A stretch of 64,000 nucleotides of DNA from Escherichia phage vB_EcoM_PHB13. Numbering within the stretch: position 1 is the stretch's first letter; each line of letters begins with the position of its first letter. This document shows positions 1 to 64,000 of the stretch, piece by piece. The notes beneath the pieces were generated by a model. It was not told the DNA's origin. It saw only the letters and a list, made by a program, of their open reading frames with translations, and ran no database searches. The translations under genes and the position numbers were made by a program. Location of the stretch: sequence record MK573636; one strand, written 5' to 3'.

Positions 1-90
1 ATGTGCTTTAGATGGGGTCTATACGGCTGGAACGTGTCCGGCGATAGTGAAGCTGAATGTATCAATAAAAATGCCAGAACATTCCACTAA
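1..90 (+). CDS. 3' end of an upstream gene (partial, hypothetical)
   Basis: Frame 1 is open from the window edge to TAA at 88-90; no start within the window. Confidence 0.35.
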   Translation: MCFRWGLYGWNVSGDSEAECINKNARTFH

Positions 91-104
91 GCGAGGTTTT
101 TGAT

Positions 105-347
105 ATGGTTGTTATTAATGATATGGCTAATGTAATACATCTACAATCAATTGTCGCGTGGAACCGTCAAAAGATTCATTGTGACTATGCACAACATGTA
201 ATGAATTTTAACAACAAAGTACGCGCATACATGGCAACGGACCGACTGTTAACCGATAATTACGGTAAAGGAATTATTGATTGTAGCGGTTTCATTCTTG
301 ATAAAAATGATCTGGAGTTATTCCGGCACATCGCGGAGGATATTTAA
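105..347 (+). CDS. hypothetical protein (80 aa)
   Basis: ORF with GAGG Shine-Dalgarno 8 nt upstream of ATG 105; stop abuts dexA start. Confidence 0.5.
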   Translation: MVVINDMANVIHLQSIVAWNRQKIHCDYAQHVMNFNNKVRAYMATDRLLTDNYGKGIIDCSGFILDKNDLELFRHIAEDI

Positions 348-348
348 A

Positions 349-1017
349 ATGCTTCCAGTGGATTTAATGATTGACTTTGAAAGTTTAGGTTATCCGCCTG
401 ATGGGGCGGTTATCAATATGGCGGCAATCGGATTTAAAGAAGATCCGCACAATCCACCTACATTTAAAGAACTGGTTGACAATTCCTTTCTGGTAAAATT
501 TGATATTCCTTCCCAGAAAGGTGTAAGAGTGTTTGATCATGGTGTGGTTGAATGGTGGAAGAATACCGCCTCAGAAGGCATGAGAAAGCAATTAATCACA
601 AATGGTACGGAAGTATCAACTAAAGAAGGTTTAGCGCGTTTTAACGCATTCTGTGAAGCCGTAGGAGTAGATCCGGTTAAATCCGTAATGTGGTCACGCG
701 GTAATGCGTTTGATATTCCGTTACTAGTTGATATGATCCGCCGTGCACACAATACACGAGAGACGTTCAGTCTTGAACCTGTGCGATTCTGGAATATCCG
801 AGATGTTCGCACCGCCATTGAGCGTACATTGATGCATCGCGGGATGTGTGAGTGTCCGTTACCAATGGGTACGCTAGATGGTTTTATCGCACATGATGCG
901 ATTCATGATTGCGCTCGCGATATTCTTATGCTAATCTATGCACAACGTTATGCTATGGGTCTGGAAGACCTGCCAGAAAATCCAGATCCAAATTCAGTTA
1001 AGAAACAAAGGGGATAA
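349..1017 (+). CDS. dexA: exonuclease A (DexA)
   Basis: Protein MLPVDLMIDFESLGYPPDG...WWKN...HDAIHDCARDILM matches T4 DexA along its length; GGAGGA RBS before ATG 349. Confidence 0.85.
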   Translation: MLPVDLMIDFESLGYPPDGAVINMAAIGFKEDPHNPPTFKELVDNSFLVKFDIPSQKGVRVFDHGVVEWWKNTASEGMRKQLITNGTEVSTKEGLARFNAFCEAVGVDPVKSVMWSRGNAFDIPLLVDMIRRAHNTRETFSLEPVRFWNIRDVRTAIERTLMHRGMCECPLPMGTLDGFIAHDAIHDCARDILMLIYAQRYAMGLEDLPENPDPNSVKKQRG

Positions 1018-1018
1018 T

Positions 1019-1192
1019 ATGCCATTATATGATTATTCTTGTGAAGAACACGGTCAATTTCAGAAAATCCGCAAAATTTCAGAGCGTGAAAAAGCGGAAT
1101 GTCCTGAATGTGGTAAAGAATGCAAACAGGGATTAACTGCCCCGCGCGGGATTAATGGCGGGTACTATGATAAAAATGTGCGCGTGTCATGA
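1019..1192 (+). CDS. FmdB-like zinc-ribbon protein (57 aa)
   Basis: MPLYDYSCEEHG...CPECG: two Cys pairs typical of the FmdB zinc-ribbon family. Confidence 0.5.
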   Translation: MPLYDYSCEEHGQFQKIRKISEREKAECPECGKECKQGLTAPRGINGGYYDKNVRVS

Positions 1193-1280
1193 GTCATATA
1201 CTTGACAATCACTCAATTTTTAATATGATTGTTGCAGCCGTCTTTGTGGCGGTTGCAGTAAGTTATGGTTATGTTATGTA

Positions 1281-2024
1281 TTGGAGAGAGAAAAAGTGAA
1301 CATCAAAAAGTTTATTGTTGATGTTCTGGAGGCGAAAAGCGGAAATAGACTAAACTCAAATCTTTTTAAAGAAAATAAAATTCCAGAAATGGAAAAATTG
1401 TATCCTGCGGAATTTCAGATTATAAGGAATGAGTTTAAGTTCTGTAATGGAGGTCTCAGAAATCAACAACCATATAACGAGGCTGTTTATAGATTGCGCC
1501 ACGGAATAACAGGAATAGTTAAATGTGCAAGATGCCCAAATCCCGTAAATTATCATACATACTCTAGAGGCTATCATAAATTTTGCTGTTCTCGTTGCGC
1601 ATCGTTGGACCAGGCACAAAACATAAAGATTGAACGAGAATGCGCTAAATGTGGTAAACCATTTGTTGCAATAAACGCATCTCAAAAGTATTGTTCTGAT
1701 GCGTGTCGATTGTTTGAGAAGCGAGAGCGAGAACTAGATAGGCCATATCATCATGCAGAAAATGGTATAAAAATATCAAAAAGAGAAGCGTTGGAAATTT
1801 TAGGTAGAGTTGACAATTGCGAGATATGCGGTGTAAAATTCATAAATGAACGATGCGGCGAGAGAAAACGCCAAAAGTGGAAACATCTTGACCATAATCA
1901 TAAGACTGGTAAGATAAGAGGTGTTCTTTGTGGAAAATGTAATGCCGGATTAGGAATGTTCAAAGACGATCCTCAAATATTATATGCGGCATTGGAATAC
2001 CTGAAACGAACTGACGGAGAATGA
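1281..2024 (+). CDS. HNH / endonuclease VII-type homing endonuclease-like protein (mob-like)
   Basis: C-terminus CEICG...HLDHNHKTGKIRGVLCGKCNAGLG is the His-Me finger endonuclease VII motif, plus additional Cys clusters; start may be GTG 1296. Confidence 0.65.
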   Translation: MEREKVNIKKFIVDVLEAKSGNRLNSNLFKENKIPEMEKLYPAEFQIIRNEFKFCNGGLRNQQPYNEAVYRLRHGITGIVKCARCPNPVNYHTYSRGYHKFCCSRCASLDQAQNIKIERECAKCGKPFVAINASQKYCSDACRLFEKRERELDRPYHHAENGIKISKREALEILGRVDNCEICGVKFINERCGERKRQKWKHLDHNHKTGKIRGVLCGKCNAGLGMFKDDPQILYAALEYLKRTDGE

Positions 2025-2030
2025 TATAAT

Positions 2031-3854
2031 ATGTCTGAATTTTTGCTGTTAGATGATCGCGCTCACTGTCTTAAGAGACCTTCAATGTACATCGGGTCAA
2101 CTACTTATGAATCACATAATCGTTTCCTATTTGGAAAATGGACCAAAGTTTCATACGTTCCCGGTCTAGTTAAAATTATTGATGAAATTATCGACAACTC
2201 TGTAGACGAGGCGATCCGCACTAATTTTGAGTACGCTAATGTTATTAGTGTGGATATAAAAGATAACATTGTGTCAGTAACAGATAATGGTCGCGGTATT
2301 CCGCAACATATTGTTACGACGCCAGAAGGGAAACAGATTCCACAACCAGTTGCTGCATGGACACGAGCTAAAGCAGGGTCTAACTTTGATGATACAAATC
2401 GTGTTACTATGGGTATGAATGGGATCGGAAGCGCGCTCACATCATTTTTCTCGTCCTGGTTTACTGGTGTGACGTGTGACGGAGAGAATGAACTGACCGT
2501 TCAATGTACCAATGGTGCAGAAAATATTAGCTGGTCATCCAAGCCGTCAAAACTGAAAGGAACTAAGGTTACGTTCTGCCCCGATTTCGATCATTTTGAA
2601 GGTATGATCATGTCACAAGAAATTTCAGATGTGATTTGCGACCGAATGTATTCATTGAGTGTAATCTTTCCTAAGATCACGTTTAAATTTAACGGCAAAA
2701 AGATAACCAGCAAGTTCAAGGATTATGCTAAACTATACAATGATGATCCGTTTGTCATCGAGGATAAAAACTTCTCACTTGCCCTAGTTCCTGCGGTCGA
2801 GGGAGAAGGTTTTAAATCAGTATCCTTTGCTAATGGTCTGTTTACCAAAAACGGGGGAACACACGTAGACTACGTGACAGATGATCTTTGTGAAGAGATT
2901 GTAAAACGAATCAAGAAAGAATATAAGGTTGATGTTACTAAAGCTGCGGTTAAGTCTGGATTGACCTGTATTCTTATTGTTCGTGAATTGCCAAACCTCC
3001 GTTTTGATTCACAGACAAAAGAACGATTGACTAATCCAACTGGTGATATCAAGCGTCATATTGATCTTGATTTTAAAAAGCTGGCTAAAGTCATTGCGAA
3101 GAAAGAAAACATTATCATGCCTATTATTGCTGTAGTCCTGGCACGCAAAGAGGCAGCAGATAAAGCGGCAGCGACTAAGGCAGCAAAGGCAGCAAAACGG
3201 GCTAAGGTAGCAAAACACGTTAAAGCTAACCTTATTGGAACTGACGCAGAAACTACCCTGTTTTTGACGGAAGGTGATTCCGCGATCAACTATCTGATCT
3301 CTGTACGTGATCAAGATTTACATGGCGGTTTCCCATTGCGAGGTAAAACTCTTACAACATGGGAACAACCGGAGGCAAAGATCGTTAAGAACGCCGAAAT
3401 TTTTAACATCATGGCTATCACTGGTTTGCAATTTGGTGTTGATGCATTGGAAGTTATGCAATACAAAAATATTGCGATTATGACTGACGCGGATACCGAC
3501 GGGATCGGGTCTATTAAACCTAGTCTGATCTCCTTCTTTGCACGTTGGCCTGAATTGTTCGAAGATGGACGAATCCGGTTTATCAAAACGCCTATTATCA
3601 TTGCTGAACCAAAGAAAGGTGATGATGTTCGATGGTATTATGACCTAGAAGATTTCGAGAACGACCGAGATAATATCAAAGGTTACAACATTCGATATAT
3701 CAAAGGTTTAGCATCGCTCACAGAATCAGACTATCATCGCGTGATCAACGATCCTGTCATGGAGATCATCACGTTACCGGAAAACTATAAAGAGCTATTC
3801 GATTTGCTCTATAGTGAAGATGCAGATCAGCGCAAAATTTGGATGCAATCATAA
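2031..3854 (+). CDS. 39: DNA topoisomerase II large subunit, fused gp39+gp60 equivalent (607 aa)
   Basis: N-terminal GyrB-like ATPase region matches T4 gp39; C-terminal IAIMTDADTDGIGSI...RIWMQS matches T4 gp60; one uninterrupted ORF. Confidence 0.9.
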   Translation: MSEFLLLDDRAHCLKRPSMYIGSTTYESHNRFLFGKWTKVSYVPGLVKIIDEIIDNSVDEAIRTNFEYANVISVDIKDNIVSVTDNGRGIPQHIVTTPEGKQIPQPVAAWTRAKAGSNFDDTNRVTMGMNGIGSALTSFFSSWFTGVTCDGENELTVQCTNGAENISWSSKPSKLKGTKVTFCPDFDHFEGMIMSQEISDVICDRMYSLSVIFPKITFKFNGKKITSKFKDYAKLYNDDPFVIEDKNFSLALVPAVEGEGFKSVSFANGLFTKNGGTHVDYVTDDLCEEIVKRIKKEYKVDVTKAAVKSGLTCILIVRELPNLRFDSQTKERLTNPTGDIKRHIDLDFKKLAKVIAKKENIIMPIIAVVLARKEAADKAAATKAAKAAKRAKVAKHVKANLIGTDAETTLFLTEGDSAINYLISVRDQDLHGGFPLRGKTLTTWEQPEAKIVKNAEIFNIMAITGLQFGVDALEVMQYKNIAIMTDADTDGIGSIKPSLISFFARWPELFEDGRIRFIKTPIIIAEPKKGDDVRWYYDLEDFENDRDNIKGYNIRYIKGLASLTESDYHRVINDPVMEIITLPENYKELFDLLYSEDADQRKIWMQS

Positions 3855-3857
3855 CAC

Positions 3858-3896
3858 TTGACATACAAGGGAGATTCTCTATAATGGGAGTCTCCC
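3858..3896 (+). promoter_or_regulatory. sigma70-type early promoter with embedded stem-loop (PeSL-like)
   Basis: TTGACA 3858-3863, 16-nt spacer, TATAAT 3880-3885; inverted repeat GGGAGA...TCTCCC (3869-3896) encloses the -10 and is followed by a T-run. Confidence 0.6.
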
Positions 3897-3919
3897 TTTT
3901 CTTTTATGAGGATTTAATA

Positions 3920-4219
3920 ATGAGCAAAAAGAATAACATGATGATGAGTATGGCAAAGTTCATGGAAGCAGACCTGATCAAAAATACAGTACAGCATGAA
4001 CGCCAGCGCGAAGCCGCAGTGATTGCAGAACAAGGTTTTCAGGTTATCCACAATCCACCTAAAGACACGGTTAAATCGAAATACAGAGACGATCTGAAAG
4101 ACCATGAAGTACGGGAACTGGTTAATGATCTGCGTGACATTGCCATCAAATATCATGGTTATCAGTGCTTACGAGAACTGATCGCAGAGCGAGTAATGGA
4201 TGCATTGAAAAAAGATTAA
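3920..4219 (+). CDS. hypothetical protein (99 aa)
   Basis: ORF starting MSKKNN at ATG 3920 downstream of the promoter; the ORF track extends it 5' from a TTG. Confidence 0.5.
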   Translation: MSKKNNMMMSMAKFMEADLIKNTVQHERQREAAVIAEQGFQVIHNPPKDTVKSKYRDDLKDHEVRELVNDLRDIAIKYHGYQCLRELIAERVMDALKKD

Positions 4220-4226
4220 AAATCTG

Positions 4227-4261
4227 TTGACACTGGATCGGGGATATATCATAATGTCCCC
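4227..4261 (+). promoter_or_regulatory. early promoter with stem-loop (PeSL-like)
   Basis: TTGACA 4227-4232, 17-nt spacer, CATAAT 4250-4255; stem GGGGATAT/ATGTCCCC around the -10. Confidence 0.55.
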
Positions 4262-4285
4262 ATCGAAAACAAAAGGTTGACTTAT

Positions 4286-4480
4286 ATGAAACCGTTTAAG
4301 AATGAAGAAACTCAAAAATTTTGTGAAAAAATTGCAGAAATCTACTTGACAGGGAATAAGGAAAAAGCTAATATTATGTTCAAAGAGTCGGTTTCCATGA
4401 TGAAAGTAGCACGCTGGGAACTGATCGCAATGCAAGACCAAATTCGTTATCTAGTAACAAAGGAGAATCAAAATGCGTAA
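4286..4480 (+). CDS. hypothetical protein (64 aa)
   Basis: ORF from ATG 4286 (MKPFKNEE) after AAAAGG; ORF track starts at TTG 4277. Confidence 0.5.
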   Translation: MKPFKNEETQKFCEKIAEIYLTGNKEKANIMFKESVSMMKVARWELIAMQDQIRYLVTKENQNA

Positions 4481-4667
4481 CCATTACATCGAACTGGCAA
4501 GCCGTAAAGTTTCCGATCTGAAAGGCGTAATTGCTTACTATGAAGAAGTCTTGAAAAACGAAATAGCTGATTGGGAACGTAAAGAATACAGCAAGTGCTT
4601 AGAGAAAAGCCGCGCTGAACTGGTTGACGCAGAAGCCCATCTGCAATGGGTGATTGAAAATGTATAA
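4473..4667 (+). CDS. hypothetical protein (64 aa)
   Basis: ORF overlapping the previous stop; GGAG RBS upstream. Confidence 0.5.
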   Translation: MRNHYIELASRKVSDLKGVIAYYEEVLKNEIADWERKEYSKCLEKSRAELVDAEAHLQWVIENV

Positions 4668-4677
4668 GGAGTAGAAA

Positions 4678-4935
4678 ATGAGTCGAAGTTTTGATTTTCT
4701 GATCGCCAAGTGTCATCGAGAAAAGAAATCGATGGACCTGTTTATGGAGTGTTTGAGGTATGAATATGCGCATCTTCATAAACACAAAATTGATCCGCAA
4801 GTTTCCTACGAAAACATCAAGAAATATGCGAAAGAAGTGATTGACAACGATTGCACCGTGACATATAATGCGTTTATTGATTTATGGGCGTGGGATGTAA
4901 TCTACGCAGAGATGGACAAAGAAGATTTTAATTAA
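4678..4935 (+). CDS. hypothetical protein (85 aa)
   Basis: ORF with AGGAG RBS upstream. Confidence 0.5.
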   Translation: MSRSFDFLIAKCHREKKSMDLFMECLRYEYAHLHKHKIDPQVSYENIKKYAKEVIDNDCTVTYNAFIDLWAWDVIYAEMDKEDFN

Positions 4936-4949
4936 GTGAGGATTATATT

Positions 4950-7058
4950 ATGAAAATGCATATTGATAATGAAGAAGTATTTGGCAGTGACTTGAGCGGT
5001 GCGGTTGATTTTTCACTGAAAGCAAGTAGCAAGGCTTTTATGGTGCTTTCTAAGAACACTTATCAATATTGTGAGCGTGCTTGCGTCCGTGAGTATTCGT
5101 GCAATGCTACCGACACTCACAAAGAAGCCGGAACCTTAGATCGTCCGTTTGATATTCATTTACCGACTGCAATCGAACCGTATTTTTCTGTGCGTGATTA
5201 TGGTACTGGTATTCCGTCTAAGAAAGAATTAGAACAACTGTTTACGGTTTACTTTGAATCAACAAAAGACCAGACTAATGACTATATCGGGTCTTTTGGT
5301 TTGGGTGCGAAGTCTGCTTATAGCTATACCGACACCTTTACAATCGTAAACTATTACAATGGTCGCGCTTATGGCTTTACGGCATTTGTGCAAAACTCTA
5401 TGCCGAAAATGGTGCAGATTTTCGACGAACCGACCTATGAAGACAATGGTCTGAAAATCACTATTCCGGTGAAAGAAAAAGATATTAAAACATGGCATCG
5501 AGAAGCACAATTTGTACTGCGTCATTTTGGGGAACATAAACCGAATATCAACGCAATCGAAATTAACTATTTCCCTAGCTTTGATAATTATTATGTGTGT
5601 AATGGGCGTGATAACGATTCCTACGTGGTATATGCAATCATGGGTAAGATCCAGTATCCAATCCCGTATGAATATATTCGCGGAACATGGTTAGAAGCTG
5701 TAAACCGCCAGCACCAGACCATTTACATTAATTTTGAGTTGGGTGATCTGGACCTGATGCCATCGCGTGAAGAAGTTCACTTGTCAATTGAGACTAAAGC
5801 GAACATCGAAAAACGTATTGCAGAAATCAATGAAATGATGTTGGAAAAGGTTAAAGAAAAGATCGCCAGCATTGAAACAGAGCGTAAACTTGCTCAATTT
5901 ATGAGCGAGTATTCATCGACTCAACGCAATATTATTGGCAAGATGGGTAAGATCGGACAATGGGATGATCCGGTAGCAATCTATAATAAGTTTGTGAATG
6001 CTGGCAAAGATTCACCCAATGACGTAGAAGGACAGGTGTATACTCTGTATCATACTCGTCACACAATCAGTAAATTGCGCCCTGCTTTCGTTAGCAGTCA
6101 ATACAACATTACGCATTTTGTATGGATGCATAAAGAAGATATTACGTGTCTTATTGATGATACCGATAAACCGAAACTGCGTGCACTGACTCTTAACGGC
6201 ATGGTCCAGGAATACGGCATCAATAAAAAGGTGCTGGTGTTCCGTCAGAACAACGAAAAACATATGGAGACTTTCGAGTACATCAAACAGTATTATGATG
6301 ATTCTGAAATGACCGTGATTAAGGTATCAGAGGCCGATGATCTTCGTGCTAAAGCAATTAAGCCGGAGAAGACCGAGCGTACACAACGTGAATCAACTCC
6401 TAAGCTGCCTAACGTGTATATCATGGAAAAGATTGGTGACAGTTGGCATAAAACCAGCCATCATATGAAAGCGGCAGAGATTCGCGAGTTATCAGGCTTG
6501 CACATGTTCCGCGTGGGTGATGCATTCGAAAGCCGTAGCCGTCAATCGATCTATAATGAAAATACATTACACACGGCGCTTGACTACTTCGGGGTAACAA
6601 AGTATATTATTACCCGTAACGAGACACAAAAATATCTCGTTGACGAACAATTGGAATGTGCGCTAGAATTTGTTCGCGGTAAGCTGGCTGGTCTGGCTAA
6701 GAAGGTTAAGACCAATCATCTGGGGTATGGCGAATATCTGGGTGTGATCACTATGTTGTTTCATGACGATGAACTAGAACGCTGTGTTCCAGAATTTATT
6801 GACAGACTGTACGGTCGTCATTATAATAAAGAGGTTTCCAAGTTACTCCTTCGTACTCGTTGGATTATGGACGAAGAAACTAAAAAGATCTGTGATGAAA
6901 AATTCACGGCAGCAAACGAACGAATTAAAGCAGTTTGTGCGAAGTTTAAAGAGAATAGCCCGTTACTGTATGATATTGTAGATAACTGGTATCGTATTCT
7001 GCATAACGACAAACGCGCACAAGACTTTATGAAACTGGTTAAGAATGTTAAATTTTAA
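4950..7058 (+). CDS. rIIA: rIIA protein (702 aa)
   Basis: Size and HATPase-like N-terminal region (DYGTGIP...GSFGLGAKSAY) match T4 rIIA; it sits between the topoisomerase gene and rIIB as in T4. Confidence 0.85.
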   Translation: MKMHIDNEEVFGSDLSGAVDFSLKASSKAFMVLSKNTYQYCERACVREYSCNATDTHKEAGTLDRPFDIHLPTAIEPYFSVRDYGTGIPSKKELEQLFTVYFESTKDQTNDYIGSFGLGAKSAYSYTDTFTIVNYYNGRAYGFTAFVQNSMPKMVQIFDEPTYEDNGLKITIPVKEKDIKTWHREAQFVLRHFGEHKPNINAIEINYFPSFDNYYVCNGRDNDSYVVYAIMGKIQYPIPYEYIRGTWLEAVNRQHQTIYINFELGDLDLMPSREEVHLSIETKANIEKRIAEINEMMLEKVKEKIASIETERKLAQFMSEYSSTQRNIIGKMGKIGQWDDPVAIYNKFVNAGKDSPNDVEGQVYTLYHTRHTISKLRPAFVSSQYNITHFVWMHKEDITCLIDDTDKPKLRALTLNGMVQEYGINKKVLVFRQNNEKHMETFEYIKQYYDDSEMTVIKVSEADDLRAKAIKPEKTERTQRESTPKLPNVYIMEKIGDSWHKTSHHMKAAEIRELSGLHMFRVGDAFESRSRQSIYNENTLHTALDYFGVTKYIITRNETQKYLVDEQLECALEFVRGKLAGLAKKVKTNHLGYGEYLGVITMLFHDDELERCVPEFIDRLYGRHYNKEVSKLLLRTRWIMDEETKKICDEKFTAANERIKAVCAKFKENSPLLYDIVDNWYRILHNDKRAQDFMKLVKNVKF

Positions 7059-7069
7059 GAGGTGATATT

Positions 7070-7201
7070 ATGACTAAACTGACCGCTATCCAGAAAGAAA
7101 CCATCCGTAAACAATACGCTCGCGGCTTGACTAAAGGCGAACTGGCACGAATCTATAATGTATCAGACCGCACAATCCGCAAGGTTGTAGAAGCAAAATA
7201 A
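7070..7201 (+). CDS. small helix-turn-helix protein (43 aa) resembling the rIIB N-terminus
   Basis: MTKLTAIQKETIRKQYARGLTKGELARIYNVSDRTIRKVVEAK; resembles the N-terminal HTH region of T4 rIIB; not in the ORF track (below 60 aa). Confidence 0.45.
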   Translation: MTKLTAIQKETIRKQYARGLTKGELARIYNVSDRTIRKVVEAK

Positions 7202-7204
7202 TTC

Positions 7205-7241
7205 TGGTATAATGATGTGAATCGGGCGGCGATAGTCGCCC
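7205..7241 (+). promoter_or_regulatory. possible extended -10 promoter plus leader hairpin upstream of rIIB
   Basis: TGgTATAAT at 7205-7213 with no clear -35; inverted repeat GGGCG...CGCCC at 7224-7241. Confidence 0.35.
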
Positions 7242-7263
7242 AACTAATAGAGGAATGAATACT

Positions 7264-8256
7264 ATGACTAAAGCAAAAATCACCGTCTCTGACCGTAACG
7301 TTCAATGCCTGGATTCTGCGAAACAAATCAAACTGGCTAAACAGTGGGGAGAAGGTAAGTTTACTACCCGCGAAGCACTTGCGGCAGCATTTGGGGTATC
7401 TCGTCGTACTGCCTCCCGTGTATTACTGATTCAGAAAGACGCAGTAGCGGAAGGTCGCAAGGCACTAGAAAAACGTAAAGCACGCCGTAAAACAAGTAAA
7501 GGAAAAGGCGGTGAACGCGCAAAAAAGCCCGTGACTACTACCTCAAAAATCGTAGCCATAGCCTCAACTAAGTTTATTACTATTACATGCGGTGACATTG
7601 TTTATACTGCTGATCCATCACATGTTAACTTTAAGGAAGCACTGGAAGCAGTTAAGCAGAATGATTTTATTAAAGCAATTACGCTGATTGACATTAAGAA
7701 AGCGGTTGAAGTATATTATCACGGCGCTTTCCGTATCGAAAATGGTATTGTGTATTATCATAATATTGTTCTTGATAATAATCTGACTCGTCGAGTTGTT
7801 GAGTCTATTAAAGAGAATAAGCCATATACGCACTATCTGAACTTCTTTGAGAAGTGCAAGAAAAACCCTAGCCGTAAGGCGGTAGATCGTCTGTTTGACT
7901 TCTTAGAACACAACGACATTGAGATCGGGGAAGATGGTTGTTTCTATGCATGGAAACGTGTTGATGTTGATTATAAAGATTTCTTTACTCATACGTTTGA
8001 TAATAGCCCAGGGCGCACGGTTAAAATGAAGCGTAAAGACGTTGACCCAGATGATGATCGCACTTGCTCTAATGGCCTCCACGTTGCAGCGAAACACTAT
8101 ATTCCACACTATAGCGGTGGACGAGGCCGAATCATTAAATGCAAAGTTGATCCTCGTCACGTTGTAAGTATTCCGAAAGATTATGCGAATGCCAAAATGC
8201 GCTGTCATCGTTACTATGTGGTTGAAGATGTAACCGAAGGTTTTAGCCATTACTAA
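7264..8256 (+). CDS. rIIB: rIIB protein
   Basis: C-terminal half (KAVDRLFDFLEHNDIEI...CSNGLHVAAK...RHVVSIP...YYVVEDVTEGF) matches T4 rIIB; AGAGGA RBS favours ATG 7264 over 7255. Confidence 0.85.
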   Translation: MTKAKITVSDRNVQCLDSAKQIKLAKQWGEGKFTTREALAAAFGVSRRTASRVLLIQKDAVAEGRKALEKRKARRKTSKGKGGERAKKPVTTTSKIVAIASTKFITITCGDIVYTADPSHVNFKEALEAVKQNDFIKAITLIDIKKAVEVYYHGAFRIENGIVYYHNIVLDNNLTRRVVESIKENKPYTHYLNFFEKCKKNPSRKAVDRLFDFLEHNDIEIGEDGCFYAWKRVDVDYKDFFTHTFDNSPGRTVKMKRKDVDPDDDRTCSNGLHVAAKHYIPHYSGGRGRIIKCKVDPRHVVSIPKDYANAKMRCHRYYVVEDVTEGFSHY

Positions 8257-8270
8257 CAGAGGAATTAATT

Positions 8271-8597
8271 ATGGTTGATATGAAAGTTACTTGCGAAAGT
8301 GCACATGTTGAAGTTGAAAGTAGCCAATATTCATTGCGTCCGTCCGGTCGCGTTACTGTGACTATGGATGATGTTGATTTGGTTAATAATGTTAGTGTTG
8401 AAGATATCGTTAATGAGTATGATCATAGCGAACTGCTAGACGCAATTCCTGAACATGTTGTGATCCAGCACGTAGTAAGCAATAATGATCCATCGACTTT
8501 CATTAAAGAATACGGCGCTGATGAAATGCTCGATGAAATTGGCGAAAAGATTGTTATTGCATGGCTTGAAAACAACGGTTATACTGTAGAACAATAA
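8271..8597 (+). CDS. hypothetical acidic protein (108 aa)
   Basis: ORF with GAGGAA RBS upstream. Confidence 0.5.
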   Translation: MVDMKVTCESAHVEVESSQYSLRPSGRVTVTMDDVDLVNNVSVEDIVNEYDHSELLDAIPEHVVIQHVVSNNDPSTFIKEYGADEMLDEIGEKIVIAWLENNGYTVEQ

Positions 8598-8605
8598 TCA
8601 ACATA

Positions 8606-8628
8606 GGCCGCTTTGCGCGGCCTTTCTT
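8606..8628 (+). terminator. rho-independent terminator
   Basis: Hairpin GGCCGC-TTTGC-GCGGCC followed by TTTCTT. Confidence 0.5.
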
Positions 8629-8642
8629 AGAGGGAATACATT

Positions 8643-8936
8643 ATGACGGTCACGGTTATTACCAAATACGACGACGAAAATATGATTTACGGTGACGTGG
8701 TTGTTGTTCACGGTCGTAGCATGAAAGTTACTGGTAATTGTAAAGATGGTGCTATTATTTGTGGTGAATTGGTGAGAACAGTCAATCCTATCACCGACGA
8801 ACAAAAGCGAGTCATTATCAGAAAACTTAAAGACAGTGGATATTGTAACGTCGTGGTGATTCAAGAAAAAATTGAAGTAGGCCACTTATACACAAATCAG
8901 AAAACAATTCCGGTATCAATGGTTAAAGGCGGTTAA
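8643..8936 (+). CDS. hypothetical protein (97 aa)
   Basis: ORF with AGAGGG RBS upstream. Confidence 0.5.
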   Translation: MTVTVITKYDDENMIYGDVVVVHGRSMKVTGNCKDGAIICGELVRTVNPITDEQKRVIIRKLKDSGYCNVVVIQEKIEVGHLYTNQKTIPVSMVKGG

Positions 8937-8938
8937 TA

Positions 8939-9301
8939 ATGCTAGGTCATTCTAAAATAGAAGATTGCTCATTCAGAGCAATGAAAGATGATTTTTCGGT
9001 CCTGTACGCGTCTATCCGAGAGTTGTTTGTAGATTTTAAGCAATTCAGAGAATACAAAGGCGTTAAGATGCGGGAGTGGGTATTCTGGCCTTTCTATATC
9101 ATTACTCTGTTTTCTATGGTATTTTGTTTTGTCGGGATCACTATCGCTAGTTTTGTCACTTGCGTTTTCCTGATTATCAGGTGTATCATGTTTGCTTTGA
9201 TTGCTGCCCCGTTTATTGTTTCAATCCTTCCGTTAAAATGGCTATTGGATTGGGCTGATAAATCTGATAAAGTAAAGAATGTGATTTGTAAGCGTGTATG
9301 A
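8939..9301 (+). CDS. small membrane protein (120 aa)
   Basis: Long hydrophobic stretch (WVFWPFYIITLFSMVFCFVGITIASFVTCVFLII...) predicting 2-3 TM helices. Confidence 0.5.
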   Translation: MLGHSKIEDCSFRAMKDDFSVLYASIRELFVDFKQFREYKGVKMREWVFWPFYIITLFSMVFCFVGITIASFVTCVFLIIRCIMFALIAAPFIVSILPLKWLLDWADKSDKVKNVICKRV

Positions 9302-10673
9302 GGTGAAGATGGATAAAATTAGTCAAATTGTAAACACATTTACTTACCGCAGCCTTGAAAGCATTGTACATAATGAAGCTAAGGAATATGCGATCTATTC
9401 TGCCGAGGAACGCGGGATTCCTCAATTAGTGGATGGGCTTAAACCAGTGCAACGCTTTGTTATGGAGTGCGCACTTCAAAAGAGTAAAGGCGACCGTAAG
9501 AAATTCCGTAAGATGGCAGATATTGGATCTGGTGTTGCTGAGTTGGGTTATCACCACGGGGAAACTAATGCCGTAGAAGCCGGATCACTCATGGCGAATA
9601 CATGGAGCAATAATACTCCACTGCTTGACGGTCAAGGTAACTTCGGATCGCGTTTAGTCCAGAAAGCAGGTGCGGCACGTTATATCTTTGCTCGTGTGCA
9701 TGAAAACTTCTTTAAAATCTATAAAGATATGAATTGCGCACCTAAGCACGAAGATCTGGAACACATCCCGCCAGCATTCTACTTGCCAGTTGTGCCAATG
9801 GTATTGGCTAATGGTATTAGTGGTATTGCTACAGGGTATAAAACTGACATTTTACCGCATTCACTGGAAAGCCTTATTGAATGCACAGAGCTAGCACTTG
9901 CCGGAAAACTGGATAAAGAACCTAGTGTTCAATTCCCAAAATTCACGGGTAAAGTTATCCCGCGAGATGATCGCGATGGTGTGATTCTTGAGGGTACATA
10001 TGAACTAAACGGCAAGACTAAACTGACAATATCAGAAGTTCCTTATAAGTTCGACCGTGAAGAATATGTGGCGGTACTGGATGCGCTGGAAGAAAAAGAT
10101 CTGATTGTATCGTATAATGACCGTTGCTCTAAGGACGGATTCAGATTTGAAGTAACACTGAAACGCGATTATTTCAAAAGCGAAGATGAATCCGCTCGAC
10201 ATGAGCAAATCATGAAGGATTTTAAACTAACGCAGTTAGTAGCCCAGAATATCGTGGTAGTTAATGAACGTGGCTTAGTTGAAGTATTCGAGAAAGCGAG
10301 CGATCTGATCCGTCGATTCGTCGAAATCCGATTAGGGTATGTCGATAAACGCATTGAATTGATGCAAGCGGAAACGCTGGAAGCATACAATTATGCAATG
10401 GCTAAAGCCAAATTTATCGACCTTGTAATTAAGGGCGAAATCGAGCTACAGGGAAAGAAAAAGGCCGAGGTAATGCAATCCATCAATGGACATGAAAAAC
10501 TGCGTCCATACGCCGATAAGCTAGTTTCTATGCCATTGTATAGCGTTACTCAAGAAGAGTATGATCGACTGGTCAAAGATGCCGAGAAACATCATAGTGA
10601 ATATGAGTATTGGACAAAGACGACCGCAATGAAGGAATATAAGAAAGATCTTAAAGAACTTAAGAAGGGTTGA
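9294..10673 (+). CDS. 52: DNA topoisomerase II medium subunit (GyrA-like)
   Basis: GLKPVQRF...DIGSGVAELGYHHGE...LLDGQGNFGSR...RYIFARV matches T4 gp52; alternative start ATG 9309. Confidence 0.9.
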   Translation: MYEVKMDKISQIVNTFTYRSLESIVHNEAKEYAIYSAEERGIPQLVDGLKPVQRFVMECALQKSKGDRKKFRKMADIGSGVAELGYHHGETNAVEAGSLMANTWSNNTPLLDGQGNFGSRLVQKAGAARYIFARVHENFFKIYKDMNCAPKHEDLEHIPPAFYLPVVPMVLANGISGIATGYKTDILPHSLESLIECTELALAGKLDKEPSVQFPKFTGKVIPRDDRDGVILEGTYELNGKTKLTISEVPYKFDREEYVAVLDALEEKDLIVSYNDRCSKDGFRFEVTLKRDYFKSEDESARHEQIMKDFKLTQLVAQNIVVVNERGLVEVFEKASDLIRRFVEIRLGYVDKRIELMQAETLEAYNYAMAKAKFIDLVIKGEIELQGKKKAEVMQSINGHEKLRPYADKLVSMPLYSVTQEEYDRLVKDAEKHHSEYEYWTKTTAMKEYKKDLKELKKG

Positions 10674-10873
10674 TTATGAAAGAATATCCAGAAGGCGGTT
10701 ATATTGCATTTCTGTACAACAATAAAAAGATTGTGCCAATTGTCGTTGAAACACTGGAAGAATCCAACCGGATCACCAGTGAATCTCTGAGCAAATTAGC
10801 AGAGATGACAAACACGCCAGAACACAGAGCAAAGATCGACAGCTTGATGAAAGAATTATCAGAGAGGAAATAA
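10670..10873 (+). CDS. hypothetical protein (67 aa)
   Basis: ORF overlapping the gene 52 stop (ATGA). Confidence 0.5.
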   Translation: MIMKEYPEGGYIAFLYNNKKIVPIVVETLEESNRITSESLSKLAEMTNTPEHRAKIDSLMKELSERK

Positions 10874-10876
10874 ATT

Positions 10877-11272
10877 ATGACTGAACGACGCATCACTTCA
10901 AATGGTTTGGGTACTCATCATGCATGGATGGTTGACCCAGACAAAAATCCTTATAAACTTTACGATACAACGATTAAACCGTGGAATAATGGCGTATGGA
11001 AAACACCACACACAACAGCACCTATTATGACTGATCCGAAACCGATTAGCCCGATGGCGGAACCAGTACAGATTAAGCCGTTACCTTACCAGATAACAAC
11101 GAATAGCATCGCCAACAAACAAGAAAATGATATTGATATGATCTACGAGATGATTAAACTTTGGCGTGATGTTTATCTGGGTGTTCTCTGCAACACAGAT
11201 AAAAGTGCACATGCGGCAGCGGTACTGGCATCTCATGCAGTAGACGAAGCCAAAAAGAAATTTAGTAAGTAA
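10877..11272 (+). CDS. hypothetical protein (131 aa)
   Basis: ORF with GAGAGG RBS upstream. Confidence 0.5.
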   Translation: MTERRITSNGLGTHHAWMVDPDKNPYKLYDTTIKPWNNGVWKTPHTTAPIMTDPKPISPMAEPVQIKPLPYQITTNSIANKQENDIDMIYEMIKLWRDVYLGVLCNTDKSAHAAAVLASHAVDEAKKKFSK

Positions 11273-11283
11273 CTGATTATTAA

Positions 11284-11310
11284 GCCGATCCTTGTGGTCG
11301 GCTTTTTTAT
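11284..11310 (+). terminator. rho-independent terminator
   Basis: Hairpin GCCGA...TCGGC followed by TTTTTT. Confidence 0.65.
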
Positions 11311-11322
11311 TTTAAAAAGTTG

Positions 11323-11351
11323 TTGACTTACAGAATCCAACATTGCATAAT
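11323..11351 (+). promoter_or_regulatory. sigma70-type early promoter
   Basis: TTGACT 11323-11328, 17-nt spacer, CATAAT 11346-11351, then conserved leader ending AGGAGAATCAAAG-ATG. Confidence 0.55.
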
Positions 11352-11382
11352 ACACCCATACCAAACAAAAGGAGAATCAAAG

Positions 11383-11655
11383 ATGTGCAACGAAAACAGC
11401 AAAGTGTTGGCAATTGCAGATAAAGTAGGTTACTGGAAATGCTGGGATGATATGGAGAAATTAGGCGGTCGCTATCTCGATAACTTAGAGTTGCATTATT
11501 GCCAAGCGCGTAATGCAGAAGTTGCGGGAGTAGCAATCGAAGATATTCCGTCTAAAGTCTTCGGATTCTCTAAAGATGATACTCTAGAGTATGTTTTTAA
11601 GGCTGTAATGGATCAAGCATGGGAAGACGCAGAGACACGCGCTCTTGATTGGTGA
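11383..11655 (+). CDS. hypothetical protein (90 aa)
   Basis: ATG 11383 follows AAGGAGAA; the ORF track extends 5' across the promoter, which is unlikely to be real. Confidence 0.55.
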   Translation: MCNENSKVLAIADKVGYWKCWDDMEKLGGRYLDNLELHYCQARNAEVAGVAIEDIPSKVFGFSKDDTLEYVFKAVMDQAWEDAETRALDW

Positions 11656-11659
11656 TAAT

Positions 11660-11878
11660 ATGAACTGGTATAAAATTTGGAAAAATCAGGTGGAGGCTTA
11701 TCTAGGGTATAAGCCCACCGACGAAGAATTACTCGATGCAATGTACGAAGACGGACTAAATCCGAAAGTAGCCGCGCGAGAATACGCGGAATGGATGAAG
11801 GTCGAAGATAACCTAGAGGCAACGAAAAATTTTCACGAAAATAATAAAAAAGCAGTTGACGCCAAAGGTCATCGATAG
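11660..11878 (+). CDS. hypothetical protein (72 aa)
   Basis: ORF from ATG 11660 (MNWYKIWK); ORF track starts at TTG 11645. Confidence 0.45.
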   Translation: MNWYKIWKNQVEAYLGYKPTDEELLDAMYEDGLNPKVAAREYAEWMKVEDNLEATKNFHENNKKAVDAKGHR

Positions 11879-11884
11879 TATTAT
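11856..11884 (+). promoter_or_regulatory. sigma70-type early promoter
   Basis: TTGACG 11856-11861, 17-nt spacer, TATTAT 11879-11884, then leader CCCATACCGAAACGAA. Confidence 0.5.
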
Positions 11885-11918
11885 ACTCCCATACCGAAAC
11901 GAACTGGAGGAAATAAAA

Positions 11919-12161
11919 ATGGTTAAAGTTAATGTTATCGAAGTTGCACTGTACGACGCTGGAATCTTCCTGAATGAAAAAGAAGCTGCCGTGCTCGATG
12001 AACTGAAAACTGTTTTTGTTCCTGTAGTAGAAGACGTTGAAGCAATTAAAATCGCTTCTCGTAAACTGTCTCGCGAAGCATTCGACATGATTGATCCGGT
12101 TTTCAAAGTTATGCACGAATGCGCGGTTATGATGACCGAAGAAGAAGCGAAAAATTTCTAA
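11919..12161 (+). CDS. hypothetical protein (80 aa)
   Basis: ATG 11919 (MVKVNVIEV) after GGAGGAA RBS. Confidence 0.55.
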   Translation: MVKVNVIEVALYDAGIFLNEKEAAVLDELKTVFVPVVEDVEAIKIASRKLSREAFDMIDPVFKVMHECAVMMTEEEAKNF

Positions 12162-12168
12162 AAACCAG

Positions 12169-12203
12169 TTGACGTAAAGAAACGGGAGTAGTAAGATACT
12201 CCC
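12169..12203 (+). promoter_or_regulatory. early promoter with stem-loop (PeSL-like, GGGAGTA family)
   Basis: TTGACG 12169-12174, 17-nt spacer, TAAGAT 12192-12197 in the loop of GGGAGTA...TACTCCC (12184-12203). Confidence 0.6.
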
Positions 12204-12226
12204 ATACCAAACGAAAGGAGAATCAC

Positions 12227-12439
12227 ATGAAATCTATCGAGCAAGTAGTAACAGAGTTTATGAGCTACGAAGGAAACCGCATCTTTGGACGTTCTCAAGT
12301 TCGCGAGATCGTGGAAGAGGTCTCTGGAGAGTTTGCGGAATCTGGTCACGTTATCACGCAAGAACGTAAAGAAGAAGCAGTAAACCAGATCATGGCTATG
12401 CAGAAAATGCGTATTAATGCACGAGCGGGTAAAAATTAA
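12227..12439 (+). CDS. hypothetical protein (70 aa)
   Basis: ORF after AAGGAGAATCAC-ATG. Confidence 0.55.
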   Translation: MKSIEQVVTEFMSYEGNRIFGRSQVREIVEEVSGEFAESGHVITQERKEEAVNQIMAMQKMRINARAGKN

Positions 12440-12446
12440 AAAGTAG

Positions 12447-12481
12447 TTGACACCGGATTAAGGGAGTAGTAAGATACTCCC
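12447..12481 (+). promoter_or_regulatory. early promoter with stem-loop (PeSL-like, GGGAGTA family)
   Basis: TTGACA 12447-12452, 17-nt spacer, TAAGAT 12470-12475; stem GGGAGTAGTAAGATACTCCC identical to the 12184 copy. Confidence 0.6.
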
Positions 12482-12508
12482 ATCAAGAAAAACATTGAGG
12501 AATATATT

Positions 12509-13309
12509 ATGAAAAACATTATCGCTGCGATCGTTCTTTCTACTACGGCTTTCGGTGCTAATGCTGCGTCCTTTGATTGCGCTAAAGCTACTACCAAACC
12601 AGAGAAGTTTATTTGTGCTAATGAGTCAATCTCCGCACTGGATTCTAAACTTAATGAAGTATATGTTAAGGCTGTTAAGATTGATCCATCTCTTAAACAA
12701 GAGCAACGCAACTGGAATAAAACTGTTCGTGATACAATGATCAACATCGGGCAAATACAGCCACTGGAGGCTGTATATAACGCTCAAATCCAAAACTTGA
12801 TGAACGTATTACCTAAAGAAGAAACAGCGTCAGAAAGCGATTCAGAGACTTCTGCGAAGGTTGAAGAAGAACAACCGAAACAAGAAGAAAAAGTGGTAGA
12901 GCAACCGAAGAAAGAAGAGAAAATCTATGGATCTATCACTTACCAGTGCATTGCAAAATTTACATGGAAAATCATTGATGGTATTGAGACAGACAGCCGC
13001 AAAGATCCATTGTATGGAAACTCTACTTATGGCAACAAGGGCGGAAAGCTGAAAATGACCATGACCGAAGGTGAATTGTCTTCTTTCGTATATGTTGATG
13101 AGCGCGAAGTGTTTAAATCAAATCTGACACGCAGCAAACAATATAAAAATATGGTTGTTGGTATGAGCAAACCGGATGTAGCAGGATACTTCAACGAGTA
13201 CAAAATGTGGGTAGGGGAAAACGATGAAATCCGCTTTGAAGTCATCGAGAAAGGTCGCATTAGCTATGATTATGGTACTCAATATGTTTGCGAATATAAG
13301 AAGGGTTAA
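12509..13309 (+). CDS. secreted protein with DUF1311 (LprI-like) N-terminal domain
   Basis: Signal peptide MKNIIAAIVLSTTAFGANA; then C..A...E.FIC...S...LD..LN..Y......QRNW...VRD pattern typical of DUF1311. Confidence 0.5.
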   Translation: MKNIIAAIVLSTTAFGANAASFDCAKATTKPEKFICANESISALDSKLNEVYVKAVKIDPSLKQEQRNWNKTVRDTMINIGQIQPLEAVYNAQIQNLMNVLPKEETASESDSETSAKVEEEQPKQEEKVVEQPKKEEKIYGSITYQCIAKFTWKIIDGIETDSRKDPLYGNSTYGNKGGKLKMTMTEGELSSFVYVDEREVFKSNLTRSKQYKNMVVGMSKPDVAGYFNEYKMWVGENDEIRFEVIEKGRISYDYGTQYVCEYKKG

Positions 13310-13591
13310 ATGATGAAATTTAACAACATGAAGTTTAAAAAAGATTGGTGGGATGCTATGAGAGCTAACGACCGGATCGGAATTGGAAAGGCAGAAAAGA
13401 CAGTTGTTATTGTCAAGTATAAAGCGACGCAAGATCTTTTGATTAAGGAACTCATTCGAGCGGGTAACTATCAAACACCGGAAGGTCTTATTGACATGAT
13501 GGTTGATAACATGTATAGTGACGAACCACCAAACATTAAACAATATTACAAGCAGTATTACCGAAAGTGGCAGAATTACAACCGAAAATAA
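13310..13591 (+). CDS. hypothetical protein (93 aa)
   Basis: ORF with TAAATG stop-start overlap with the previous gene. Confidence 0.5.
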   Translation: MMKFNNMKFKKDWWDAMRANDRIGIGKAEKTVVIVKYKATQDLLIKELIRAGNYQTPEGLIDMMVDNMYSDEPPNIKQYYKQYYRKWQNYNRK

Positions 13592-13614
13592 GTTGTTGAC
13601 GTGAGGATTATATT

Positions 13615-13806
13615 ATGGTAATTTTTAATCGCGATGGTATCATAGTTCGGCAACACCCATTCCTTGAATACTATCAGGTTGAACAATGGGGATATGGGGA
13701 TTGTTCTCGATCATACGGTCAAAGCTGGGGATACCGTACAGTTTTTGAATCAACCGATATTGACAAAGTACGACAGAAAGTTTTAGAACTTCTTAACGAT
13801 AAGTGA
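13615..13806 (+). CDS. hypothetical protein (63 aa)
   Basis: ORF after GTGAGGATTATATT-ATG RBS motif. Confidence 0.5.
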   Translation: MVIFNRDGIIVRQHPFLEYYQVEQWGYGDCSRSYGQSWGYRTVFESTDIDKVRQKVLELLNDK

Positions 13807-13816
13807 GGATTAAATC

Positions 13817-14185
13817 ATGGAAATTCAAAACAATTACGAAAAATGTGTTATTATCAATGATTTGCAACGTCAATTGCATCATTACGAAACCGATTATAAA
13901 ACAGCAACCAAAACCGGAAAGTTGAAAGTGTGGGAAGTCTGGTATAACCGAAACTATCTGGGAAGCATCCACAAACTTGATCGCAGTGATGTTTATACAA
14001 TGCATGTGGGCGCGTGTGGCGAATCGGATGTAGCATCTAATTTCATGGAAGCACTTGCATTCTATGTAGAATATCTGGTAGACTATATCGAGTTGGAAGA
14101 GGAAGTGGTAGAATTGCTTCCTCCACCGGAAGAAGCGCCGGAAGCAACGATCCTGAAAGCATTAAAGAAAATCTTTGTTAAGTGA
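13817..14185 (+). CDS. hypothetical protein (122 aa)
   Basis: ORF after GTGAGGATTAAATC-ATG. Confidence 0.5.
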   Translation: MEIQNNYEKCVIINDLQRQLHHYETDYKTATKTGKLKVWEVWYNRNYLGSIHKLDRSDVYTMHVGACGESDVASNFMEALAFYVEYLVDYIELEEEVVELLPPPEEAPEATILKALKKIFVK

Positions 14186-14193
14186 GGTGAACT

Positions 14194-14526
14194 ATGAAAA
14201 ATGTACTGATTGTGTGGGAACTGATTCCAGAAACTACTGAATTATACATGGTACAGGTTGATAATAAAGAATTTGAAATTCTGAAACGCGTCAACTGCAA
14301 ATATATTAACATTGATGACATGACCCCAGAAATGGACTATGTAAACTATGCTCTCATGCAGCCTAGTTGGATTATGGATGAAACTAAAGCCGACGCCGAA
14401 TCGCTGGGTGTACCGGAAGAAGTATTAGCGAAATGGCATCAATTCAAAGTTGAAATAAAAGAGGGCGAACCGTTTATTCCTAGTGGTATGATCGATGCGG
14501 TGATCGTAACAGGTTTTCATCTGTAA
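14194..14526 (+). CDS. hypothetical protein (110 aa)
   Basis: ORF after GAGGTG RBS. Confidence 0.5.
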   Translation: MKNVLIVWELIPETTELYMVQVDNKEFEILKRVNCKYINIDDMTPEMDYVNYALMQPSWIMDETKADAESLGVPEEVLAKWHQFKVEIKEGEPFIPSGMIDAVIVTGFHL

Positions 14527-14538
14527 GGAGATTATACA

Positions 14539-14871
14539 ATGTTTAACTATGACAAATATGAATCATGGAAAGCGACCGAACTGAAAGAGGCAGCGCGGTT
14601 AATCACACCGCGTCTTTATCCGGTGTTGTTTAGCGCCGATAAAGTAACAAGGGAAGTAAACGAGGCGCTATCGGTTTTAGGCTATCTGATCGATAAAGTA
14701 GAGAAGACATCGGTATTCACAAATAGCGTAGAATATACCAGATATCGAGTGTTTTTAGATTCCTTGCTCGTTGTCATTAAAGCACTAAATGATCATAACT
14801 ACACCATGAACATGACGAAAATAATCGACGAAGCAAGAATTATGACAGAGAATATTTTCGGTAAATTTTGA
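14539..14871 (+). CDS. hypothetical protein (110 aa), paralogue of 14986-15309
   Basis: C-terminus ...IIDEARIMTENIFGKF resembles ...IVKDARKLAENVYGKF of the next gene. Confidence 0.5.
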   Translation: MFNYDKYESWKATELKEAARLITPRLYPVLFSADKVTREVNEALSVLGYLIDKVEKTSVFTNSVEYTRYRVFLDSLLVVIKALNDHNYTMNMTKIIDEARIMTENIFGKF

Positions 14872-14985
14872 TTATGAAAGATGATGAATCATTGAAAATT
14901 GCACTGGTTATGCTATTACAAGGTATAGAATTAGCAAACCACGAAAAAATGTTGAAACAACAGCGTGAAATTATGAGAGGTGATT

Positions 14986-15309
14986 ATGATCGAGTTTGAA
15001 ATTGACAACTTTCACGAAAAAGCAGAAGACCTAACCAAAATTTTGATTAGTCGAGGTGCATATAATACGAAAGATATTATAAAAGAAGTTAATGTAGCGA
15101 TGGACGCGATCCGAAAGGAATTTAAACATATTTCAGAGATTGGAGAAAATGGTCATCTTGAAGATGTTGAGCTGGTAGCACTGCGACGCTATTACTTCTT
15201 TGTTGATTGCATCATTGATCTATCTAAAAATTATAGTCATTACATGAAAGATATTGTAAAAGATGCACGTAAGCTGGCAGAGAATGTTTACGGGAAGTTT
15301 CCAGAATGA
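14986..15309 (+). CDS. hypothetical protein (107 aa), paralogue of 14539-14871
   Basis: ATG 14986 after GAGAGG; shared C-terminal motif D.AR...EN..GKF. Confidence 0.5.
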   Translation: MIEFEIDNFHEKAEDLTKILISRGAYNTKDIIKEVNVAMDAIRKEFKHISEIGENGHLEDVELVALRRYYFFVDCIIDLSKNYSHYMKDIVKDARKLAENVYGKFPE

Positions 15310-15554
15310 AATTAGAACAAGCGATTGTATACTTTGAGATGGGCTATGATATTGCTCGTGTAGAGTGGGAAGATGGTGATTTTGTCCGATTGATTAATCT
15401 TCCAGAAACAGCTATTGCACTGGTCAAAGTAGAAAACGGTATACAACGAAATTACGCGTTCTCTGACGAAGACAAACAAGCCGATGACTGGTACGCTACA
15501 TGTTTTCATCATACAGCGTCAAAATGTGATTCAGGGGCTTCTATGCGCCAATAA
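15306..15554 (+). CDS. hypothetical protein (82 aa)
   Basis: ORF overlapping the previous stop (ATGA). Confidence 0.5.
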   Translation: MKLEQAIVYFEMGYDIARVEWEDGDFVRLINLPETAIALVKVENGIQRNYAFSDEDKQADDWYATCFHHTASKCDSGASMRQ

Positions 15555-15557
15555 AAA

Positions 15558-15590
15558 GAAGGGGAGGCCGAAAGGCTTCCCCTTTAAGTT
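15558..15590. terminator. convergent-gene terminator hairpin
   Basis: Stem GAAGGGGAGGCC / GGCTTCCCCTT with GAAA loop between convergent genes; T-run on the - strand side (after holin). Confidence 0.5.
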
Positions 15591-16245
15591 ATCTAATCCT
15601 TCCGAGGATTCTGGCAGATTGATTGCAAAGAGTATCTAAATTCTCAATGTCAATATCCGGTTTATTCTTCCATGAAATGGCGATACTACCAGAATAGACA
15701 TTATCGAGATTGAATATAGGACAAGAATACATGAAACCTATATCGATATTCTCTAATTTCTTTTCTCTTGATGGAATATACTGGAAATCTTTATCGGTAA
15801 AATATGATTTACCTAAAAGATGCCTACGATATTCTTCACTCGTTTTATTGATAGGGAATCCGCCTAAATTTTTTTCATCGATTGTGTGTGGTAGCTTTCC
15901 TTCATATGCCACCAAATCAACAAAATAGTTTAGGTTTTTCGGACGAAAACTAAAAACAGCAGAAAAATCGGCATCAGCCGACACATGAACTATCTGTAAC
16001 TGCTCCTGTGCTGCATTATCAAAATTGCGGTCTTTCTCTACCTGGAGAATGTGAGCATAAGTCTCATAACGAGTCTCTTTATAAAGCGCAAATAACTCGT
16101 TTTTACTATAAACGACAAATGCCAATATGGACAACACGACGGCAGCAAAAACACGAAGTACGAGCAACTCCGTGCTTTTAGTTGTGAAAATAGCGCGCAG
16201 GACATTTGAGATAGCAAAGTCTTTCCCTTTTTCAGAAACTTGCAT
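15589..16245 (-). CDS. t: holin T (218 aa)
   Basis: Matches T4 holin T: ...YKETRYETYAHILQVEK...EQLQIVHVSADADFSAVFSFRPKNLNYFVD...AYEGKLP...MYSCPIFNLDNVYSG...ARILGR; same length. Confidence 0.9.
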   Translation of the reverse strand: MQVSEKGKDFAISNVLRAIFTTKSTELLVLRVFAAVVLSILAFVVYSKNELFALYKETRYETYAHILQVEKDRNFDNAAQEQLQIVHVSADADFSAVFSFRPKNLNYFVDLVAYEGKLPHTIDEKNLGGFPINKTSEEYRRHLLGKSYFTDKDFQYIPSREKKLENIDIGFMYSCPIFNLDNVYSGSIAISWKNKPDIDIENLDTLCNQSARILGRIR

Positions 16246-16278
16246 ATAATGCCCTAAGATAACTATGACAGTGTACTC

Positions 16279-16518
16279 TTATTTAGGTAGTTGACTATCA
16301 CTAGGTTTATCTTGCTCGTTACTATCTTCTGACTGATCTTTATTAAACTCCTTATAAAGTTCTTCCACAAAACGATCATCAATTGGCGTATTGGTATAAG
16401 CCGCAAGACGACGAGCGCAATAGAAGAAAATTTTAGTGAGCATCTTTTCACTAATTAACTTTGACAATAATTTCATTCCGAAATTAGACAAAGCACCAAT
16501 GACGATATTATAGACCAT
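16279..16518 (-). CDS. hypothetical protein (79 aa)
   Basis: - strand ORF with strong RBS (TAAGGAGAAACGGCT-ATG) between gene 37 and holin; no gp38 resemblance. Confidence 0.5.
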   Translation of the reverse strand: MVYNIVIGALSNFGMKLLSKLISEKMLTKIFFYCARRLAAYTNTPIDDRFVEELYKEFNKDQSEDSNEQDKPSDSQLPK

Positions 16519-16558
16519 AGCCGTTTCTCCTTAGTAGTTCCCTTCCCTGGGATTTTCC

Positions 16559-19477
16559 TTAATTCTTTTTAAGTTCCGCTAGTTCAGCTTTAACGGCTTT
16601 CAATTCTTCGCTCATTTCCTGAAACGCCTTAATTAAAAGAGCGTTGACAGCAGAGTTAGAAATTGTTAAGATCTCTTCTGGTTTATCTGGATCGCCGATC
16701 TTAGAAGTTGTTACTGCTTCCGGCAATTCTTTTTCAAGATCCTGAGCAATAATACCAACTTCATGAGCGATAACAGTGCGGTCCGTCAAAGACTTAACCT
16801 TATCGTAGGTGTACACAGTCAAGCGATTAACTTTATCGGTGGCATTCTCCTTATACTCTTCCTTGTTGATTTTCAGACGAGCATCAGAACGAATATACAC
16901 ATCGTTAAACGAACCGTTACGTCCTGCCGACATGTCACCGGTGGCGCTAAAGTCAAAGTTGGCGTCATTAACGTTTAGGCGTGCTATAGCATTACCTATA
17001 GTGCCGCCAGGAACGTGTACACCCATTGCCGCAATATGATATTTTCCCCAATGAGTCGCTTTCCAGATGTTATGAGCGGAATCGGTTGATTGAGGACAGT
17101 CTACGAGGATTCCGGCAGAACGATCACGCCAGCTAGCCCAGCTACCACCAGCAACACTACCACGAATCAAACCTTTATCAGATCCGCCGACGCTACCAGA
17201 TTCCAACTGGATCATTTTATCTGCAAATTTCCACACCTGGGCTTGTTTCTGACCACGGAAGCGAATAACACCAGCATCATCGCAGTACATCAAGCCTAAC
17301 TCTAAACCGTTCGGATCTCTAAACCAGATGTGCTTATTGCCAGTACGACGAAAATCAATATCAGAACCGCCCAAAATAATATTACCGCCAGTGGTAATTG
17401 CTTGCGGCCTAAGAGTACCGTTGATGGCAAACTCGATTAATTCAGTACCCGGACCGCCAGGTCGGTGGGTATACCAATGCCACCCGCTTTCATCACCGCA
17501 TTCAAATATTTGTTTACGACTATCGTTACCCCATACACGTAGAGTAAACGTAGATGCGGCGGTCCCTTTACCCCATTTAATTTGACCAGCAGATTCCAAA
17601 TCACCGAAGAATTTAGTTTTAATCGCACCAGTTGATAAAGTACGTTCAGTGGTGAAGTGTGCACCCATGCTATCGTCAAGCTGTAAGATGTTATCACGCG
17701 CGTTATTGCTATCGCCCCAATGGTTAAACCGGAAGTAGTCGCGGGAATTTAATCGCCCAGCGTCGAAAGTCAAATGCCCTTTCTTAATGTAAACGTCATT
17801 ACTAAAGCGAGCGGCACGAGAAGCACGTTCTAACGTTAATGCTTCTTCGTTACCATCACCGCCTAATTGAACGTTACCGGAAGTTAAATCATAAATGAAT
17901 GGACGATAGCTATTCCATCCACCAAAACGATCATTTTCGGCAGTAGAAAGAAGATAAACTTTAGTGCCGTCATTACGCCAGAATGCACCGTAATTACCAA
18001 AGATCATACGGTATGCATTAGAGTTAGCGGAATAATATTGTCCGTTGGTATATACAATTTTTGTTTTTCCTACCGACAGCGTAACCTGACCAGTATCATC
18101 CAGTCTTAATGAGTTAGTACCTTCCGTTAATTCATTTACTAACTGTACGGTGTTAGTAGTAGCGTCACCATACCCTAGATAACCTTGACGGCGGTTAGCA
18201 CCGGAACGATAATCATAAAATTCTAGGTAATTACTTTGTCCGTCTCTACGCTCCATTCTGATAGCGTTATTTCCCTTAACGAAAAGACGATTTACAGTAA
18301 CCCCATTAAAATCAATTTTTAGTTGGTCTGACTGATCAGTAACGCCAGTAGCTAAACGATATACGCCACCCTCGACAACCTCATGCCATATTGTTTCTGC
18401 GGATTTGCTACGAAACTTACGAAGATATTTTTTATTGCTATCAGTCGAGTTATTCAAGCTGATAATATCATACGTTCCTTGACCGTTATTATCAAACATC
18501 AACGTTCCGGCTTTGTTTTCGGTGTTGAACATGGTAATAACACGAGCATCAAATTTAGTTCCGGTTTCTGGTTTAGTCGCCGAAAATTCAGGAACATCGT
18601 GAACAGTCAATGCAACATCAACAGTTTTTCCAAACTCTACAATAACGTTATCAGTGAAGCGACCATAGTTAACATAAATGTCATAGTTATCACCGGAAGT
18701 ATTAATTGCAAATACTTCATGGACGTTCAAAGAATTTCGACGATATGCAGCAATACTAACGCCTTTAGGGTTATTATTACCACTACGAATCACAATTTCA
18801 AGGAAATCCACCTGATCGTAGGAGTTAACATTAAATCCGTTCCCACCATAGATTCGCAGAAACGCCATCCGACCACTCTGCGGGATCATTGCGGATGCAA
18901 TTTTAAAATAACCACGGGTTGCTCCACCAGAAGGAGTAGACATTTTAACGTTCTTAACAAACATACGGTCAATTTCTTGTTTGCTATAGACGTTCAATTC
19001 TGAGGGAGTAGGTTTATCACCTTCGTGATACATGCGAAAGCTGAATCTCTTGTTACCATCCTTATCAAAGCCATAGGTTTTAACCTGAGAGGAACTAGAA
19101 CCATATTGAAATTCGAACCCGCGACCGTGTGCTTTACCGCTGGGATGAGGAATGTTCAGAATCAAGTTAGACCAATCATCAGCATTATTCGGTCGAAACG
19201 CACCAAAATAATTAAGATCTCGCGCGGTTTGGTCTTCAAAATAATTAGCGGTTTTACTTAAAATATAATTATTTCCTTTAACCTTACCCGCCATTGTAAC
19301 ATCGCTGTCATAAACCGGAGGACAACTTAAATTGATAATAGCACCGGAATCATTTTTAGTAAGAAGATATTGATCCGCAAGGTTGATTGCCAATTCCCCC
19401 GGATTCATCGTACTAGCATCCGGTCGACGACCTTTAGTGCTAGTGCGTTTAAATTGGATTCTGCTTAAATCTGCCAT
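16559..19477 (-). CDS. 37: long tail fibre distal subunit gp37 with C-terminal intramolecular chaperone domain
   Basis: N-terminus MADLSRIQFKRTSTKGRRPDAS...GELAINL matches T4 gp37; C-terminus ...SDARLKINKEEY...AVKAELAELKK resembles S74-type self-cleaving chaperone domains. Confidence 0.85.
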   Translation of the reverse strand: MADLSRIQFKRTSTKGRRPDASTMNPGELAINLADQYLLTKNDSGAIINLSCPPVYDSDVTMAGKVKGNNYILSKTANYFEDQTARDLNYFGAFRPNNADDWSNLILNIPHPSGKAHGRGFEFQYGSSSSQVKTYGFDKDGNKRFSFRMYHEGDKPTPSELNVYSKQEIDRMFVKNVKMSTPSGGATRGYFKIASAMIPQSGRMAFLRIYGGNGFNVNSYDQVDFLEIVIRSGNNNPKGVSIAAYRRNSLNVHEVFAINTSGDNYDIYVNYGRFTDNVIVEFGKTVDVALTVHDVPEFSATKPETGTKFDARVITMFNTENKAGTLMFDNNGQGTYDIISLNNSTDSNKKYLRKFRSKSAETIWHEVVEGGVYRLATGVTDQSDQLKIDFNGVTVNRLFVKGNNAIRMERRDGQSNYLEFYDYRSGANRRQGYLGYGDATTNTVQLVNELTEGTNSLRLDDTGQVTLSVGKTKIVYTNGQYYSANSNAYRMIFGNYGAFWRNDGTKVYLLSTAENDRFGGWNSYRPFIYDLTSGNVQLGGDGNEEALTLERASRAARFSNDVYIKKGHLTFDAGRLNSRDYFRFNHWGDSNNARDNILQLDDSMGAHFTTERTLSTGAIKTKFFGDLESAGQIKWGKGTAASTFTLRVWGNDSRKQIFECGDESGWHWYTHRPGGPGTELIEFAINGTLRPQAITTGGNIILGGSDIDFRRTGNKHIWFRDPNGLELGLMYCDDAGVIRFRGQKQAQVWKFADKMIQLESGSVGGSDKGLIRGSVAGGSWASWRDRSAGILVDCPQSTDSAHNIWKATHWGKYHIAAMGVHVPGGTIGNAIARLNVNDANFDFSATGDMSAGRNGSFNDVYIRSDARLKINKEEYKENATDKVNRLTVYTYDKVKSLTDRTVIAHEVGIIAQDLEKELPEAVTTSKIGDPDKPEEILTISNSAVNALLIKAFQEMSEELKAVKAELAELKKN

Positions 19478-19514
19478 TTTATAAAATCCTTAAACGGTTA
19501 TTAGAATAATATTA

Positions 19515-19545
19515 TTTAGAAAAGCGGGGAGATAATCCCCGCTAA
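19515..19545 (-). terminator. rho-independent terminator or attenuator between genes 36 and 37
   Basis: On the - strand: GCGGGGATTATCTCCCCGC followed by TTTTCT. Confidence 0.45.
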
Positions 19546-19547
19546 AA

Positions 19548-21038
19548 TTAGAAAGTACCAAAATCAATCACCGCATTAAGTGGAACTGCGCCAACATCAG
19601 CCGGAGTAGGTTTATTGCCTTCATGATAAAGCTGATAGCGGTCCACGGTTTGAGTATTGTTTCTAGAACGGAAAAACACGACCTTTGAGTCGTGGGTGAT
19701 CCCCAGCTTTTCGGTCCCTTTAATATCACTAATACGGTGAATCATAGCAGTACCATCAGCACCGCTTAACGCCGCATAACAGTTATCCCCGTTATAGTTA
19801 GTTTTAGCTGTTCTAACACCGTTTGCAGCCGGAACAGTTAACGGTCCTGTCATGGTATCGCCAGTTACGTTAACATAGCGAATATCGGCTAATTTACGGT
19901 GATCTACATAGTTCCATGCAGTCCATGATTCATTAGAACACGAACGCCAGCACATCGGATGATCAATAGATTCAGGATAATACACCTGAACAATTCGACG
20001 AGTACCGACCGCATCTTCTGGGCGATATACCATCAAAACGCCGTTATAATAACTATCAGACGGTTTATTAGTACCCGACCCAGCATTTTCCACACGATAG
20101 ATACCGCGATTAATAAGAGTGTTCCAATCAACGTTTCCAATGATGGTTGGATTTGCTACCATTGATTTTCTCTCAAAGTAGCTCAAACGAACCAATTCAT
20201 TAGGACCAGCAGGATCGTTTGTCGCCAACATTCTAGGCGCTTGCAAGTTACCTTCCATAATATCACCAGCACGTTTAACCTGTGCATCATTGGTGACATT
20301 GCCTAGCCCAACATCGGCTTTAGTTGGTTTATTGTTGGTGTGATAAAAACGACCTTCTCTGCCATTAACAAAAATGGTAGGCTCATCTTTACTTCGGAAT
20401 ACCAACGTATCAAGAACGTTACCATAATAGATCTTAGTCGCATCAAAATTAATTAAATCACGTTCCCTTGCAATTAATTTCGAATCAACCGATAGTTTAA
20501 CAGTGACAGTGTTTAAATTATATGTTCCTGTGAGAGTATCACCGCGACGAGACACCAAATCTAAATCATTATTCGTTGGTTTATTAACAGGGCTATAGAC
20601 GCGTTGACCTGTGTCTTTAATGGTTGTCCCTTCGATAGTCCCTTTAGACTTAAATTCGCCCGTTGTGGTGTCAATATACGCCATAATAACGCCATCACGG
20701 GCATTAACAAAGCCGATTGACTTCCATGAATGCAAACCCCAGCTTACGCCGTCAAAATTAGCGGCATCACTCTGGCCTTTAAAGATACCATTCTTTTTGG
20801 TTTCTCCAGCCGATGCGCTACCTACGCTTAAACCTTCCTCGAAATGAACTTGCTTTTGAAATGTGCCACCTTCGGATGCACTAACAGCATCAAAATCGGT
20901 AGCCGAAGGTCTATCAAAAGCGGTATAGATTTTATGACCTTTGTAGAAAAGCTGGTCCCCCGCTGGCTGGATCGTCAAGTTTCCTTGCGTCCAAATGGGA
21001 GATCCGCCTACAGTAGATCCATATTTCAAATCTGCCAT
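19548..21038 (-). CDS. 36: long tail fibre subunit gp36 (496 aa)
   Basis: N-terminus MADLKYGSTVGGSPIWTQGN matches T4 gp36 (MADLKVGSTTGGSVIW); position between 35 and 37. Confidence 0.8.
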   Translation of the reverse strand: MADLKYGSTVGGSPIWTQGNLTIQPAGDQLFYKGHKIYTAFDRPSATDFDAVSASEGGTFQKQVHFEEGLSVGSASAGETKKNGIFKGQSDAANFDGVSWGLHSWKSIGFVNARDGVIMAYIDTTTGEFKSKGTIEGTTIKDTGQRVYSPVNKPTNNDLDLVSRRGDTLTGTYNLNTVTVKLSVDSKLIARERDLINFDATKIYYGNVLDTLVFRSKDEPTIFVNGREGRFYHTNNKPTKADVGLGNVTNDAQVKRAGDIMEGNLQAPRMLATNDPAGPNELVRLSYFERKSMVANPTIIGNVDWNTLINRGIYRVENAGSGTNKPSDSYYNGVLMVYRPEDAVGTRRIVQVYYPESIDHPMCWRSCSNESWTAWNYVDHRKLADIRYVNVTGDTMTGPLTVPAANGVRTAKTNYNGDNCYAALSGADGTAMIHRISDIKGTEKLGITHDSKVVFFRSRNNTQTVDRYQLYHEGNKPTPADVGAVPLNAVIDFGTF

Positions 21039-21071
21039 AAAGTAACCTCAAAAATTAGTTATAGTTCCGAG

Positions 21072-21079
21072 TATTTATA
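21072..21079 (-). promoter_or_regulatory. candidate T4-type late promoter for gene 36
   Basis: Exact TATAAATA on the - strand 34-41 nt upstream of the gene 36 ATG. Confidence 0.4.
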
Positions 21080-21204
21080 GAATGTTAACAAAATATCGCT
21101 TCGCGACGTGCCGTAGGCACTGACTAATTTTTAACCGAAACAAACTTTTCTATATTCTAAAGATCTTTCTTCGTTTTGGTTACATTTTAACCAACTGTAT
21201 AAAA

Positions 21205-21240
21205 ATAAAGCCGACCACATGGATCGGCTTGTAAAAAATG
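21205..21240 (-). terminator. rho-independent terminator after gene 35
   Basis: On the - strand: hairpin AGCCGA...TCGGCT followed by TTATTTTTAT. Confidence 0.5.
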
Positions 21241-22380
21241 TTAATCAACATCGAACTCTTTAAAGTTGTTGGATGTGATGTGTTTATTATCTCTGGGTAG
21301 TTTAAGAAGACTCATTACAGGGTTAGTAAAATCACCGTTATCCTGAATATGAGTTGTTCTAACACCATTAACACCAAATGAAGTAGGACCAGTAGTTTTG
21401 ACGACTCCACTGATCGGCGTTATTAGTATGTTTCTAATTTTAACAATACCTTCATTGGAGTTGGTTGGATATCTGATACAACCAGTTACTACACTATCGA
21501 CACCTTCCGGTACTGTATAGACTGCTTCAAACTTTTCCCATTGGTCTTTTTTGCTGGCATTGTATCTAACACCAGTTTTATATTGTCCATCGGTGAAGTA
21601 GTTGTGATAGAAACGCGCTGTTACGTTGGCTGCGGCTGCGGCACTATCACGGAACAATTCAAAGGATATTGATAGTTTGTCACCTGCCTTTATGTTAAAA
21701 TCTTCAAGTGGTGCGCTGATCTCATCGTGAGGCCATTGTATTAGCTCGAAATGTTCGGCATCTTCGCTAACATACTCAACCGGATAATCTAAAAATCGTT
21801 GTGGTGTTCCTGTTATAGCAAGATCATCTATAGTATCATAGACTTTCTCAATTTGTATAGATGAATCTTGTCCTTCCCCGTGAGTTGCTTGCATCCCTTC
21901 GCACACAATTTTACCCATTTTAGTAGAATAAATTGCTGCATATGATACACGAGGCATTTGCTGTAACAAAATGTGATTCGGGAATGATACCGATCCCATC
22001 TTAGAAAATACAACATCACTTATCGGATCTGCAAACAATTCTCCATGAGTTGCCATCGCAATGATATAATCACCTTTCAGCAAAGAAAGATAATCACGCA
22101 TTGCCAAAACAGCACCGCGACCATAGAATACCTTTTCTTCGTGTAGTTGTCCAGTTGGAGTAAGAACTTTAAAATTTAGGCCATTTTCATAGCCAGTGCC
22201 AACGATATCCACTCCATTAAATCTAATCCTTGCTGGTTTGGTAGAATCCGCATTAGATCCGCGCACTTCCAGCTTATACATCACAGAGTTATTTTCTGAA
22301 ATGCTGGTAAATGTCGCAGAGTCTTCGTCGAAATGCGCAAACCTAATTCCAGTGTTGCGTAATTCTATATCTTGTGTCAT
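21241..22380 (-). CDS. 35: long tail fibre hinge protein gp35 (379 aa)
   Basis: Size and position between gp34 and gp36 as in T4 (gp35 372 aa). Confidence 0.7.
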   Translation of the reverse strand: MTQDIELRNTGIRFAHFDEDSATFTSISENNSVMYKLEVRGSNADSTKPARIRFNGVDIVGTGYENGLNFKVLTPTGQLHEEKVFYGRGAVLAMRDYLSLLKGDYIIAMATHGELFADPISDVVFSKMGSVSFPNHILLQQMPRVSYAAIYSTKMGKIVCEGMQATHGEGQDSSIQIEKVYDTIDDLAITGTPQRFLDYPVEYVSEDAEHFELIQWPHDEISAPLEDFNIKAGDKLSISFELFRDSAAAAANVTARFYHNYFTDGQYKTGVRYNASKKDQWEKFEAVYTVPEGVDSVVTGCIRYPTNSNEGIVKIRNILITPISGVVKTTGPTSFGVNGVRTTHIQDNGDFTNPVMSLLKLPRDNKHITSNNFKEFDVD

Positions 22381-22392
22381 AATAACCCCATA

Positions 22393-22410
22393 GGGGGGCT
22401 TTCGCCCCCC
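22393..22410 (-). other. GNRA-tetraloop hairpin between genes 34 and 35
   Basis: - strand reads GGGGGGC-GAAA-GCCCCCC; no T-run follows. Confidence 0.5.
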
Positions 22411-22417
22411 CCTTTAA

Positions 22418-25400
22418 TTAGTCTTCCCAGATAAAGTCTACGGTACGAGTCAGATTATTGGCGATGATTTTAACATTACCAACTTTGATCCAATCACGAA
22501 CCGTCATAGAGTTCATTAAACCACCTTCTGCAACTACTGCCCCGATTTCCTGAGCTGTAGGCTTATTCTGTTTGGTGTAAATTTCACCCCATGCGGTCCA
22601 TTGACCACCAGTACCGGAACGGATATAATGTTTATGAGTACCATCAGGGGACCAAAGCTGGGTAAGCCCGTCCGCGTCAGTACCCCATTGCATCAGAGTA
22701 CCGTTTTTCTTCTCTGGATAAGTTTCTTTGATGTTCTGGGTAGTAACTCGCATATTCCAGAAACCGATGTTACCGATTGCTGGAGCGGTTGCCGCGCTAG
22801 CTTCATGCTTAACAGAAACAATAGGCGCATTATCCATAGTCAGCTTACCGACCATTGTATCGCCAGCATTCTTAACAAACTGACGGTTAAGAACTTCGTC
22901 AGCGTTTCCTGCGTGTACGATCTGATATTTCTGTCCGGCGATCTCTGTAGTTAACGTTTGATGACCTGCCTTGATGTTAACACTTCCACCGTGCCCGATA
23001 TTCAGCATACCATCTGGGGAACGAGTCATTGCCGGATTAGACTGGTCAACAATGTATAAACCGCCTTGTTTCGCATACAGGTTACGACCTGCAATAAAGT
23101 CTCTATATGCTGTCGCGTCGCCATTGTGTTTCATAGCAAAGGCGTAATGCTCGACGACTCCACCATCATTGATTTTACCGAAAGCGATAGCATCACTATC
23201 AACAACTTGCGCTGTTCCAGTACCACCAACGATAATAGACCATGAGTTTTTCATGCCTTCCGATGCGGTTGTGCCATGCAGAGTAATTCCGGTGTGTCCG
23301 TCAACTCCACGCTCACCCAACACCAGATGACCATTACTCGGATCATCAGTAGAGTTCTTAGTCACAGACAGAGTTTCAAAGGAACCAGATTTTAAGCACT
23401 CTAAATCGCCCTTCACGTTAACGTTTTTATTAAACGTGTAATTGCTCTCTATGGTCTGGTCAATGTCTCTACGCGCCCATTTAGCGGCCTCTACGTTACC
23501 CAATTTCAAACTATTCTGAGCGGTTGCCATCTTAGGTAAGAAATTAGCAAGTGCGTAGTTTAATCCTTTAGGGGTAACAGCAATTCCGTCATGCTGGTAG
23601 TTTCCTAGTTCTTGAGTAGAACCTTGCAGATTATCACCAACAAAACAGTTTTCCTGAGTAGCAACTTTCAAGAATCCACGACGCGCTTCTGTTGCTTTCC
23701 ATGTATCCTCTGTCTGAACAACATATTTGAAGTTCTTCGGAGAAATTGCTACATTAGCCAGTGTACCAGCCACGGTTTCGGCTTGAGTACCAACTCGGAT
23801 AATACCTTCTTTACCTTCGGTGGCTTTTTTGCCTTGTAGCTTTTTAGGCGTGATGATTGTAGTATCATCTTGACCAGCATCCGTAAGCTGAGTAGTAGCA
23901 ACTTTAGCGACACCTTTTGTGTCTTCGGTTGCATCCAGACCGCTGATCATGATACCTTGCCACAAATCACCAGTAAGGTTAAGCCCCTGAGTCGGATCTA
24001 CTTTCAAACGCTGTGCATTCTCAAAGAAGGTTTTAATCTTCAATGGGGTAGAAATGCGAGCATCGTCAAGACCTGCGTCAAACTCCGGTTGAGTTGCAAT
24101 TTCTGCTAAACCATGTAAAGTTTCCGTTGCGCGGCGAGTATGCAGCTTTTTAGGCGTGATGATATGGTTATCACTTTGACCTAAGTTTGTTTCTTCCTGA
24201 GTTGCAATTTCAGCGATACCAGTGCGCGATTCTGTAGCAGTACGTTTCGTTAGCGTGCGAGTCGTGATTAGTAAAGCATCTTGCGGGGTTGATTCTGTAG
24301 CCCCTTGCACTTCCGCGTCAGTTGCCAGATAGCCAACACCACGGGAAGTTTCGGTCGCCTTGACTTCGTTGATGTTTTGTGGCGTAACAATTTTAGCATG
24401 GTCGTTGATGTTATAGATCCCTGTACCAGCTTCGCCACGTCGAGCGGCAGCACTACCGCCAACCTGAACAATTTCAGCAATACCAGCGAGATCTTCGGAA
24501 GCGCGACGTTCTTCTAATTTCTTAGGAGTTATTGCGCGAGTATCGTCTAAACCTTCGTTGGTTTCATGTTGAGTTGCAATTTCCATCACACCACGACGGG
24601 CTTCGGTAGCAACACAATCATTTAACTTTTTAGGCGTAACGATAACATCATCCAGGAAGCTGGAACCAGTATCTTGATGCGTTTCCGCTTGAGTCGCAAT
24701 GCGAGCAATACCGCGTCGAGTTTCGTTGGCGGTTTTATTAGCCAGCATTTTTGGTGTTACCGCAACTTCGTCGCTAGGATTCTCTTCATGATTTTTATTC
24801 GTTTCAGTCTGGGTAGCCAGTGCAATTACACCAACACGATCTTTACGAGTCGGATCTACTCGTTCTACAATCGGGTGAGCATGTGCCACCAACCAGTATT
24901 TCTTACCATCATCAACTTCTGAATAAGAGAACTCCAGATAAGGTACATAATCATTTGCAGCGTTGAAAGACAATTCAGACACTCCCGTCCATGTATCGGT
25001 CCCATTGAATGGGTACTCGCTACGCTTAGGAAACTGAACCATGTTTTTCTGAATAAGGATTTTTGTATCCTCTGTGGCGGTGATAATACGGCAATTCTGG
25101 TTTCCTTGCATATACTGCATAGAAACTTGAATACGATCACCCTGCTCGACATTGGTCGGCAGCGTCAGAGTAACATCACGATCACCAAATACAGCAACAT
25201 AGCTATTAGGTTGCAAGCGAGTGTCATCGATGATCGGTTTAAGACGAACAGACTGATCACCATCCCACAAACGCCATAAGTTTTCCGTCTTGTCAAAGAT
25301 GAATACACCATGACCGCTACGCTTACCGATAATCTCTTTTAGACCGGACGTGCCAATTGATTGTTCTTCTGCGTGCTCATGAACTTTAACCGTAACGTGG

Positions 25401-26158
25401 TTGGTTGCGGTTAATCCGTCAAGGTCTGTAGTCTGGATCATGTCGCCATTGTTGGCAAACTTAGGAAGCACTAAGGTAATATTACCCAACGAACTACGAC
25501 GAAATACCTGATCACCATTCTGCATTTGAATAGCATCAATCGCTGGCTGTGCGTACACACCGCGCGGCTCTGTTCCCGTCTGATAAACATGCCAACGATT
25601 CCGAACAAAGATGAAATAGTTCATTGCATACGGGGTAGTGCAATACCATTTTCGGTTATACACATTACCGTTATGGTAAAACTCATGTCCTGAACTCAAG
25701 AACGATAATTCGTTAACACCACACTTGCCACCGATATCTTTTACTGTTATAGTGTCTCCCTCTGCTGGTTTAGTTGGCATAGAGAAAGTCAAGTTTGCAA
25801 ATTGACCATCTGCTGCGATATAATCACCAGACTTTAAAGGAGTATCACCGGAAGTTGCTGCAATATAATCCCAACGTGGGTCAGTGCGCAGTGCTTGCCA
25901 TTTAGTCGGGTCAAAATCACCTGCTGGCTTTGTGATATCTTCTTTTGCATAATACGGACGGTTTTGATAGATTGTAGTTCCGTATTGATCATAACCGCGA
26001 GTTGTGTCATACTGAGTAATACCATTATGGTAATTGAAAAATTCAACGTTGACCGCATCCGTTGATGTGTTTTTATCTGCGTATGCTACATTGACGACCT
26101 TTTCATTACCAGCGTCAAAGCCAAATGTGGCCTTGAAATGTTGAGAAAAATCTGCCAT
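22418..26158 (-). CDS. 34: long tail fibre proximal subunit gp34 (1246 aa)
   Basis: N-terminus MADFSQHFKATFGFDAGNEKVVNVAYADKN matches T4 gp34; internal ...GIARIATQAET... and ...GIAEIATQ... repeats and C-terminus ...IRDFLRIGNV-like also match. Confidence 0.9.
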   Translation of the reverse strand: MADFSQHFKATFGFDAGNEKVVNVAYADKNTSTDAVNVEFFNYHNGITQYDTTRGYDQYGTTIYQNRPYYAKEDITKPAGDFDPTKWQALRTDPRWDYIAATSGDTPLKSGDYIAADGQFANLTFSMPTKPAEGDTITVKDIGGKCGVNELSFLSSGHEFYHNGNVYNRKWYCTTPYAMNYFIFVRNRWHVYQTGTEPRGVYAQPAIDAIQMQNGDQVFRRSSLGNITLVLPKFANNGDMIQTTDLDGLTATNHVTVKVHEHAEEQSIGTSGLKEIIGKRSGHGVFIFDKTENLWRLWDGDQSVRLKPIIDDTRLQPNSYVAVFGDRDVTLTLPTNVEQGDRIQVSMQYMQGNQNCRIITATEDTKILIQKNMVQFPKRSEYPFNGTDTWTGVSELSFNAANDYVPYLEFSYSEVDDGKKYWLVAHAHPIVERVDPTRKDRVGVIALATQTETNKNHEENPSDEVAVTPKMLANKTANETRRGIARIATQAETHQDTGSSFLDDVIVTPKKLNDCVATEARRGVMEIATQHETNEGLDDTRAITPKKLEERRASEDLAGIAEIVQVGGSAAARRGEAGTGIYNINDHAKIVTPQNINEVKATETSRGVGYLATDAEVQGATESTPQDALLITTRTLTKRTATESRTGIAEIATQEETNLGQSDNHIITPKKLHTRRATETLHGLAEIATQPEFDAGLDDARISTPLKIKTFFENAQRLKVDPTQGLNLTGDLWQGIMISGLDATEDTKGVAKVATTQLTDAGQDDTTIITPKKLQGKKATEGKEGIIRVGTQAETVAGTLANVAISPKNFKYVVQTEDTWKATEARRGFLKVATQENCFVGDNLQGSTQELGNYQHDGIAVTPKGLNYALANFLPKMATAQNSLKLGNVEAAKWARRDIDQTIESNYTFNKNVNVKGDLECLKSGSFETLSVTKNSTDDPSNGHLVLGERGVDGHTGITLHGTTASEGMKNSWSIIVGGTGTAQVVDSDAIAFGKINDGGVVEHYAFAMKHNGDATAYRDFIAGRNLYAKQGGLYIVDQSNPAMTRSPDGMLNIGHGGSVNIKAGHQTLTTEIAGQKYQIVHAGNADEVLNRQFVKNAGDTMVGKLTMDNAPIVSVKHEASAATAPAIGNIGFWNMRVTTQNIKETYPEKKNGTLMQWGTDADGLTQLWSPDGTHKHYIRSGTGGQWTAWGEIYTKQNKPTAQEIGAVVAEGGLMNSMTVRDWIKVGNVKIIANNLTRTVDFIWED

Positions 26159-26209
26159 TATTGGGTCTCCTGTTATAATATGAAATTATTTATTATGTGA
26201 GGTGTTGTT

Positions 26210-26774
26210 GTGGCAAAAACAAAATTTTGGGATATCGAGACACAGAAAGCGATAAAAGGTAGATTTTATCATGTTGATGGAATATTATACCATTTAAAGG
26301 ATTCTGTATCTGCTGGATTCCGAAAAGAAGGGTCCAGATACAAAAAAAGGTGATGTGGTAAGGGTACGTCTCCATAAAGAAGGATATTTATACTTTACAT
26401 TTTATAACAATGGTCATAAACTTAATCTGTTTGTACATAGAGTTGTCTGGTTTTTAGAGTATGGTACTCAGGTTGAACTAATAGATCACATAGACCAAGA
26501 CAAAACTAACAATAGACCGTCAAACATGAGAGAAGCAACAGAACAGCAAAATCAGTTTAACGTCTCAAAGAAAAAGGCTTGCCATAGCAAATATAAAGGT
26601 GTATCATTATCAACAAGCAAGAAAAAGCCGTGGAAGGCGTATATTGTTATCAATCGAAAGAATATACATCTAGGATACTTTGAGACAGAAGTTGAGGCGG
26701 CTAAGGCTTATGACCGTGCAGCACATGAAAGAGTTGGCGAGTATGCTTATTTAAATTTTCCAAAAAGAGGATGA
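26210..26774 (+). pseudogene. HNH-AP2 homing endonuclease-like gene interrupted by a frameshift at an A7 tract
   Basis: Fragment 26210-26353 (...FWDIETQKAIKGRFYHVDGILYHL...) stops just after AAAAAAA (26342-26348); downstream ORF 26355-26774 carries the HNH (FVHRVVW...IDHIDQDKTNN) and AP2 (YKGVS...AYIVINRKNIHLGYFETEVEAAKAYDRAA) motifs; removing one A joins them. Confidence 0.6.
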
Positions 26775-26780
26775 TATATT

Positions 26781-26966
26781 ATGGTTAAAGTTGATTTGTC
26801 AGAAGGTGCAAAATGGGTAGTTGACAGAATCCCTGATAAGGATTATAATTATTTCCGTGCCGAATTAAACAATGCAATTCTGCGAGTTATGGAAAAGTAC
26901 GGGTATGACCGTGAAGTATCTAACTCGTTTGGTGAATATGTTGTTGTGAGAGTGGAGAGAACTTAA
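26781..26966 (+). CDS. hypothetical protein (61 aa)
   Basis: ORF with AGAGGA RBS upstream. Confidence 0.5.
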   Translation: MVKVDLSEGAKWVVDRIPDKDYNYFRAELNNAILRVMEKYGYDREVSNSFGEYVVVRVERT

Positions 26967-26968
26967 TT

Positions 26969-27916
26969 ATGACGTATAACCCGTTTACAAAAACTACCGC
27001 TACACTTAATGATTTCTTCGATGATCCAGAAGATAAACTGCCGGAAGGTGTGCATTTGATTGATATGTCGCAGCTTATGATTGCTACTATCTCGCATACC
27101 TTTAAACCGGAAGATCCTATTAGTGAAGGTATGATCCGTCATCTTATTCTTGACACCATGCGTTATAATATGACAAAATTCAAAGAGCAATACCCAATTA
27201 CGGTACTTGCCTTTGATTCAAGCAAAGGTTACTGGCGACGTGATATCGCACCTTACTATAAACGCAACCGTAAGGAAAAACGAGACGCAGATCCGCGTGA
27301 TTGGGAGATGATCTTTGCTGCGATCAATAAGATCACCGAAGAGTTTAAAGAGAACATGCCTTATCACGTTATTAAGGTTGACAAAGTTGAAGCAGATGAT
27401 ATAATCGCTGTGTTAACTAAAAAGTTTTCTGTAGAAGGTCGCCAGGTGCTAATCAACTCCGGTGATGGTGACTACACACAGTTGCACAAATACAAAAACG
27501 TGAAACAGTGGGCACCAGTACAGAAAACATGGAAGAAGTGCAAATATGGTAGCCCATACAAAGACCTTATGGTAAAATGTGTTAAGGGTGACGCAAAAGA
27601 CGGTGTAGCTTCTATCAAGTGCCGTAGTGATTTCATTATCTCACGACTGGAAGGGGAACGAGCTAAACCAATTGCAACCAAATGGTTAGAGCAAATTTTC
27701 GATGCCGAAGATCCAAAGTCTTTGATGACAGAGGAAGAAGCACGACGCTTTGACGAAAACCGCGAACTTATTGATTTTGAATTTATTCCTGATAACATCG
27801 AATATGAAATTTTGTTAGCATGGGAGAAATCTAAACCAGCACCACGCGGTAAAATTTATAACTATTTTGTAACAAATGCGTTAGTTAAAATGTTGCAGAA
27901 AATTGGTGAGTTCTAA
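26969..27916 (+). CDS. rnh: RNase H / flap endonuclease
   Basis: GVHLIDMSQLMIATI... and downstream acidic clusters match T4 RNase H (305 aa); sits next to gene 34 as in T4. Confidence 0.85.
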   Translation: MTYNPFTKTTATLNDFFDDPEDKLPEGVHLIDMSQLMIATISHTFKPEDPISEGMIRHLILDTMRYNMTKFKEQYPITVLAFDSSKGYWRRDIAPYYKRNRKEKRDADPRDWEMIFAAINKITEEFKENMPYHVIKVDKVEADDIIAVLTKKFSVEGRQVLINSGDGDYTQLHKYKNVKQWAPVQKTWKKCKYGSPYKDLMVKCVKGDAKDGVASIKCRSDFIISRLEGERAKPIATKWLEQIFDAEDPKSLMTEEEARRFDENRELIDFEFIPDNIEYEILLAWEKSKPAPRGKIYNYFVTNALVKMLQKIGEF

Positions 27917-27926
27917 GGGTTGACAT

Positions 27927-28523
27927 ATGAAAGAACTTGAATTAAAATACTATGCACACTCACAAATTGGCGTCGAAACAATCTGTGATTTGTGGGTAGC
28001 AATGTATGACGGGTACAATCTAGTAGATCGTGCTAACACTCTAAAACACGAATTTTATTATGATACCGAAGATCATGCACTGCGTCGAAAAGGAATTTAT
28101 GCTAGACTTGACGTTAATAGATCATTGATCATGGTCAAAATAGGTGATAGTGAATCTGGACTCTTCAACCGAGAAGAAATTACTTTTTCAACAACGGATG
28201 ATTTCTATCACTATGTTGATAGTCTAGGCGTAAACTCCGACCTTATCATTCCTTTACTTCAAGTAATGACATACCGCAAGTCATTGACACTTGACCTTGA
28301 GGGTGCTATAGTGGAAATGTGCAAAGACACTTTCTATTATTGCAAAGTCGGCGAAGTAATGGGAGATGCTCACTATGAACTTGAGTTCGAGTTAAAATCA
28401 GGTGATGAAAAAGCACTTGACATTATCCGAGAAATGATGCTAGAATATGTTGGTGACGATTTAAGTCCTAGCGAAATTTCAAAAGCTGAACGTGGTTTTC
28501 AATTAATGACGAAAGAGGGTTAA
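27927..28523 (+). CDS. CYTH-like (triphosphate tunnel metalloenzyme-like) protein
   Basis: N-terminal ELELKY and C-terminal YELEFELK resemble the E-x-E-x-K signatures of CYTH domains; assignment is tentative. Confidence 0.4.
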   Translation: MKELELKYYAHSQIGVETICDLWVAMYDGYNLVDRANTLKHEFYYDTEDHALRRKGIYARLDVNRSLIMVKIGDSESGLFNREEITFSTTDDFYHYVDSLGVNSDLIIPLLQVMTYRKSLTLDLEGAIVEMCKDTFYYCKVGEVMGDAHYELEFELKSGDEKALDIIREMMLEYVGDDLSPSEISKAERGFQLMTKEG

Positions 28524-28528
28524 ATATT

Positions 28529-28804
28529 ATGACTGAACAGAAAAAAGAAAAAGTAGTATTCGATGAAAATGTACACGGAAATACCCTGGCACAACTGATT
28601 AAAGAAGCCAGCGATCAGAAAACCATTCAAGAAGCATACGGCGATAAGATCAAAGAGATCAAACAGCGTGCTAAAGAAGAATTAGGCGTAGACGGTAAAA
28701 TGTGGGGCATTCTGTTTAAACTGTATCACCAGCAACAGCGCGAAACCTTCGAAGCAGAACGCGATGAAGCGGTAGAACTCTATGATCGGGTGTTCAATGC
28801 TTAA
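28529..28804 (+). CDS. dsbA: double-stranded DNA-binding protein DsbA-like
   Basis: 91-aa basic/acidic protein in the T4 dsbA position between rnh and gene 33. Confidence 0.55.
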   Translation: MTEQKKEKVVFDENVHGNTLAQLIKEASDQKTIQEAYGDKIKEIKQRAKEELGVDGKMWGILFKLYHQQQRETFEAERDEAVELYDRVFNA

Positions 28805-29051
28805 TGAACATGCGGTAAAAGCCGCGAATAAAACAGCAAACGGTCTTGCAATCGAAAAACTGGTTGTTGAAGAGGGATTGACCTATCTTGAAGCAACAAC
28901 TCAGTTTGTAGAGGAAAACTCTATCGAATATGGTCACTATCAGAAGTATATTCCGGTGTCCATTATTGACAAGATCACACAAGAATGTATAGTAAATAGA
29001 ACGCTCAGGAAGGGAGTGATCGACGAACCGACCAACACTCTCGATATTTAA
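28782..29051 (+). CDS. 33: late transcription co-activator gp33
   Basis: IEKLVVEEGLTYLEATTQFVEENSI matches T4 gp33 (IEKMVEEFGMSYLEATTAFLEENSI); start may be ATG 28797. Confidence 0.8.
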   Translation: MIGCSMLNEHAVKAANKTANGLAIEKLVVEEGLTYLEATTQFVEENSIEYGHYQKYIPVSIIDKITQECIVNRTLRKGVIDEPTNTLDI

Positions 29052-29060
29052 GGGGTATGT

Positions 29061-29741
29061 ATGATCAGAAACCGTCTTCCTCCAGATCCAGATATGCGAA
29101 TTAATGCTAAATCTGTGTATATGTTATATTGCATGATGAAAGCTCATATGAACGGGCGTTATGATTGCGTAAAATACAATTGGAGGATGCGGTTGTCTGA
29201 TGCCGCATTCAATAAACGCAGAGATAAGTATTATTTCGCAAAATTAGCGGAAAAGTACAATCTAAGAGAACTATACTTCCTATTCCTAAGCAATCTGGTG
29301 GCTAATACCGATGCATGGGTAGGTGAAATCACTGATGTTGACGCATACGGCTTTTATATGGAATACATAGGAAAGATAACCGATGCAGCAACAAGATTTG
29401 ACGATGACATTAAAAGTCTGGTATACTTCTCCGAGAAACGCGGGGTTACTCTTAAAGAGCTAATTACATACAATCCCGCAACCGAAACAAGCGGTATCTT
29501 TAAACTACTGCAAAATCGGATTATATCGTTTGAGTCGTTTATGTTGTTAGATAGCTTTCTAAATATAATCGACGAACACGACAAGGTAGCCAAAGACTTG
29601 ATTTGGCAAACTTATAGTGTTAAAATGAAGGCGTACAAGAAACTACTTGTTATTGACGCCGCAAAAGCAAGAGCATTATTTGTTAAAGTAGTTAAAGAGT
29701 GTAAAGAAATATCTCAATTAAAAACCGAAACAAATAGTTGA
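29061..29741 (+). CDS. 59: helicase loader gp59
   Basis: ...KSVYMLYCMMKAHMNGRYDCVKYNWRMRLSDAAFNKRRDKYYF... matches T4 gp59 closely. Confidence 0.9.
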   Translation: MIRNRLPPDPDMRINAKSVYMLYCMMKAHMNGRYDCVKYNWRMRLSDAAFNKRRDKYYFAKLAEKYNLRELYFLFLSNLVANTDAWVGEITDVDAYGFYMEYIGKITDAATRFDDDIKSLVYFSEKRGVTLKELITYNPATETSGIFKLLQNRIISFESFMLLDSFLNIIDEHDKVAKDLIWQTYSVKMKAYKKLLVIDAAKARALFVKVVKECKEISQLKTETNS

Positions 29742-29765
29742 CAAGTAAATTTAAATCTGTATAAT
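29738..29765 (+). promoter_or_regulatory. sigma70-type promoter upstream of gene 32
   Basis: TTGACA 29738-29743, 16-nt spacer, TATAAT 29760-29765. Confidence 0.5.
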
Positions 29766-29795
29766 AATCTAGTAAATTAATCAAAAGAAGGAATA

Positions 29796-30770
29796 GTGAA
29801 TATGTTTAAACGCCAAGATTCTTCCAAACTGCAAGCTCAACTGGCCGCACTGAAAGGTGGCAACGGTTTCTCCAAAGAAGATCCGAAAGAGTGGAAGATT
29901 AAGACTGATGCAGCAGGTAACGGTGAAGCCCTGATTCGCTTCCTGCCGTCTAAGACAGAAGACGGTCTGCCGATTGTGAAACTGGTAAACCATTCCTTCA
30001 AAGTTAATGGCAAATGGTATTGGGAAAACTGCTCCAGCACCCACGGTGATTTTGATTCTTGCCCTGTGTGCAAATATATTAACGAAAAAGACCTGTACAA
30101 TACCGATAAAACAGAATGGCAACTGATTAAGCGTAAAGCGTCTTACTACGCAAATATTCTGGTACTGAAAGATCCTCAAGCACCAGAAAATGAAGGTAAG
30201 GTATTCAAATTCCGCTTCGGTCAGAAAATTTATGATAAGATCGTTGCAATGGTGAACGTGAATACCGATATGGGCGAAGTTCCGGTCGATGTAACTTGTG
30301 TGTTCTCTGGTGCTAACTTCCTCCTGAAAGCTAAGAAGGTTGATAAACACCAGAACTATGATGATTCTCGTTTCATGCAGCAATCACAGCTTCCGAAAAT
30401 TGAAGACGAAGCATATCAGAAATATCTGATGGAAAACATGGTTGATCTGAGTGAGATTGTAGCGCCTAGCCAGTTTAAACCGTTCGATGAACTGGAAACC
30501 AAATTTAAGAAAACTATGGGCGTTTCTATGGTAGCTGGTGCTGCGGCTTCCAGTGCTGCGGCAGCGATTAACAGCCAGCTTGACGATTTTGACGCACAGA
30601 TGAATGCATTCGATTCTGGTATGACCGCAGCTAGCACTGTAGTTGGTATTAACGCAGCTAGCACGGCGTTAGATTCTTCCGCTGATGACCTGATGGCATC
30701 GCTGGATCTGGGTGGCGGTACTTCCTCCGCTTCTGATCTGGATGATCTCGACGCTCTGTTAGGGATGTAA
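29796..30770 (+). CDS. 32: single-stranded DNA-binding protein gp32
   Basis: MFKRQDSS...[30 protein letters not shown]...[17 protein letters not shown]...acidic C-terminus matches T4 gp32; ATG 29802 is the likely start. Confidence 0.95.
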
Positions 30771-30780
30771 TGAATTTTAA

Positions 30781-30809
30781 AGCCTTCCTTCGGGGAGGCT
30801 TTTTTATTA
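30781..30809 (+). terminator. rho-independent terminator after gene 32
   Basis: Hairpin GCCTTCC-TTCG-GGGAGGC followed by TTTTTTATT. Confidence 0.65.
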
Positions 30810-30833
30810 CCTAAATTTTTATGAAAAAATATA

Positions 30834-30861
30834 TTGACATGCTGGCGCGGTAATGTATAAT
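30834..30861 (+). promoter_or_regulatory. sigma70-type early promoter
   Basis: TTGACA 30834-30839, 16-nt spacer, TATAAT 30856-30861, then leader CACATCGAAACAA and GGAGGA RBS. Confidence 0.55.
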
Positions 30862-30896
30862 ACACACATCGAAACAACGGAGGATAATATTATATT

Positions 30897-31226
30897 ATGT
30901 GGACTGTAGAACAAATCGTAGATGAAAAAGTAAGTATTATCTCGTGCGGCACTATTGAAGAATGCCTTAAAGCCGCTAATCGTGAATGTATTACGGTTTA
31001 TGAAGCCCGTCGCGGGGATGGTACTGTGTTAACCAGCGACTATCGATATGAACCAAAAATGATTACCTTTCGTTTTTGGGAAAATGGTGTTAATGTTGGG
31101 GTATCTCACTTAAAACGTTTTCGTGATTATTCTGACCGTTATTTCATCACACCGGATAACGGTCAAGAATTTAAGACAGCAATCACAGAAGAAAATGTAA
31201 ACGAAAACTATTTCAAACTGATTTGA
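30897..31226 (+). CDS. hypothetical protein (109 aa)
   Basis: ORF after GGAGGA RBS. Confidence 0.5.
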   Translation: MWTVEQIVDEKVSIISCGTIEECLKAANRECITVYEARRGDGTVLTSDYRYEPKMITFRFWENGVNVGVSHLKRFRDYSDRYFITPDNGQEFKTAITEENVNENYFKLI

Positions 31227-31241
31227 TGGGAGATTTATATT

Positions 31242-31811
31242 ATGATTCAATGTGTATTTGCGATTGGTGACACTAAAATGTCAGATGAAAATTGGGCTTT
31301 TGGTTTTAAAGGCGGTTTACCGTGGGGTCGTCCAATCAAAAAGGACATGGAAAACTTTAAAATGCGCACTATGGGAGATGTTGACCTTGCGGCGGTGGTA
31401 ATGGGACGTAATACCTTTGAAAGTCTCCCTAAAGCACTGGAAGGACGTCTTAATGTGGTTATTAGCACCGATGCCAGTAAGCCGACACCAAAAGCTAAAA
31501 ACGGCGACCAGCCTAATGTGTATACTGGAATTGAATTAAAGGATCTGTTAAAAGTCCTGGAGAAAACGCAAGGTTTGGTAAGCGTTATCGGTGGACCTTC
31601 CCTAATTGAAAAAGCAGTTGACTTTGCGGACCGTATTGTGTTAACGTATGTTCAACGTTCAGGGACCAACGATCCATTGGAATATGATGTTGGAATCTCT
31701 AAGGATATGATTCAGGAATTATTTTTTGACTTTGCAACAAAAGAAGAACATAATTACTTCCTTGATGATTACCTGATCAGCGAACAAATTTTAGAACGTA
31801 AGAAGGCGTAA
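31242..31811 (+). CDS. frd: dihydrofolate reductase
   Basis: ...AFGFKGGLPWGRPIKKDMENFKMRT...VVMGRNTFESLP...VIGGPSL... are DHFR motifs; sits upstream of td as in T4. Confidence 0.8.
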   Translation: MIQCVFAIGDTKMSDENWAFGFKGGLPWGRPIKKDMENFKMRTMGDVDLAAVVMGRNTFESLPKALEGRLNVVISTDASKPTPKAKNGDQPNVYTGIELKDLLKVLEKTQGLVSVIGGPSLIEKAVDFADRIVLTYVQRSGTNDPLEYDVGISKDMIQELFFDFATKEEHNYFLDDYLISEQILERKKA

Positions 31812-31812
31812 C

Positions 31813-31905
31813 ATGAAAATTCTGACAGATTATGAGTGCAAACATTGTGGTGAATCTTTGATGTTTGCTGGTAGTCGGTGCTTACATTGCGGACGGGAAC
31901 AATAA
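31813..31905 (+). CDS. possible 30-aa zinc-ribbon micro-ORF
   Basis: MKILTDYECKHCGESLMFAGSRCLHCGREQ: two CxxC pairs; stop overlaps the next start (TAATG). Confidence 0.3.
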   Translation: MKILTDYECKHCGESLMFAGSRCLHCGREQ

Positions 31906-32174
31906 TGAAAGTCGGTATTATTCAATTATGGACGGCTACCAGTGAAAACTACGCAGTAGCCGTAGATTATTACGGTTTACAATATCTCTATGATGAAGCG
32001 AGCGCATCATGGCTTCCTGTGCAAGAAAATAGCGATATCTCAAGACCTGCAACTGTATTCGACCGTGGCGTTGTCTTTATCGATATTGACGAGACAGTAG
32101 CAAAACTGCGTAAGAAAGCAATCAACAAGAAAAAGGTGATGTGGGATGAAAGAATATTTGAAACTGTTGCGTGA
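31905..32174 (+). CDS. hypothetical protein (89 aa)
   Basis: ORF from ATG 31905 (MKVGIIQLW); overlaps the td start. Confidence 0.5.
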   Translation: MKVGIIQLWTATSENYAVAVDYYGLQYLYDEASASWLPVQENSDISRPATVFDRGVVFIDIDETVAKLRKKAINKKKVMWDERIFETVA

Positions 32175-33366
32175 TGTTCTTGATAATGGCTGGCCTCGTG
32201 AAGACCGCACGGGGGTAGGTACGCTCTCTAAATTCGGCGCAGAGATGCGAATTGATTTAAGCAAGGGTTTCCCATTACTGACCACTAAAAAGATGGCTAC
32301 AGCCTCTGTAATTGGCGAATTGCTATGGTTTATGGAAGGGTCACTTGACCGCCGTCGCTTACAGGAAATTACACGCGGTAAGTTTGACGAAGAAGCCTTT
32401 GACATTTGGCGCGGTAATTGTCTTGATATGAAAGAAAAGAATCCTTTGCGATTCAATGGTTATAATGTTGGCAATATGTATGGTATGGCATGGCGACGCA
32501 AACCGATTCATCCACACGGTGAGATCAAAATTAAGCGCGTTAAGAGCAAATATACACATACATTTAAACACCCGTGGGTAGAAGACTTTACGCCAACCAA
32601 TGAAACAGAAGACCGTTTATGTGCTATCTGGCGTGGTATGATTTATGAAGAGTTTGATTGTATTCTGGTAGCAGACCACTGGAAGACTCAATCTAATTTT
32701 GTTAATGATGCATATTGCTTGTGGGGATTCCAGGAATGGGTAGATAGTGGTTATTTCGATTATCTGCTTGATAGTGATTATCTGGGTGGCGACATTTTAG
32801 CACCGGATACCACGATGTTTGTTAGTATGGACGTAGACACATCAAGCACTAAAGACGATGAAGAATATGTCTATCGCCCGAAGATTTGGGAAGACCAGTT
32901 ACAAAACGTGATTGAACAAATTAAAAACAATCCAACGGATCGCCGGATCATTATTGACTCATGGAACGTACAAGGAACACATAATGCTGTATTAGGTGTA
33001 TGTCATCCTTTCGTGCAATTCTATGTCAATGAAGGTAAACTGTCTTGTATGTGGTTTCAGCGAAGCGTAGACAGCTTTTTGGGCTTGCCCTTTAACGTCG
33101 CCAGCTATGCGCTGTTAACTCACATCATAGCGAAAATGTGTGATCTTGAGGTAGGAGAACTGATTTTCTCTGGTGGAGATACTCACATTTACAAAAACCA
33201 CTTTAATCAAGTTATGGAACAGTTAAGCCGTGTTCCGTTTGATAAACCAACAATTGAGTTGCCGGAATTTAAATCTTTAGATGAGATATTGACAAAGACT
33301 CCGAAAGACTTTAAAATTCACAACTATCAAAGCCATCCAGCGATCCCCGCTCAAATGGCAGTATAA
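32146..33366 (+). CDS. td: thymidylate synthase with ~125-aa internal insertion (406 aa)
   Basis: N-terminal MKEYLKLLRDVLDNG...DRTGVGT and C-terminal RRIIIDSWNV...VCHPFVQFYV...FQRSVDSFLGLPFNVASYALLTH...GDTHIYKNH...HPAIPAQMAV match T4/E. coli TS; an extra block follows YGMAWR. Confidence 0.85.
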   Translation: MKEYLKLLRDVLDNGWPREDRTGVGTLSKFGAEMRIDLSKGFPLLTTKKMATASVIGELLWFMEGSLDRRRLQEITRGKFDEEAFDIWRGNCLDMKEKNPLRFNGYNVGNMYGMAWRRKPIHPHGEIKIKRVKSKYTHTFKHPWVEDFTPTNETEDRLCAIWRGMIYEEFDCILVADHWKTQSNFVNDAYCLWGFQEWVDSGYFDYLLDSDYLGGDILAPDTTMFVSMDVDTSSTKDDEEYVYRPKIWEDQLQNVIEQIKNNPTDRRIIIDSWNVQGTHNAVLGVCHPFVQFYVNEGKLSCMWFQRSVDSFLGLPFNVASYALLTHIIAKMCDLEVGELIFSGGDTHIYKNHFNQVMEQLSRVPFDKPTIELPEFKSLDEILTKTPKDFKIHNYQSHPAIPAQMAV

Positions 33367-33372
33367 ACAAAG

Positions 33373-33388
33373 GGGGGCGAAAGCCCCC
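33373..33388 (+). other. GNRA-tetraloop hairpin between td and nrdA
   Basis: GGGGGC-GAAA-GCCCCC with no T-run after it. Confidence 0.5.
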
Positions 33389-33436
33389 AATATGGAGGAT
33401 AAAACTTGTTCCTGCTAAAATATGAAGTGAGGTAAT

Positions 33437-35680
33437 ATGATTAAAAATGTTGTTAAGTCTTCCGGTCTGACTGTTCCGTTTGAAAAAGAAAAAGTAATGA
33501 AAATTCTGGAAGCGGCAGCCGAAGGTCATAACGTTGATCCATATGAATTGTTTGATATGGTTGAACCACTTCTGACAGAAGGTATGTCTACCAATGATAT
33601 CCAGAAAGTATTGATTAAGGTCGCCGCAGATAACATTACTGTAGAAACGCCTGATTATCAATATGTAGCAAGTAACCTTGCAATGTTCGCTCTTCGTAAA
33701 TCAGTATACGGTCAATTCCAACCGATTGATTTTTATAGCCATATTGAGCGTAATATTGCAACCGGAAAATATGATCGTGAAATTCTGCAAAAGTATTCCC
33801 GTGAAGAAGTGGAATATCTGGAGAAATTCATCGACCATAAACTTGATTTTAAAATGACCTATGCTGGTGCGATGCAGTTAAAAGAGAAATATCTTGTTCA
33901 GGATCGCAGCACTAAGAAAATCATTGAAACACCGCAATTTGCGTATATGCTGATCGGTATGTGCTTGCATCAAGAAGAGACAGAAAATCGACTTGAACAT
34001 GTGATTGATTTTTATAATGCTGTTGCGAATAAGCAAATCTCTCTGCCTACTCCGATTATGGCAGGTGTGCGTACCCCAACACGCCAATTTAGTTCGTGTG
34101 TGGTGATTGAAAGTGATGACTCATTGCAGGGCATCAACGAAACAGCAAATGCAATCATCAAGTATATTAGCAAGCGTGCTGGTATCGGTATCAACGCTGG
34201 CATGATTCGCGCGGAAGGATCTAAGATCGGGCATGGTGAAGTTCGTCATACTGGCGTTATCCCATTCTGGAAACATTTTCAGACTGCCGTTAAGTCATGC
34301 TCACAAGGCGGTATTCGTGGCGGGGCGGCGACTCTCTATTACCCAATGTGGCATTTAGAGTTTGAAAGTCTTATTGTGTTGAAGAACAATAAGGGGGTGG
34401 AAGATAACCGCATTCGTCATCTTGATTACGGCGTACAGATTAATAACCTGATGGTAGAGCGATTCCTTAAACGGGATTACATTACTCTGTTTAGTCCAGA
34501 TGTTGCAGGTGGCTTGTTGTGGGATCTGTACTTCCGAGATGAGGAAGGTTTCCGCCAGCTTTACGAAAAACTGGAAAAAGATCCGAGTGTTCGTAAAACT
34601 CGTGTTAAAGCCGAAGACCTGTTTTTAGCGGTGGCAATTGAACGTTTTAACACTGGTCGAATCTATCCAGCGTTCACAGACAACATGAACAATCACGGGG
34701 CGTTTATTCGTAATGTAGCACCGATTAAACAATCCAACCTGTGTTGTGAAATTGCTCTGCCGACAAAACCGATGGGTCGTGATGATTCAGAGATCAGTCT
34801 ATGCACTTTGGCAGCATATGTTTTAGGAAACTTTGATATCGAAAATATGGAAGAAGTAGAACGCATTGCTATGGTTATGGTGCGTGCACTTGACAACCTG
34901 TTAGATTATCAGGATTATCCTGTAGAACAAGCTCTGACAGCCAAAAAACGTCGCTCTCTGGGTGTTGGCGTGACTAACTTTGCATCGTATCTCGCGGATA
35001 ATTTCTTCACATATGAAGACGCTAACGAGTTTACGCATAAAACGTTTGAACGCTTGCAATATGCTCTGATTAAGGCTAGTGTGCAACTAGCAAAAGAGAA
35101 GGGTACTTGCGAACTGATGCACGAAACACGTTATGGTCGCGGTGAACTGCCTATCGACTGGTACAAAAAGACAGTAGATGAACTGGTTGATCCGGTGTAT
35201 GAGATGGATTGGGAAGAACTGCGCGAAGACCTGAAAAAATATGGCATTCGTAACAGTACGCTTTCGGCTCTGATGCCTTGTGAGTCGTCTTCTCAGGTAT
35301 CTAACAGCACAAACGGTATTGAACCGCCTCGCGGGATTGTATCGGTTAAAGGATCAAAGGAAGGACAATTTAATCAGGTTATTCCGAACGTAGAGAATAA
35401 TGCTGATGTTATTGACCTGCTTTGGACACTGATCAAGAAAGGTAACAAGCCTTATCTGACACTGGCAGCGATTATGCAGAAGTTTGTAGATCAGGCGATT
35501 AGTTCCAATACATCCTATGATCCAAGCACTTATAAGACTGGTAAAGTCGATATTGCTGATGTGTTAGATGATATGTTGTTCGCTCAACATTACGGTCTGA
35601 AAACCCTGTATTATGCGAACGTTCGCGACGGTGCAGATGGTACGGAAGACGCTAGCGAGTGCTCATCTTGCAAGCTGTAA
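33437..35680 (+). CDS. nrdA: ribonucleotide reductase large subunit
   Basis: 747-aa ORF with N-terminal ATP-cone region and class I RNR features (…NLCCEIALP…, C-terminal CxxC); size matches T4 NrdA (754 aa). Confidence 0.9.
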   Translation: MIKNVVKSSGLTVPFEKEKVMKILEAAAEGHNVDPYELFDMVEPLLTEGMSTNDIQKVLIKVAADNITVETPDYQYVASNLAMFALRKSVYGQFQPIDFYSHIERNIATGKYDREILQKYSREEVEYLEKFIDHKLDFKMTYAGAMQLKEKYLVQDRSTKKIIETPQFAYMLIGMCLHQEETENRLEHVIDFYNAVANKQISLPTPIMAGVRTPTRQFSSCVVIESDDSLQGINETANAIIKYISKRAGIGINAGMIRAEGSKIGHGEVRHTGVIPFWKHFQTAVKSCSQGGIRGGAATLYYPMWHLEFESLIVLKNNKGVEDNRIRHLDYGVQINNLMVERFLKRDYITLFSPDVAGGLLWDLYFRDEEGFRQLYEKLEKDPSVRKTRVKAEDLFLAVAIERFNTGRIYPAFTDNMNNHGAFIRNVAPIKQSNLCCEIALPTKPMGRDDSEISLCTLAAYVLGNFDIENMEEVERIAMVMVRALDNLLDYQDYPVEQALTAKKRRSLGVGVTNFASYLADNFFTYEDANEFTHKTFERLQYALIKASVQLAKEKGTCELMHETRYGRGELPIDWYKKTVDELVDPVYEMDWEELREDLKKYGIRNSTLSALMPCESSSQVSNSTNGIEPPRGIVSVKGSKEGQFNQVIPNVENNADVIDLLWTLIKKGNKPYLTLAAIMQKFVDQAISSNTSYDPSTYKTGKVDIADVLDDMLFAQHYGLKTLYYANVRDGADGTEDASECSSCKL

Positions 35681-35688
35681 AATAAGTG

Positions 35689-35717
35689 TTGACGCGGGGA
35701 GAAATCCCCGCTATAAT
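35689..35717 (+). promoter_or_regulatory. early promoter with stem-loop in the spacer (PeSL-like)
   Basis: TTGACG 35689-35694, stem GCGGGGA-GAAA-TCCCCGC in the spacer, TATAAT 35712-35717. Confidence 0.6.
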
Positions 35718-35748
35718 ACAACCATCAAAAACAAGTGAGGATTTTATT

Positions 35749-35916
35749 ATGACCAAATTAAAATGTGTTGCTGTAGATTTTGAGCTAGCTGATAGCTTTG
35801 TTGTCGGTGATGTATATGATGCTCGACATGATGGGACTTGCTACTACGTTGAGGATGAATACGGCGTAGAATGGGCTATTCTTCCTGATGATAAATGTTT
35901 TGAGGTTGTCGGATAA
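35749..35916 (+). CDS. hypothetical protein (55 aa)
   Basis: ATG 35749 (MTKLKCVAVDF) after GTGAGGA RBS. Confidence 0.5.
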   Translation: MTKLKCVAVDFELADSFVVGDVYDARHDGTCYYVEDEYGVEWAILPDDKCFEVVG

Positions 35917-36089
35917 TGGCTACTGTATGGTTATTGATTGCAATCAGCAATTCAATGTATAATTACGGAAATATGTCAAGCATTGAGTTTGCAACAAAGC
36001 AGGATTGCGTTAAAGCTCGCGAGGTTATCCGCGAAGACAATAAACGCTTTATGAATCTGTACTGTGTTGAAAAGCAGAAGGTGAACTAA
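35916..36089 (+). CDS. small protein (57 aa), tandem paralogue A
   Basis: MATVWLLIAISNSMYNYG...SIEFATKQDC...CVEKQ; TAATG overlap with neighbours; not in the ORF track (below 60 aa). Confidence 0.5.
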   Translation: MATVWLLIAISNSMYNYGNMSSIEFATKQDCVKAREVIREDNKRFMNLYCVEKQKVN

Positions 36090-36256
36090 TGGCTACAATA
36101 TGGTTATTGCTTTCCGTTAGCGTAGGCGTATATAATAAAGGAACTGTTACCAGCGTAGAGTTTTCATCACATCAAAATTGTTTTGAAGCTGTGCAGGAAT
36201 TGCAGCAGGATAGCGAAATAAACAGAAATACTAAGTTCTTTTGTGTTAAAAAGTGA
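36089..36256 (+). CDS. small protein (55 aa), tandem paralogue B
   Basis: MATIWLLLSVSVGVYNKG...SVEFSSHQNC...CVKK; clearly similar to the preceding ORF. Confidence 0.5.
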   Translation: MATIWLLLSVSVGVYNKGTVTSVEFSSHQNCFEAVQELQQDSEINRNTKFFCVKK

Positions 36257-36271
36257 TAGTGAGGTGAATTA

Positions 36272-37435
36272 ATGAGCGTATTTAATCGTGAACATGTTGA
36301 TATTATGAATGAACCGATGTTTCTGGGTAGTGGGTTGGGTATCGCTCGCTATGATATTCAGCGTCATCAAGTATTTGAAGAATTAATTGAAAAATCTCTG
36401 TCATTTTTCTGGCGTCCAGAAGAAATTTCACTCGCAACCGACCGTATTCAATATCTTAATATGTGTGACGTTGAAAAGCGTTTCTTTACCGAAAACTTGA
36501 AGTATCAGACATTACTTGATTCTATTCAAGGTCGCGCACCGTCCGCAGCATTTGGTCCAATTGTATCTGATCCGACTCTCGATACATGGTTGCAAACATG
36601 GACATTCAGCGAAACGATTCATAGCCGAAGCTATACACACATTATGCGTAACTGTTTCATTGATCCGGCTAGTGAGTTCGACCAGATCATCGATAACCCT
36701 GCTATCATGAAGCGAGCGGAATCTATCGGGCAATATTATGATGATGTTCTGGTGAAAATCCGTGAATACGAGGACGCTAAAGAAAGTTTTAGTCGTTCTT
36801 CTGAAAATGAATTTGACCTTGATGCATATTCTGATAGCATTTCGTACGTGGAAGAAACTAAACGCAATCTGATGGACTCACTCTATCTGTGTATGCATTG
36901 CGTTAATGCACTGGAAGCAATCCGTTTTTATGTGTCCTTTGCATGTACTTTCAGCTTTGCCGAACGTGGTTTACTGGAAGGTAACGCGAAGATCATGAAA
37001 TTTATTGCGCGTGATGAACAACTTCACTTAAAAGGAACACAATACATTATTCGTCAATGGCAAACGGGGGCTGATGGTGATGAGTGGAAACAGATTGCGG
37101 AAGAACTTGAAGACGAAGCAACGAAAATCTTTCTGGATGTTGTCGAGCAAGAAAAAGAATGGGTAGATCACTTATTCGCAATGGGGGCAATTCCTGGCTT
37201 GTCACCGGAAATTCTGAAAACCTATGTAGAATACCTGGCAGATTCCCGTATGCGTGCTGCCGGACTGAAAAGCCCGTTTAGTGTTCGTCGTCATCCGTTA
37301 CCGTGGATGCGTAAATGGTTGAACTCTGACGAAGTACAGAATGCAGCGCAGGAAGTAGAGATTATGTATCTGGTATCTCAGGTTAATACCGATTTAACAG
37401 ACGACGACTACAACCGATTCGGGAAATATCTATGA
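36272..37435 (+). CDS. nrdB: ribonucleotide reductase small subunit
   Basis: 387-aa ORF with di-iron/tyrosyl radical region motifs; size matches T4 NrdB (388 aa); no intron interruption. Confidence 0.9.
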   Translation: MSVFNREHVDIMNEPMFLGSGLGIARYDIQRHQVFEELIEKSLSFFWRPEEISLATDRIQYLNMCDVEKRFFTENLKYQTLLDSIQGRAPSAAFGPIVSDPTLDTWLQTWTFSETIHSRSYTHIMRNCFIDPASEFDQIIDNPAIMKRAESIGQYYDDVLVKIREYEDAKESFSRSSENEFDLDAYSDSISYVEETKRNLMDSLYLCMHCVNALEAIRFYVSFACTFSFAERGLLEGNAKIMKFIARDEQLHLKGTQYIIRQWQTGADGDEWKQIAEELEDEATKIFLDVVEQEKEWVDHLFAMGAIPGLSPEILKTYVEYLADSRMRAAGLKSPFSVRRHPLPWMRKWLNSDEVQNAAQEVEIMYLVSQVNTDLTDDDYNRFGKYL

Positions 37436-37908
37436 TATATTTTGTCGATTTAGATTTTACGATCACAGATCCAACGCATCGACTAGCAAAGATGCCAACC
37501 GAAAATCTTGATAAAGTCGAGTCGTGGATCGAATATAACAAGGCATGTGGGGGAGATTCCCCCATTTACGATGTAGTTCGTGTTATTAATGCTCTTTCCG
37601 ACAACGGGCATTTGATTTACATCCTCACCGGACGAAGTTCACATGCTTACATGGAAACAATTGATTGGTTAATTTCTAACGGGGTGTGTTTTGATAAAAT
37701 CTTTATGAGAGGCCGTACCGATTCCCGTAAAGACTATCACATCAAATTAGAGGTAATTAAATCCTTTGATAAAGATGAAGTTGTCGGAGTCTTTGAGGAT
37801 AACCCAGAAGTGATTAAAGTTTTGCGTGAAAATGGTTATCGTGTCTTTGACGTAGGAAATCACAAAGATAAGACGCGAGCGGATATTGCAAATCACGGTC
37901 ATGATTAA
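37432..37908 (+). CDS. HAD-superfamily phosphatase-like protein
   Basis: N-terminal FVDLDFTITD (DxDxT motif) and C-terminal GVFEDN are HAD motifs; occupies the position of T4 denA but shows no endonuclease II similarity. Confidence 0.55.
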   Translation: MIYFVDLDFTITDPTHRLAKMPTENLDKVESWIEYNKACGGDSPIYDVVRVINALSDNGHLIYILTGRSSHAYMETIDWLISNGVCFDKIFMRGRTDSRKDYHIKLEVIKSFDKDEVVGVFEDNPEVIKVLRENGYRVFDVGNHKDKTRADIANHGHD

Positions 37909-37918
37909 TGTTTGTTCA

Positions 37919-37946
37919 AAGTCGCCCATAGTGGCGACTTTTTTTG
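37919..37946 (+). terminator. rho-independent terminator
   Basis: Hairpin GTCGCC...GGCGAC followed by TTTTTTTGTT. Confidence 0.65.
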
Positions 37947-37956
37947 TTATTGGGTG

Positions 37957-37985
37957 TTGACAATCTGATCTTGCCATAGCATAAT
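37957..37985 (+). promoter_or_regulatory. sigma70-type early promoter
   Basis: TTGACA 37957-37962, 17-nt spacer, CATAAT 37980-37985, leader CACATCGAAACGGAGGAA. Confidence 0.55.
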
Positions 37986-38009
37986 ACGCACATCGAAACG
38001 GAGGAACAT

Positions 38010-38228
38010 ATGGAAACAGAAGAACAAGTCATTGCATATTTTCATCGTAAAAAGATGAAACTTAGAATCGAAAAGCAGTACATCAATCACTACATTGACC
38101 GAGTTCACTTAACAAGTACACCTTACCTATTCCGGTTGATAAACCCTAGAAAACGGTGGGAGAAGTTGGATAGAAACACAAAAATAATTGATAAGCTCAC
38201 CCAATGGTGGAATGAATACAACAAGTAA
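38010..38228 (+). CDS. hypothetical protein (72 aa)
   Basis: ORF after GGAGGAA RBS. Confidence 0.5.
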   Translation: METEEQVIAYFHRKKMKLRIEKQYINHYIDRVHLTSTPYLFRLINPRKRWEKLDRNTKIIDKLTQWWNEYNK

Positions 38229-38242
38229 AAAGTAAAAAGTAG

Positions 38243-38276
38243 TTGACACTGAATAACGGGGTAGTAAGATACTCCC
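38243..38276 (+). promoter_or_regulatory. early promoter with stem-loop (PeSL-like, GGGAGTA family variant)
   Basis: TTGACA 38243-38248, TAAGAT 38265-38270 within GGGGTAGTAAGATACTCCC. Confidence 0.55.
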
Positions 38277-38301
38277 ATCAAGAAAACAAAGGAGAATCAA
38301 A

Positions 38302-38520
38302 ATGAAATTTACTTGCACCGACTCTATCAACAAACACTTTGTAGTGGGCGAAGTATACGAATCTACTACCATTCGCCAGCGTGACCTGATGGGTCGCCTT
38401 TACAATCAGCCAGTATTCATTATTGGTGAAGAATTGTTCTACATTGAAAACCGTCCGTGGGTTGCTTTCAATAAACGAGGACGCAAGGTAGCAAAATTCG
38501 AACTTGTCATTAAAAAGTAG
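38302..38520 (+). CDS. hypothetical protein (72 aa)
   Basis: ORF after AGGAGAATCAAA-ATG. Confidence 0.55.
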   Translation: MKFTCTDSINKHFVVGEVYESTTIRQRDLMGRLYNQPVFIIGEELFYIENRPWVAFNKRGRKVAKFELVIKK

Positions 38521-38555
38521 TTGACAGCATGAAACGGGGGTAGTAATATACCCCC
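38521..38555 (+). promoter_or_regulatory. early promoter with stem-loop (PeSL-like)
   Basis: TTGACA 38521-38526, 17-nt spacer, TAATAT 38544-38549 in loop of GGGGGTA...TACCCCC. Confidence 0.6.
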
Positions 38556-38588
38556 CATCGAAACGAAATACACTTTAAGGAGAATCAA

Positions 38589-38738
38589 ATGAACAACTTT
38601 GACGCGGTACTGAAAATGGCAATCGAAACTTACGCGGAGATCTCCGGCGAGAAAGTAGAGGACATTATCAAAGAATGTCAGAACTTTGAAAGCCAGACAG
38701 CCAAGAATGTTCAAATGTTGATGTTTGCGGTTGCATAA
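38589..38738 (+). CDS. hypothetical protein (49 aa)
   Basis: MNNFDAVLKMAIETYAEISGEK... after AAGGAGAATCAA-ATG; not in the ORF track. Confidence 0.45.
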   Translation: MNNFDAVLKMAIETYAEISGEKVEDIIKECQNFESQTAKNVQMLMFAVA

Positions 38739-38746
38739 AAAAGCAG

Positions 38747-38781
38747 TTGACAGCATATCACGGGAGTAGTAAGATACTCCC
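38747..38781 (+). promoter_or_regulatory. early promoter with stem-loop (PeSL-like, GGGAGTA family)
   Basis: TTGACA 38747-38752, 17-nt spacer, TAAGAT 38770-38775 within GGGAGTAGTAAGATACTCCC. Confidence 0.6.
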
Positions 38782-38808
38782 ATACCAAAACAACTAAGGA
38801 GTATCAAG

Positions 38809-39207
38809 ATGATTAAATTTCAAACTCGCAAAGACGTTCTGGACTTCGTTAAAGTTTTCGGTTACGCTGCATTGCAACATGCAATGGACAAAATGACCAT
38901 CTCCCCAGATCAGACTATGCTGATCCGTATGGTTAAAGCAACCGCCTACAAAAACGACATTACCCTCTCAGAAATCAACGACGGTAATACTGTCCGCGAG
39001 GTAATTGTTTCTTTCGAATCACCGAAAATTGGCGGTTTTCATACCACGATGTTAGGTGAAATCACTGTCACTGTATACGGGCAAGGTGGCGGAGTGTTTA
39101 CCGTCAAAGAAGCAATGGAAAATGGAACGCTGAACAAAGAAAAACTGGAATTTGTCCTGAAAATCATCAAGGAGCGTAACGAAGCTCGCGATATTCTGGA
39201 AAGTTAA
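38809..39207 (+). CDS. hypothetical protein (132 aa)
   Basis: ORF after TAAGGAGTATCAAG-ATG. Confidence 0.55.
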   Translation: MIKFQTRKDVLDFVKVFGYAALQHAMDKMTISPDQTMLIRMVKATAYKNDITLSEINDGNTVREVIVSFESPKIGGFHTTMLGEITVTVYGQGGGVFTVKEAMENGTLNKEKLEFVLKIIKERNEARDILES

Positions 39208-39213
39208 TAAGGT

Positions 39214-39240
39214 GGGCGGGAGAAATCCCGCCTTTGTTGT
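39214..39240 (+). terminator. rho-independent terminator
   Basis: Hairpin GGGCGGGA-GAAA-TCCCGCC followed by TTTGTTGT. Confidence 0.6.
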
Positions 39241-39257
39241 GACGTGAGGAAAGGATA

Positions 39258-39719
39258 ATGATTAATGAGCTAATAGAAAACTATGGATTCGTTAAATATT
39301 CATGTTTAGAGTGTAAAGATGGTGATGTGATTCTACCGCCTCAGAAGAACCGTTTAAATGTTCTTTATGCTATTGTGGTTGATGATGAACTGGTATACAT
39401 TGGTCAGACTGTCAATCTCAGAAAGCGGATCAATTATTACCGGACTAGCATTAACAGACAAACACCAACAGCGGATACTCGCAAGAGTAAGAATATTCAT
39501 AAGGCGCTAGAGGAAGGGAAGACAGTAACATTCTATTACCGCCAGTGCTTTGAGTTATATATTGAGAATCCAACGGGTAAAGATATTATAAGCACTGCCG
39601 ATATCGAAGAACCTGTTTTGATCACCAAATTTAAACCAGAATGGAACACAAATTATGTCAACAAAAGAAAACAACAAAAAAGTTTTAGCATTGTTCAAAA
39701 ATCTGATGGCACTATGTGA
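39258..39719 (+). CDS. GIY-YIG nuclease domain protein (153 aa)
   Basis: VLYAIVVDDELVYIGQTVNLRKRINYY matches the GIY...YIG...R motif; possibly a seg-like endonuclease. Confidence 0.55.
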   Translation: MINELIENYGFVKYSCLECKDGDVILPPQKNRLNVLYAIVVDDELVYIGQTVNLRKRINYYRTSINRQTPTADTRKSKNIHKALEEGKTVTFYYRQCFELYIENPTGKDIISTADIEEPVLITKFKPEWNTNYVNKRKQQKSFSIVQKSDGTM

Positions 39720-40824
39720 CGGATCTGATACGTTCTATTACAAAGATGAAATTACGGCGATGCAAACCCGTATGCGCATTTTTAGCTATCTGTACTTGAG
39801 CAAACCGGAAATGTGGAATAAACCAGATGCGTTAGAGTGTCGCGGGATCATGTTTGAAATTGACGATAAAGGTCGTCCGGTCCGCATCGCATCTCGTCCT
39901 ATGGAGAAGTTTTTTAATTTGGGTGAGAATGATCGCGCTCGCTTTAAGCCGGAAGATGTGGAAATGGTCATGGACAAAATGGACGGTAGTCTAGTAAGCA
40001 CATACATTGATAACGGCTATGTTCAGTTGAAGTCTAAAGCGGCCTTGTACTCAAGCCAGGCAGAGAGAGCAAACGGTCTTCTGTATTCAGAGAAGTATGC
40101 GGATCTACGAGCTAAGATCGCTGATATTGGGTCTGATTATACTTTCAACTTTGAATATACAGCACCCAGCAACCGAATTGTTGTAGAATATTCTGAACCG
40201 TCGCTAACACTTCTGAATGTACGCCATAACGTCACAGGAGAATACGTACCGCATCAAATGCTATTTGCTGACGCAATCCTACGTTCTCATCTGGTAAATG
40301 CGTTACAGGTTGATTCAGCGCGTTTTAGTAATATTCTTGATGAAGTTCGGACCGCAGAAGGTATCGAAGGAATTGTTGCACGCACTAAAGACGGTCAAAT
40401 GTTCAAGGTGAAGAGTGAATGGTATATTGGTGTGCATAACATTAAAAACACATCGATGTTTCCTAATAACCTGATCTACTATGTCGTAGAAAGCGAAACC
40501 GATGATTTGCGTGCTGCATATGAAGGCGAACCGGAAGCACTGGAACGAATCGAGCTATTCGAGGAAGCATTCAGGTCTATTCTTCGCAATGCCTTCACGA
40601 CAGCAACAGAATTTTATAACGCACACGCGGGAGAAGACAGAAAGACATATGCATCCAATGCGACTATCGAATCACGTAAACATGGTGACGCACAAGCATA
40701 TATTTTCATGTGTCTGATGATTGCATTTGATGGTCTTGATTATGACCGTATTCTGGCTTCAATGAAAACCTACTATCTACGGAATTATAAGAAACTGATT
40801 CCGGCTGATAAGATTGATTGGTAA
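39655..40824 (+). CDS. rnlA: RNA ligase 1
   Basis: ...DALECRGIMFEIDDKGRPVRIASRPMEKFFNLGEN...DGSLVSTY...FEYTAPSNRIV...KDGQMFKVKSEWY...GEDRKTYA...NYKKLIP matches T4 RnlA; start uncertain (overlaps the previous ORF). Confidence 0.85.
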   Translation: MSTKENNKKVLALFKNLMALCDGSDTFYYKDEITAMQTRMRIFSYLYLSKPEMWNKPDALECRGIMFEIDDKGRPVRIASRPMEKFFNLGENDRARFKPEDVEMVMDKMDGSLVSTYIDNGYVQLKSKAALYSSQAERANGLLYSEKYADLRAKIADIGSDYTFNFEYTAPSNRIVVEYSEPSLTLLNVRHNVTGEYVPHQMLFADAILRSHLVNALQVDSARFSNILDEVRTAEGIEGIVARTKDGQMFKVKSEWYIGVHNIKNTSMFPNNLIYYVVESETDDLRAAYEGEPEALERIELFEEAFRSILRNAFTTATEFYNAHAGEDRKTYASNATIESRKHGDAQAYIFMCLMIAFDGLDYDRILASMKTYYLRNYKKLIPADKIDW

Positions 40825-40830
40825 TAATAA

Positions 40831-40856
40831 GCGGGGCTTGCCCCGCCTTTTGTCGT
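40831..40856 (+). terminator. rho-independent terminator
   Basis: Hairpin GCGGGG-CTTG-CCCCGC followed by CTTTTGTCGTT. Confidence 0.6.
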
Positions 40857-40866
40857 TGGGGGTAAT

Positions 40867-41190
40867 ATGTCAAAACTGATATACATTGTTATCATATCTG
40901 TGTTGCTGGGGGTAGGTGGCAATATGTGGTGGGAAAATAAAAAGGAGGTAGATCGACTGAATCAGGAATTTACAGAGTATAAGAAAAAGACAGATGAGAA
41001 GATGAAGATTGTAGACTCACTACAAAAGGAGATGTACGGAATAAGAACTAAGTTTGCAGAAGAACAAAACAAAGCAATGAAAGACGCTACACGAGGCTAT
41101 GTAGTAGCACAAAAACCCAAGTTGGTAGAGAAACAGCTTAATGATTCATTTAAGGAGTTTACCGAAGAATTAAAGGAGGCTACTAAATGA
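40867..41190 (+). CDS. putative i-spanin (107 aa)
   Basis: N-terminal TM helix (LIYIVIISVLLGVGG) then charged coiled-coil region; next to pseT like the T4 i-spanin PseT.3. Confidence 0.5.
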   Translation: MSKLIYIVIISVLLGVGGNMWWENKKEVDRLNQEFTEYKKKTDEKMKIVDSLQKEMYGIRTKFAEEQNKAMKDATRGYVVAQKPKLVEKQLNDSFKEFTEELKEATK

Positions 41191-41306
41191 GCATAGAAAT
41201 ATTGCCTACACAAGAGCAGATAAGCAATTTTAATCTGGTTGATTATCTGTGGATAGGTGCAAGCATTATTATCCTGATGGTGTTTTCAATTTTCGTGATA
41301 CACTGG

Positions 41307-41639
41307 ATGTTTAAGAAAGCACATAAGAATTTTCAGACCGCCATAATCCATGTCTTCGCTGTGCCTATTGTATTTGCTCTTTCTTCGTGTACAATGGACC
41401 ATTATTCACAGGAACCGAAATTACATCCTCCACTACCAGCACCAATAGAAAAAGTTGACATTGACCTGAATGTGGATACAATAGACGGTAAGCCTAGAGT
41501 TTCTATGTCGTGGGAGGACTCCCAAAAATTTAGAGTCTGGTTGGCTGATATTAAGAGATATACACTTGAAAGTAAGTTGATCCTGTGTTATTATCGCAAA
41601 GAACTCAATGAGGAACGGTGTAAACCGAAGGAGAAATAA
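41307..41639 (+). CDS. putative o-spanin lipoprotein
   Basis: From ATG 41307: signal peptide MFKKAHKNFQTAIIHVFAVPIVFALSSC with lipobox LSSC; the ORF track starts earlier at 41187. Confidence 0.45.
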   Translation: MFKKAHKNFQTAIIHVFAVPIVFALSSCTMDHYSQEPKLHPPLPAPIEKVDIDLNVDTIDGKPRVSMSWEDSQKFRVWLADIKRYTLESKLILCYYRKELNEERCKPKEK

Positions 41640-42517
41640 TGCCGAAATGTGAAGTGATTTTAACCGTTGGTTGTTCTGGGTCCGGTAAAACTACATGGGC
41701 TATGGAAACGTGTAAACGGTTTAGTAATTATCGTAATGTGAATCGTGATGATCTTCGTCTTATGTTGTTTGGTGTTGACTCACCTTTGAAATACAAATAT
41801 ACTAAGGAAAAGGAAAAGCTGGTAGAGTCTATTCAGAGAATGATTGCTCGCGAGACTCTATCACGCGGATTAAGTATCATTATCTCTGATACTAACCTGA
41901 AAGAAAAACATCGTGTATTCTACAAAGAACTTGCAAAAGAATTTAACGCGGTGTATACTGAACAAGTGTTCAATGAATCATTTGAGACACTAAAGAAACG
42001 TAATTTCTATCGCGGCGAGAAAGCAATTCCACTTTCTCATTTGCGCAACCAATTTTATCTGATGCAGGAATATATGGGTCAAGAAGTATACAATCCGAAT
42101 ACCATGCTGCCGAAGGCAGTGATCTTTGATATTGATGGAACATTAGCGGATAAGGGCGGTCGTCATCCGTTTGACTGGACAAAGGTCAAAGAAGATAAAC
42201 CACGTCCGCAAGTGATCGAAATGCTTAAACTGTATCGTGATAATGGCTATCGTATCATTACATGCTCAGGGCGTGAGGATGTTTGCGAAGAAGATACTCT
42301 GCAATGGTTGCGTGAACAGGGTATTGAACCGAGTGATCACTTTCAACGTGAAACTAATGATCGTCGTCCTGATCATGAAGTGAAGAAAGAGATTTTCTTC
42401 TCTGAAATTGCACCGCGTTATCATGTTGTGTTGGCAGTAGATGATCGTGATCAAGTGGTTGACATGTACCGCTCAATTGGTGTAGAATGTTTTCAGGTTA
42501 ACTACGGAGACTTTTAA
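41639..42517 (+). CDS. pseT: polynucleotide kinase / 3'-phosphatase
   Basis: Walker A ILTVGCSGSGKTTWA plus HAD motif AVIFDIDGTLA and C-terminus ...IGVECFQVNYGDF match T4 PseT. Confidence 0.9.
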   Translation: MPKCEVILTVGCSGSGKTTWAMETCKRFSNYRNVNRDDLRLMLFGVDSPLKYKYTKEKEKLVESIQRMIARETLSRGLSIIISDTNLKEKHRVFYKELAKEFNAVYTEQVFNESFETLKKRNFYRGEKAIPLSHLRNQFYLMQEYMGQEVYNPNTMLPKAVIFDIDGTLADKGGRHPFDWTKVKEDKPRPQVIEMLKLYRDNGYRIITCSGREDVCEEDTLQWLREQGIEPSDHFQRETNDRRPDHEVKKEIFFSEIAPRYHVVLAVDDRDQVVDMYRSIGVECFQVNYGDF

Positions 42518-42720
42518 TGTTTACCGATAAAATCAAGCAATTAGGCGAAGCACTTGCTAAACGTGGTTTTAGTGTTGATATTGAACCAGCGCCAGTTATG
42601 CCGTTTAGCGATGAACGTCGTAGTTTATATGTCATCATGAGAAATAATCATGGTGTGAATACATTCAATGTAAAACAGTATAGCGACGGATCAGTAGAAT
42701 ACTTTCGCGTATACGGTTAA
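42517..42720 (+). CDS. hypothetical protein (67 aa)
   Basis: ORF overlapping the pseT stop (TAATG). Confidence 0.5.
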   Translation: MFTDKIKQLGEALAKRGFSVDIEPAPVMPFSDERRSLYVIMRNNHGVNTFNVKQYSDGSVEYFRVYG

Positions 42721-42741
42721 TTAATATGTGAGTATTATATT

Positions 42742-43248
42742 ATGTTGTCACAAACTTACATGCAGATCGCCTATCTAATCGCAAAGAACTCTAAATGCGT
42801 TTCGTGGAAGGTAGGCGCACTGATCGAAAAAGACGGGCGAATCATTTCTACTGGATTTAACGGCACTCCAGCAGGGCAAGTAAATTGTATCTGTCATGCA
42901 CATAAAAGCGGTTGGCTGGATGATGACGGCAAAATGATCTCAGAAAAACGACCAGAGCATAGTGCATGGTCACAGAAAAACGAGATCCACGCTGAATTAA
43001 ATGCTATTTTGTTTGCTGCCCGTAGCGGTGTATCGATTGAAGGCGCTAGTATGTGGTGTACTGCTTCACCGTGTCCAGATTGCGCTAAAGCAATTGCAAA
43101 CAGTGGAATTAAACATTTATACTATTGCGACACATATGATCGAAATGGTGGGCGTGATTGGGCTGATATTCTGAATAATGCAGATATTACGATCACGCGT
43201 ATTCCAAAAGCATTATTGACTGATTTGAAGGGTATTGATAATGACTGA
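42742..43248 (+). CDS. cd: dCMP deaminase
   Basis: HAELNAILFAA...C.ASPCPDCAKAI are cytidine/dCMP deaminase zinc motifs; position as in T4. Confidence 0.85.
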   Translation: MLSQTYMQIAYLIAKNSKCVSWKVGALIEKDGRIISTGFNGTPAGQVNCICHAHKSGWLDDDGKMISEKRPEHSAWSQKNEIHAELNAILFAARSGVSIEGASMWCTASPCPDCAKAIANSGIKHLYYCDTYDRNGGRDWADILNNADITITRIPKALLTDLKGIDND

Positions 43249-43561
43249 ACAAGTTGATAATATCGCACTTCGTGAAGCACTAAAGAAAATGTTTTCGGTC
43301 GGTACTCACTCTTTGCAGTTTACTAAGAAAGATGGTACTGTCCGTGAGATGATCGCCACGCGAGATCCGGCACTGATGCCATTTGAAACATACGAAAAAT
43401 GGTTAGTTCCTAATGTTGAAAAACCGCGTAAAGAATCAGAAACATCTTTGCCAGTATATGAAATTGCAGTTGAAGGTTTCCGTAGTTTTGGGCTTGATAG
43501 TCTGATTAATGTAGACGGGCTGACTCCAGCGCAGATCGTCGAAATTTACGGTGGCAGTTGA
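43235..43561 (+). CDS. hypothetical protein (108 aa)
   Basis: ORF overlapping the cd stop. Confidence 0.5.
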   Translation: MIMTEQVDNIALREALKKMFSVGTHSLQFTKKDGTVREMIATRDPALMPFETYEKWLVPNVEKPRKESETSLPVYEIAVEGFRSFGLDSLINVDGLTPAQIVEIYGGS

Positions 43562-43563
43562 CA

Positions 43564-44175
43564 ATGGAAACAAAAGATGATAATATCGTATTACCAGCGC
43601 CGGAAGAATGGAGACAAGCTGTAGGTTATCCGTGGTATGAAATCTCTAATTATGGTAGATTGAGATCTATTGACCGAAGTATCGAATTTTATAGAGAAGT
43701 TTCTCCCGGTAATATTAAGCTCGTAAAACAAAAACGTGCTGGTAAAATAATAAAACCAATTTTAGACCGATATGGATATTATTATTCAACATTGTCAAAA
43801 CAAAAAGACAATGGTAAAATCTCAGTTAAAGCCGAAAAGATACATCGACTTGTAGCAAATGCATTTCTAGGAGACGTTACCGGACTTGAGGTTAATCACA
43901 TCAATGGTGTAAAAACCTGCAATTATGTGTGGAATCTAGAAATAGTAACCTTACTAGAAAATATGAGACATTCATTTAGAACTGGACTCAATAACAATGT
44001 CGGTGAAAACCACTCACGGGCAAAACTGACAAATGCGCAAGTCGAAGAAATAATGCGGCTTAAAGGAAAAGTTAAGAAGCAAATTATAGCTGATATGTTT
44101 AATGTTTCTTATTGTTGTATAGCGCAAATACATTCCGGTCTGCGGAGAAATCCAAAGGTCGCGAAATATAAATAA
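43564..44175 (+). CDS. HNH homing endonuclease-like protein with C-terminal HTH
   Basis: YPWYEISNYGRLRS (NUMOD4-like), HRLVANAF...VNHINGVKTCNYVWNLE (HNH) and a C-terminal HTH-like region. Confidence 0.7.
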   Translation: METKDDNIVLPAPEEWRQAVGYPWYEISNYGRLRSIDRSIEFYREVSPGNIKLVKQKRAGKIIKPILDRYGYYYSTLSKQKDNGKISVKAEKIHRLVANAFLGDVTGLEVNHINGVKTCNYVWNLEIVTLLENMRHSFRTGLNNNVGENHSRAKLTNAQVEEIMRLKGKVKKQIIADMFNVSYCCIAQIHSGLRRNPKVAKYK

Positions 44176-44211
44176 TTTACTATTGAGATGAATTGAAGAG
44201 GTAAGAAAATT

Positions 44212-44535
44212 ATGACCGTTAAAACTCCTAAAGCACTTGGTGACTATGTGATCATTGAAGCTAAAGCGGAAAGCGCAGGGACCGAAGTAAAGAGCGATTT
44301 TGGTATTATCATCGAGCAAAAACGAACTATGGGAGAGATTCCTTTAGTCGGTAAGATTATTGATATCGGTGATAACGTTGATAAAGAATTGCTGGGCAAG
44401 ACTGTATTGCTTCCTCATGGGAAACTTAATAAAGTTCCTCATCCAGACGTTATTAACGGCGTTAAGAAGGAAGAAGAGATCGACCTGAAATGGACTGTAA
44501 CGCACAAACAGAATATTGTGGTAGTTTACGGTTAA
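44212..44535 (+). CDS. 31: co-chaperonin gp31 (GroES-like)
   Basis: ...LGDYVIIEAKAESAGTE...GIIIEQKRTMGEIP...NKVPHP matches T4 gp31 in size and motifs. Confidence 0.8.
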   Translation: MTVKTPKALGDYVIIEAKAESAGTEVKSDFGIIIEQKRTMGEIPLVGKIIDIGDNVDKELLGKTVLLPHGKLNKVPHPDVINGVKKEEEIDLKWTVTHKQNIVVVYG

Positions 44536-44546
44536 TGATTTTAAAC

Positions 44547-44574
44547 GGCGGGAAATAATCCCGCCTATATTTTG
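44547..44574 (+). terminator. rho-independent terminator after gene 31
   Basis: Hairpin GGCGGGA-AATAA-TCCCGCC followed by TATATTTTGG. Confidence 0.6.
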
Positions 44575-44617
44575 GCTATATGATTTTGTAAGTTATTGAT
44601 TATTAAGGAATTTTATT

Positions 44618-44782
44618 ATGAAAACTATGAATGTAAACATCCACGAAATCCATACCGAAGTATTCACCGAAGAAGACCAGTTTGGTGTATGGGTAAATCC
44701 TCATTCGATTACTATCGATATTCCTAATGACGATTATGATCCGTTCTCTCTGATTAGCGAGATTAGTTTCAATGACTTCTGA
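44618..44782 (+). CDS. hypothetical protein (54 aa)
   Basis: MKTMNVNIHEIHTEVFTEEDQF...; not in the ORF track. Confidence 0.4.
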   Translation: MKTMNVNIHEIHTEVFTEEDQFGVWVNPHSITIDIPNDDYDPFSLISEISFNDF

Positions 44783-45251
44783 AATTGATATCTATGCGGG
44801 TGGACCTTATCCATCGGGTGAATTGAGTAATTTCAATAAAAGACCATTCCGTCTATTTGGTTGCGATATTAACAGCACAGAAGGATTTTTACAGGGGCTA
44901 AGATTTAAGAACCCTCAGAGACAAAGAGAAATCTTTTTGATGCATGGTGGCAAAGCAAAAAGAACCGGAAGAACTGAAAAGATTGAGAATCACATGTTAT
45001 ATTTTCAGGGTCGCCCGATTCATCGAATGAGTGAGCATTATTACAAACTGGTACATCTGGCATTTGTTACGATGGCACGGAATAACCCAGAATTTTGTAA
45101 AGCATTACTCTCGACCGGAAATAAGAAATTACGTCATAGTATAGGTGGAACTGATCCGTTAAAGACTATATTGACTGAATCGGAATTTTGTAGTATCCTC
45201 AATGATATTCGTGAACGTTTAACAAAACGAGGTGAAAATGTCAATTCTTAA
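44772..45251 (+). CDS. NADAR-like (YbiA/DUF1768-like) protein
   Basis: GELSNFNKRPFRLFGCDINSTEGFLQGLRF resembles the NADAR signature (...SNF...F...G..F.S.EH.YQA.KF); tentative. Confidence 0.45.
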   Translation: MTSEIDIYAGGPYPSGELSNFNKRPFRLFGCDINSTEGFLQGLRFKNPQRQREIFLMHGGKAKRTGRTEKIENHMLYFQGRPIHRMSEHYYKLVHLAFVTMARNNPEFCKALLSTGNKKLRHSIGGTDPLKTILTESEFCSILNDIRERLTKRGENVNS

Positions 45252-46734
45252 TATCATTAATCAGCTTGCAGCAACAGACAAAACATCGCTGAAAGAAAAG
45301 ATCCTGAAAGAATCTGCAAGCAATGAAACGCTGAAAGAATGCTTTTATCTGGCATATTGCAAACAGGTTACGTTTGGCGTAAAGAAATACGATAAACCAT
45401 CGCGTTATTCGTCTGTATTGTCTTTATCCGGTGCATTACAGGTCTTTAAAAATAAACTTGCCACGCGTCAAGTAACTGGTAACGCAGCATTACAGCTAGT
45501 TACCGATACTCTGACTTGCTTGTCAGAAGATGATGCTAAAGTTGCAATGATGGTCCTGAATCGTGATCTGGAATGTGGTTGTTCCGCTACCACTGCAAAC
45601 AAGGTATGGAAGAAACTGATCCCCCAGCAACCGTGTCACCTTGCATCGTCATGTTCTGATAAGACTATTGCTAATATCAAGTATCCGGCGTATGCACAAC
45701 TTAAAAGCGATGGCGCTCGTGGTATGGCTGATATTGACGGGGAAACATTAGCAATCTATACCCGTTCAGGTAATACCTATCAGGGACTTGATGATTTGTT
45801 TGCGGTTTTAGAGCGTCTACGAGGCCGTGGAATTGTTCTAGATGGCGAATTGGTATATATGCCTACCCTTTCGCAAACACCAGCGCAGAACTTCGTTGAG
45901 AGCATTTATGATGGTACTCTGTCATGGATATTTGAAGAAGAGGAAATGCCATTAACGCCAGTAGCGGAAGCAGTAAAAGAATCCGTTGTTGCAGATCGTC
46001 AGACCGGAAATGGTATCCTCAACAAATCACTGAAAGGAACTATTCCAAAAGAAGAAGCCCAATGTATTGTTTACACTGTCTGGGATGTTATCGACCGTGA
46101 TGTGTATTACGGAAACGAGAAAGCAACGAAGCAATATAAAGATCGATTCGAAGAACTAAAACAGATTGTTGAAGAACTTAACGATCCTCGTGTTCAGATA
46201 ATCGAAAACACTGTAGTTAACAATATAGATGAAGCTCGCGAAGTATATCATCGCTATGTAAACATGGGCTTAGAAGGTATTATCCTTAAAAATTTACATG
46301 GTGTATTTGAAGATCGTCGCAGTAAAGATCAGGTTAAATTTAAAGAAGTGATTGACTTCGACGCGGAAATTGTTGATGTATATCCGCATAGTAAAGACCC
46401 TAATAAGGTAGGCGGTTTTACTGTCCGTAGTGCGTGCGGACGAATGATGACTAACACCGGATCGGGATTGACTGACACCACAACCGAAAAAGGTGATGAT
46501 GGTATTGAACGTGTAATTCCGTTCGATCGTCGAAATGAACTCGACCGAGAAATGTTATGGGCTGACCGTCATAACCTGATTGGAAAAGTCATTGAGATGA
46601 CATGCAACGGGTATATCCGCAGCAAATCACGTAAAGAAGATGAACCGGAGTTCTCTTTATTTCTCCCGATCATCAAACGTATTCGCTACGACAAGACCAC
46701 TGCAAATACAGTAAAAGAGGTATTCGATGTGTGA
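45232..46734 (+). CDS. 30: ATP-dependent DNA ligase
   Basis: ...AYAQLKSDGARG (adenylation lysine motif)...VLDGELVY...EGIILKN...KFKEVIDFD... matches T4 gp30 (487 aa). Confidence 0.9.
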   Translation: MKMSILNIINQLAATDKTSLKEKILKESASNETLKECFYLAYCKQVTFGVKKYDKPSRYSSVLSLSGALQVFKNKLATRQVTGNAALQLVTDTLTCLSEDDAKVAMMVLNRDLECGCSATTANKVWKKLIPQQPCHLASSCSDKTIANIKYPAYAQLKSDGARGMADIDGETLAIYTRSGNTYQGLDDLFAVLERLRGRGIVLDGELVYMPTLSQTPAQNFVESIYDGTLSWIFEEEEMPLTPVAEAVKESVVADRQTGNGILNKSLKGTIPKEEAQCIVYTVWDVIDRDVYYGNEKATKQYKDRFEELKQIVEELNDPRVQIIENTVVNNIDEAREVYHRYVNMGLEGIILKNLHGVFEDRRSKDQVKFKEVIDFDAEIVDVYPHSKDPNKVGGFTVRSACGRMMTNTGSGLTDTTTEKGDDGIERVIPFDRRNELDREMLWADRHNLIGKVIEMTCNGYIRSKSRKEDEPEFSLFLPIIKRIRYDKTTANTVKEVFDV

Positions 46735-47200
46735 TAATGAAGGGGCGAAAGCCCCTAAACCTAAAAAATTGTCAAAGAAAGAGCAACGCCAGATCCTGAA
46801 AATGAAATATGGTGGACGTTGTGCCTATTGTGGCGAGGAACTAGGGGATCGCTGGCACGCAGACCACATCAAACCAGTATTGCGACGCTCAAAGGTAGTC
46901 TATGATGAAAATGGACGAATTGCCCGTAATGATGATGGATCGTGGAAGTATAAGGTTGTAGGAATGCATAAACCGGAACATGATATACTTGATAACATGA
47001 ATCCGGCGTGTGTGCAATGCAATCTTTATAAAAGCTGTATGGGCTTAGAATACTGGCGTAAGTTTATACGCGAGAACTTCCAGAAGTACATTCAGCGAAA
47101 TATGGGGTTGCGAGCGGCTAAACGCTTTGGCTTGCTGTCAATTCATGACCAGCCAGTAGAATTTTATTTCGAAAAGTACGAGCGCGAAAATAAGGAGTAA
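46727..47200 (+). CDS. HNH endonuclease-like protein
   Basis: CAYCGEE...WHADHIKP...NMNPACVQCNLYK is an HNH motif; true start may be downstream at MKYGG given the hairpin at 46743. Confidence 0.6.
   Translation: MCDNEGAKAPKPKKLSKKEQRQILKMKYGGRCAYCGEELGDRWHADHIKPVLRRSKVVYDENGRIARNDDGSWKYKVVGMHKPEHDILDNMNPACVQCNLYKSCMGLEYWRKFIRENFQKYIQRNMGLRAAKRFGLLSIHDQPVEFYFEKYERENKE
46743..46756 (+). other. GNRA-tetraloop hairpin just after the ligase stop
   Basis: GGGGC-GAAA-GCCCC with no T-run; lies in the annotated 5' end of the next ORF. Confidence 0.45.
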
Positions 47201-47207
47201 CCATTAT

Positions 47208-47552
47208 ATGTTCTTTATGTTTATCTATATCCTTTTTGTTTTCCTGGTAGGCATGTACGCAAGCCGTTTAAACCGTAGCGTTATCGGTTATGTTCTCCTA
47301 TCTTTGATCATTAGCCCGTTGATCACCTTTATCATTTTGTTGGTGTTGGGTCCAACTAAATCATATGAACAGGAACAAGCAGACAAGCTAAAAGCAGAGA
47401 TGGTAGAGAAACAATTTGTTCAACTGTATCTAGAAAACCCAGAGTTTGAGGAAGTTTCCACCCTTAAGCGAATGTATGACGATCTAACACGATACCCTAA
47501 CTATCGAAATGTGCTGGCTATGGAAGAAGCCATTAAGCTCATGAAAAAATAA
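47208..47552 (+). CDS. small membrane protein (114 aa)
   Basis: Two hydrophobic helices (FMFIYILFVFLVGMY, VLLSLIISPLITFIILLVLG). Confidence 0.5.
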   Translation: MFFMFIYILFVFLVGMYASRLNRSVIGYVLLSLIISPLITFIILLVLGPTKSYEQEQADKLKAEMVEKQFVQLYLENPEFEEVSTLKRMYDDLTRYPNYRNVLAMEEAIKLMKK

Positions 47553-47565
47553 TTCAAAAAAGTTG

Positions 47566-47594
47566 TTGACAGGGGATCACGTATCCCCTATACT
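47566..47594 (+). promoter_or_regulatory. early promoter with stem-loop (PeSL-like, GGGGATC family)
   Basis: TTGACA 47566-47571, stem GGGGAT-CACGT-ATCCCC, TATACT 47589-47594; conserved leader and AGGAGAATCAAAA-ATG. Confidence 0.6.
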
Positions 47595-47637
47595 ACACAC
47601 ATCAAAACGAAACACACTTTCTTAAGGAGAATCAAAA

Positions 47638-47949
47638 ATGAAATACATCGTAACGCTGCCAATGATTGACTTCGACGGAACCATGAACACCCAGAAGACC
47701 ATGAGCGCGGAGAACCAACTGAAAAACGCTACCCTGATTCGTGAAGTTCGCAAGGCACTGGCAAAAGAATTTAACACCAAAATTCATTCTGTAACTGGCG
47801 AACGTTTCGCGGATCATCTTGATATCAATATCAAACCAGTGCGCAACGGTGTTATCTCTGTAACAACCAACCGCCCACATGCTGACGCTGATAATCTGAC
47901 CGCTCGCGCAGAAGATGTAATTATGACCGTTATCATGGAAAAACTTTAA
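47638..47949 (+). CDS. hypothetical protein (103 aa)
   Basis: ORF after the cassette; shares A.R.VR.A.AKEFN.K with the 50954 ORF. Confidence 0.55.
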   Translation: MKYIVTLPMIDFDGTMNTQKTMSAENQLKNATLIREVRKALAKEFNTKIHSVTGERFADHLDINIKPVRNGVISVTTNRPHADADNLTARAEDVIMTVIMEKL

Positions 47950-47958
47950 AAAAAGTTG

Positions 47959-47988
47959 TTGACAGGGGAGGTTAAACTCCCCTATAAT
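47959..47988 (+). promoter_or_regulatory. early promoter with stem-loop (PeSL-like)
   Basis: TTGACA 47959-47964, stem GGGGAG-GTTAAA-CTCCCC, TATAAT 47983-47988. Confidence 0.6.
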
Positions 47989-48022
47989 ACACACATACCG
48001 AAACGAACTAGGAGAATCAATT

Positions 48023-48202
48023 ATGAACTTCAACGAAATCATCGCTAAAATCCGCTACAACGAAGAAACCATTGAACTGATGCAAAACAATATCACCAAT
48101 GGATATATGATTGCAGCGTCACAAGAAATCATTGATTTGACGGTAGCAGAAAATGCTCAGTTGAAACATCAACTTTCAACGGCTGGCGTGATTGTTATGT
48201 AA
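48023..48202 (+). CDS. hypothetical protein (59 aa)
   Basis: MNFNEIIAKIRYNEETIELMQ... after AGGAGAATCAATT-ATG. Confidence 0.45.
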   Translation: MNFNEIIAKIRYNEETIELMQNNITNGYMIAASQEIIDLTVAENAQLKHQLSTAGVIVM

Positions 48203-48219
48203 TAAAGAGAGGTGACTAA

Positions 48220-48522
48220 ATGGCAAAAGTTCAGGTAGGTGAGGTCTTCAAAATGGAAGACCATACCGTGGAAGAGATGAAAGGCGCAGTATTGAAAGTA
48301 ATTAATTCAATGTGGCGTAGTGTGCTTTACATCAACTTTATCGACGGTGATGTGTGGTGGGCTAGCGATAGCGATAAATGGGATATCAAGTTCTACAAAG
48401 GTCATACTCACTGGTTAGGATCAGAGGATGTTGTAGAAGTTCTGGCGGTTGATGTTATGCCAGGAGAGATCGAGAATCTTAGCGGAACAGCAAAAGAAGC
48501 ATTGACACGCCATTTTGCGTAA
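48220..48522 (+). CDS. H-x-H-W family paralogue 1 (100 aa)
   Basis: ...YINFIDGDV...KGHTHWLGSEDVVEVLAVDV... Confidence 0.55.
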   Translation: MAKVQVGEVFKMEDHTVEEMKGAVLKVINSMWRSVLYINFIDGDVWWASDSDKWDIKFYKGHTHWLGSEDVVEVLAVDVMPGEIENLSGTAKEALTRHFA

Positions 48523-48578
48523 TGTAGTATAACAATAATCGGGAGGGTAATACTCTCCCACAAATTGAGGATAATATT

Positions 48579-48770
48579 ATGTGTGGTCTTAAAATGGTTG
48601 CTGAATATAAGCGAACTGGTAATGTTATGATGTATCGACGCAATGCCAACGAAGAATGGAAACCTTCAAACCGCATTAAATCCATCCAGACGTTTATGAA
48701 TAACATCAAAGAAAACCTTTTCGTTAAGCGTGCTGGTGCTGGACATTGGGAAGTTTACGAAGCTGTATAA
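48579..48770 (+). CDS. hypothetical protein (63 aa)
   Basis: ORF after GAGGATAATATT-ATG; preceded by a stem GGGAG...CTCCC lacking a -35. Confidence 0.5.
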   Translation: MCGLKMVAEYKRTGNVMMYRRNANEEWKPSNRIKSIQTFMNNIKENLFVKRAGAGHWEVYEAV

Positions 48771-48786
48771 TTTTGAGGAAAATATT

Positions 48787-49095
48787 ATGGAACAAACTAA
48801 GCTATTTGTCGCGGAACCTTTTGTAAGAGACAATAAAAATCTGGCTAAAACAATCATTTTGTATTCGGATTGGATCTTTTATATCGATGGTAATTTAGAC
48901 GTATATTGTCGCACAGCTCCAACTGATTCGTTTTATATCGAAGAAAACGACACTCATAATCATTGGTATGATGGAAACGACAAAACCGAACTAGCTGTTG
49001 TCCTAGCGTCAGACGTAGAACCTGAAAACGCGGACAAAGTAGCAGACAAATTTATGAAGTACGCATATAAAGATAAAAATGAAGATGAAGAATAA
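48787..49095 (+). CDS. H-x-H-W family paralogue 2 (102 aa)
   Basis: ATG 48787; ...WIFYIDGNLDVY...DTHNHWYDGNDKTELAVVLASDV... Confidence 0.55.
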   Translation: MEQTKLFVAEPFVRDNKNLAKTIILYSDWIFYIDGNLDVYCRTAPTDSFYIEENDTHNHWYDGNDKTELAVVLASDVEPENADKVADKFMKYAYKDKNEDEE

Positions 49096-49102
49096 AAAGT
49101 TG

Positions 49103-49131
49103 TTGACAGGGGATCACCGATCCCCTATAAT
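49103..49131 (+). promoter_or_regulatory. early promoter with stem-loop (PeSL-like, GGGGATC family)
   Basis: TTGACA 49103-49108, stem GGGGATC-ACC-GATCCCC, TATAAT 49126-49131. Confidence 0.6.
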
Positions 49132-49165
49132 ACACACATACCAACGAGATATAGGAGAATCAAAA

Positions 49166-49333
49166 ATGTTCCAGACTAAAGCAGAATGCGAAGCATACAT
49201 TGTAGCAAACCACGGTGAAGACTACCTGAAATTCGATATCGTAGTAGCACAGAAGATCACCGGAATGGTTGCAAAATATCTGGGTGTTAAAGAAGGTTAC
49301 TATCCTAGCAACGCACCAGAAATTAACAAATAA
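49166..49333 (+). CDS. small protein (55 aa), copy 1 of a duplicated gene
   Basis: MFQTKAECEAYIVANHGEDYLKFDIVVAQKITGMVAKYLGVKEGYYPSNAPEINK; near-identical to 52424-52591. Confidence 0.6.
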   Translation: MFQTKAECEAYIVANHGEDYLKFDIVVAQKITGMVAKYLGVKEGYYPSNAPEINK

Positions 49334-49336
49334 TAG

Positions 49337-49371
49337 TTGACAATGATTAAAGGGAGTAGTAAGATACTCCC
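49337..49371 (+). promoter_or_regulatory. early promoter with stem-loop (PeSL-like, GGGAGTA family)
   Basis: TTGACA 49337-49342, TAAGAT 49360-49365 within GGGAGTAGTAAGATACTCCC. Confidence 0.6.
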
Positions 49372-49397
49372 ATCAAGACAACAAACGGAGAATCAAA

Positions 49398-49577
49398 ATG
49401 AAAGCTATCGAAGTTCAGAAGTACATGGAAATCATCGTTGAAAGTAAAGCACATTTAGTGTTGACTACTCACGTAGGATATGATAAAAATGTGCATATGC
49501 TGGTAGACAACATCGGCTGGATGAAGTTTAATCCTAACGAGAACGTACAAGCTCAAGAAATGACCATCCCTTTCTAA
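49398..49577 (+). CDS. hypothetical protein (59 aa)
   Basis: MKAIEVQKYMEIIVESKAHLVLTTHVGYDK...; not in the ORF track. Confidence 0.45.
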   Translation: MKAIEVQKYMEIIVESKAHLVLTTHVGYDKNVHMLVDNIGWMKFNPNENVQAQEMTIPF

Positions 49578-49589
49578 GAGGAATATATT

Positions 49590-49868
49590 ATGATGCGAAT
49601 TACTGCAACGCTGGATAAGACACACAAAGAAAGATTTTTCGGTATGATCTTAAAAACGCCGATTTTCGATAATTACCTTTATGTTGACTATAACGGTCAC
49701 ATTAGCTATAAATGTAAAAATGATATTCGTGATTCCTTTGGTGATAAATCACAAGCCGATATTCACGATCATTGGTGGAACCATGACGAACCTTTACGGG
49801 TTATCGCAGTTGATGTAAAAACAACAAAAGAAGCTGATAAGGTAGTGAATGATTATGAGCAAATTTAA
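49590..49868 (+). CDS. H-x-H-W family paralogue 3 (92 aa)
   Basis: ...NYLYVDYNGHISY...DIHDHWWNHDEPLRVIAVDV... Confidence 0.55.
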   Translation: MMRITATLDKTHKERFFGMILKTPIFDNYLYVDYNGHISYKCKNDIRDSFGDKSQADIHDHWWNHDEPLRVIAVDVKTTKEADKVVNDYEQI

Positions 49869-50064
49869 AGATTATAAAGCATATCAACAGATCTTGCGAG
49901 TATACGAACCAGAGTTCGCCGAAAAGATGATGGAAGATGCATCAAAATGCCCGTCCTTTTCTGGAAACAAAAACCATTATTCTACTGGTATTGTATCATG
50001 GAAAGAAACCGCATATACTCAACAATGGATAGATGTGTTTTCAAAAACTCTTGATTGGTGTTAA
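49855..50064 (+). CDS. small protein, MSKFKDY family copy 1
   Basis: MSKFKDYKAYQQI...MMEDASKC...; tandem paralogue of the next ORF. Confidence 0.5.
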   Translation: MSKFKDYKAYQQILRVYEPEFAEKMMEDASKCPSFSGNKNHYSTGIVSWKETAYTQQWIDVFSKTLDWC

Positions 50065-50066
50065 TT

Positions 50067-50282
50067 ATGAGTAAATTTAAAGATTATCGAGCATATAAAG
50101 CGATCTGCGATATATTCGATGAAAAGACCGCTCATGCAATGATGGAAGATGCAGAACAATATGAATCATTCGTCAATTCCAAAGATTGCACAGTAAACGA
50201 GGTTGTGTGCTGGAAAGATACAAAGTATGAAGAAAAATGGATTACTGTGTATTACGGAGAACTAGAATATGAAATTAACTAA
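50067..50282 (+). CDS. small protein, MSKFKDY family copy 2
   Basis: MSKFKDYRAYKAI...MMEDAEQY... Confidence 0.5.
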   Translation: MSKFKDYRAYKAICDIFDEKTAHAMMEDAEQYESFVNSKDCTVNEVVCWKDTKYEEKWITVYYGELEYEIN

Positions 50283-50589
50283 AAAGATTTTCCCAGAATT
50301 GCGTAACTGTCTGTTACTGGTTACTGAATATAAACCTTATACGATCTACTTGTATGTTGATGAAAATCTGAAAATCCGTTACTATGATTATACGTCTCCA
50401 GTAATGAGATCATTTGCTCACGCGATAGCAAACAATTGTATGAATCATAATCATTGGGTAAGTGATAATGATCATGATGCGTCAGAAGTTGTAGTGATCG
50501 CATGGAATCTATCACCAGCGGAAGCAGATCAAGCACGCATTAAGCATTATGCGAAAAACAATTGGTTTGACCTTATAAGTGAGGACTAA
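50269..50589 (+). CDS. H-x-H-W family paralogue 4 (106 aa)
   Basis: ...YTIYLYVDENLKIRYYDY...NHNHWVSDNDHDASEVVVIAWNL... Confidence 0.55.
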   Translation: MKLTKKIFPELRNCLLLVTEYKPYTIYLYVDENLKIRYYDYTSPVMRSFAHAIANNCMNHNHWVSDNDHDASEVVVIAWNLSPAEADQARIKHYAKNNWFDLISED

Positions 50590-50593
50590 TATT

Positions 50594-50872
50594 ATGTTCA
50601 AAGTAGGTGATAAGTTTATTCTTAGTCGTGATATTCTCCCTAATCTGAAAGGTTGTATCATCAATCCTAGTAAAAATTCATGGTTTTATCTGTTTATCGA
50701 CGACAAACTGAATGTACGCGCCGAATATAAAGAAGGTCTTCGTACTGGTCTAGGTTTCTTTCACGATCATGATCATAGCCATTGGCTAAACGGTGGATTC
50801 GAAGCAACGGTGCTAGCGGTTGATGTGACTTACACGAACATCATAGAAAAATATCAAAAAATTATTTTATAA
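50594..50872 (+). CDS. H-x-H-W family paralogue 5 (92 aa)
   Basis: ATG 50594 after GAGGAC; ...WFYLFIDDKLNV...HDHDHSHWLNGGFEATVLAVDV... Confidence 0.55.
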   Translation: MFKVGDKFILSRDILPNLKGCIINPSKNSWFYLFIDDKLNVRAEYKEGLRTGLGFFHDHDHSHWLNGGFEATVLAVDVTYTNIIEKYQKIIL

Positions 50873-50878
50873 AAAGTG

Positions 50879-50913
50879 TTGACATAAGATCGGGTGTATA
50901 GCATAATACACCC
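50879..50913 (+). promoter_or_regulatory. early promoter with stem-loop (PeSL-like, GGGTGTAT family)
   Basis: TTGACA 50879-50884, 17-nt spacer, CATAAT 50902-50907 in loop of GGGTGTAT...ATACACCC. Confidence 0.6.
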
Positions 50914-50953
50914 ATCGAAACGAGATACACTTTCTAACTAGGAGAATCAAATT

Positions 50954-51241
50954 ATGGCATACATCACTATCACTCTGAAAGTTAACAAATTTGCTCACGC
51001 TGCACACGAAACCGATAATGCAATCCGTAACAACAAGTTTGCACGTCTGGTACGCGATGCAGTAGCTAAAGAGTTCAACTTCAAATTTGCAGATGGTAAA
51101 GTTATCACTAAATGGACTCATGACGGCGAAACTAAAGTAGAACTTGCTGACAACTTCGCAAATCAGGAATATGCACACCGCCGCATCAATGAAATCATCA
51201 GCGATGAACTCTACTACGGAGTACAGGAAGGTTTGTTTTAA
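50954..51241 (+). CDS. hypothetical protein (95 aa)
   Basis: ORF after the cassette; weak similarity to the 47638 ORF. Confidence 0.55.
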   Translation: MAYITITLKVNKFAHAAHETDNAIRNNKFARLVRDAVAKEFNFKFADGKVITKWTHDGETKVELADNFANQEYAHRRINEIISDELYYGVQEGLF

Positions 51242-51245
51242 TATA

Positions 51246-51267
51246 GGGGGCGTTAAGCCCCTTTTAA
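51246..51267 (+). terminator. rho-independent terminator
   Basis: Hairpin GGGGC-GTTAA-GCCCC followed by TTTT. Confidence 0.55.
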
Positions 51268-51290
51268 TCTATCTGAATGAGGATATCACT

Positions 51291-51599
51291 ATGAAAAATC
51301 TTGTAGTTGAATTTACCCGCGAGAATTTACCACAATTTCGCAATTCTCTGCTTAAACTAGAGAACAGTAATTATGATGTATATTTTTACATCACCGAAGA
51401 TCTAGAGATCCTTTACGCTGATTACCCAGGTCCGATCCGTACCTTCGAAACCGCATCAAAATATAAAAATGTGCACGGTCATGAGCACTGGTTACGAGAA
51501 AACCCAGGTCGCAAGAAAGCACGCGTTAAAGTGTTGGCGATTGACATAACACCAGCATACGCCGACCGGATTGCACAGAATGATTATTTGTCTAAATGA
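51291..51599 (+). CDS. H-x-H-W family paralogue 6 (102 aa)
   Basis: ATG 51291; ...YDVYFYITEDLEILYADY...HGHEHWLRENPGRKKARVKVLAIDI... Confidence 0.55.
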   Translation: MKNLVVEFTRENLPQFRNSLLKLENSNYDVYFYITEDLEILYADYPGPIRTFETASKYKNVHGHEHWLRENPGRKKARVKVLAIDITPAYADRIAQNDYLSK

Positions 51600-51606
51600 T
51601 TTCATT

Positions 51607-51633
51607 AGCCGACCTTAGTGTCGGCTTTTTTAT
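51607..51633 (+). terminator. rho-independent terminator
   Basis: Hairpin AGCCGAC...TCGGCT followed by TTTTTTATT. Confidence 0.6.
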
Positions 51634-51657
51634 TGCATAAAATTTAAAAAAAAGGCA

Positions 51658-51686
51658 TTGACACCAGATCACGCCTATAGCATAAT
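51658..51686 (+). promoter_or_regulatory. early promoter (degenerate GGGTGTAT-family cassette)
   Basis: TTGACA 51658-51663, 17-nt spacer, CATAAT 51681-51686; right arm ATACACCC kept, left arm degenerate. Confidence 0.5.
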
Positions 51687-51726
51687 ACACCCATCGAAAC
51701 GAGATACCACTTAGGAGAATCAAACA

Positions 51727-51996
51727 ATGGCGCTGACTAAAACCACTACCAACTTTGCAAAACGTCACGGCTTCGACCTTGAAATCAATAGCTTTAACGA
51801 TTACACCCTTCTGTGTGTATATGAAATCGAAAATGATTGCGAGTGGATGTTCAGCTATCGCGTAAACGAAGACGGATCTTTCACTTGGAACGGAAATATC
51901 TATCTTGCACAGGAAGTAAAAGAAGAACTTCCGGCGACTATCAAAGATGAGAAACATTTACGTCAAGTTTTAAAATTTATTTCTGAAAATATCTAA
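51727..51996 (+). CDS. hypothetical protein (89 aa)
   Basis: ORF after TTAGGAGAATCAAACA-ATG. Confidence 0.55.
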   Translation: MALTKTTTNFAKRHGFDLEINSFNDYTLLCVYEIENDCEWMFSYRVNEDGSFTWNGNIYLAQEVKEELPATIKDEKHLRQVLKFISENI

Positions 51997-52003
51997 AAAG
52001 TTG

Positions 52004-52032
52004 TTGACACCAAAGTAAGAACATAGCATAAT
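52004..52032 (+). promoter_or_regulatory. early promoter (degenerate GGGTGTAT-family cassette)
   Basis: TTGACA 52004-52009, 17-nt spacer, CATAAT 52027-52032, then ATACACCC. Confidence 0.5.
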
Positions 52033-52065
52033 ACACCCATACCGAAACGAACTGGAGAATCAAAA

Positions 52066-52347
52066 ATGAAATTCATCAAAGCAACCGAAATCCTGAAAAA
52101 CAAAGAAGCATACATCGGAAACATCGTTGGTATGAACATTCGCGGCGCTGGTAGCCAGTGGACCAAACTGGTTGATGTTAAAGCTAAAGGCGATAAAATT
52201 GAGTTCACTGTAAAAATGCTTACTCATAACGCACATATGGGTATCAAGACAAAAACGATGGCAGCAGATAAAAGCATCAACTATCAGGATCTGGGTGATT
52301 GGCTGAACTGGTGCAAAATGCACAACATCGAAACTAATCACGAATAA
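52066..52347 (+). CDS. hypothetical protein (93 aa)
   Basis: ORF after GGAGAATCAAAA-ATG. Confidence 0.55.
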   Translation: MKFIKATEILKNKEAYIGNIVGMNIRGAGSQWTKLVDVKAKGDKIEFTVKMLTHNAHMGIKTKTMAADKSINYQDLGDWLNWCKMHNIETNHE

Positions 52348-52361
52348 TTTTAAAAAAGTTG

Positions 52362-52390
52362 TTGACGGGGATCGGGAGATCCCCTATAAT
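52362..52390 (+). promoter_or_regulatory. early promoter with stem-loop (PeSL-like, GGGGATC family)
   Basis: TTGACG 52362-52367, stem GGGGATC-GGGA-GATCCCC, TATAAT 52385-52390. Confidence 0.6.
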
Positions 52391-52423
52391 ACACACATAC
52401 CGAAACGAAATAGGAGAATCAAA

Positions 52424-52591
52424 ATGTTCGAGACTAAAGCAGCATGTGAAGCATATATCATTGAAACCCACGGCGAAGATTATCTGAAATTTGACATTGT
52501 AGTAGCACAGAAGATTGTAGGGATGGTTGCGAAATACCTCGGAGTTAAAGAAGGTTACTATCCAAGCAACGCACCGGAAATTAACAAATAA
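52424..52591 (+). CDS. small protein (55 aa), copy 2 of a duplicated gene
   Basis: MFETKAACEAYIIETHGEDYLKFDIVVAQKIVGMVAKYLGVKEGYYPSNAPEINK; about 90% amino-acid identity to 49166-49333. Confidence 0.6.
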   Translation: MFETKAACEAYIIETHGEDYLKFDIVVAQKIVGMVAKYLGVKEGYYPSNAPEINK

Positions 52592-52606
52592 TTTTTATAA
52601 AAAGTG

Positions 52607-52635
52607 TTGACAGGGGAGACACCCTCCCCTATAAT
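52607..52635 (+). promoter_or_regulatory. early promoter with stem-loop (PeSL-like)
   Basis: TTGACA 52607-52612, stem GGGGAG-ACACC-CTCCCC, TATAAT 52630-52635. Confidence 0.6.
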
Positions 52636-52675
52636 ACAACCATCAAGACGAGATACCACTTAGGAGAATCAAACA

Positions 52676-52927
52676 ATGGCTAACATCGAAACCGCAAAGA
52701 AAATCGCTAAAGACCTGAACGTTAAAGGCTTCCGTAAACTGAAATTACAGCGTGTACGCTACACCATCGGCAAACAGTGCTCTTTCATGAGCGAAGAAGT
52801 TGCTAACAGCCTCATTGATAACCTGATTGCGGCTGGCTGGGAAGTTGCGGATCTGAAAACTTGCCGCGAACTGGCTAACAAAGGTCTTTTAGATTCTGTT
52901 ACTATAAAACCAATGGGGGCAGCGTGA
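52676..52927 (+). CDS. hypothetical protein (83 aa), first gene of a coupled operon
   Basis: MANIETAKKIAKDL...; first 16 coding nt identical to the 54805 ORF; stop overlaps the next start (GTGA). Confidence 0.55.
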   Translation: MANIETAKKIAKDLNVKGFRKLKLQRVRYTIGKQCSFMSEEVANSLIDNLIAAGWEVADLKTCRELANKGLLDSVTIKPMGAA

Positions 52928-53169
52928 AAAGAAAATTAATTAAACGAAATAAGGAATTTTTGAATAACTGCATTAAGGTTGCTAATGGTTGGCCTTTGTT
53001 CCTCTTCCTTTATGATTGGTATTCTAAACAATCGGTAGAGGAAACACGACACTATAAGAAGATCAGAAAAGAATCATATACAAAACAAGGCCGCATTAAC
53101 GGACTTTACTTAATGTGGCACGGCAAAGAACCTTCTAAAATCTGTGTTGGATTAAAGGGGCGTATATGA
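52924..53169 (+). CDS. hypothetical basic protein (81 aa)
   Basis: GTG start overlapping the previous stop; its stop overlaps the next start (ATGA). Confidence 0.45.
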   Translation: MKRKLIKRNKEFLNNCIKVANGWPLFLFLYDWYSKQSVEETRHYKKIRKESYTKQGRINGLYLMWHGKEPSKICVGLKGRI

Positions 53170-53882
53170 AACAAAAATTAATATTCTGCAACTTTGACGG
53201 ATCGGGGATAATGGGGCTAGAATGGGCTAAAGCAGGTCATAAGGTGATCTGCTTTAATGCAGATGATGCCGACCACGGCACATACAAAAAGTATAATACC
53301 CGATTTGAACATCCAAACATTACATATGTAAACACATGGATTGATTTGGATTGGCTGGAAAGAGCAATGGACCTTGAATGGGGAAAACCAGATATTATCT
53401 TTGCATTCCCACCGTGCACCAATTTAGCTGTTAGTGGCGCTGCACACTTTGAACGAAAGAAACGAGAACAAGGACCATTAATTCAAGTTCATGATGTAAG
53501 GGCAGCTAAAATAACCGCTTATTTGGGCGAATGGTTAGAAGTTCCCTACATGATAGAGAATCCTGTAAGCGTTATCTCTAGCATGTGGCGTAAGCCTGAT
53601 TACATGTTCCACCCGTGGGAATATGGCGGTTATTTGCCGGAATATGATATACATCCTACGTTTCCTGAGTATATTGCCTCCCGTGATATGTACCCGAAAA
53701 AGACTTGCTTATGGACGGGACAAGGTTTTATAATGCCAGAAAAGAAACCTATACCGATTAATAAAGGGTACAGTAAACAGCATTCTAAGCTAGGCGGGAA
53801 AGGAACCAGAACAAAGACTATCAGGTCACTTACCCCGCGAGGATTCGCAAAGGCAGTATTTGAAGCCAATAAGGATCTATGA
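53166..53882 (+). CDS. cytosine-C5 methyltransferase-like catalytic core protein (238 aa)
   Basis: Motif I-like FCNFDGSGIMG, motif IV-like IIFAFPPCTNLAVSGA (Pro-Cys) and motif VI-like YMIENPVSV in DNA C5-MTase order; too short for a target-recognition domain. Confidence 0.5.
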   Translation: MKQKLIFCNFDGSGIMGLEWAKAGHKVICFNADDADHGTYKKYNTRFEHPNITYVNTWIDLDWLERAMDLEWGKPDIIFAFPPCTNLAVSGAAHFERKKREQGPLIQVHDVRAAKITAYLGEWLEVPYMIENPVSVISSMWRKPDYMFHPWEYGGYLPEYDIHPTFPEYIASRDMYPKKTCLWTGQGFIMPEKKPIPINKGYSKQHSKLGGKGTRTKTIRSLTPRGFAKAVFEANKDL

Positions 53883-54211
53883 TGGGATTGTTTAAGTATT
53901 CGCTAACGTCAAATTACGATAAACAAGGTCATTGCATCAGTTGCCCTGATTGTCGTAGCCATAACATCGAAAGCAAGATCACCGATCATATTGATGGACT
54001 TTGGTCGCCAGCAAGCGAGATAGAATACTATTGCGCTGATTGTGGAATTGTAGTAGCATATTGGGCATACGGATCATATGATCCTTACTTCCAGATGGGA
54101 GAGCGTTCAATCCCTGCTCTTATCTGGAGAATTAAGAACAATATCCGCCATTCATGGGATGAGTTCTTAAAAGATATTGATTTACGTGATGATCCATTCA
54201 GGAGACTATAA
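53879..54211 (+). CDS. zinc-ribbon protein (110 aa)
   Basis: CISCPDC ... CADCG: four-Cys zinc ribbon; start overlaps the previous stop (ATGA). Confidence 0.5.
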   Translation: MMGLFKYSLTSNYDKQGHCISCPDCRSHNIESKITDHIDGLWSPASEIEYYCADCGIVVAYWAYGSYDPYFQMGERSIPALIWRIKNNIRHSWDEFLKDIDLRDDPFRRL

Positions 54212-54212
54212 C

Positions 54213-54731
54213 ATGAACCGTTTGACGCCTAAACGCCGTTACTATACCAATACTAAAAACTTTGTCATCTCTGTTTATGAGGCGTGGTTAGAAGATGGCT
54301 ATATCAACATGAACCCAGATTACCAGCGTCCTTTGGTATGGGACACCGAAAACAAACGTATGTTTATCGAAAACCTGATTAATGATTTTCCGGTTGGTGC
54401 TATCGCAATGGCTAAGATTGATGATGGCTCTCGCTATGAGATCGAAATCGTGGACGGTAAACAGCGTTTAAACGCAATATTCTCCTTTATGAAAGATGAG
54501 TTTAGCATTGCTGGTAATGATGATTCTATGTTGTATTACAGTGATTTTACGCCAGCAGAAAAGCGACGTTTTCGCAATCTCGGACTACCCGCGATCATGA
54601 TGGAAGAGAGCACACGAGAAGATCGATTAGAATATTTCTACAAAACAAACTTTTTCGGTGTGCCTCAATCAGAAGATCATCGCCAGCATGTGATTGCATT
54701 ATTGCAAGATGAGCAATTAAAAAATAACTAA
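54213..54731 (+). CDS. DUF262 / ParB-like nuclease-domain protein (172 aa)
   Basis: NPDYQRPLVW...FIENLINDFPVGAI...EIVDGKQRLNAI matches the DUF262 hallmarks (YQR...W, DGQQR-like); ATG 54213 after GGAGA. Confidence 0.55.
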   Translation: MNRLTPKRRYYTNTKNFVISVYEAWLEDGYINMNPDYQRPLVWDTENKRMFIENLINDFPVGAIAMAKIDDGSRYEIEIVDGKQRLNAIFSFMKDEFSIAGNDDSMLYYSDFTPAEKRRFRNLGLPAIMMEESTREDRLEYFYKTNFFGVPQSEDHRQHVIALLQDEQLKNN

Positions 54732-54738
54732 AAAGTTG

Positions 54739-54768
54739 TTGACAGGGGGATCGGTGATCCCCTATAAT
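54739..54768 (+). promoter_or_regulatory. early promoter with stem-loop (PeSL-like, GGGGATC family)
   Basis: TTGACA 54739-54744, stem GGGGGATC-GGT-GATCCCC, TATAAT 54763-54768. Confidence 0.6.
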
Positions 54769-54804
54769 GCAAACATACCGAAACGAACTACTAAGGAGTA
54801 TCAA

Positions 54805-55017
54805 ATGGCTAACATCGAAATCATCATTACCGACGTAACTTATGACCGCATTAACGAAATCGGTACTGCTTTGCTAGAAGATGGAACAACTCGCACCATC
54901 AACTACGCAGAATACGTTGAAATGCGCGGTTGTATTAAACGAGTAGGAAAATATATCCTGATTGAAAAAGACTATTCAGGATACACATTAGAGCAATTGC
55001 TCGATGGTGCATTATAA
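54805..55017 (+). CDS. hypothetical protein (70 aa)
   Basis: MANIEIIITDVTYDRINEIG... after TAAGGAGTATCAA-ATG. Confidence 0.55.
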   Translation: MANIEIIITDVTYDRINEIGTALLEDGTTRTINYAEYVEMRGCIKRVGKYILIEKDYSGYTLEQLLDGAL

Positions 55018-55023
55018 TAAATT

Positions 55024-55044
55024 GGGGCGTTAAGCCCCCTTTTC
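55024..55044 (+). terminator. rho-independent terminator
   Basis: Hairpin GGGGC-GTTAA-GCCCC followed by CTTTT; same loop as the 51246 terminator. Confidence 0.55.
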
Positions 55045-55084
55045 ATAAATATAGGTTTATAGGTTATCAACTAGAGGATATAAA

Positions 55085-57136
55085 ATGTTTAACTTAGAAA
55101 TCGACGATCTAATGATTGAATCTTTCGAGAAATGGCTGTTGACGGAAGAGGAAGAAAACTTTGGCAGTATTGCTCCGGTACAGTGCTTAAAGCCTAAGCA
55201 GAATCCTAAACAGCTTTTTGCAGTACAGACACGCGATAAAGATGTGATTGTCCGTCTTTGTAACTTCACCAACAAAACACCTAAAATCATTCGTATGGGT
55301 GACAAGACCGCACATGTTGTACTGTGCGAAATGAACAAAAGCGGTCGTATTGTACAGCTTAAAAATGGTCTAGGCGATAACCCGATTGCAGTTATGGCAA
55401 GTGCTTTTGATGTGGTTATGGAAACAGCCCGTAAAGCGCAATTAGACGCTGTTATGTTCCGTTTTAACGTATCCCGCATGAAAGGTAAGACCGAACTGGT
55501 TAAGCGCGTTATAGAGCGTTTGGTGCGTCGTACACCGAAGTTTGAAGTATTCCAGCAGGAAGTAATGACCAGCAAAAAGATCGCTTTAGTTGTTGTCAAG
55601 CGTCGAGGTATGGCGATTGATAAGATTAAAGGGATTAAACTTGATGAATCCTTGTTCACTAAAGTAGAAAGTGATTTAGGTGATCGCTGGGTATCTAAAG
55701 CTACTGGCGAATCTCTGACTAAAGATGAAGCATATGCGGCTAGTCTTGTGTCAGAAGAAGAACGAAACGCGGAAGCAGAACAACGCGTAGCGGCTAAATC
55801 TCGTTTGACTAAAGAAGAAATGCTGAAAACTCAAGCGACCTATAACAGCGACTATGTGAATCATCCAGAAAAAATTAATCTTAAACCGGAAGAAGATATC
55901 ACCGAAGCAGAACCTAAGAAACAGTTTAATACTCTGATTGACCGTCAAGCCTTAGAACGTTCAACCGCCCGTTCTCTGAATGACTGGACAAGTGATATTA
56001 TCACTCGCTATGGTTTCATGCGTACTATTTTTGAAAGCGAAGCCGATGCAAAATACGCAGTAAGCGAACTGGTAAAAGTTCAGGACCAATATGATCCGTT
56101 GTCTGCGGAAGTTATCGCAGCATCAATCAAACGCTTAAAAGAAATCATGAGCGAGGAAGTATTCGAAAACAAGATCACTGCGTTGGCAATGGATCGAGTA
56201 GACCAGTCTATGCCAGCAGATGTAAAAGCTGAAATGCTGCGTAGTCATATCACACAGATTAAAACCGATGCCCTTCGTAATGTTGCCTCCGGTATGTTTG
56301 AAGCAATTGCAAGTAACATGGGTGAAATGATGGCAGATATTGATCTTGACCTACCAGGCGCGGAAGGTTTTGTGTTGAGCGAATATGCGGATGCAGCATA
56401 CATCAATATGAACAACTTCCTAACCGATCGTAAGCTGGATGAGTTCGAAGGGATCGCTGACCCAGAAGAATTGGTCAAGATGTGCGACGCACTGGATAAT
56501 GCCTTCGCTAACTATGGCGTTAAACTTGATCCGGGTACTATTCTGTATCGTGGTATGGACTTCCGGTCTCAAATGTGGGAAACTGCACGTAAGCAAAAAG
56601 CGTTTTACTTTAAAAACTATGTGAGCACTTCCCTTGCACCTAACATTTTTGGCGGCTGGAATGCAAACGTGGCTAGTGCCGTTGCTGGTGTTGATTCTAT
56701 GGCTGGCTCTCGCGGTGAAGGTGGCGCGAATGTTGCTTTCTCCATTGCTGGCGCGGAAAACATCCCTGTATTGCCAGTAGGTAACAAAGCATTTGCTTAC
56801 AAAGAATGCGAGATTTTACTTCCTCGCGGTGTTGTGTTATCCTTTGATACGGTAACTCGTGCTACGGCATCGACGGATTCACAAGAAACATATTACATTG
56901 AGGCACATATTATGAACAAAAGTGAACTGGCAGCATTACAAGAATCTGGCGAAATGATCGCGGATGGTGATGCATTCATCCGTGAAGGTGTTGTTAAACC
57001 TGCTTCTGACCTGTCTTTCTCCAGATTCATTACAGAAGCTAAAACCGAACGTAAGAAAGCAGATAAGGCAACTCTACGTCAGCTTATCGCTGATCTGGTG
57101 TCTGTAGACGCAATGCCAGATAAATTTAAAATGTAA
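55085..57136 (+). CDS. alt: Alt ADP-ribosyltransferase (683 aa)
   Basis: Length equals T4 Alt (682 aa); catalytic region LYRG...YVSTSL...ECEILLPRG (R / STS / E-x-E) and C-terminus ...PDKFKM match T4 Alt (...PLKFVM). Confidence 0.85.
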   Translation: MFNLEIDDLMIESFEKWLLTEEEENFGSIAPVQCLKPKQNPKQLFAVQTRDKDVIVRLCNFTNKTPKIIRMGDKTAHVVLCEMNKSGRIVQLKNGLGDNPIAVMASAFDVVMETARKAQLDAVMFRFNVSRMKGKTELVKRVIERLVRRTPKFEVFQQEVMTSKKIALVVVKRRGMAIDKIKGIKLDESLFTKVESDLGDRWVSKATGESLTKDEAYAASLVSEEERNAEAEQRVAAKSRLTKEEMLKTQATYNSDYVNHPEKINLKPEEDITEAEPKKQFNTLIDRQALERSTARSLNDWTSDIITRYGFMRTIFESEADAKYAVSELVKVQDQYDPLSAEVIAASIKRLKEIMSEEVFENKITALAMDRVDQSMPADVKAEMLRSHITQIKTDALRNVASGMFEAIASNMGEMMADIDLDLPGAEGFVLSEYADAAYINMNNFLTDRKLDEFEGIADPEELVKMCDALDNAFANYGVKLDPGTILYRGMDFRSQMWETARKQKAFYFKNYVSTSLAPNIFGGWNANVASAVAGVDSMAGSRGEGGANVAFSIAGAENIPVLPVGNKAFAYKECEILLPRGVVLSFDTVTRATASTDSQETYYIEAHIMNKSELAALQESGEMIADGDAFIREGVVKPASDLSFSRFITEAKTERKKADKATLRQLIADLVSVDAMPDKFKM

Positions 57137-57153
57137 TTTTTAAGAAATAATGG

Positions 57154-57194
57154 TTGACTCAAACGGGGACTAGTTTTATACTAGCCCCGTTTTC
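57154..57194 (+). promoter_or_regulatory. promoter with stem-loop that may also terminate alt transcripts
   Basis: TTGACT 57154-57159; stem GGGGACTAG...CTAGCCCC around TATACT (57177-57182), followed by GTTTTCTGTT. Confidence 0.5.
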
Positions 57195-57214
57195 TGTTAT
57201 ATGGGAGGTTTAAA

Positions 57215-58039
57215 ATGTTCAAGAAATTACAGGATTTTCGTCTTTCAGAAGAATCACGCGAATCAATGATGGAACGTATGGATAATTACATCGAAACATA
57301 TGACATTGAGGGGATTAATGGTTACATGATCACTGAGATGATCAGCGATCAGATTAACTTTGATGATTATGTGAAGGTTATCCGCTTCCTTGAGCGTGAG
57401 ACACAAGATTATGGATTTGTCAAGAAAATCATTAATGTGATGTATGAAGTACACTCCGAAGACTTTGGAGATAATGTATTCAAACATTACAAACATAACA
57501 ACATAACCCCAGCAGAATATAATGCAATCTGTGATTATGTGTCTGAACAATACGAATGGGTAAATGGTGCTCTCTTAGGGGAAGAAGACATGACCGATGA
57601 GATATCAGAGATTGTTGATTTGATGGATTGCGCCATGGATAAAACCGAAAAGTTAAACGGTACTCTTTATCGCGGTCAACATCTTGACATTCAGACAATA
57701 GAGCGTATTATTGAAGATAAGGAATTTACCTTTAAAAACTTTGTGTCAACCAGCATGACACCGATCATCTTTGGAGGCTGGCTATCAAACAGCACTAGCC
57801 TTTATTGTGAGAATCGATATGAATCCATGACCGGAAAGATGCAACATTCTTGTAATGTATCGTGGGTAATTGACGTAAAAGATCATAAAGGTTTTGTTGT
57901 TGGGTCAATTGCATGGAATCCTTGCGAATGTGAAGTAATTTTACCGCGCGGGACTTGCGTCAAGGTAAACGACGTAGTAGAATCTTTCGGTGATGAGAAT
58001 CGTAGACAATTTACAATTTTCGGTGAGGTGACTAAATGA
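57215..58039 (+). CDS. second, shorter ADP-ribosyltransferase (Alt paralogue, 274 aa)
   Basis: LYRGQ...FTFKNFVSTSMTPIIFGGW...CECEVILPRG parallels the Alt catalytic region (FYFKNYVSTSLAPNIFGGW...ECEILLPRG). Confidence 0.7.
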   Translation: MFKKLQDFRLSEESRESMMERMDNYIETYDIEGINGYMITEMISDQINFDDYVKVIRFLERETQDYGFVKKIINVMYEVHSEDFGDNVFKHYKHNNITPAEYNAICDYVSEQYEWVNGALLGEEDMTDEISEIVDLMDCAMDKTEKLNGTLYRGQHLDIQTIERIIEDKEFTFKNFVSTSMTPIIFGGWLSNSTSLYCENRYESMTGKMQHSCNVSWVIDVKDHKGFVVGSIAWNPCECEVILPRGTCVKVNDVVESFGDENRRQFTIFGEVTK

Positions 58040-58548
58040 AAATGATTAAACTGATTGGTCTTGCGGCTTTAGTGGCTATGCTTAATGGGTGCGCTGTGCA
58101 TGATCTGGCACTTGCATCTAAGAATACACACGAGTTTGTACGGTCATGTGAACGATGGCAGAAAGAGTCACGTTTTCCATTTAATAGCGTTGAAGATTGC
58201 GTGATTGACTACCTTGAAAAGAAAGACGCCTCATTACAGCGTTTAGGTCGTCAACCGGAATCAGCAGAACAGATCGCAAAGATTAAGGCAGATAAAGAAG
58301 CAGAGAAGAAACGCATTTACGAATATTATTATGGTCATGAAAATTCAATTGAAGAAATGAATCGCAAAGCAATGGAAGATGCCGACCGTCGTAGAAAATT
58401 TGGAGTATGTGTAATCGGGACGGAAGCAGCATATCAAGATGATCTTTCGGCTGCATATGAGGAAGGGGATTATGAAAAACTTCAATTGCTACAATCAAAA
58501 CAGTATCGCTATAAACTACGCAAACAATGTGATGATTTAATCAAATAA
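58036..58548 (+). CDS. putative lipoprotein (170 aa)
   Basis: Signal peptide MKMIKLIGLAALVAMLNGC with lipobox LNGC; charged mature part. Confidence 0.55.
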   Translation: MKMIKLIGLAALVAMLNGCAVHDLALASKNTHEFVRSCERWQKESRFPFNSVEDCVIDYLEKKDASLQRLGRQPESAEQIAKIKADKEAEKKRIYEYYYGHENSIEEMNRKAMEDADRRRKFGVCVIGTEAAYQDDLSAAYEEGDYEKLQLLQSKQYRYKLRKQCDDLIK

Positions 58549-58575
58549 AAGGCGGGGATTATCCCCGCCTTTCGC
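58548..58575. terminator. bidirectional terminator between convergent genes
   Basis: Hairpin GGCGGGGA-TTAT-CCCCGCC with T-runs on both strands (TTTCGCTT on +, TTTTATTTGA on -). Confidence 0.6.
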
Positions 58576-58578
58576 TTA

Positions 58579-59511
58579 TCAGAACCAGTTAGTGACAGTA
58601 TTCACCACACGCCCACCAACGCCATTTAGACGCGATAAAGCATTACCAGCAGCAGATAACCCACTATCAAGTAAATTATTGCCGAACGTGTTTGTTATTG
58701 CGTTTATTGCCTTATCCTCAATCCATTCTCGCGCGGCTTGCTCTCCTACAGCACCAGTTTGCATAGAACGATATGCGAAAGTAACATCGAATGTTGTGAT
58801 TTCGTTGTTGTTTTCATAGTTTAATTCCGGTGCACTCACACCAACAGGAACACAACCATTAAACATCATGATCGTGTGAGGAACTCCCATTCGGTTATGT
58901 AAGTTGACCTGAATATCTGCTTCAACGTCAACAGGAAGCGCACGAAGCCCTGTAACGGGGTCTTCTACTGAGTTAACCCAATCCTGCATTGCTCGATAGT
59001 TTGATGCGCTAGAGTCCATTCTAAAGCTCAATACAAGCGGATCGAAATCACGTCCGGTAATTCGAATGTTTGGCGCATTGTGGTTACGGTCCATTTCATA
59101 ATTCAATCTGTTTTCTGGAACCTTAACAGCATACACCAGAAGACCGCTTGTCTTATATGCCATATTGAACCAGTCAAGCGCATATGTACCAACATCAAAT
59201 TGCCCCAGAAGAGATTGAACTACGCGGGATGACATTGCACCTAAAAGATACTTTTTGACACCAGATGAATCAACAGCACGCCTAACACCCTGTACAGCAA
59301 GATTTGTTAATGCGTCAGTATAATCACCACGAGTAATCCCGAAATAGTCATTTAATGCATTTGGTATAATATCATATACCGCACCGCCCATACTTTCTAG
59401 GATCGCTTGTGTCTTATTACTTGGAGTGGTGGCAAATGCCACGCTGAATAAGTTAGATCGCTGAAAGTCAAGGTTAGCGGCTTGTTCGTTAAAGTCATTT
59501 AAATCAAACAT
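58579..59511 (-). CDS. 54: baseplate tail-tube initiator gp54
   Basis: 310-aa - strand ORF in the gp54 position next to alt; size close to T4 gp54 (320 aa). Confidence 0.7.
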   Translation of the reverse strand: MFDLNDFNEQAANLDFQRSNLFSVAFATTPSNKTQAILESMGGAVYDIIPNALNDYFGITRGDYTDALTNLAVQGVRRAVDSSGVKKYLLGAMSSRVVQSLLGQFDVGTYALDWFNMAYKTSGLLVYAVKVPENRLNYEMDRNHNAPNIRITGRDFDPLVLSFRMDSSASNYRAMQDWVNSVEDPVTGLRALPVDVEADIQVNLHNRMGVPHTIMMFNGCVPVGVSAPELNYENNNEITTFDVTFAYRSMQTGAVGEQAAREWIEDKAINAITNTFGNNLLDSGLSAAGNALSRLNGVGGRVVNTVTNWF

Positions 59512-60569
59512 TATGCCGCACTCCCAAATATAGTACCACGGGAAAGTGTCAAGATCTCTCTAAATGATACTTCCAGAACAAAGGTACTCGGCAAGTTAGG
59601 AGAAATAGCAAGGCCATTAAACTTACCATCAGGCGACTTGTCCAGACGTACACTTGAGATCTGAGCGGGACCAAATGCATCGCTACGCCCTTCAAACGAT
59701 GTACGCTTACCGAAGTTAGAGATCATCCATATTGTCGGGTTAGATACAGTAATTGCGTTTGATAGAAAATCGGTGATCCCTTCAAACAGAGTATCATTTC
59801 TCTTCGCTTCCTCTGGGGTGGATTTTCTCAATAGTGTATTTTTATACCACGCATCAACTTCCGCTTTTAGTTCTTTTGCGGTGCTTGAAATACCACTAGA
59901 TCCATAAGACAATTCTAAAAACGTTTCGTATATGATCAGAATATTGCGAAGGTCTTCAATACTACGTGGGGTTAAATGCCATACATAGTTTTTAGTTCGT
60001 GCGTCAGCACCCGCATACATGCTTCGTGCAGTATTATAAATCTGTTCACCGTGATCGGCAAGGTATCCACCAGTAATACTTTCGATACCACCAAAAACGG
60101 CAGTAGATGCCATATTAGAAAGAGCACCGCCTAAAGTACCACCGCCGCGAGAAATGACAGATTCACCAACATCATTAAACTTATGGCTAGCAGCGTCAAC
60201 GTCAGATTGACTACGAGGAAGAAGAATATTAGCAATTGCCTCTCGGTCAAATGCAGCATTTCTCCCACCCAAATTTAAATCAAAACCAGCGATATTAACG
60301 CTACCACCAAAACCACTAGCAACATTTTTCTTTTTCCTGAAATCACGCAACGATCCGGTAGTACGAGATGTATAATCGTATGCAGTGAATAACAGACCAT
60401 TATTATATAAGTCGTTGATATAATAACCGCTAGCATCATTACCGCTAGCACGTTCAGCGGGGAATTGAGCGGTTAATGTTTTCCCTTTATTTTTTGAGGT
60501 AAAACCAGCGGAGGTTTTAACCCCCGCTTTAAAGCTATCAACGGCATCATTGATAACACTAATTTTCAT
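59511..60569 (-). CDS. 48: baseplate tail-tube junction protein gp48
   Basis: 352-aa ORF coupled to gp54 (start/stop overlap); size close to T4 gp48 (364 aa). Confidence 0.7.
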   Translation of the reverse strand: MKISVINDAVDSFKAGVKTSAGFTSKNKGKTLTAQFPAERASGNDASGYYINDLYNNGLLFTAYDYTSRTTGSLRDFRKKKNVASGFGGSVNIAGFDLNLGGRNAAFDREAIANILLPRSQSDVDAASHKFNDVGESVISRGGGTLGGALSNMASTAVFGGIESITGGYLADHGEQIYNTARSMYAGADARTKNYVWHLTPRSIEDLRNILIIYETFLELSYGSSGISSTAKELKAEVDAWYKNTLLRKSTPEEAKRNDTLFEGITDFLSNAITVSNPTIWMISNFGKRTSFEGRSDAFGPAQISSVRLDKSPDGKFNGLAISPNLPSTFVLEVSFREILTLSRGTIFGSAA

Positions 60570-62296
60570 TAAAAGTTCCCCATATTAATTGTACCGGGGG
60601 CATCAATTCTAGTTGTTGGTGCACCCTGTTTAATAGTTCTATTGTTTGTTACAATTTGTGTATTATTTACGTTTGAGGTCTGATTTGTCGTTTGTTGCTG
60701 GATTGCAGCTTGTTTCTGCATTTGTTCAGTACGTTCCGCTTGTTTTGCTGTTTCCGTTTCAGTTGCAGGAACAGGATTAGTTGGAACCACACCATTAGTT
60801 TTATCAGCATACATCTCATCAAATTTTTCAATAAGACGCTCTAACTGAGAACGATCACTTTCAACTAATGTAGGATCTTGAACTTGCTCACGGTAAACAT
60901 CAATATCCTTTTTCAACTCTACCATTCTTTCTTTGTCATAGTCACCGCTCAAATTCTCCATAACTTCATTAATATTATTGATCGCACCCTCGCTTTTAAT
61001 TCTAAGTTTACGACTAGCAGATCGTTGTTCAGCAGAAACAGACTTGTATTCCCCTCGTTTTAATTCTTCTTGTCGTTTCTCTGCGTCAACATCCTTTTGA
61101 TCTCTCCAGCCCAGACTAACAAGACCTTCATTAAATTTATCTTTAATAGATTCGCCTATGGCCTCGCCAATATCACGGGCTTTTCCTGTCCATCCTGTGC
61201 GCTCTCCATATTTGTCTTCTTCGTGTTCAGACTCGACCTTATCCATTAATTCGAGTTCTCTGTCATTTGGCTTATAGCCTTTAGCAACAGCAGACTTTAA
61301 AGCACCGTATTCTAAATTATCGGCATAATCACCCATACCAGGGATCATGCGAAGAATTTTAGCAATACCAGTAGTGATAATTCGATCAAGTTGGATAAAG
61401 GTTTTATAGAATGCATCACCAATACCCATAACCAGCGATTTAATTAATTCTTTATATTCTCCTTTAGACCAATAATCTCGAACCTGACGAACAGTAGTTA
61501 AAATATCGCTAATAGGACCAGCCCATCCTCCGGCCTTATCCATAAATTCATTGAATTTTGTTTCGAATAAATCACTCCAATATCTGAAATGAACCATCAG
61601 GGTATCAATAACAAAAACAATACCCAGCAAAATAGCACCCCATTTTGCGGCTTCTGCCATTGCGGTTAAGGTGATCTTAAATAACATCCCTAAGACCTTA
61701 TTAGAGATTCCTATGGTTTCTTTAAATCCACCACGAACAACTTTAATAAGATTTTCCATAGAGTCTTTATCTAACTCTTTCCTTTTCTTCTTTTTGTCTT
61801 CCTGTTCAGGTTTCCTCTTAGGGAGATTCTGATAATTGTCGTTGTTAGGTTGTTCAGGGACAGTAGGCAAAACTGGCTGAGGTGATGGCATTGTTTGCGG
61901 TTGTTCCGGTTTTTTCAGTGCTTCTTCAATCGCACCAATACCGCTAGCCATTTTACTGACAACACCAAATCTACGTTCCATCATAACACCAAAACCACGT
62001 AATTTCTCATTCATCTGAGAAGAGAAATTATTGAGTTTTTGCAATTCTTCATAAGTTTTTTGGGTATTGCCAGCGGTAGATTGTGTATTTTCTGCCGTCA
62101 ATTCATTGGCTGCGGTGTTATCCTCTACCGCACCAACAACTTCATTAGATTTTTGTTCCACTGTCTCCGCCACCAATTCGGTAGCGGCTTGCAAATTATC
62201 AATAGAATCAAGTTTATCTAATTTGTTAAGTTTATCAATCGGGTTTTCTTCCGCTTCCTTGCGCATCCCGCGAAATGATGTTAATGCGTCATTCAT
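60569..62296 (-). CDS. 29: baseplate hub / tail-length determinator gp29
   Basis: 575-aa ORF, size close to T4 gp29 (590 aa), in the 28-29-48 order. Confidence 0.7.
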   Translation of the reverse strand: MNDALTSFRGMRKEAEENPIDKLNKLDKLDSIDNLQAATELVAETVEQKSNEVVGAVEDNTAANELTAENTQSTAGNTQKTYEELQKLNNFSSQMNEKLRGFGVMMERRFGVVSKMASGIGAIEEALKKPEQPQTMPSPQPVLPTVPEQPNNDNYQNLPKRKPEQEDKKKKRKELDKDSMENLIKVVRGGFKETIGISNKVLGMLFKITLTAMAEAAKWGAILLGIVFVIDTLMVHFRYWSDLFETKFNEFMDKAGGWAGPISDILTTVRQVRDYWSKGEYKELIKSLVMGIGDAFYKTFIQLDRIITTGIAKILRMIPGMGDYADNLEYGALKSAVAKGYKPNDRELELMDKVESEHEEDKYGERTGWTGKARDIGEAIGESIKDKFNEGLVSLGWRDQKDVDAEKRQEELKRGEYKSVSAEQRSASRKLRIKSEGAINNINEVMENLSGDYDKERMVELKKDIDVYREQVQDPTLVESDRSQLERLIEKFDEMYADKTNGVVPTNPVPATETETAKQAERTEQMQKQAAIQQQTTNQTSNVNNTQIVTNNRTIKQGAPTTRIDAPGTINMGNF

Positions 62297-62811
62297 GATA
62301 GGCGATCCAATATGTTAATTCCACCATAGATAGTACCTTCCGGTGTATCCAGTGCAATAGTTTTTCTTAATCCTGTAGCCCAATCCATAATAAAAGCTGG
62401 GAAATCATGGAAGTCTACGCTAGGATCGTGATAATGATGACTCAAGAAATCAGCGTCATCGATAATGGGGTCAGAAGTATACATTGGATTTTTAAATTTA
62501 AAGACTTTACCATTTAAAGTAAATTCAGTCTCTGTACAAATATACACATCAGACAGCTTAAGACCATCTTTTTCTTCCAGACACTTACCATTAAACGCAC
62601 AAAGGTTAAGCATAACCAATTCAGACTCGGCAGCGTTTAACCCAGGACAGATTGAATCAAGAAGAATCTTTAATGTTTCATCACAGCTACGAACATCTTT
62701 TAATAATCGATGTTGCTTAATCCCCATTTTTGGGATCTTAATATGTTTCCCGTTTATCTCTAATTTTTTTACAGGAACAACAAATTTTAACATAGGTTTA
62801 GTTTCTGTCAT
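62293..62811 (-). CDS. 28: baseplate hub distal subunit gp28
   Basis: 172-aa ORF, size close to T4 gp28 (177 aa); overlaps neighbours by 1-4 nt. Confidence 0.65.
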   Translation of the reverse strand: MTETKPMLKFVVPVKKLEINGKHIKIPKMGIKQHRLLKDVRSCDETLKILLDSICPGLNAAESELVMLNLCAFNGKCLEEKDGLKLSDVYICTETEFTLNGKVFKFKNPMYTSDPIIDDADFLSHHYHDPSVDFHDFPAFIMDWATGLRKTIALDTPEGTIYGGINILDRLS

Positions 62812-63920
62812 TATATCTTACCTTCAAATTTGACTTCCTGTAATTCTTCGCTGTTACCGATCATATACAGGTGAGTTAATGATTGCTCTCGGCTAATTTC
62901 ATGCACAACTTCGTCAACAATAAAATCATTGCGTGCTTGTTGCTTCTCATCAAAGAATCGAATAACCATACCGGGGCGCAACGAAAAATTACCGTGACAC
63001 ACGGCGGTAGCATATGAATCATATTGTTCTATTGTGGCAAGTTTAGAACCTTCCAAAAACGCATTCTTATAAGTTAAATCGCCATAAGCGCCACCATGAG
63101 CAAAGTGTGCAATATTATCCCCATTACCAACAATAATTTTATTATACTGCTTAGTAACAAAATCAATAGTTGTGTATGTCACATTGCTAAACGAATTTTT
63201 AACTTTAGCATTGCTCTTAGTCTGCCATTCGAAATTAAAAACCATCAGATTAGGCGACATATCAATAAATTGCCCCATGAGTCTAGGCTCACAGATTATA
63301 GCTGGTATTGGCTCATTTTTTAGTATTGTATCGTGTCCAGCGATCGTTATACCATCAAAATCTTCCCAGCAATACACGAAAGACTCTGTTTCTACGCTTT
63401 GCCCGTATGCCCTCACAAAATCCATATAGTCATTTATGGTACTAACCCACGGACAACGAGGAATAACAACGTTATCACCCTTTATAGTAGGTTTCCATAA
63501 AGGAACTTCCTTATAGATGGCATCAATCATGCTAGTTACGTTATTAACCGCGTTATTTGTCAATGAGCGAGAAAATTTAAGGTTTAATGTTTCGTGATAG
63601 CTCTTTAACTGGAATGTTAAAATATTGTCGGATTTTTGGTCAATTGTTACATTACTATGAGAGATCCCATAGATTCGGTTAAACACTTCATCTGTATTAG
63701 CAGTGGATAGCGAAATCTGAATGATCTCTCTCCCGTTTAATTTTGTATGCATCGCCTTATTATCATAGAATTGCAACAATCCTTCATTCACCCCACGAAT
63801 CGAATCACGCAGAGTCATTGTAACAAAGGTAGCACCCAACTCTATAAAGCGATGATTTAGAAATGCCTCATAATCCTGATAAAGTTTTATTGAGACATTA
63901 GGAAACCCCGTTCTTTGCAT
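62811..63920 (-). CDS. 27: baseplate hub subunit gp27
   Basis: 369-aa ORF, size close to T4 gp27 (391 aa); synteny 51-27-28-29-48-54. Confidence 0.7.
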   Translation of the reverse strand: MQRTGFPNVSIKLYQDYEAFLNHRFIELGATFVTMTLRDSIRGVNEGLLQFYDNKAMHTKLNGREIIQISLSTANTDEVFNRIYGISHSNVTIDQKSDNILTFQLKSYHETLNLKFSRSLTNNAVNNVTSMIDAIYKEVPLWKPTIKGDNVVIPRCPWVSTINDYMDFVRAYGQSVETESFVYCWEDFDGITIAGHDTILKNEPIPAIICEPRLMGQFIDMSPNLMVFNFEWQTKSNAKVKNSFSNVTYTTIDFVTKQYNKIIVGNGDNIAHFAHGGAYGDLTYKNAFLEGSKLATIEQYDSYATAVCHGNFSLRPGMVIRFFDEKQQARNDFIVDEVVHEISREQSLTHLYMIGNSEELQEVKFEGKI

Positions 63921-64000
63921 TATTTGCCTCTTTTACGTCTTTCTCGACCAGTGTCAGCGCAATGTTTCTCTCAATCGGTAACATATCCATAAGATCACTG
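63920..64000 (-). CDS. 51: 3' end of the baseplate hub assembly gene (gp51-like), partial
   Basis: - strand reading frame open to the window edge, ending with a TAATG overlap onto the gp27 start. Confidence 0.45.

Follow-up and report, generated by a model that had tools for sequence, protein, structure and literature searches.

In the coliphages RB49 and phi1, Arbiol, Comeau, Kutateladze, Adamia and Krisch (2010, Genome Biol Evol 2:140; PMC2839356) described cassettes composed of an ORFan and a PeSL (promoter-early stem-loop), i.e., a sigma-70 promoter together with a stem-loop; the work was extended by Comeau et al. (2014; PMC4122927). RB49 PeSL206/205, when cloned, proved to be a very strong promoter (about 13,000 Miller units as a lacZ fusion), and terminator activity was measured for PeSL211/210 only (PMC2839356). 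ORFan192, which adjoins ORF191, served as the model insertion/deletion, and ORFs 191-194 are carried by a sequenced RB49 mini-circle whose crossover lies in PeSL190/191 and PeSL194/195 (PMC2839356). Both papers document excision, in the form of mini-circles, and insertion/deletion differences, not re-insertion; the terms "paralog" and gene "duplication" are absent from their text, and the paralogy of ORF205 and ORF191 is unmentioned (PMC2839356, PMC4122927).

The DNA analyzed here (the window) is a stretch of 64,000 nucleotides from Escherichia phage vB_EcoM_PHB13 (MK573636). It shows 93-96% identity to 58 Krischvirus genomes and evidently represents a Krischvirus, a T4-type coliphage like RB49. 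Two of its loci, termed A and B, map to RB49p205 and RB49p191, respectively, and both are part of the published PeSL system. They have in common with it the loci (PeSL206/205 with ORF205 and PeSL192/191 with ORF191), the anatomy (A-rich stretch, TTGACA-N17-TATAAT, G(n)-loop-C(n) hairpin between the boxes, Shine-Dalgarno and ATG) and the setting, a hyperplastic region from gene 30 (ligase) to alt (PMC2839356, PMC4122927). In the window, ligase/HNH genes lie on one side of the two cassettes and alt genes on the other. The pair described in the earlier note is real, and a known system already accounts for it.

Two copies of a 55-codon gene and their promoter cassettes

The features of the two loci are collected in Table 1. 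The earlier note had described two ORFs with near-identical proteins, about 3.3 kb apart and each preceded by the same GGGGATC...GATCCCC promoter cassette. This description is accurate: both proteins are 55 aa long and share 89% identity (6 amino-acid differences), the ORFs are 84.5% identical at the nucleotide level (26 differences), the start codons are 3,258 bp apart and the same stem occurs in both promoters. The copy A protein is identical to that of RB49 ORF205. In self-BLASTN, the pair forms the longest internal repeat of the window (49094-49334 versus 52353-52592; 242 columns, 84.7%, E = 4e-69), and all remaining repeats are promoter cassettes of 50-120 nt. The alignment that had been proposed as a check on the boundaries thus spans both promoter and ORF, from the A-rich stretch 5' of the -35 box to one base past the stop codon. 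No third copy was found in the window by tblastn, and no phage record has the gene in more than two places.

Table 1. Features of the two loci and of the block between them (window positions)
Feature	Position	Strand	Description
PeSL 5' of copy A	49094..49165	+	ortholog of RB49 PeSL206/205, by alignment
Parts of the copy A PeSL	A-rich stretch; -35 TTGACA 49103-49108; hairpin GGGGATCACCGATCCCC 49109-49125; -10 TATAAT 49126-49131; leader; Shine-Dalgarno AGGAG 49153-49157	+	
Copy A	49166..49333	+	55-aa ORFan; ortholog of RB49 ORF205 (RB49p205, NP_891776); PHROG 8009 at E = 1.2e-38
PeSL 3' of copy A (205/204)	49334..49397	+	TTGACA at 49337; hairpin GGGAGTA...TACTCCC overlaps -10 box; -15.2 kcal/mol, z = -5.0
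Intervening block	49398..52347	+	11 small early ORFs, orthologs of RB49 ORFs 204-197, 194 and 193; five PeSL-type promoters of its own
PeSL 5' of copy B	52353..52423	+	RB49 PeSL192/191, by alignment
Parts of the copy B PeSL	-35 TTGACG 52362-52367; hairpin GGGGATCGGGAGATCCCC 52367-52384; -10 TATAAT 52385-52390	+	
Copy B	52424..52591	+	55-aa ORFan; ortholog of RB49 ORF191 (RB49p191, NP_891762); PHROG 8009 at E = 6.8e-38
PeSL 3' of copy B (191/190)	52592..52675	+	TTGACA-GGGGAGacaccCTCCCC-TATAAT 52607-52635; -16.6 kcal/mol, z = -3.9

The identity between A and B exceeds that of either copy to any outside homolog (83% at most), and the two are therefore best regarded as true paralogs, not as products of convergence. 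A larger segmental duplication was rejected: the genes beside A (ORF206, ORF204) are unrelated to those beside B (ORF193, ORF190), so that the duplication comprises one cassette.

The promoter of copy A (TTGACA-GGGGATCaccGATCCCC-TATAAT, 49103-49131) is a near-consensus sigma-70 promoter matching 12/12 positions, and that of copy B (TTGAC-GGGGATCgggaGATCCCC-TATAAT, 52362-52390) matches 11/12 (TTGACG); in each, a hairpin lies within the spacer. An A-rich stretch precedes the -35 box (...GAATAAAAAGTTG-TTGACA at copy A and ...GAATAATTTTAAAAAAGTTG-TTGAC at copy B), the stems are of the G(n)-loop-C(n) type with 7-8 bp, and the AGGAG Shine-Dalgarno sequence is found 8-9 nt 5' of the ATG in both cassettes. 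Relative to shuffled sequences, the hairpins are stable (-13.9 kcal/mol, z = -3.3 for copy A; -14.9 kcal/mol, z = -2.9 for copy B). A terminator scan did not flag either of them; TATAAT follows the hairpins, not a T run. The motif TTGAC-N15-20-TATAAT occurs 14 times in the window versus 0.67 expected by chance. Both cassettes align base for base with their RB49 counterparts, and the PeSL of copy B abuts the ORF193 stop codon directly, as in phi1, with ORF192 absent. A PeSL also borders each ORF on its 3' side; the one beyond copy B corresponds to RB49 PeSL191/190, which took part in the crossover of the sequenced mini-circle with ORFs 191-194 (PMC2839356).

Both copies match the profile of PHROG 8009, a family of unknown function, over their full length (residues 1-55 of 55); the only other PHROG was a marginal match to 485, and Pfam contains no family for the protein. 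Two word-indexed searches yielded 17 relatives, all of them small unnamed proteins of enterobacterial phages or prophages. Homologs with 61-83% identity occur in Swiduovirus-type siphophages, in a Salmonella genome and in a phage-like element beside ghrA/ycdX-like genes, and those with 31-44% in Sashavirus-type phages. Three long repeat proteins recovered by an exhaustive phmmer search (PB1, PPC and FG-GAP repeats; E = 5e-7 to 3e-4) were rejected as homologs, since they represent three unrelated families and their scores are sums of repeated weak matches. The best AlphaFold2 model has a pLDDT of 92.8 (62-72 for the other four); with Foldseek, nothing better than E = 4.5 was found in the PDB and only family members in BFVD. 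Literature searches for the RB49p205/RB49p191 proteins under their locus tags and accession numbers returned nothing. From its position and promoter, we infer that the protein is an immediate-early accessory protein.

In a Logan contig, an ORF194 homolog is located directly 5' of a homolog of the 55-aa protein. This single linkage is a weak hint only that locus B may be the older one, because ORF194 homologs are so widespread (431 phage records of many types).

Age and origin of the pair

Copies A and B differ by 19 synonymous and 7 non-synonymous changes. The resulting pS is 0.56 (bootstrap 95% CI 0.37-0.78), which places the synonymous sites near saturation, and dS, based on about 34 synonymous sites, reaches about 1.0 (bootstrap CI from 0.5 up to saturation), compared to 0.06 between each copy and its RB49 ortholog. 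The dN/dS ratio of 0.05 shows that both copies are under purifying selection. In RB49, phi1 and JSE the two copies occupy orthologous positions, and across 10 phages all A copies cluster together, as do all B copies. The survey of copy number in relatives suggested by the earlier note gave two copies, at conserved positions, in 51 of the 58 Krischvirus records. Together, the divergence of the copies relative to that of their orthologs, the conserved positions and the copy number indicate that the A/B split predates the radiation of the genus, although conversion between the copies blurs both this date and the 5' boundary. The genes are thus old and conserved, and the duplication is not a recent one, contrary to what had been proposed.

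The promoters require separate consideration. The shared cassette had been taken as direct evidence that the promoter was copied along with the ORF, which does not hold: hairpin promoters with the GGGGATC...GATCCCC stem also occur at 47566 and 54739, before unrelated ORFs, and the copy B cassette is at least as near to the one at 47959, which precedes an unrelated 59-aa ORF (85-87%), as to that of copy A (81-86%). Conservation of the promoter region is far above that of the synonymous sites of the ORF. The similarity of the two promoters reflects the consensus of the PeSL family, along with selection and cassette-to-cassette exchange, rather than how old the copy is. On the 5' side of the ATG, the only A/B-specific similarity is a stretch of about 12 nt around the Shine-Dalgarno sequence (ATAGGAGAATCAAAA), and co-duplication of the promoter is thus not demonstrated. 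In JSE, copy B carries a hairpin of the window's A type; hairpins are thus exchanged independently of the ORF. The broader proposal, that promoter-plus-ORF units are copied within the genome, fits in part: the paralogy and the PeSLs located 5' and 3' of each copy form the arrangement expected if such units move or are copied by recombination between cassettes, but copying of the promoter together with its gene does not follow.

We consider it very probable that the two loci represent an old paralogous PeSL-ORFan pair (RB49 ORF205/ORF191) in the Krischvirus hyperplastic region, produced by PeSL-mediated copying before the genomes diverged. Each cassette comprises the A-rich stretch, a consensus early promoter of the sigma-70 type whose spacer holds a G(n)-loop-C(n) hairpin, the conserved leader with its Shine-Dalgarno sequence and the 55-codon gene, with the next PeSL starting immediately past the stop codon. 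The PeSLs, scattered through the region, provide 60-100 bp of shared sequence, and the phage's own homologous recombination can promote exchange between any two of them, thereby excising, deleting or replacing the ORFs in between and presumably re-inserting them. To give the second copy, a unit of one ORF with a PeSL at either end would have been transferred to another PeSL, through either the re-insertion of a mini-circle or an unequal exchange involving two copies of the genome. This duplication would have occurred long before the divergence of present Krischvirus genomes; both copies have since been held under strong purifying selection as early genes, whose expression is predicted.

Alternatively, unequal exchange between PeSLs flanking a single copy could have produced a tandem duplication, into which 3 kb of cassettes were inserted later, with no re-insertion of a distant mini-circle. 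Tandem or near-tandem paralogs do occur in the region (49849/50067, 41%; 50269/51291, 36%; 49590/50594, 30%), and the slot just 5' of copy B demonstrably accepts insertions, being empty in the window and phi1 and occupied by ORF192 in RB49 and by another ORF in JSE. Still, neither adjacent copies nor any tandem or intermediate state appears in the genomes examined, the copies are more than 3 kb apart at every two-copy locus read, and many later insertions would be required, compared to one step for re-insertion. We regard this order of events as possible though rather unlikely; since it leads to the same end product as re-insertion, sequence data do not separate the two.

It is quite improbable that diverged alleles were instead acquired from other phages at different times and at different PeSLs, with no duplication within the genome. 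The family is mobile, as evident from the range of its homologs, and a dS of about 1 far exceeds divergence within the genus. Copy B retains the outgroup states E3, E14, T15 and V32 and is nearer to the P0003 homolog (83%) than copy A is (78%). On the other hand, A and B are mutual nearest relatives with their full length in common, the APEINK tail is common only to A, B and P0003, both share the ATAGGAG Shine-Dalgarno context, and searches of 5.8 billion clustered proteins and of 1.84 billion representatives revealed no donor lineage that is nearer to either copy than the other copy is. Two acquisitions would still be PeSL-mediated insertions, and thus would change the history and not the mechanism.

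A recent copying of promoter and ORF as a single block, although suggested by the continuous alignment over both and by their identical stems, deserves almost no credence in view of the synonymous divergence, the conservation of both loci in the genus, the other cassettes with the same stem or equal similarity and the hairpin exchange in JSE.

Recombination between the copies in related phages

Our preferred reading of an old, PeSL-bounded pair is supported by signs of ongoing recombination at the same loci. In phage Cognac, only one gene, a chimera, lies between ORF206 and ORF190, and its leader changes from A-type to B-type just before the ATG. FL04 carries the same deletion, with the crossover at the -35 box and hairpin; since this site differs from that in Cognac, the event is independent. 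Both phages lost the intervening block by separate A-by-B crossovers that removed a 3,258-bp unit, i.e., the block and one copy of the repeat. Brandy, JK32 and UPWr_E1 share one gene order, in which precisely the B ORF is missing, and the junction, as read in Brandy, is a chimeric PeSL. In MIZ4, PeSL193/191 is fused to the PeSL equivalent to window position 54739. In Cognac, FL04 and MIZ4, the junctions of the deletions thus fall inside PeSLs, as in the Brandy chimera.

Shorter exchanges are also apparent. Brandy copy A contains six consecutive B-type sites (ORF nt 51-75), which form a B-type conversion tract, and the A and B states at sites 141 and 153 are swapped in different phages. The copies thus still exchange short tracts, and they form a direct repeat of 240 bp through which the intervening 3.3-kb block is occasionally deleted.

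A bolder possibility, which we consider unlikely, is that the pair is the surviving trace of a circle re-inserted at a second PeSL and that the 240-bp repeat serves as a switch for shedding and perhaps regaining the block. If so, about 11 early accessory genes could be shed in one 3.3-kb block and possibly regained via a 3.26-kb circle, and genomes with and without the block would be maintained, as in the two independent deletions of Cognac and FL04.

Comparison with known systems

For these loci in RB49 and phi1, published work already covers the type of cassette, how strong its promoter is and how it contributes to the shuffling of small early genes, such that the present results have little import beyond confirmation and their added value is modest. 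Unlike the excision and insertion/deletion differences of the PeSL papers, the occurrence of one cassette at two sites is relevant to the insertion step that had been proposed: a PeSL-bounded gene in two places supports this half of the model, which those papers left undocumented. The genomes with the A-by-B deletions and the conversion tracts were all sequenced after 2010. These later-sequenced relatives show the repeat at work: the block was deleted in two independent events, one cassette was precisely removed and tracts were converted; the crossover zones of the natural deletions and chimeric PeSLs resemble the published ones (the A-rich region, and the -10 box to the ATG). For annotation, the pair carries a warning, as promoter-cassette similarity is family-wide here and is no evidence of a recent copy.

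The morons of lambdoid phages (Hendrix et al. 2000) and the gene cassettes of integrons likewise consist of a single accessory gene with its own expression signals, placed between existing genes. The PeSL authors themselves drew both parallels. In PeSL cassettes, unlike in either of these, the shared promoter cassette itself is the source of homology. The movement of morons is attributed to illegitimate recombination, their regulatory sequences not being the vehicle, and integrons employ an integrase and attC sites; to our knowledge, PeSL cassettes have no dedicated recombinase. Deletions between short direct repeats in non-essential regions of T4 (Mosig et al. 1998; Singer et al. 1982, cited in PMC2839356) likewise arise by homologous exchange and eliminate blocks of small early genes that are non-essential, a situation matched by Cognac, FL04 and MIZ4. 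Unlike those short repeats, the A/B repeat spans 240 bp and includes a whole functional gene, so that deletion regenerates an intact chimeric copy.

The two copies and their product

The earlier note had pointed to two ORFs with near-identical 55-residue products, and both are present exactly where it placed them, with proteins that differ at six positions (89% identity) and ORF DNA that is 84.5% identical. The similarity was also claimed to cover the promoter, and it does: in a self-comparison of the whole window the longest internal repeat aligns 49094-49334 with 52353-52592 (242 aligned columns, 84.7%, E = 4e-69), beginning in an A-rich stretch upstream of the -35 box and stopping one base past the stop codon. 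All remaining internal repeats are promoter cassettes of 50-120 nt, and a whole-window search for a third copy of the gene found none. Further paralog pairs in the window share 30-41% protein identity and are much older, several of them in tandem; duplication is widespread in this region.

Positions of copies A and B and of the older paralog pairs
Feature	Position	Strand	Remarks
Copy A	49166-49333	+	55 residues; RB49 ORF205 (RB49p205)
Copy B	52424-52591	+	55 residues; RB49 ORF191 (RB49p191)
Older paralog pair	49849-50064 / 50067-50282		Inside A-B block
Older paralog pair	50269-50589 / 51291-51599		Inside A-B block
Older paralog pair	49590-49868 / 50594-50872		Inside A-B block
Older paralog pair	35916-36089 / 36089-36256		
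Older paralog pair	55085-57136 / 57215-58039		Two Alt-like ADP-ribosyltransferases

The 55-aa protein belongs to PHROG 8009, a family without assigned function, and no Pfam family was found for it. AlphaFold2 predicts a small alpha/beta unit, confidently in only one of five models, for which Foldseek searches of PDB and BFVD found no informative structural neighbour; matches to long repeat proteins were rejected as relatives. From the promoter type and neighbourhood, we infer a putative immediate-early accessory protein. Two metagenome proteins (P0004 and P0005) match copy A at their start before passing into unrelated sequence, in one case a histidine-kinase ATPase domain fragment; both are probably products of frameshifted or chimeric assembly, not real fusions.

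Age of the A/B split

Krischviruses are RB49-like T4-type coliphages, and the 6 kb around the copies align over their full length with Krischvirus genomes at 93-96% identity (58 matching records). The duplication had been described as recent, a view that the divergence contradicts. The 26 nucleotide differences between A and B comprise 19 synonymous and 7 non-synonymous changes (pS 0.56, bootstrap 95% CI 0.37-0.78; dN 0.055; dN/dS 0.05), and dS is about 1.0, as opposed to 0.06 between each copy and its own RB49 ortholog. Identity is 65% at third codon positions versus 94% at first and second positions. Among ten phages compared, the A copies all group together and the B copies likewise, and with tblastn 51 of the 58 Krischvirus records show two places (121 places in 70 records in total, 12 of the latter being single-copy non-Krischvirus phages). 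Given the high dS, the separate A and B clusters and the two-copy records, the split is older than the diversification of the genus, and coding function has been maintained in A as well as in B. Since the copies exchange short tracts, dS underestimates their age.

Promoter cassettes and exchange among relatives

The claim that the same promoter cassette precedes both ORFs holds for the stem, which is common to both, but cassettes of this kind are not confined to these two genes. Promoters of the promoter-early stem-loop (PeSL) type with a GGGGATC...GATCCCC hairpin are found also at 47566 and 54739, before unrelated ORFs. In all-against-all alignments the B cassette is 81% identical to that of A, 80% to that at 54739 and 85% to that at 47959, which serves an unrelated 59-aa ORF (BLASTN of 47945-48020 against 52348-52422, 86.8%). 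In phage JSE, copy B bears the hairpin that the window has at copy A. Upstream similarity exclusive to A and B is confined to ~12 nt at the Shine-Dalgarno sequence, the rest being family-wide, so that the point where the original copy began on its 5' side cannot be located. Function and exchange among PeSLs account for the conservation of the cassette, which far exceeds that of neutral sites in the ORF. As a whole, the observation in the earlier note was confirmed and its interpretation was right in part.

The window, MIZ4 and phi1 share the form GGGGATC-ACC-GATCCCC for the hairpin of PeSL206/205, before copy A (49109-49125), and JK32 keeps the ACC loop with two changes in the stem. RB49, JSE, Brandy, UPWr_E1 and Cognac have the exact reverse complement of the window's form, GGGGATC-GGT-GATCCCC, produced either by hairpin inversion or by conversion from the PeSL at 54739, where the GGT loop occurs together with a linked TATAATG variant. 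GATC, the Dam site, lies in one or both stem arms of four PeSL hairpins (47566, 49103, 52362 and 54739), and a DNA methyltransferase gene is located in the same region (53166-53882).

Cognac and FL04 possess one 55-codon gene between ORF206 and ORF190, the entire 3.3-kb block being missing. In Cognac, an A-type hairpin and leader switch to B-type immediately before the ATG, and in FL04 the switch falls at the -35/hairpin boundary; as the switch points differ, the deletions are two independent A-by-B exchanges. In Brandy, JK32 and UPWr_E1, ORF193 is followed directly by ORF190 and exactly the B ORF is missing; the Brandy junction is a chimeric PeSL that combines the 193/191 promoter with the 191/190 leader. 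In MIZ4, PeSL193/191 is fused to the PeSL at window position 54739, which removes B, ORF190, ORF189.1, the methyltransferase, ORF188 and ORF187. Shorter traces are also evident: in Brandy copy A, six sites in a row (ORF nt 51-75) are B-type, the A/B states at positions 141 and 153 are swapped in different phages, and the single Cognac gene carries an A-type patch close to its 3' end. Such tracts and swapped sites show that copies A and B exchange short tracts.

The first 16 nt of ORF190 (52676-52691) recur as the first 16 nt (54803-54818) of the ORF that follows the PeSL at 54739 (ATGGCTAACATCGAAA, encoding MANIE); the two ORFs are otherwise unrelated, so that cassette homology reaches into coding sequence. 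Of the two PeSLs fused in MIZ4, 193/191 lies upstream of copy B, and the one at 54739 precedes the ORF with this common start. The slot immediately upstream of copy B (52348-52362) is polymorphic: empty in the window and phi1, it holds ORF192 (477 nt) in RB49 (9710-10326) and another ORF (312 nt) in JSE (8542-8979).

Origin and the published PeSL system

A and B are mutually closest (89%), and every outside relative is more distant, the nearest being a 54-aa protein from a Logan contig (78% to copy A, 83% to copy B), Swiduovirus-type siphophage homologs (63-71%), a Salmonella homolog (57-61%) and Sashavirus-type homologs (31-44%). This pattern speaks for duplication inside the lineage rather than two imports, though not decisively, because only 55 residues are available and conversion is ongoing. 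Such a duplication may have involved either a re-inserted circle or unequal exchange with later insertions, between which the sequence does not discriminate.

On the Logan contig (SRR5584643, 3723-4165), this nearest homolog of the 55-aa gene comes after a homolog of the window's ORF194 (41% identity), whose stop codon overlaps its start codon; the pair lies where a phage-like element adjoins ghrA/ycdX-like host genes. Homologs of ORF194 are spread over 431 phage records of diverse types; ORF194 was flagged as associated with islands, plasmids or integrons (Arbiol et al., PMC2839356). The 55-aa family is also present in unrelated Escherichia and Salmonella siphophages, Swiduovirus swi2 (3001-3156) and Sashavirus Sasha (2992-3180), where the genes have their own sigma-70-like promoter, lie beside terminase genes and lack a PeSL hairpin.

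PeSLs were described in RB49 and phi1 (Arbiol et al. 2010, PMC2839356), at ~50 per genome and mostly in hyperplastic regions, and recombination between them was proposed to cause excision, deletion, replacement or insertion of intervening genes. In the same work, cloned PeSL206/205, the ortholog of the copy A promoter, gave about 13,000 Miller units, the model insertion/deletion was ORFan192, the neighbour of ORF191, and a sequenced mini-circle enclosed ORFs 191-194, with its crossover in PeSL190/191 and PeSL194/195. The cassettes of copies A and B can be aligned base by base with PeSL206/205 and PeSL192/191 of RB49; ORF192 is missing, as in phi1, and the A-rich start of the ORF191 cassette directly follows the ORF193 stop codon. 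In RB49, RB49p205 and RB49p191 both lie inside a run of small hypothetical genes extending from the DNA ligase/HNH to the methyltransferase/alt genes. Our catalogue of the window comprises 26 promoter-plus-leader units of PeSL type (~20 clear PeSLs), with hairpins of -11 to -17 kcal/mol, in most cases considerably more stable than shuffled controls. The two cassettes fall within a system already in the literature for the same loci. ORF205 and ORF191 are paralogs, a relationship that goes unmentioned in both PeSL papers and lends minor support to the insertion step of the PeSL model.

Follow-up and report, generated by a model that had tools for sequence, protein, structure and literature searches.

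The window, as the whole 64,000-nt stretch of DNA analysed is called here, contains two adjacent small open reading frames, orfA and orfB, in an ORFan-rich stretch downstream of the DNA ligase. This stretch is one of the hyperplastic regions of the RB49/phi1 group and is studded with PeSL repeats. All 58 phage records that matched the 6 kb around the pair, at 93-96% nucleotide identity, are RB49/Phi1/JSE/GEC-3S-like T4-type coliphages (genus Krischvirus), with vB_EcoM_011D4 and E26 as the top matches. In annotated relatives the region extends from just past the DNA ligase to a putative C-5 cytosine methylase, and everything in between is labelled 'hypothetical protein'. In the hyperplastic regions of RB49 and phi1, ORFans are shuffled between promoter/stem-loop motifs named PeSLs, whose promoter and terminator activities were measured by reporter assays (Arbiol et al. 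2010, PMC2839356). By repeat search and promoter scan, sigma70-consensus promoters with embedded stem-loops were found in 7 copies between 46.5 and 53.5 kb of the window. The cassette that holds the pair comprises the following features:

49329-49386, + strand: upstream PeSL-type motif (repeat family D1; promoter scan; RNA fold)
49398-49577, + strand: cassette ORF 1, 59 aa, unknown function (from the ORF list; 'hypothetical protein' in RB49, JSE and Phi1)
49590-49868, + strand: H-x-H-W member 3, 92 aa, phrog_15972; its last 14 nt overlap the start of orfA
49855-50064, + strand: orfA, ATG to TAA, 69 aa, MSKFKDYKAY..., phrog_8471, allele A1
50067-50282, + strand: orfB, ATG to TAA, 71 aa, MSKFKDYRAY..., phrog_8471, allele B1
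50269-50589, + strand: H-x-H-W member 4, 106 aa, phrog_9345
50594-50872, + strand: H-x-H-W member 5, 92 aa, the last cassette gene, with the same start in the RB49 annotation
50871-50928, + strand: downstream PeSL-type motif (repeat and promoter scans, fold)

Six tightly packed + strand ORFs thus lie between the two PeSLs, and the order H-x-H-W 3, orfA, orfB, H-x-H-W 4 is kept in most Krischvirus. The preferred start of orfA is the ATG at 49855, with AAGGTAG 9 nt upstream, while an in-frame ATG at 49849 is also possible; the ATG of orfB lies 2 nt past the TAA of orfA, and the final 14 nt of orfB overlap the start of H-x-H-W 4. The upstream PeSL contains a sigma70-like early promoter (TTGACA-17-TAAGAT, 49337-49365) with an embedded stem-loop at about 49352-49371, folds at -15.2 kcal/mol (z -4.5 relative to shuffled controls), and is likely to be the start of the transcription unit holding the pair. 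The downstream PeSL, with the promoter TTGACA-17-CATAAT at 50879-50907 and a stem-loop at about 50892-50913 (-19.6 kcal/mol, z -5.1), would close the cassette and open the next unit. From the packing and overlaps of the genes, together with the published reporter assays of PeSLs, we infer one early transcript and coupled translation. The defining traits of a PeSL, being a sigma70-consensus promoter with a stem-loop, repetition in the hyperplastic region and flanking ORFans, were all found around the cassette; the pair is internal to the cassette and is not itself a PeSL-bounded variable unit.

The flanking H-x-H-W genes belong to an array of six paralogues (48220-48522, 48787-49095, 49590-49868, 50269-50589, 50594-50872 and 51291-51599; phrog_15972 and phrog_9345, function unknown) in which H-x-H-W and a following V-x-A are invariant and pairwise identity is 22-36%. 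The family had no Pfam match, and the gene content of the array varies among Krischvirus genomes. A preliminary description of this DNA had placed the pair inside such an array, and the paralogues are indeed real, with the pair located between members 3 and 4. The array resembles the pair in being a multi-copy ORFan family of the same cassette series, variable among Krischvirus and apparently translationally coupled to it, but differs in its unrelated sequences of about 92-106 aa, in having six copies rather than two, and in having no homologues in the T7-like early blocks examined.

Elsewhere in the hyperplastic region a second duplication was seen, a 172-nt block at 49163-49334 and 52421-52592 that is 85% identical between copies and codes for a 55-aa ORF (MF[QE]TKA.CEAY...YPSNAPEINK, 89% amino acid identity); a separate PeSL promoter stands ahead of each copy, at 49095-49152 and at about 52354-52424. 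The region ends with a 238-aa ORF at 53166-53882, the counterpart of the 'putative C-5 cytosine DNA methylase' of Ec_Makalu_001, and in some relatives HNH endonuclease insertions occur close by. A suspected likeness between 47638-47949 and 50954-51241 was unsupported (E 7.9).

Paralogy and selection of orfA and orfB

The two ORFs are real, adjacent, full-length paralogues. In a single BLASTP comparison, 28 of 68 aligned residues were identical (41%; 65% positives, no gaps, E 4e-19), the shared ones being MSKFKDY, A9, Y10, I13, A22, MMEDA, S34, F35 and K39, followed by V47, W49, K50, T52, Y54, W58, I59, V61 and L66. Since these are spread along the whole length, the likeness is not one of the first few residues only. 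At the DNA level, 49852-49948 of orfA and 50064-50160 of orfB are 71% identical over 97 nt, and the first 33 coding nt are 88% identical. The genes are thus arranged as a tandem duplication, being 2 nt apart, both on the + strand and homologous over 68 of 69 aa. The preliminary description had reported two adjacent ORFs starting MSKFKDY(K/R)AY with a common MMEDA motif and a conserved tryptophan; the coordinates and strand are exact and the tryptophan is W49, to which W58, I59, V61 and L66 can be added. Its statement that the proteins then diverge understates a likeness that extends ungapped over the whole protein, and its proposal to look for further copies elsewhere yielded none, as tblastn with both proteins found only these two in the 64-kb window (next best match E 2.0).

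Substitution analysis bears on the age and the status of the genes. Among orfA orthologues (15 loci, 105 pairs), the mean dN was 0.026 and the mean dS 0.355, giving a dN/dS of 0.07, and the ratios within the B1 and B2 allele groups of orfB were 0.13 and 0.08, respectively. Between B1 and B2, dN was 0.24 and dS 1.70 (ratio 0.14), and between A and B, dN was 0.55 and dS 1.15, a value at which synonymous divergence is saturated. Intact ORFs were present in 14 of 14 related loci inspected, including records whose annotation skipped orfA, as those of Brandy, pEJ01 and GoldenSnicker do. Judged from these substitution rates, both copies are functional protein-coding genes under purifying selection, and the duplication is old (dS >1) and fixed in Krischvirus. 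The earlier reading of the pair as another local duplication within a hyperplastic region therefore stands as far as the tandem paralogues and their ORFan-rich, PeSL-studded surroundings downstream of the ligase are concerned. The recent, window-specific event that it implied does not: synonymous sites are saturated between A and B, 53 of the 56 Krischvirus records carry both genes, purifying selection acts on each copy, and homologues occur in T7-like early regions.

Alleles and recombination at the B slot

orfA was found in 56 Krischvirus records, and orfB in all of these except two JSE records and KMB43. The B slot is occupied by B1, at least 90% identical to the window, in 21 records and by B2, 60-65% identical, in 32. 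Two more B alleles (P0006 and P0007) come from metagenomic Krischvirus-like contigs, each with a normal A upstream, so that at least four alleles with 63-82% identity are known for the slot. orfA occurs as A1, of 69 aa, and as the RB49-type A2, of 85 aa, in which 5 nt inserted ahead of the stop codon extend the reading frame 41 nt into B. The last 16 codons of the RB49-type gene, at 2501-2758 of the RB49 locus (L002) and also in L001, L014 and L015, overlap orfB out of frame; this allele (P0005) forms the most populated protein cluster, with 97 member sequences.

The histories of the two genes are uncoupled. Between the window and G2248, dS was 0.03 for A and 1.70 for B, and inversely, B is identical between RB49 and G2248 while A has a dS of 0.40; recombination thus takes place between them. 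Conservation in JSE and KMB43 extends through GGTGTTAATTATGA, which includes the B start codon, and an H-x-H-W gene follows. Here orfB, H-x-H-W 4 and H-x-H-W 5 are swapped for two other H-x-H-W genes of 107 and 111 aa, the replacement segments being 2713-3386 in JSE (L003) and 1713-2386 in KMB43 (L009). The first of the replacing genes is unannotated in KMB43. E26 has a B2 body with an MSKFKD 5′ end, while the B2 of RB49 starts MGIQSQFKD.

A natural hybrid was found in two metagenome contigs from independent sequencing runs (L025, 524-721, and L026, 478-675; P0009). Here a single gene occupies the A slot, directly before the gene that normally comes after B, and is A-type over its first ~45 nt and B-type over the remainder, the arrangement that unequal crossover within the common 5′ block should produce. 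The hybrid has also lost 1 nt from an A5 run, a deletion that frameshifts its C-terminus and removes the region of the invariant W58. Consistent with recombination in the shared 5′ block is also an excess of synonymous identity between A and B in codons 1-13: of the 9 conserved degenerate codons there, 8 are identical, and codon usage predicts 4.4 (P 0.012). In the remainder of the gene, 7 of 14 are identical and 5.8 were expected (P 0.34). The copies recombine through the 5′ homology block at 49852-49948, paired with 50064-50160. As judged from the records compared, plasticity today concerns which allele the B slot carries and whether B is present at all, and not the duplication itself. B2 also changes otherwise conserved residues, from MMEDA to MMKEA and from Y54 to H, so that the activities of the copies may differ.

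The setting is that of the PeSL-bounded ORFan cassettes described for the same region of the same RB49/phi1 group (Arbiol et al. 2010, PMC2839356; Comeau et al. 2014, PMC4122927), in which a sigma70 promoter and stem-loop flank ORFans and gene content differs among close relatives. Neither paper mentions orfA or orfB. Unlike those cassettes, the pair is internal to a six-gene unit, and the observed joints do not coincide with a PeSL: that of JSE is at the start codon of orfB and that of L025 within the homologous 5′ coding sequence. Duplication as such is routine, T4-type hyperplastic regions being known for shuffled, multi-copy ORFans, but this instance was previously undescribed. It offers a clean natural example of the evolution of a gene pair, with a conserved copy, an allele-swapping slot, a visible 5′ recombination substrate and natural products of collapse and replacement.

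Family, predicted fold and origin of the pair

Both ORFs match the full 71-position profile of phrog_8471 (unknown function), orfA with an E value of 1.5e-36 (residues 1-69 on profile positions 3-71) and orfB with 3.9e-35 over the same span, and both are full-length members of the family. The T7-like homologues match the same profile. The phrog_8471 record holds neither a function nor the tandem arrangement, the split into A and B or the allele turnover of the B slot, and the latter three were seen here. Clustered at 90% identity, the members found by a word-indexed search of 5.8 billion proteins formed 10 clusters, or 31 with a broader profile, and an exhaustive HMM scan of 1.84 billion representatives gave 9 real clusters, two further candidates (P0016 and P0017) being rejected as repeat-protein artefacts. 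A third search with a 32-sequence profile added no members, and a search with a Krischvirus-only alignment retrieved just 2 IMG/VR loci.

All non-Krischvirus members belong to Autographiviridae or to podovirus-like contigs of ~41-45 kb, the named ones being Enterobacter phage SDFMU_Pec (Koutsourovirus), Yersinia phage ISAO8 and Aeromonas phages Atoyac1 and Atoyac15 (Melnykvirinae). In SDFMU_Pec and ISAO8, two complete genomes that were read from the left end, the homologue is one of the genes of the left-end early block and precedes those for primase, helicase and DNA polymerase. The family member of a podovirus-like metagenome contig (L018) sits just before the gene of a pentapeptide-repeat protein (PF00805; 3212-3610). 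At their N-terminus the Melnykvirinae members have a conserved basic extension, M-x-K-R-x-R-K-x-N-K..., of ~20-30 residues (L005 2444-2731, L006 2408-2686, P0015, P0032, P0033, P0035 and P0037), which neither the Krischvirus nor the Koutsourovirus members possess.

The possibility that the pair moved into T7-like phages together with H-x-H-W or other ORFs of the region was considered and rejected, as only the phrog_8471 family is common to both; no other ORF of the Krischvirus region had a homologue in the T7-like early blocks examined. Searches of 5,426 complete E. coli genomes and of the GTDB species representatives gave no family copy, the latter using Krischvirus-type patterns only and hence having limited sensitivity.

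AlphaFold2 modelling with a 29-sequence alignment gave a pLDDT of 93.6 and a pTM of 0.80, with helices at residues 8-14, 19-30, 43-46 and 55-64, and each protein is predicted to fold into a compact helical domain of ~65 residues. The residues that are invariant or nearly so in the family are A22, M25, M26, D28, A29, V47, W49, Y54 and W58. A22, M25, M26 and A29 have i, i+3, i+4, i+7 spacing and the aromatics lie in the C-terminal half; going by spacing, the former would share one face of helix 2 and pack in the core with V47, W49, Y54 and W58, and D28 would be a candidate surface residue. Pfam gave no match for A or B, and no Pfam family was matched by more than one of 29 members. A sequence profile search of the PDB returned nothing significant (best E 0.019), and Foldseek with two models found no match in the PDB (best E 3.9 and 5.3). 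Against BFVD it found only uncharacterised relatives, from a Krischvirus, Aeromonas phage phiAS7 and Yersinia phage fHe-Yen3-01.

In a neighbour-joining tree the A and B alleles grouped together, with a metagenomic sequence as sister, and since bootstrap support for this group was below 50% on 62 columns, duplication within the lineage is no more than likely. In the less probable scenario, two homologues that had already diverged came in independently, through horizontal transfer or the shuffling of cassettes, became adjacent, and had their 5′ ends made alike later by gene conversion. The region does shuffle cassettes, as seen in the JSE replacement and the allele swaps of the B slot, the occurrence of the family in unrelated phages provides possible donors, and the signs of homogenisation at the 5′ ends, like the low bootstrap of the A and B clade, would fit. 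A and B are still the nearest groups in the tree, however, with the non-Krischvirus members farther away at 25-45% identity; the two genes agree in length, orientation and spacing, and no T7-like genome was found with two copies. Separate acquisition is therefore considered unlikely, and an in-lineage tandem duplication is the likely origin of orfA and orfB on the sequence comparisons made.

Possible role

The explanation that we favour, at a probability of roughly 55%, is that orfA and orfB are two functional phrog_8471 genes from an old tandem duplication, located in an early cassette and having a host-directed early role, with A conserved and B diversifying. Host RNA polymerase would transcribe the cassette immediately after infection, and the proteins would be small soluble binders of host factors, active in host takeover or counter-defence. 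A would be the conserved copy and B the diversifying one, tracking a variable target; the B slot evolves by allele replacement and recombination. The most likely role would thus be that of an early host-directed accessory protein acting by host-factor binding. This is suggested by the early sigma70-type promoters, by the place of the family among early accessory genes of three unrelated lytic phage groups, by the small, soluble, single-domain character of the proteins, by the variable presence and allele turnover of one copy and by the absence from the bacterial genomes searched. The argument from gene neighbourhood is weak, since no other ORF of the region is common with the T7-like early blocks. 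The dispensability of B in JSE and KMB43, the loss of the invariant W58 from the single-copy hybrid, the residue changes of B2 and the low bootstrap support of the A and B clade also count against the favoured explanation.

Neither homology nor fold (Pfam, PDB sequences, Foldseek) gave a match indicating a mechanism. The literature search found no paper on RB49p201/202 or phi1p201/202, no Krischvirus transcriptome, and no report of expression, interaction or phenotype for any family member; a text search with the protein motif returned noise only, and no family member was present in the supplements of the accessory-gene screen of Silas et al. A DNA mimic of the Ocr/ArdA type was rejected on charge: the predicted pI is 6.5 for A and 4.5 for B and ranges from 4.5 to 9.8 in the family, which is not uniformly acidic.

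The proteins could instead regulate the phage's own programme, as small nucleic-acid-binding proteins or as transcription or translation regulators of the early region. The small helical domain is compatible with this and the basic extension of the Melnykvirinae members could bind nucleic acid, but the Krischvirus copies are without that extension and their pI is neutral to acidic. The searches matched neither a helix-turn-helix nor any other family or fold that binds nucleic acid, and a dispensable, variable gene, such as B with its absence from JSE, would be unusual as a core regulator; a regulatory role directed at the phage itself is hence thought improbable. About as improbable is that A and B form a heterodimer, or are partners of the flanking H-x-H-W proteins, with translational coupling setting the stoichiometry of a complex. 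The overlapping or abutting start and stop codons that link H-x-H-W 3, A, B and H-x-H-W 4, and the conservation of this order in most Krischvirus, are what such a complex would predict, whereas JSE and KMB43 retain A in the absence of B, the alleles of the two genes reassort freely, and the T7-like homologues are single and have no H-x-H-W neighbour. That the ORFs are non-functional remnants or chance ORFs of a decaying variable region, a notion to which the frameshifted variants P0008, P0009 and P0010 and the omission of orfA from some annotations might lend themselves, is effectively refuted by dN/dS values of 0.07-0.14 at dS up to 1.7, and the intact ORFs in all loci inspected, the confident fold prediction and the conservation of the family across phage families likewise contradict it.

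Returning to the host-directed early role, its boldest form is that the family represents a new class of host-takeover or counter-defence proteins, with a fold unseen in the PDB and shared horizontally between T4- and T7-type phages, in which A keeps the ancestral target and B, by means of its at least four swapped alleles, tracks a polymorphic host factor or defence. This is a speculative extension that we would put forward only tentatively. The family is rare, with ~31 clusters at 90% identity in 5.8 billion proteins, and phage-only, occurring in three groups of lytic phages that are unrelated to one another, and with a confident predicted fold that has no structural analogue it is a reasonable candidate for counter-defence or host-takeover screens.

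A further parallel is with the small class I early proteins of T7-like phages, such as Ocr, the gp0.4-0.7 block and the SAMase of T3. The T7-like family members lie in the equivalent left-end early block, are of similar size, accessory and variably present, and one of them is located four genes upstream of an S-AdoMet lyase. The likeness to Ocr, gp0.4-0.7 and the T3 SAMase is positional only, there being no similarity of sequence or fold. The lyase gene (PF23780) is at 4913-5287 of L018 and is labelled 'SAM-dependent methyltransferase' in PHROGs; the same label is borne by gp07 of ISAO8, which lies four genes past the family member of that phage.

What the first reader, a model, noticed from the sequence alone, without database searches (positions are those of the whole stretch)
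52676..54731. Coupled operon: C5-methyltransferase-like core, zinc ribbon and DUF262/ParB-like protein
Five ORFs (52676, 52924, 53166, 53879, 54213) are joined by overlapping stop/start codons (GTGA, ATGA, ATGA) or a 1-nt gap, and the block sits between two stem-loop promoter cassettes (52607, 54739). The 238-aa protein carries cytosine-C5 methyltransferase motifs in the DNA-MTase order (FxGxG-like, Pro-Cys, ENP) but is too short for a target-recognition domain. The last protein has the DUF262 signature (YQR...W and DGKQR), the domain found at the N-terminus of GmrSD-type modification-dependent restriction enzymes, but no HNH/DUF1524 nuclease partner is visible. I do not recall such a trio in T4; it could be a DNA-modification, anti-restriction or inter-phage exclusion module.
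Basis: partly seen in the sequence, partly recalled or inferred. Interest (0 to 1): 0.8.

Follow-up and report, generated by a model that had tools for sequence, protein, structure and literature searches.

The report
Early accessory gene cassette, RB49-like phage
This is an ordinary, already-annotated cassette of five small early genes in an RB49-like (Krischvirus) coliphage: it holds a compact but complete cytosine-C5 DNA methyltransferase from a family with one active phage member, and a stand-alone ParB-like DUF262 protein of unknown role, and these genes travel separately in other phages, so they are not a three-part system.

Summary
Five + strand ORFs (52676-54731) are joined by GTGA/ATGA/ATGA overlaps and a 1-nt gap. 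They lie between two perfect TTGACA-hairpin-TATAAT cassettes, which are the published PeSL elements of RB49/phi1.

The window is a Krischvirus, 96-97% identical to RB49, TB34 and others, and the block is RB49p190-p187.

The 238-aa protein belongs to a large family of short phage Dcm enzymes (phrog_757; 1519 phage records). It is 55% identical over its full length to a Hanrivervirus enzyme whose close relative, K42 Dcm, makes 5mC and triggers retron Ec86. FxGSG, PPC, ENP and KK are conserved. The model matches DNMT3B, DNMT3A and M.HhaI, with a compact conserved insert where the target-recognition domain normally sits.

The 172-aa protein is a complete DUF262/ParB-fold nucleotide-binding domain with no nuclease. 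It belongs to a family of about 170-aa stand-alone proteins in T4-like phages and lambdoid prophages.

In 160 IMG/VR loci, Dcm, zinc ribbon and DUF262 were neighbours only in Krischvirus. The "functional trio" reading is therefore not supported. Krischvirus TB34 DNA, which carries the same block, is reported as unmodified in bulk, so this is not a hypermodification module. Interest is low; the DUF262-only protein is the one open question.

The parts
52583..52675 (+). PeSL cassette: A-rich upstream region, TTGACA (52607), GGGGAG-ACACC-CTCCCC hairpin in the 17-nt spacer, TATAAT (to 52635), leader, AGGAG RBS
   Evidence: element type described for RB49/phi1 in PMC2839356
52676..52927 (+). orf1, 83 aa, Krischvirus-restricted ORFan (RB49p190; phrog_14908)
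   Evidence: tblastn finds it in 56 phage records, all at least 95% identical
52924..53169 (+). orf2, 81 aa, unknown function (RB49p189.1; phrog_7065). Found in 48 Krischvirus-level records plus 123 distant ones. Precisely absent from one IMG/VR Krischvirus contig.
53166..53882 (+). Short Dcm-family cytosine-C5 DNA methyltransferase, 238 aa (RB49p189; phrog_757). Motif I F10-G12-S13-G14, motif IV P82-P83-C84, motif VI E131-N132-P133, K178-K179, RSLTPRG 220-226.
   Evidence: experimental homologue
53879..54211 (+). CxxC...CxxC zinc-ribbon protein, 110 aa (RB49p188; phrog_2993), unknown function. Distant homologues in Nonagvirus 9g and Felixounavirus.
54213..54731 (+). Stand-alone DUF262 / ParB-Srx-fold nucleotide-binding domain protein, 172 aa (RB49p187; phrog_1583). 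Invariant Y37-Q38-R39, W43, D81-G82-x-Q84-R85, F142, N146-F147-x-G149, Q152, H156.
54715..54804 (+). PeSL cassette: TTGACA (54739), GGGGGATC-GGT-GATCCCC hairpin in the 18-nt spacer, TATAAT (to 54768), leader, AGGAG RBS. It ends this transcription unit and starts the next.

Best explanation
The region is one PeSL-bounded early transcription unit in the hyperplastic region upstream of alt in an RB49-like Krischvirus. It is a mosaic of five independently acquired accessory genes, not a dedicated multi-protein system. Host sigma-70 RNA polymerase starts at the 52607 promoter right after infection, and the tightly packed ORFs are translated from one mRNA (inferred from sequence). Gene 3 is an orphan, compact Dcm-family C5 methyltransferase. 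It uses AdoMet and Cys84 to place 5-methylcytosine at a short specific site. That site is most likely CCWGG or a related CCNGG-type site, read by the conserved ~75-residue insert between motifs VIII and IX. The result is sparse 5mC that protects the few remaining sites from EcoRII/SsoII-type restriction. The activity is inferred from a 55%-identical enzyme shown to make 5mC; the specificity is inferred and not shown. Gene 5 is a minimal DUF262/ParB-fold nucleotide-binding module with no nuclease or DNA-binding domain. My best guess is an NTP-dependent dimerising switch used in host takeover or counter-defence, for example by pairing with and poisoning DUF262-containing host nucleases. I put this at about 0.3 within the overall explanation; it is entirely inferred. 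The zinc ribbon and the two small ORFs have no assignable function.
For: Identity and context: 96-97% nt identity to RB49, TB34, G37-3 and others; the block is RB49p190-p187, upstream of alt. PeSLs were described as promoter-terminator recombination cassettes flanking ORFans in RB49/phi1 (PMC2839356), and four such cassettes align in the window.

Site pressure: CCWGG is the most depleted of 16 NNWNN palindromes (O/E 0.39; 26 sites against 50.7 +/- 6.5 in shuffles).

Sparse rather than bulk modification: TB34, with the same block, has no detectable modified nucleosides.

Mosaic: the five genes occur in 56, 171, 1519, 181 and 323 phage records respectively, with no adjacency outside Krischvirus. 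Indels occur inside the block.

DUF262: PF03235 at 4e-20; AF2 pLDDT 92; fold matches to ParB, Noc, PadC, KorB, BrxU and SspE; profile hits to DUF262 nuclease structures; 1024 relatives of about 170 aa. In prophages it lies between recT and ea22/xis/int, in a lytic-phase accessory region. DUF262-only GmrS1 is required together with GmrSD2 in an E. coli type IV system, though a physical complex there is only suggested.
Against: No activity or specificity was measured for the Krischvirus enzyme. Its own Pfam score for DNA_methylase (14 bits) is below the gathering cut-off of 22, and neither the sequence nor a profile of it finds any PDB sequence. In the K42 study CCWGG was assumed from E. coli Dcm and supported only by mutating the msDNA site. 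Conservation of the five-gene order in about 56 Krischvirus genomes, with coupled translation, is compatible with cooperation; these genomes are too similar to count as independent evidence either way. The proposed role of the DUF262 protein has no direct support. Its invariant NTP-binding residues would also fit an enzymatic role.
Confidence: 0.7

Rival explanations
1. The MTase, zinc ribbon and DUF262 protein form one functional module. Either the small partners supply DNA targeting or processivity to a minimal MTase, or they neutralise the liabilities of carrying a Dcm: type IV restriction of 5mC DNA, or activation of retron Ec86.
For: ATGA overlaps and a 1-nt gap give coupled translation. 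The order is kept in about 56 Krischvirus records. A 55%-identical Dcm triggers retron Ec86, which BL21(DE3) carries natively, yet Krischvirus phages are propagated on E. coli B. GmrSD-family enzymes such as BrxU contain the same DUF262 domain.
Against: None of 78 non-Krischvirus loci with a Dcm relative has a zinc-ribbon or DUF262 relative within 8 kb, and none of 78 non-Krischvirus loci with a DUF262 relative has a Dcm or zinc-ribbon relative within 8 kb. The homologous Dcm works when expressed alone in E. coli. In RB43, Miro and ST64B the DUF262 gene has unrelated neighbours. Phage kaaroe has an extra ORF between the zinc-ribbon and DUF262 genes. Such overlaps are the norm in these early regions.
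Confidence: 0.12
2. The block is the missing route to cytosine hypermodification in Krischvirus: an MTase-initiated, post-replicative pathway to hmC and glycosyl-hmC, as reported for phage SAP.
For: A 2026 study reports 5-hmdC and gentiobiosyl-hmdC in Krischvirus SAP with no known synthase or glucosyltransferase genes. MTase-first pathways exist in other phages (my own knowledge).
Against: The block is 100% identical in SAP and in TB34, whose DNA has only canonical cytosines. None of the five proteins hits a dioxygenase or glycosyltransferase family. The SAP modification profile matches seven Tequatrovirus phages of the same collection, so a mixed preparation is a simpler explanation (my inference).
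Confidence: 0.02
3. The 238-aa protein is a degenerate or repurposed MTase fold that no longer methylates DNA, for example a DNA-binding or RNA-directed protein.
For: The Pfam match is below threshold and covers only residues 10-100. There are no NCBIfam hits. The protein is about 90 residues shorter than M.HhaI.
Confidence: 0.05

Closest known systems
Phage K42 / KarlJaspers-type Dcm (Drexlerviridae, 711-bp gene), the trigger of retron Ec86 (bioRxiv 10.1101/2023.08.16.553469)
   Same: Same length class (236 vs 238 aa). 55% identity over the full length to the Hanrivervirus aaroes orthologue. Same FxGSG, PPC, ENP and KK residues. Same DNMT3-like predicted fold.
   Different: Different phage family and genomic neighbours (a helicase region in siphoviruses). 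Activity, specificity and any retron triggering are untested for the Krischvirus enzyme.
Canonical bacterial C5 MTases (M.HhaI, E. coli Dcm; Pfam PF00145)
   Different: About 90 residues shorter. The large TRD is replaced by a compact, highly conserved ~75-residue insert. ENP replaces ENV. The sequence is below the Pfam gathering score. There is no cognate restriction enzyme nearby, so it is an orphan.
DNMT3A/DNMT3B catalytic domains
   Different: 13-17% identity. Eukaryotic regulatory domains and oligomerisation partners are absent.
GmrSD / BrxU / SspE modification-dependent nucleases
   Same: N-terminal DUF262 domain with the (Y/F)QR..VW and DG(K/Q)QR motifs.
   Different: No DUF1524/HNH nuclease domain and no partner gene encoding one. 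At 172 aa the protein is only the NTPase-like module.
ParB / Noc / PadC / KorB CTP-switch N-domains
   Same: Same ParB/Srx fold by Foldseek (E 6e-4 to 5e-3, probability 1.0, TM about 0.43-0.49).
   Different: No HTH DNA-binding domain and no C-terminal dimerisation domain. It carries the DUF262 motif set rather than the GERRxR box.
PeSL promoter-early stem-loop cassettes of RB49/phi1 (Arbiol et al. 2010, PMC2839356)
   Same: Consensus sigma-70 hexamers, a GGGG...CCCC stem-loop, an A-rich upstream tract and a position flanking ORFans.
   Different: None noted; these are the same elements in a close relative.

Membership tests
Cytosine-C5 DNA methyltransferase (PF00145 superfamily) | Motif I FxGxG AdoMet-binding loop | tested here: met
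   F10-D-G12-S13-G14; each at least 90% conserved in 91 homologues
Cytosine-C5 DNA methyltransferase (PF00145 superfamily) | Motif IV Pro-Cys with the catalytic cysteine | tested here: met
   P82-P83-C84 invariant in 91 sequences; corresponds to C82 of K42 Dcm
Cytosine-C5 DNA methyltransferase (PF00145 superfamily) | Motif VI ENV glutamate | tested here: met
   E131-N132-P133 invariant; the ENP variant; corresponds to E128 of K42 Dcm
Cytosine-C5 DNA methyltransferase (PF00145 superfamily) | Score above the Pfam gathering threshold | tested here: not met
   14.0 bits against a cut-off of 22, E 0.034, residues 10-100 only. 6 of 25 homologues match with a best E of 1.3e-6.
Cytosine-C5 DNA methyltransferase (PF00145 superfamily) | C5-MTase three-dimensional fold | tested here: met
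Cytosine-C5 DNA methyltransferase (PF00145 superfamily) | Target-recognition domain between motifs VIII and IX | tested here: inconclusive
   Only about 75 residues (143-220) lie there, but they are highly conserved (GGYL, RDxYPKKT, W183, LGGK, KTKxIRSLTPRG). A compact TRD as in DNMT3 is inferred, not shown.
Cytosine-C5 DNA methyltransferase (PF00145 superfamily) | Methyl transfer to cytosine C5 in DNA | not testable with these tools
   Shown by LC-MS only for the homologous K42 Dcm
Short phage Dcm family (phrog_757 / K42 Dcm type) | Full-length homology and the same size class | tested here: met
   phrog_757 E 1.6e-90, residues 1-237; 55% identity, E 3e-89, to the 236-aa aaroes gp12
Short phage Dcm family (phrog_757 / K42 Dcm type) | CCWGG specificity | not testable with these tools
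   Assumed rather than mapped even for K42. The only indirect support here is CCWGG depletion, O/E 0.39.
Type II restriction-modification system | Cognate restriction endonuclease gene next to the MTase | tested here: not met
   No nuclease family is hit by any of the five proteins or the flanking ORFs, so the MTase is an orphan
[quoted passage not shown] | N-terminal DUF262 (GmrSD_N) domain | tested here: met
   PF03235 E 4.4e-20, 73 bits against a cut-off of 33.2
[quoted passage not shown] | C-terminal DUF1524/HNH nuclease domain, or an adjacent gene for one | tested here: not met
   The protein ends at residue 172 after two helices. There are no nuclease hits in the block or flanks. The whole small family is 160-190 aa.
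ParB/Srx-fold NTP-binding domain | Fold similarity to ParB-N CTPase domains | tested here: met
   Foldseek: ParB 7bm8 E 6e-4, then PadC, Noc, KorB, BrxU, SspE; model pLDDT 92
ParB/Srx-fold NTP-binding domain | Nucleotide binding or hydrolysis | not testable with these tools
   Only conservation of the YQR and DGxQR motifs is seen
MTase-TET-glycosyltransferase hypermodification cluster | TET/JBP dioxygenase and glycosyltransferase next to the C5-MTase | tested here: not met
   No such domains in the block. TB34, with an identical block, has unmodified DNA.
PeSL cassette (Arbiol 2010) | Consensus sigma-70 promoter plus G/C stem-loop plus A-rich upstream tract, flanking ORFans | tested here: met
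   definition

The most novel reading that the evidence does not exclude
The stand-alone DUF262 protein, possibly with the zinc ribbon, is a new kind of phage counter-defence. It would be a nucleotide-dependent 'poison subunit' that pairs with the DUF262 domains of host nucleases (GmrSD/BrxU, PD-T4-2, Nsn, SspE types). Alternatively it disarms the retron Ec86 response that a phage Dcm provokes. In Krischvirus it would be coupled to dcm to offset the cost of carrying 5mC.
Probability: 0.1. Interest if true: 0.6.

Novelty: new member of a known kind. Interest (0 to 1): 0.22.

Why it matters
As it stands this matters little. The block is a conserved, already-annotated part of RB49-type genomes, and its most striking gene belongs to an MTase family with an experimentally active member.

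Two modest points are useful:

- The 'TRD-less' look of these roughly 235-aa phage Dcm enzymes should not be read as loss of function. The family is very large (over 7000 clusters, 1519 phage genomes) and has a compact, conserved recognition insert.
- About a thousand stand-alone DUF262 proteins of roughly 170 aa in T4-like phages and lambdoid prophages have no known role. If they interfere with DUF262-based host nucleases they would be a new anti-defence class. This locus, next to a dcm gene in a phage grown on E. coli B, is a convenient place to test that.

The analysis also shows that this block cannot explain the reported hmC-type modification of Krischvirus SAP.

Tried and rejected
- Sequence searches of the 238-aa protein and of its 91-sequence profile against PDB sequences found nothing. 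Only fold comparison linked it to solved MTases.
- NCBIfam gave no hit for four of the five proteins.
- The zinc-ribbon protein gave only sub-threshold Pfam/NCBIfam hits (TFIIB ribbon E 0.0045, Lar 0.66, ECs_2282 0.018). Its 9g homologue likewise gave only ZPR1 at 0.053. No function could be assigned.
- I tested whether the roughly 110-aa ORFs upstream of the DUF262 genes of RB43 and Miro are zinc ribbons. They are not: they have no Cys pairs and carry a hydrophobic C-terminus.
- I tested whether the extra 59-aa ORF of kaaroe matches the 59-aa ORF that follows the zinc ribbon in phage 9g. There is no similarity.
- The apparent 0.9-1.1 kb 'insertions' in some megablast hits (H15, H20, H29) turned out, where inspected (H15), to be joined matches to a neighbouring PeSL, not insertions in the block.
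- The PADLOC hit of orf1 to RT_UG35 (E 2.6e-5, 64 residues of a 938-position model) was judged uninformative.
- The word-indexed search with the single DUF262 sequence found only 2 clusters. A 5-sequence profile was needed to reach 1024.
- I looked for a 5mC deamination signature, an excess of CTWGG/CCWAG. None is present (O/E 0.59), so CCWGG depletion looks selective rather than mutational. General CTAG avoidance confounds this test.
Full report
**What the window is.** Region 52600-54800 is 96-97% identical at the nucleotide level to 58 phage records, all RB49-like members of the genus Krischvirus (RB49, phi1, JSE, TB34, SAP, G37-3 and others). In RB49 the five ORFs are RB49p190, p189.1, p189 ('DNA methyltransferase'), p188 and p187. 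They lie upstream of the alt ADP-ribosyltransferase gene, which in this window starts at 55085. Other records already label the third gene 'Dcm' or 'C-5 cytosine DNA methylase' and the fifth 'DUF262 domain protein'.

**The observation.**
- The five + strand ORFs, their GTGA/ATGA/ATGA overlaps and the 1-nt gap are exactly as described.
- The flanking elements at 52607 and 54739 are the only perfect sigma-70 matches in the region.
- Each carries a GGGG...CCCC hairpin inside the -35/-10 spacer, with z-scores of -4.0 and -2.5 against shuffles.
- TTGACA-N15-19-TATAAT occurs 11 times in the window against 0.15 expected.
- Four of these share an A-rich upstream tract, the hairpin, a leader of about 25 nt and an AGGAG RBS.
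- These are the 'promoter-early stem-loop' (PeSL) cassettes described for RB49 and phi1. There they act as promoter-terminator units flanking ORFans and as substrates for modular shuffling (PMC2839356).
- There is no strong internal promoter or terminator, so the block is plausibly one early transcript. That is inferred.
- Overlapping stop/start codons are the rule in such regions of RB43, Miro and TB34. They say little about functional linkage.

**The 238-aa protein.**
- Its own Pfam match to DNA_methylase is below threshold (14 bits against 22; residues 10-100), and NCBIfam finds nothing.
- It matches PHROG 757 'DNA methyltransferase' end to end (E 1.6e-90).
- It has 7183 relatives in the 5.8-billion-protein collection, nearly all 225-250 aa.
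- It has 1176 representatives at 50% clustering and hits in 1519 phage genomes: Drexlerviridae, Dhillonvirus, Vequintavirinae, Webervirus and others.
- In a 91-sequence alignment, P82-P83-C84, E131-N132-P133 and K178 are among the invariant residues. F10, G12, S13, G14 and R142 are at least 90% conserved.
- Six of 25 homologues reach PF00145, with a best E of 1.3e-6.
- The AlphaFold model is confident (pLDDT 90).

**Experimental anchor for the MTase.** A preprint on retron Ec86 studied the 711-bp dcm gene of Drexlerviridae phage K42 (KarlJaspers type). It is the trigger of the retron, and its expression raises 5mC in msDNA by LC-MS. A C82A/E128A/K175A/K176A mutant does not raise 5mC. A 2026 paper restates this. 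The Hanrivervirus aaroes gene of the same length carries C82, E128, K175 and K176 at exactly those positions. It is 55% identical to the window protein over the full length (E 3e-89). The equivalent residues here are C84, E131, K178 and K179.

**Reading of the MTase.** The protein is therefore a member of a known, active family of compact phage Dcm enzymes. It is not truly TRD-less. Residues 143-220, between the WRK (motif VIII-like) and RSLTPRG (motif IX/X-like) segments, are the most conserved stretch of the family, and DNMT3 enzymes have similarly small recognition loops. I infer this stretch is the recognition module. Its specificity is unknown. In the K42 work CCWGG was assumed and supported only by mutating the msDNA site.

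**Indirect evidence on the target site.**
- CCWGG is the most depleted of the 16 NNWNN palindromes in the window (O/E 0.39; the next lowest is 0.90).
- CCSGG is depleted too (O/E 0.23).
- There are 26 CCWGG sites against 50.7 +/- 6.5 in shuffles.
- This fits selection by EcoRII/SsoII-type enzymes, with the MTase protecting the remaining sites.
- No excess of the deamination products is seen.
- Sparse site-specific methylation also fits the report that Krischvirus TB34 DNA has no detectable modified nucleosides by HPLC-MS.

**The 172-aa protein.**
- It is a clear DUF262 domain (PF03235, E 4e-20) with YQRPLVW and DGKQR.
- The single-sequence search found only two clusters. A five-sequence profile found 1024 proteins, almost all 160-190 aa and all carrying only PF03235.
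- These come from T4-like phages (RB43, RB16, Lw1, Slopekvirus such as Miro and Matisse, JC221, POP12, Phynn, vB_Mm5) and from enterobacterial prophages.
- In ST64B and Salmonella prophages the gene lies between recT and the ea22/xis/int genes. By analogy with lambda, that is a lytic-phase accessory region.
- Invariant residues in 86 sequences are Y37, Q38, R39, W43, P60, D81, G82, Q84, R85, F142, N146, F147, G149, Q152 and H156.
- The model (pLDDT 92) matches ParB, Noc, PadC and KorB nucleotide-binding N-domains, and also BrxU and SspE. The profile hits solved DUF262 nucleases.
- PADLOC's best matches are longer defence proteins: NsnA at 1e-20 and PD-T4-2_A at 5e-12.
- There is no nuclease domain in the protein, and no nuclease gene beside it here or in RB43, Miro, ST64B or Klebsiella prophages.
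- It is not a GmrSD enzyme. It is a minimal NTP-binding module.

**My best guess for the DUF262 protein.** I favour a nucleotide-dependent dimerising switch used for host takeover or counter-defence, for instance by pairing with DUF262 domains of host nucleases. This rests on three things: its position in lytic accessory regions, the invariant nucleotide-binding motifs, and the published finding that a DUF262-only GmrS1 is required together with GmrSD2. It is inference only.

**The other three genes.**
- orf1 is restricted to Krischvirus (56 records, all at least 95% identical).
- orf2 occurs in 48 close and 123 distant records.
- The CxxC...CxxC zinc ribbon (phrog_2993) has distant relatives in Nonagvirus 9g, Felixounavirus and others, with unrelated neighbours.
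- No family hit reaches a curated threshold.

**Is it a trio?** I fetched 80 IMG/VR loci with a DUF262 relative and 80 with a Dcm relative, each with up to +/-8 kb (less where the contig ended), and searched them with all five proteins. In both sets only the two Krischvirus contigs contained any of the other genes. Within Krischvirus the block itself varies:
- Phage kaaroe has an extra 59-aa ORF between the zinc-ribbon and DUF262 genes.
- One IMG/VR contig lacks orf2 precisely, has a different 5' part of orf1, and joins directly to dcm.
- The gene downstream of the 54739 PeSL differs between this window and TB34.

The K42-type Dcm works when expressed alone.

**Hypermodification.** A 2026 study reports that Krischvirus SAP carries hmC and gentiobiosyl-hmC with no known pathway, while TB34, 99.96% identical, has canonical DNA. 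The block is 100% identical in the two phages and has no dioxygenase or glycosyltransferase, so it does not explain that puzzle. The only local difference is a 79-bp tandem duplication of the PeSL just after the DUF262 gene in SAP.

**Verdict.** This is a real and correctly described gene block that is ordinary. It is a PeSL-bounded early accessory cassette, already present and annotated in RB49-type genomes. It contains an orphan compact Dcm-family methyltransferase (a known kind with an experimentally active relative), a stand-alone DUF262 domain protein (a known domain in an uncharacterised small family) and three small proteins of unknown function. The 'module' interpretation is not supported. 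The residual interest lies in the role of the DUF262-only family and in how a Dcm-carrying phage copes with retron Ec86 or type IV enzymes.

Noticed in passing
window 47935-48060, 49079-49204, 52583-52708, 54715-54840: Four GGGG...CCCC PeSL cassettes align well beyond the promoter. They share a leader of about 25 nt (ACACACATACCGAAACGAACT), the RBS AGGAG(A/T)ATCAA and, for the 52607 and 54739 copies, the first five codons of the downstream ORF (ATGGCTAACATCGAA = MANIE). The recombination homology therefore reaches into coding sequence.
   Followed up: partly
window, whole 64 kb: CCWGG is the most depleted of all 16 NNWNN palindromes (O/E 0.39 by 3rd-order Markov; 26 sites against 50.7 +/- 6.5 in shuffles). 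CCSGG is at O/E 0.23, so CCNGG as a whole is avoided. CTWGG/CCWAG is not in excess (0.59).
   Followed up: partly
L178 (phage SAP) 6120-6280 vs L001 (phage TB34) 6120-6200; equivalent to window ~54720-54800: SAP has a 79-bp tandem duplication of the PeSL cassette directly after the DUF262 gene, and TB34 has one copy. The five-gene block is otherwise 100% identical in the two phages. They are reported to differ in cytosine modification (PMC13390438).
   Followed up: partly
L097 (IMGVR_UViG_3300045988_033703) 7657-8001; equivalent to window 52676-53169: This Krischvirus contig lacks orf2 entirely and has a different 5' part of orf1. The orf1 stop overlaps the dcm start directly. The junction lies in the similar 5' ends of orf2 (GTGAAAAGAAAATTAAT, MKRKLI) and dcm (ATGAAACAAAAATTAAT, MKQKLI), which suggests deletion or insertion by short-homology recombination.
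   Followed up: partly
L015 (phage kaaroe) 2833-3012; between the equivalents of window 54211 and 54213: Phage kaaroe carries an extra 59-aa ORF between the zinc-ribbon and DUF262 genes, overlapping both. It has no similarity to the 59-aa ORF that follows the zinc-ribbon homologue in phage 9g.
   Followed up: yes
window 54805-55017 vs L001 6202-6381: The small gene downstream of the 54739 PeSL differs between this window (70 aa, MANIEIIITDV...) and TB34/SAP/RB49 (59 aa, MKHLTIES...). This is a replacement across a PeSL, as the modular-shuffling model predicts.
   Followed up: no
literature: PMC13390438, with host lines of Krischvirus records: Krischvirus SAP is reported with the same hmC/gentiobiosyl-hmC profile as seven Tequatrovirus phages of the same collection, although it lacks the pathway genes. 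A mixed lysate seems possible. Separately, Krischvirus phages carrying this dcm are propagated on E. coli B, whose derivative BL21(DE3) carries the Dcm-triggered retron Ec86.
   Followed up: no
window 53166 vs 53211 (Met16): GenBank records disagree on the dcm start. RB49 notes an alternative GeneMark start, and kaaroe annotates the shorter 672-nt form. The short form would delete motif I (FDGSG). Family alignments support the long form starting at 53166.
   Followed up: yes
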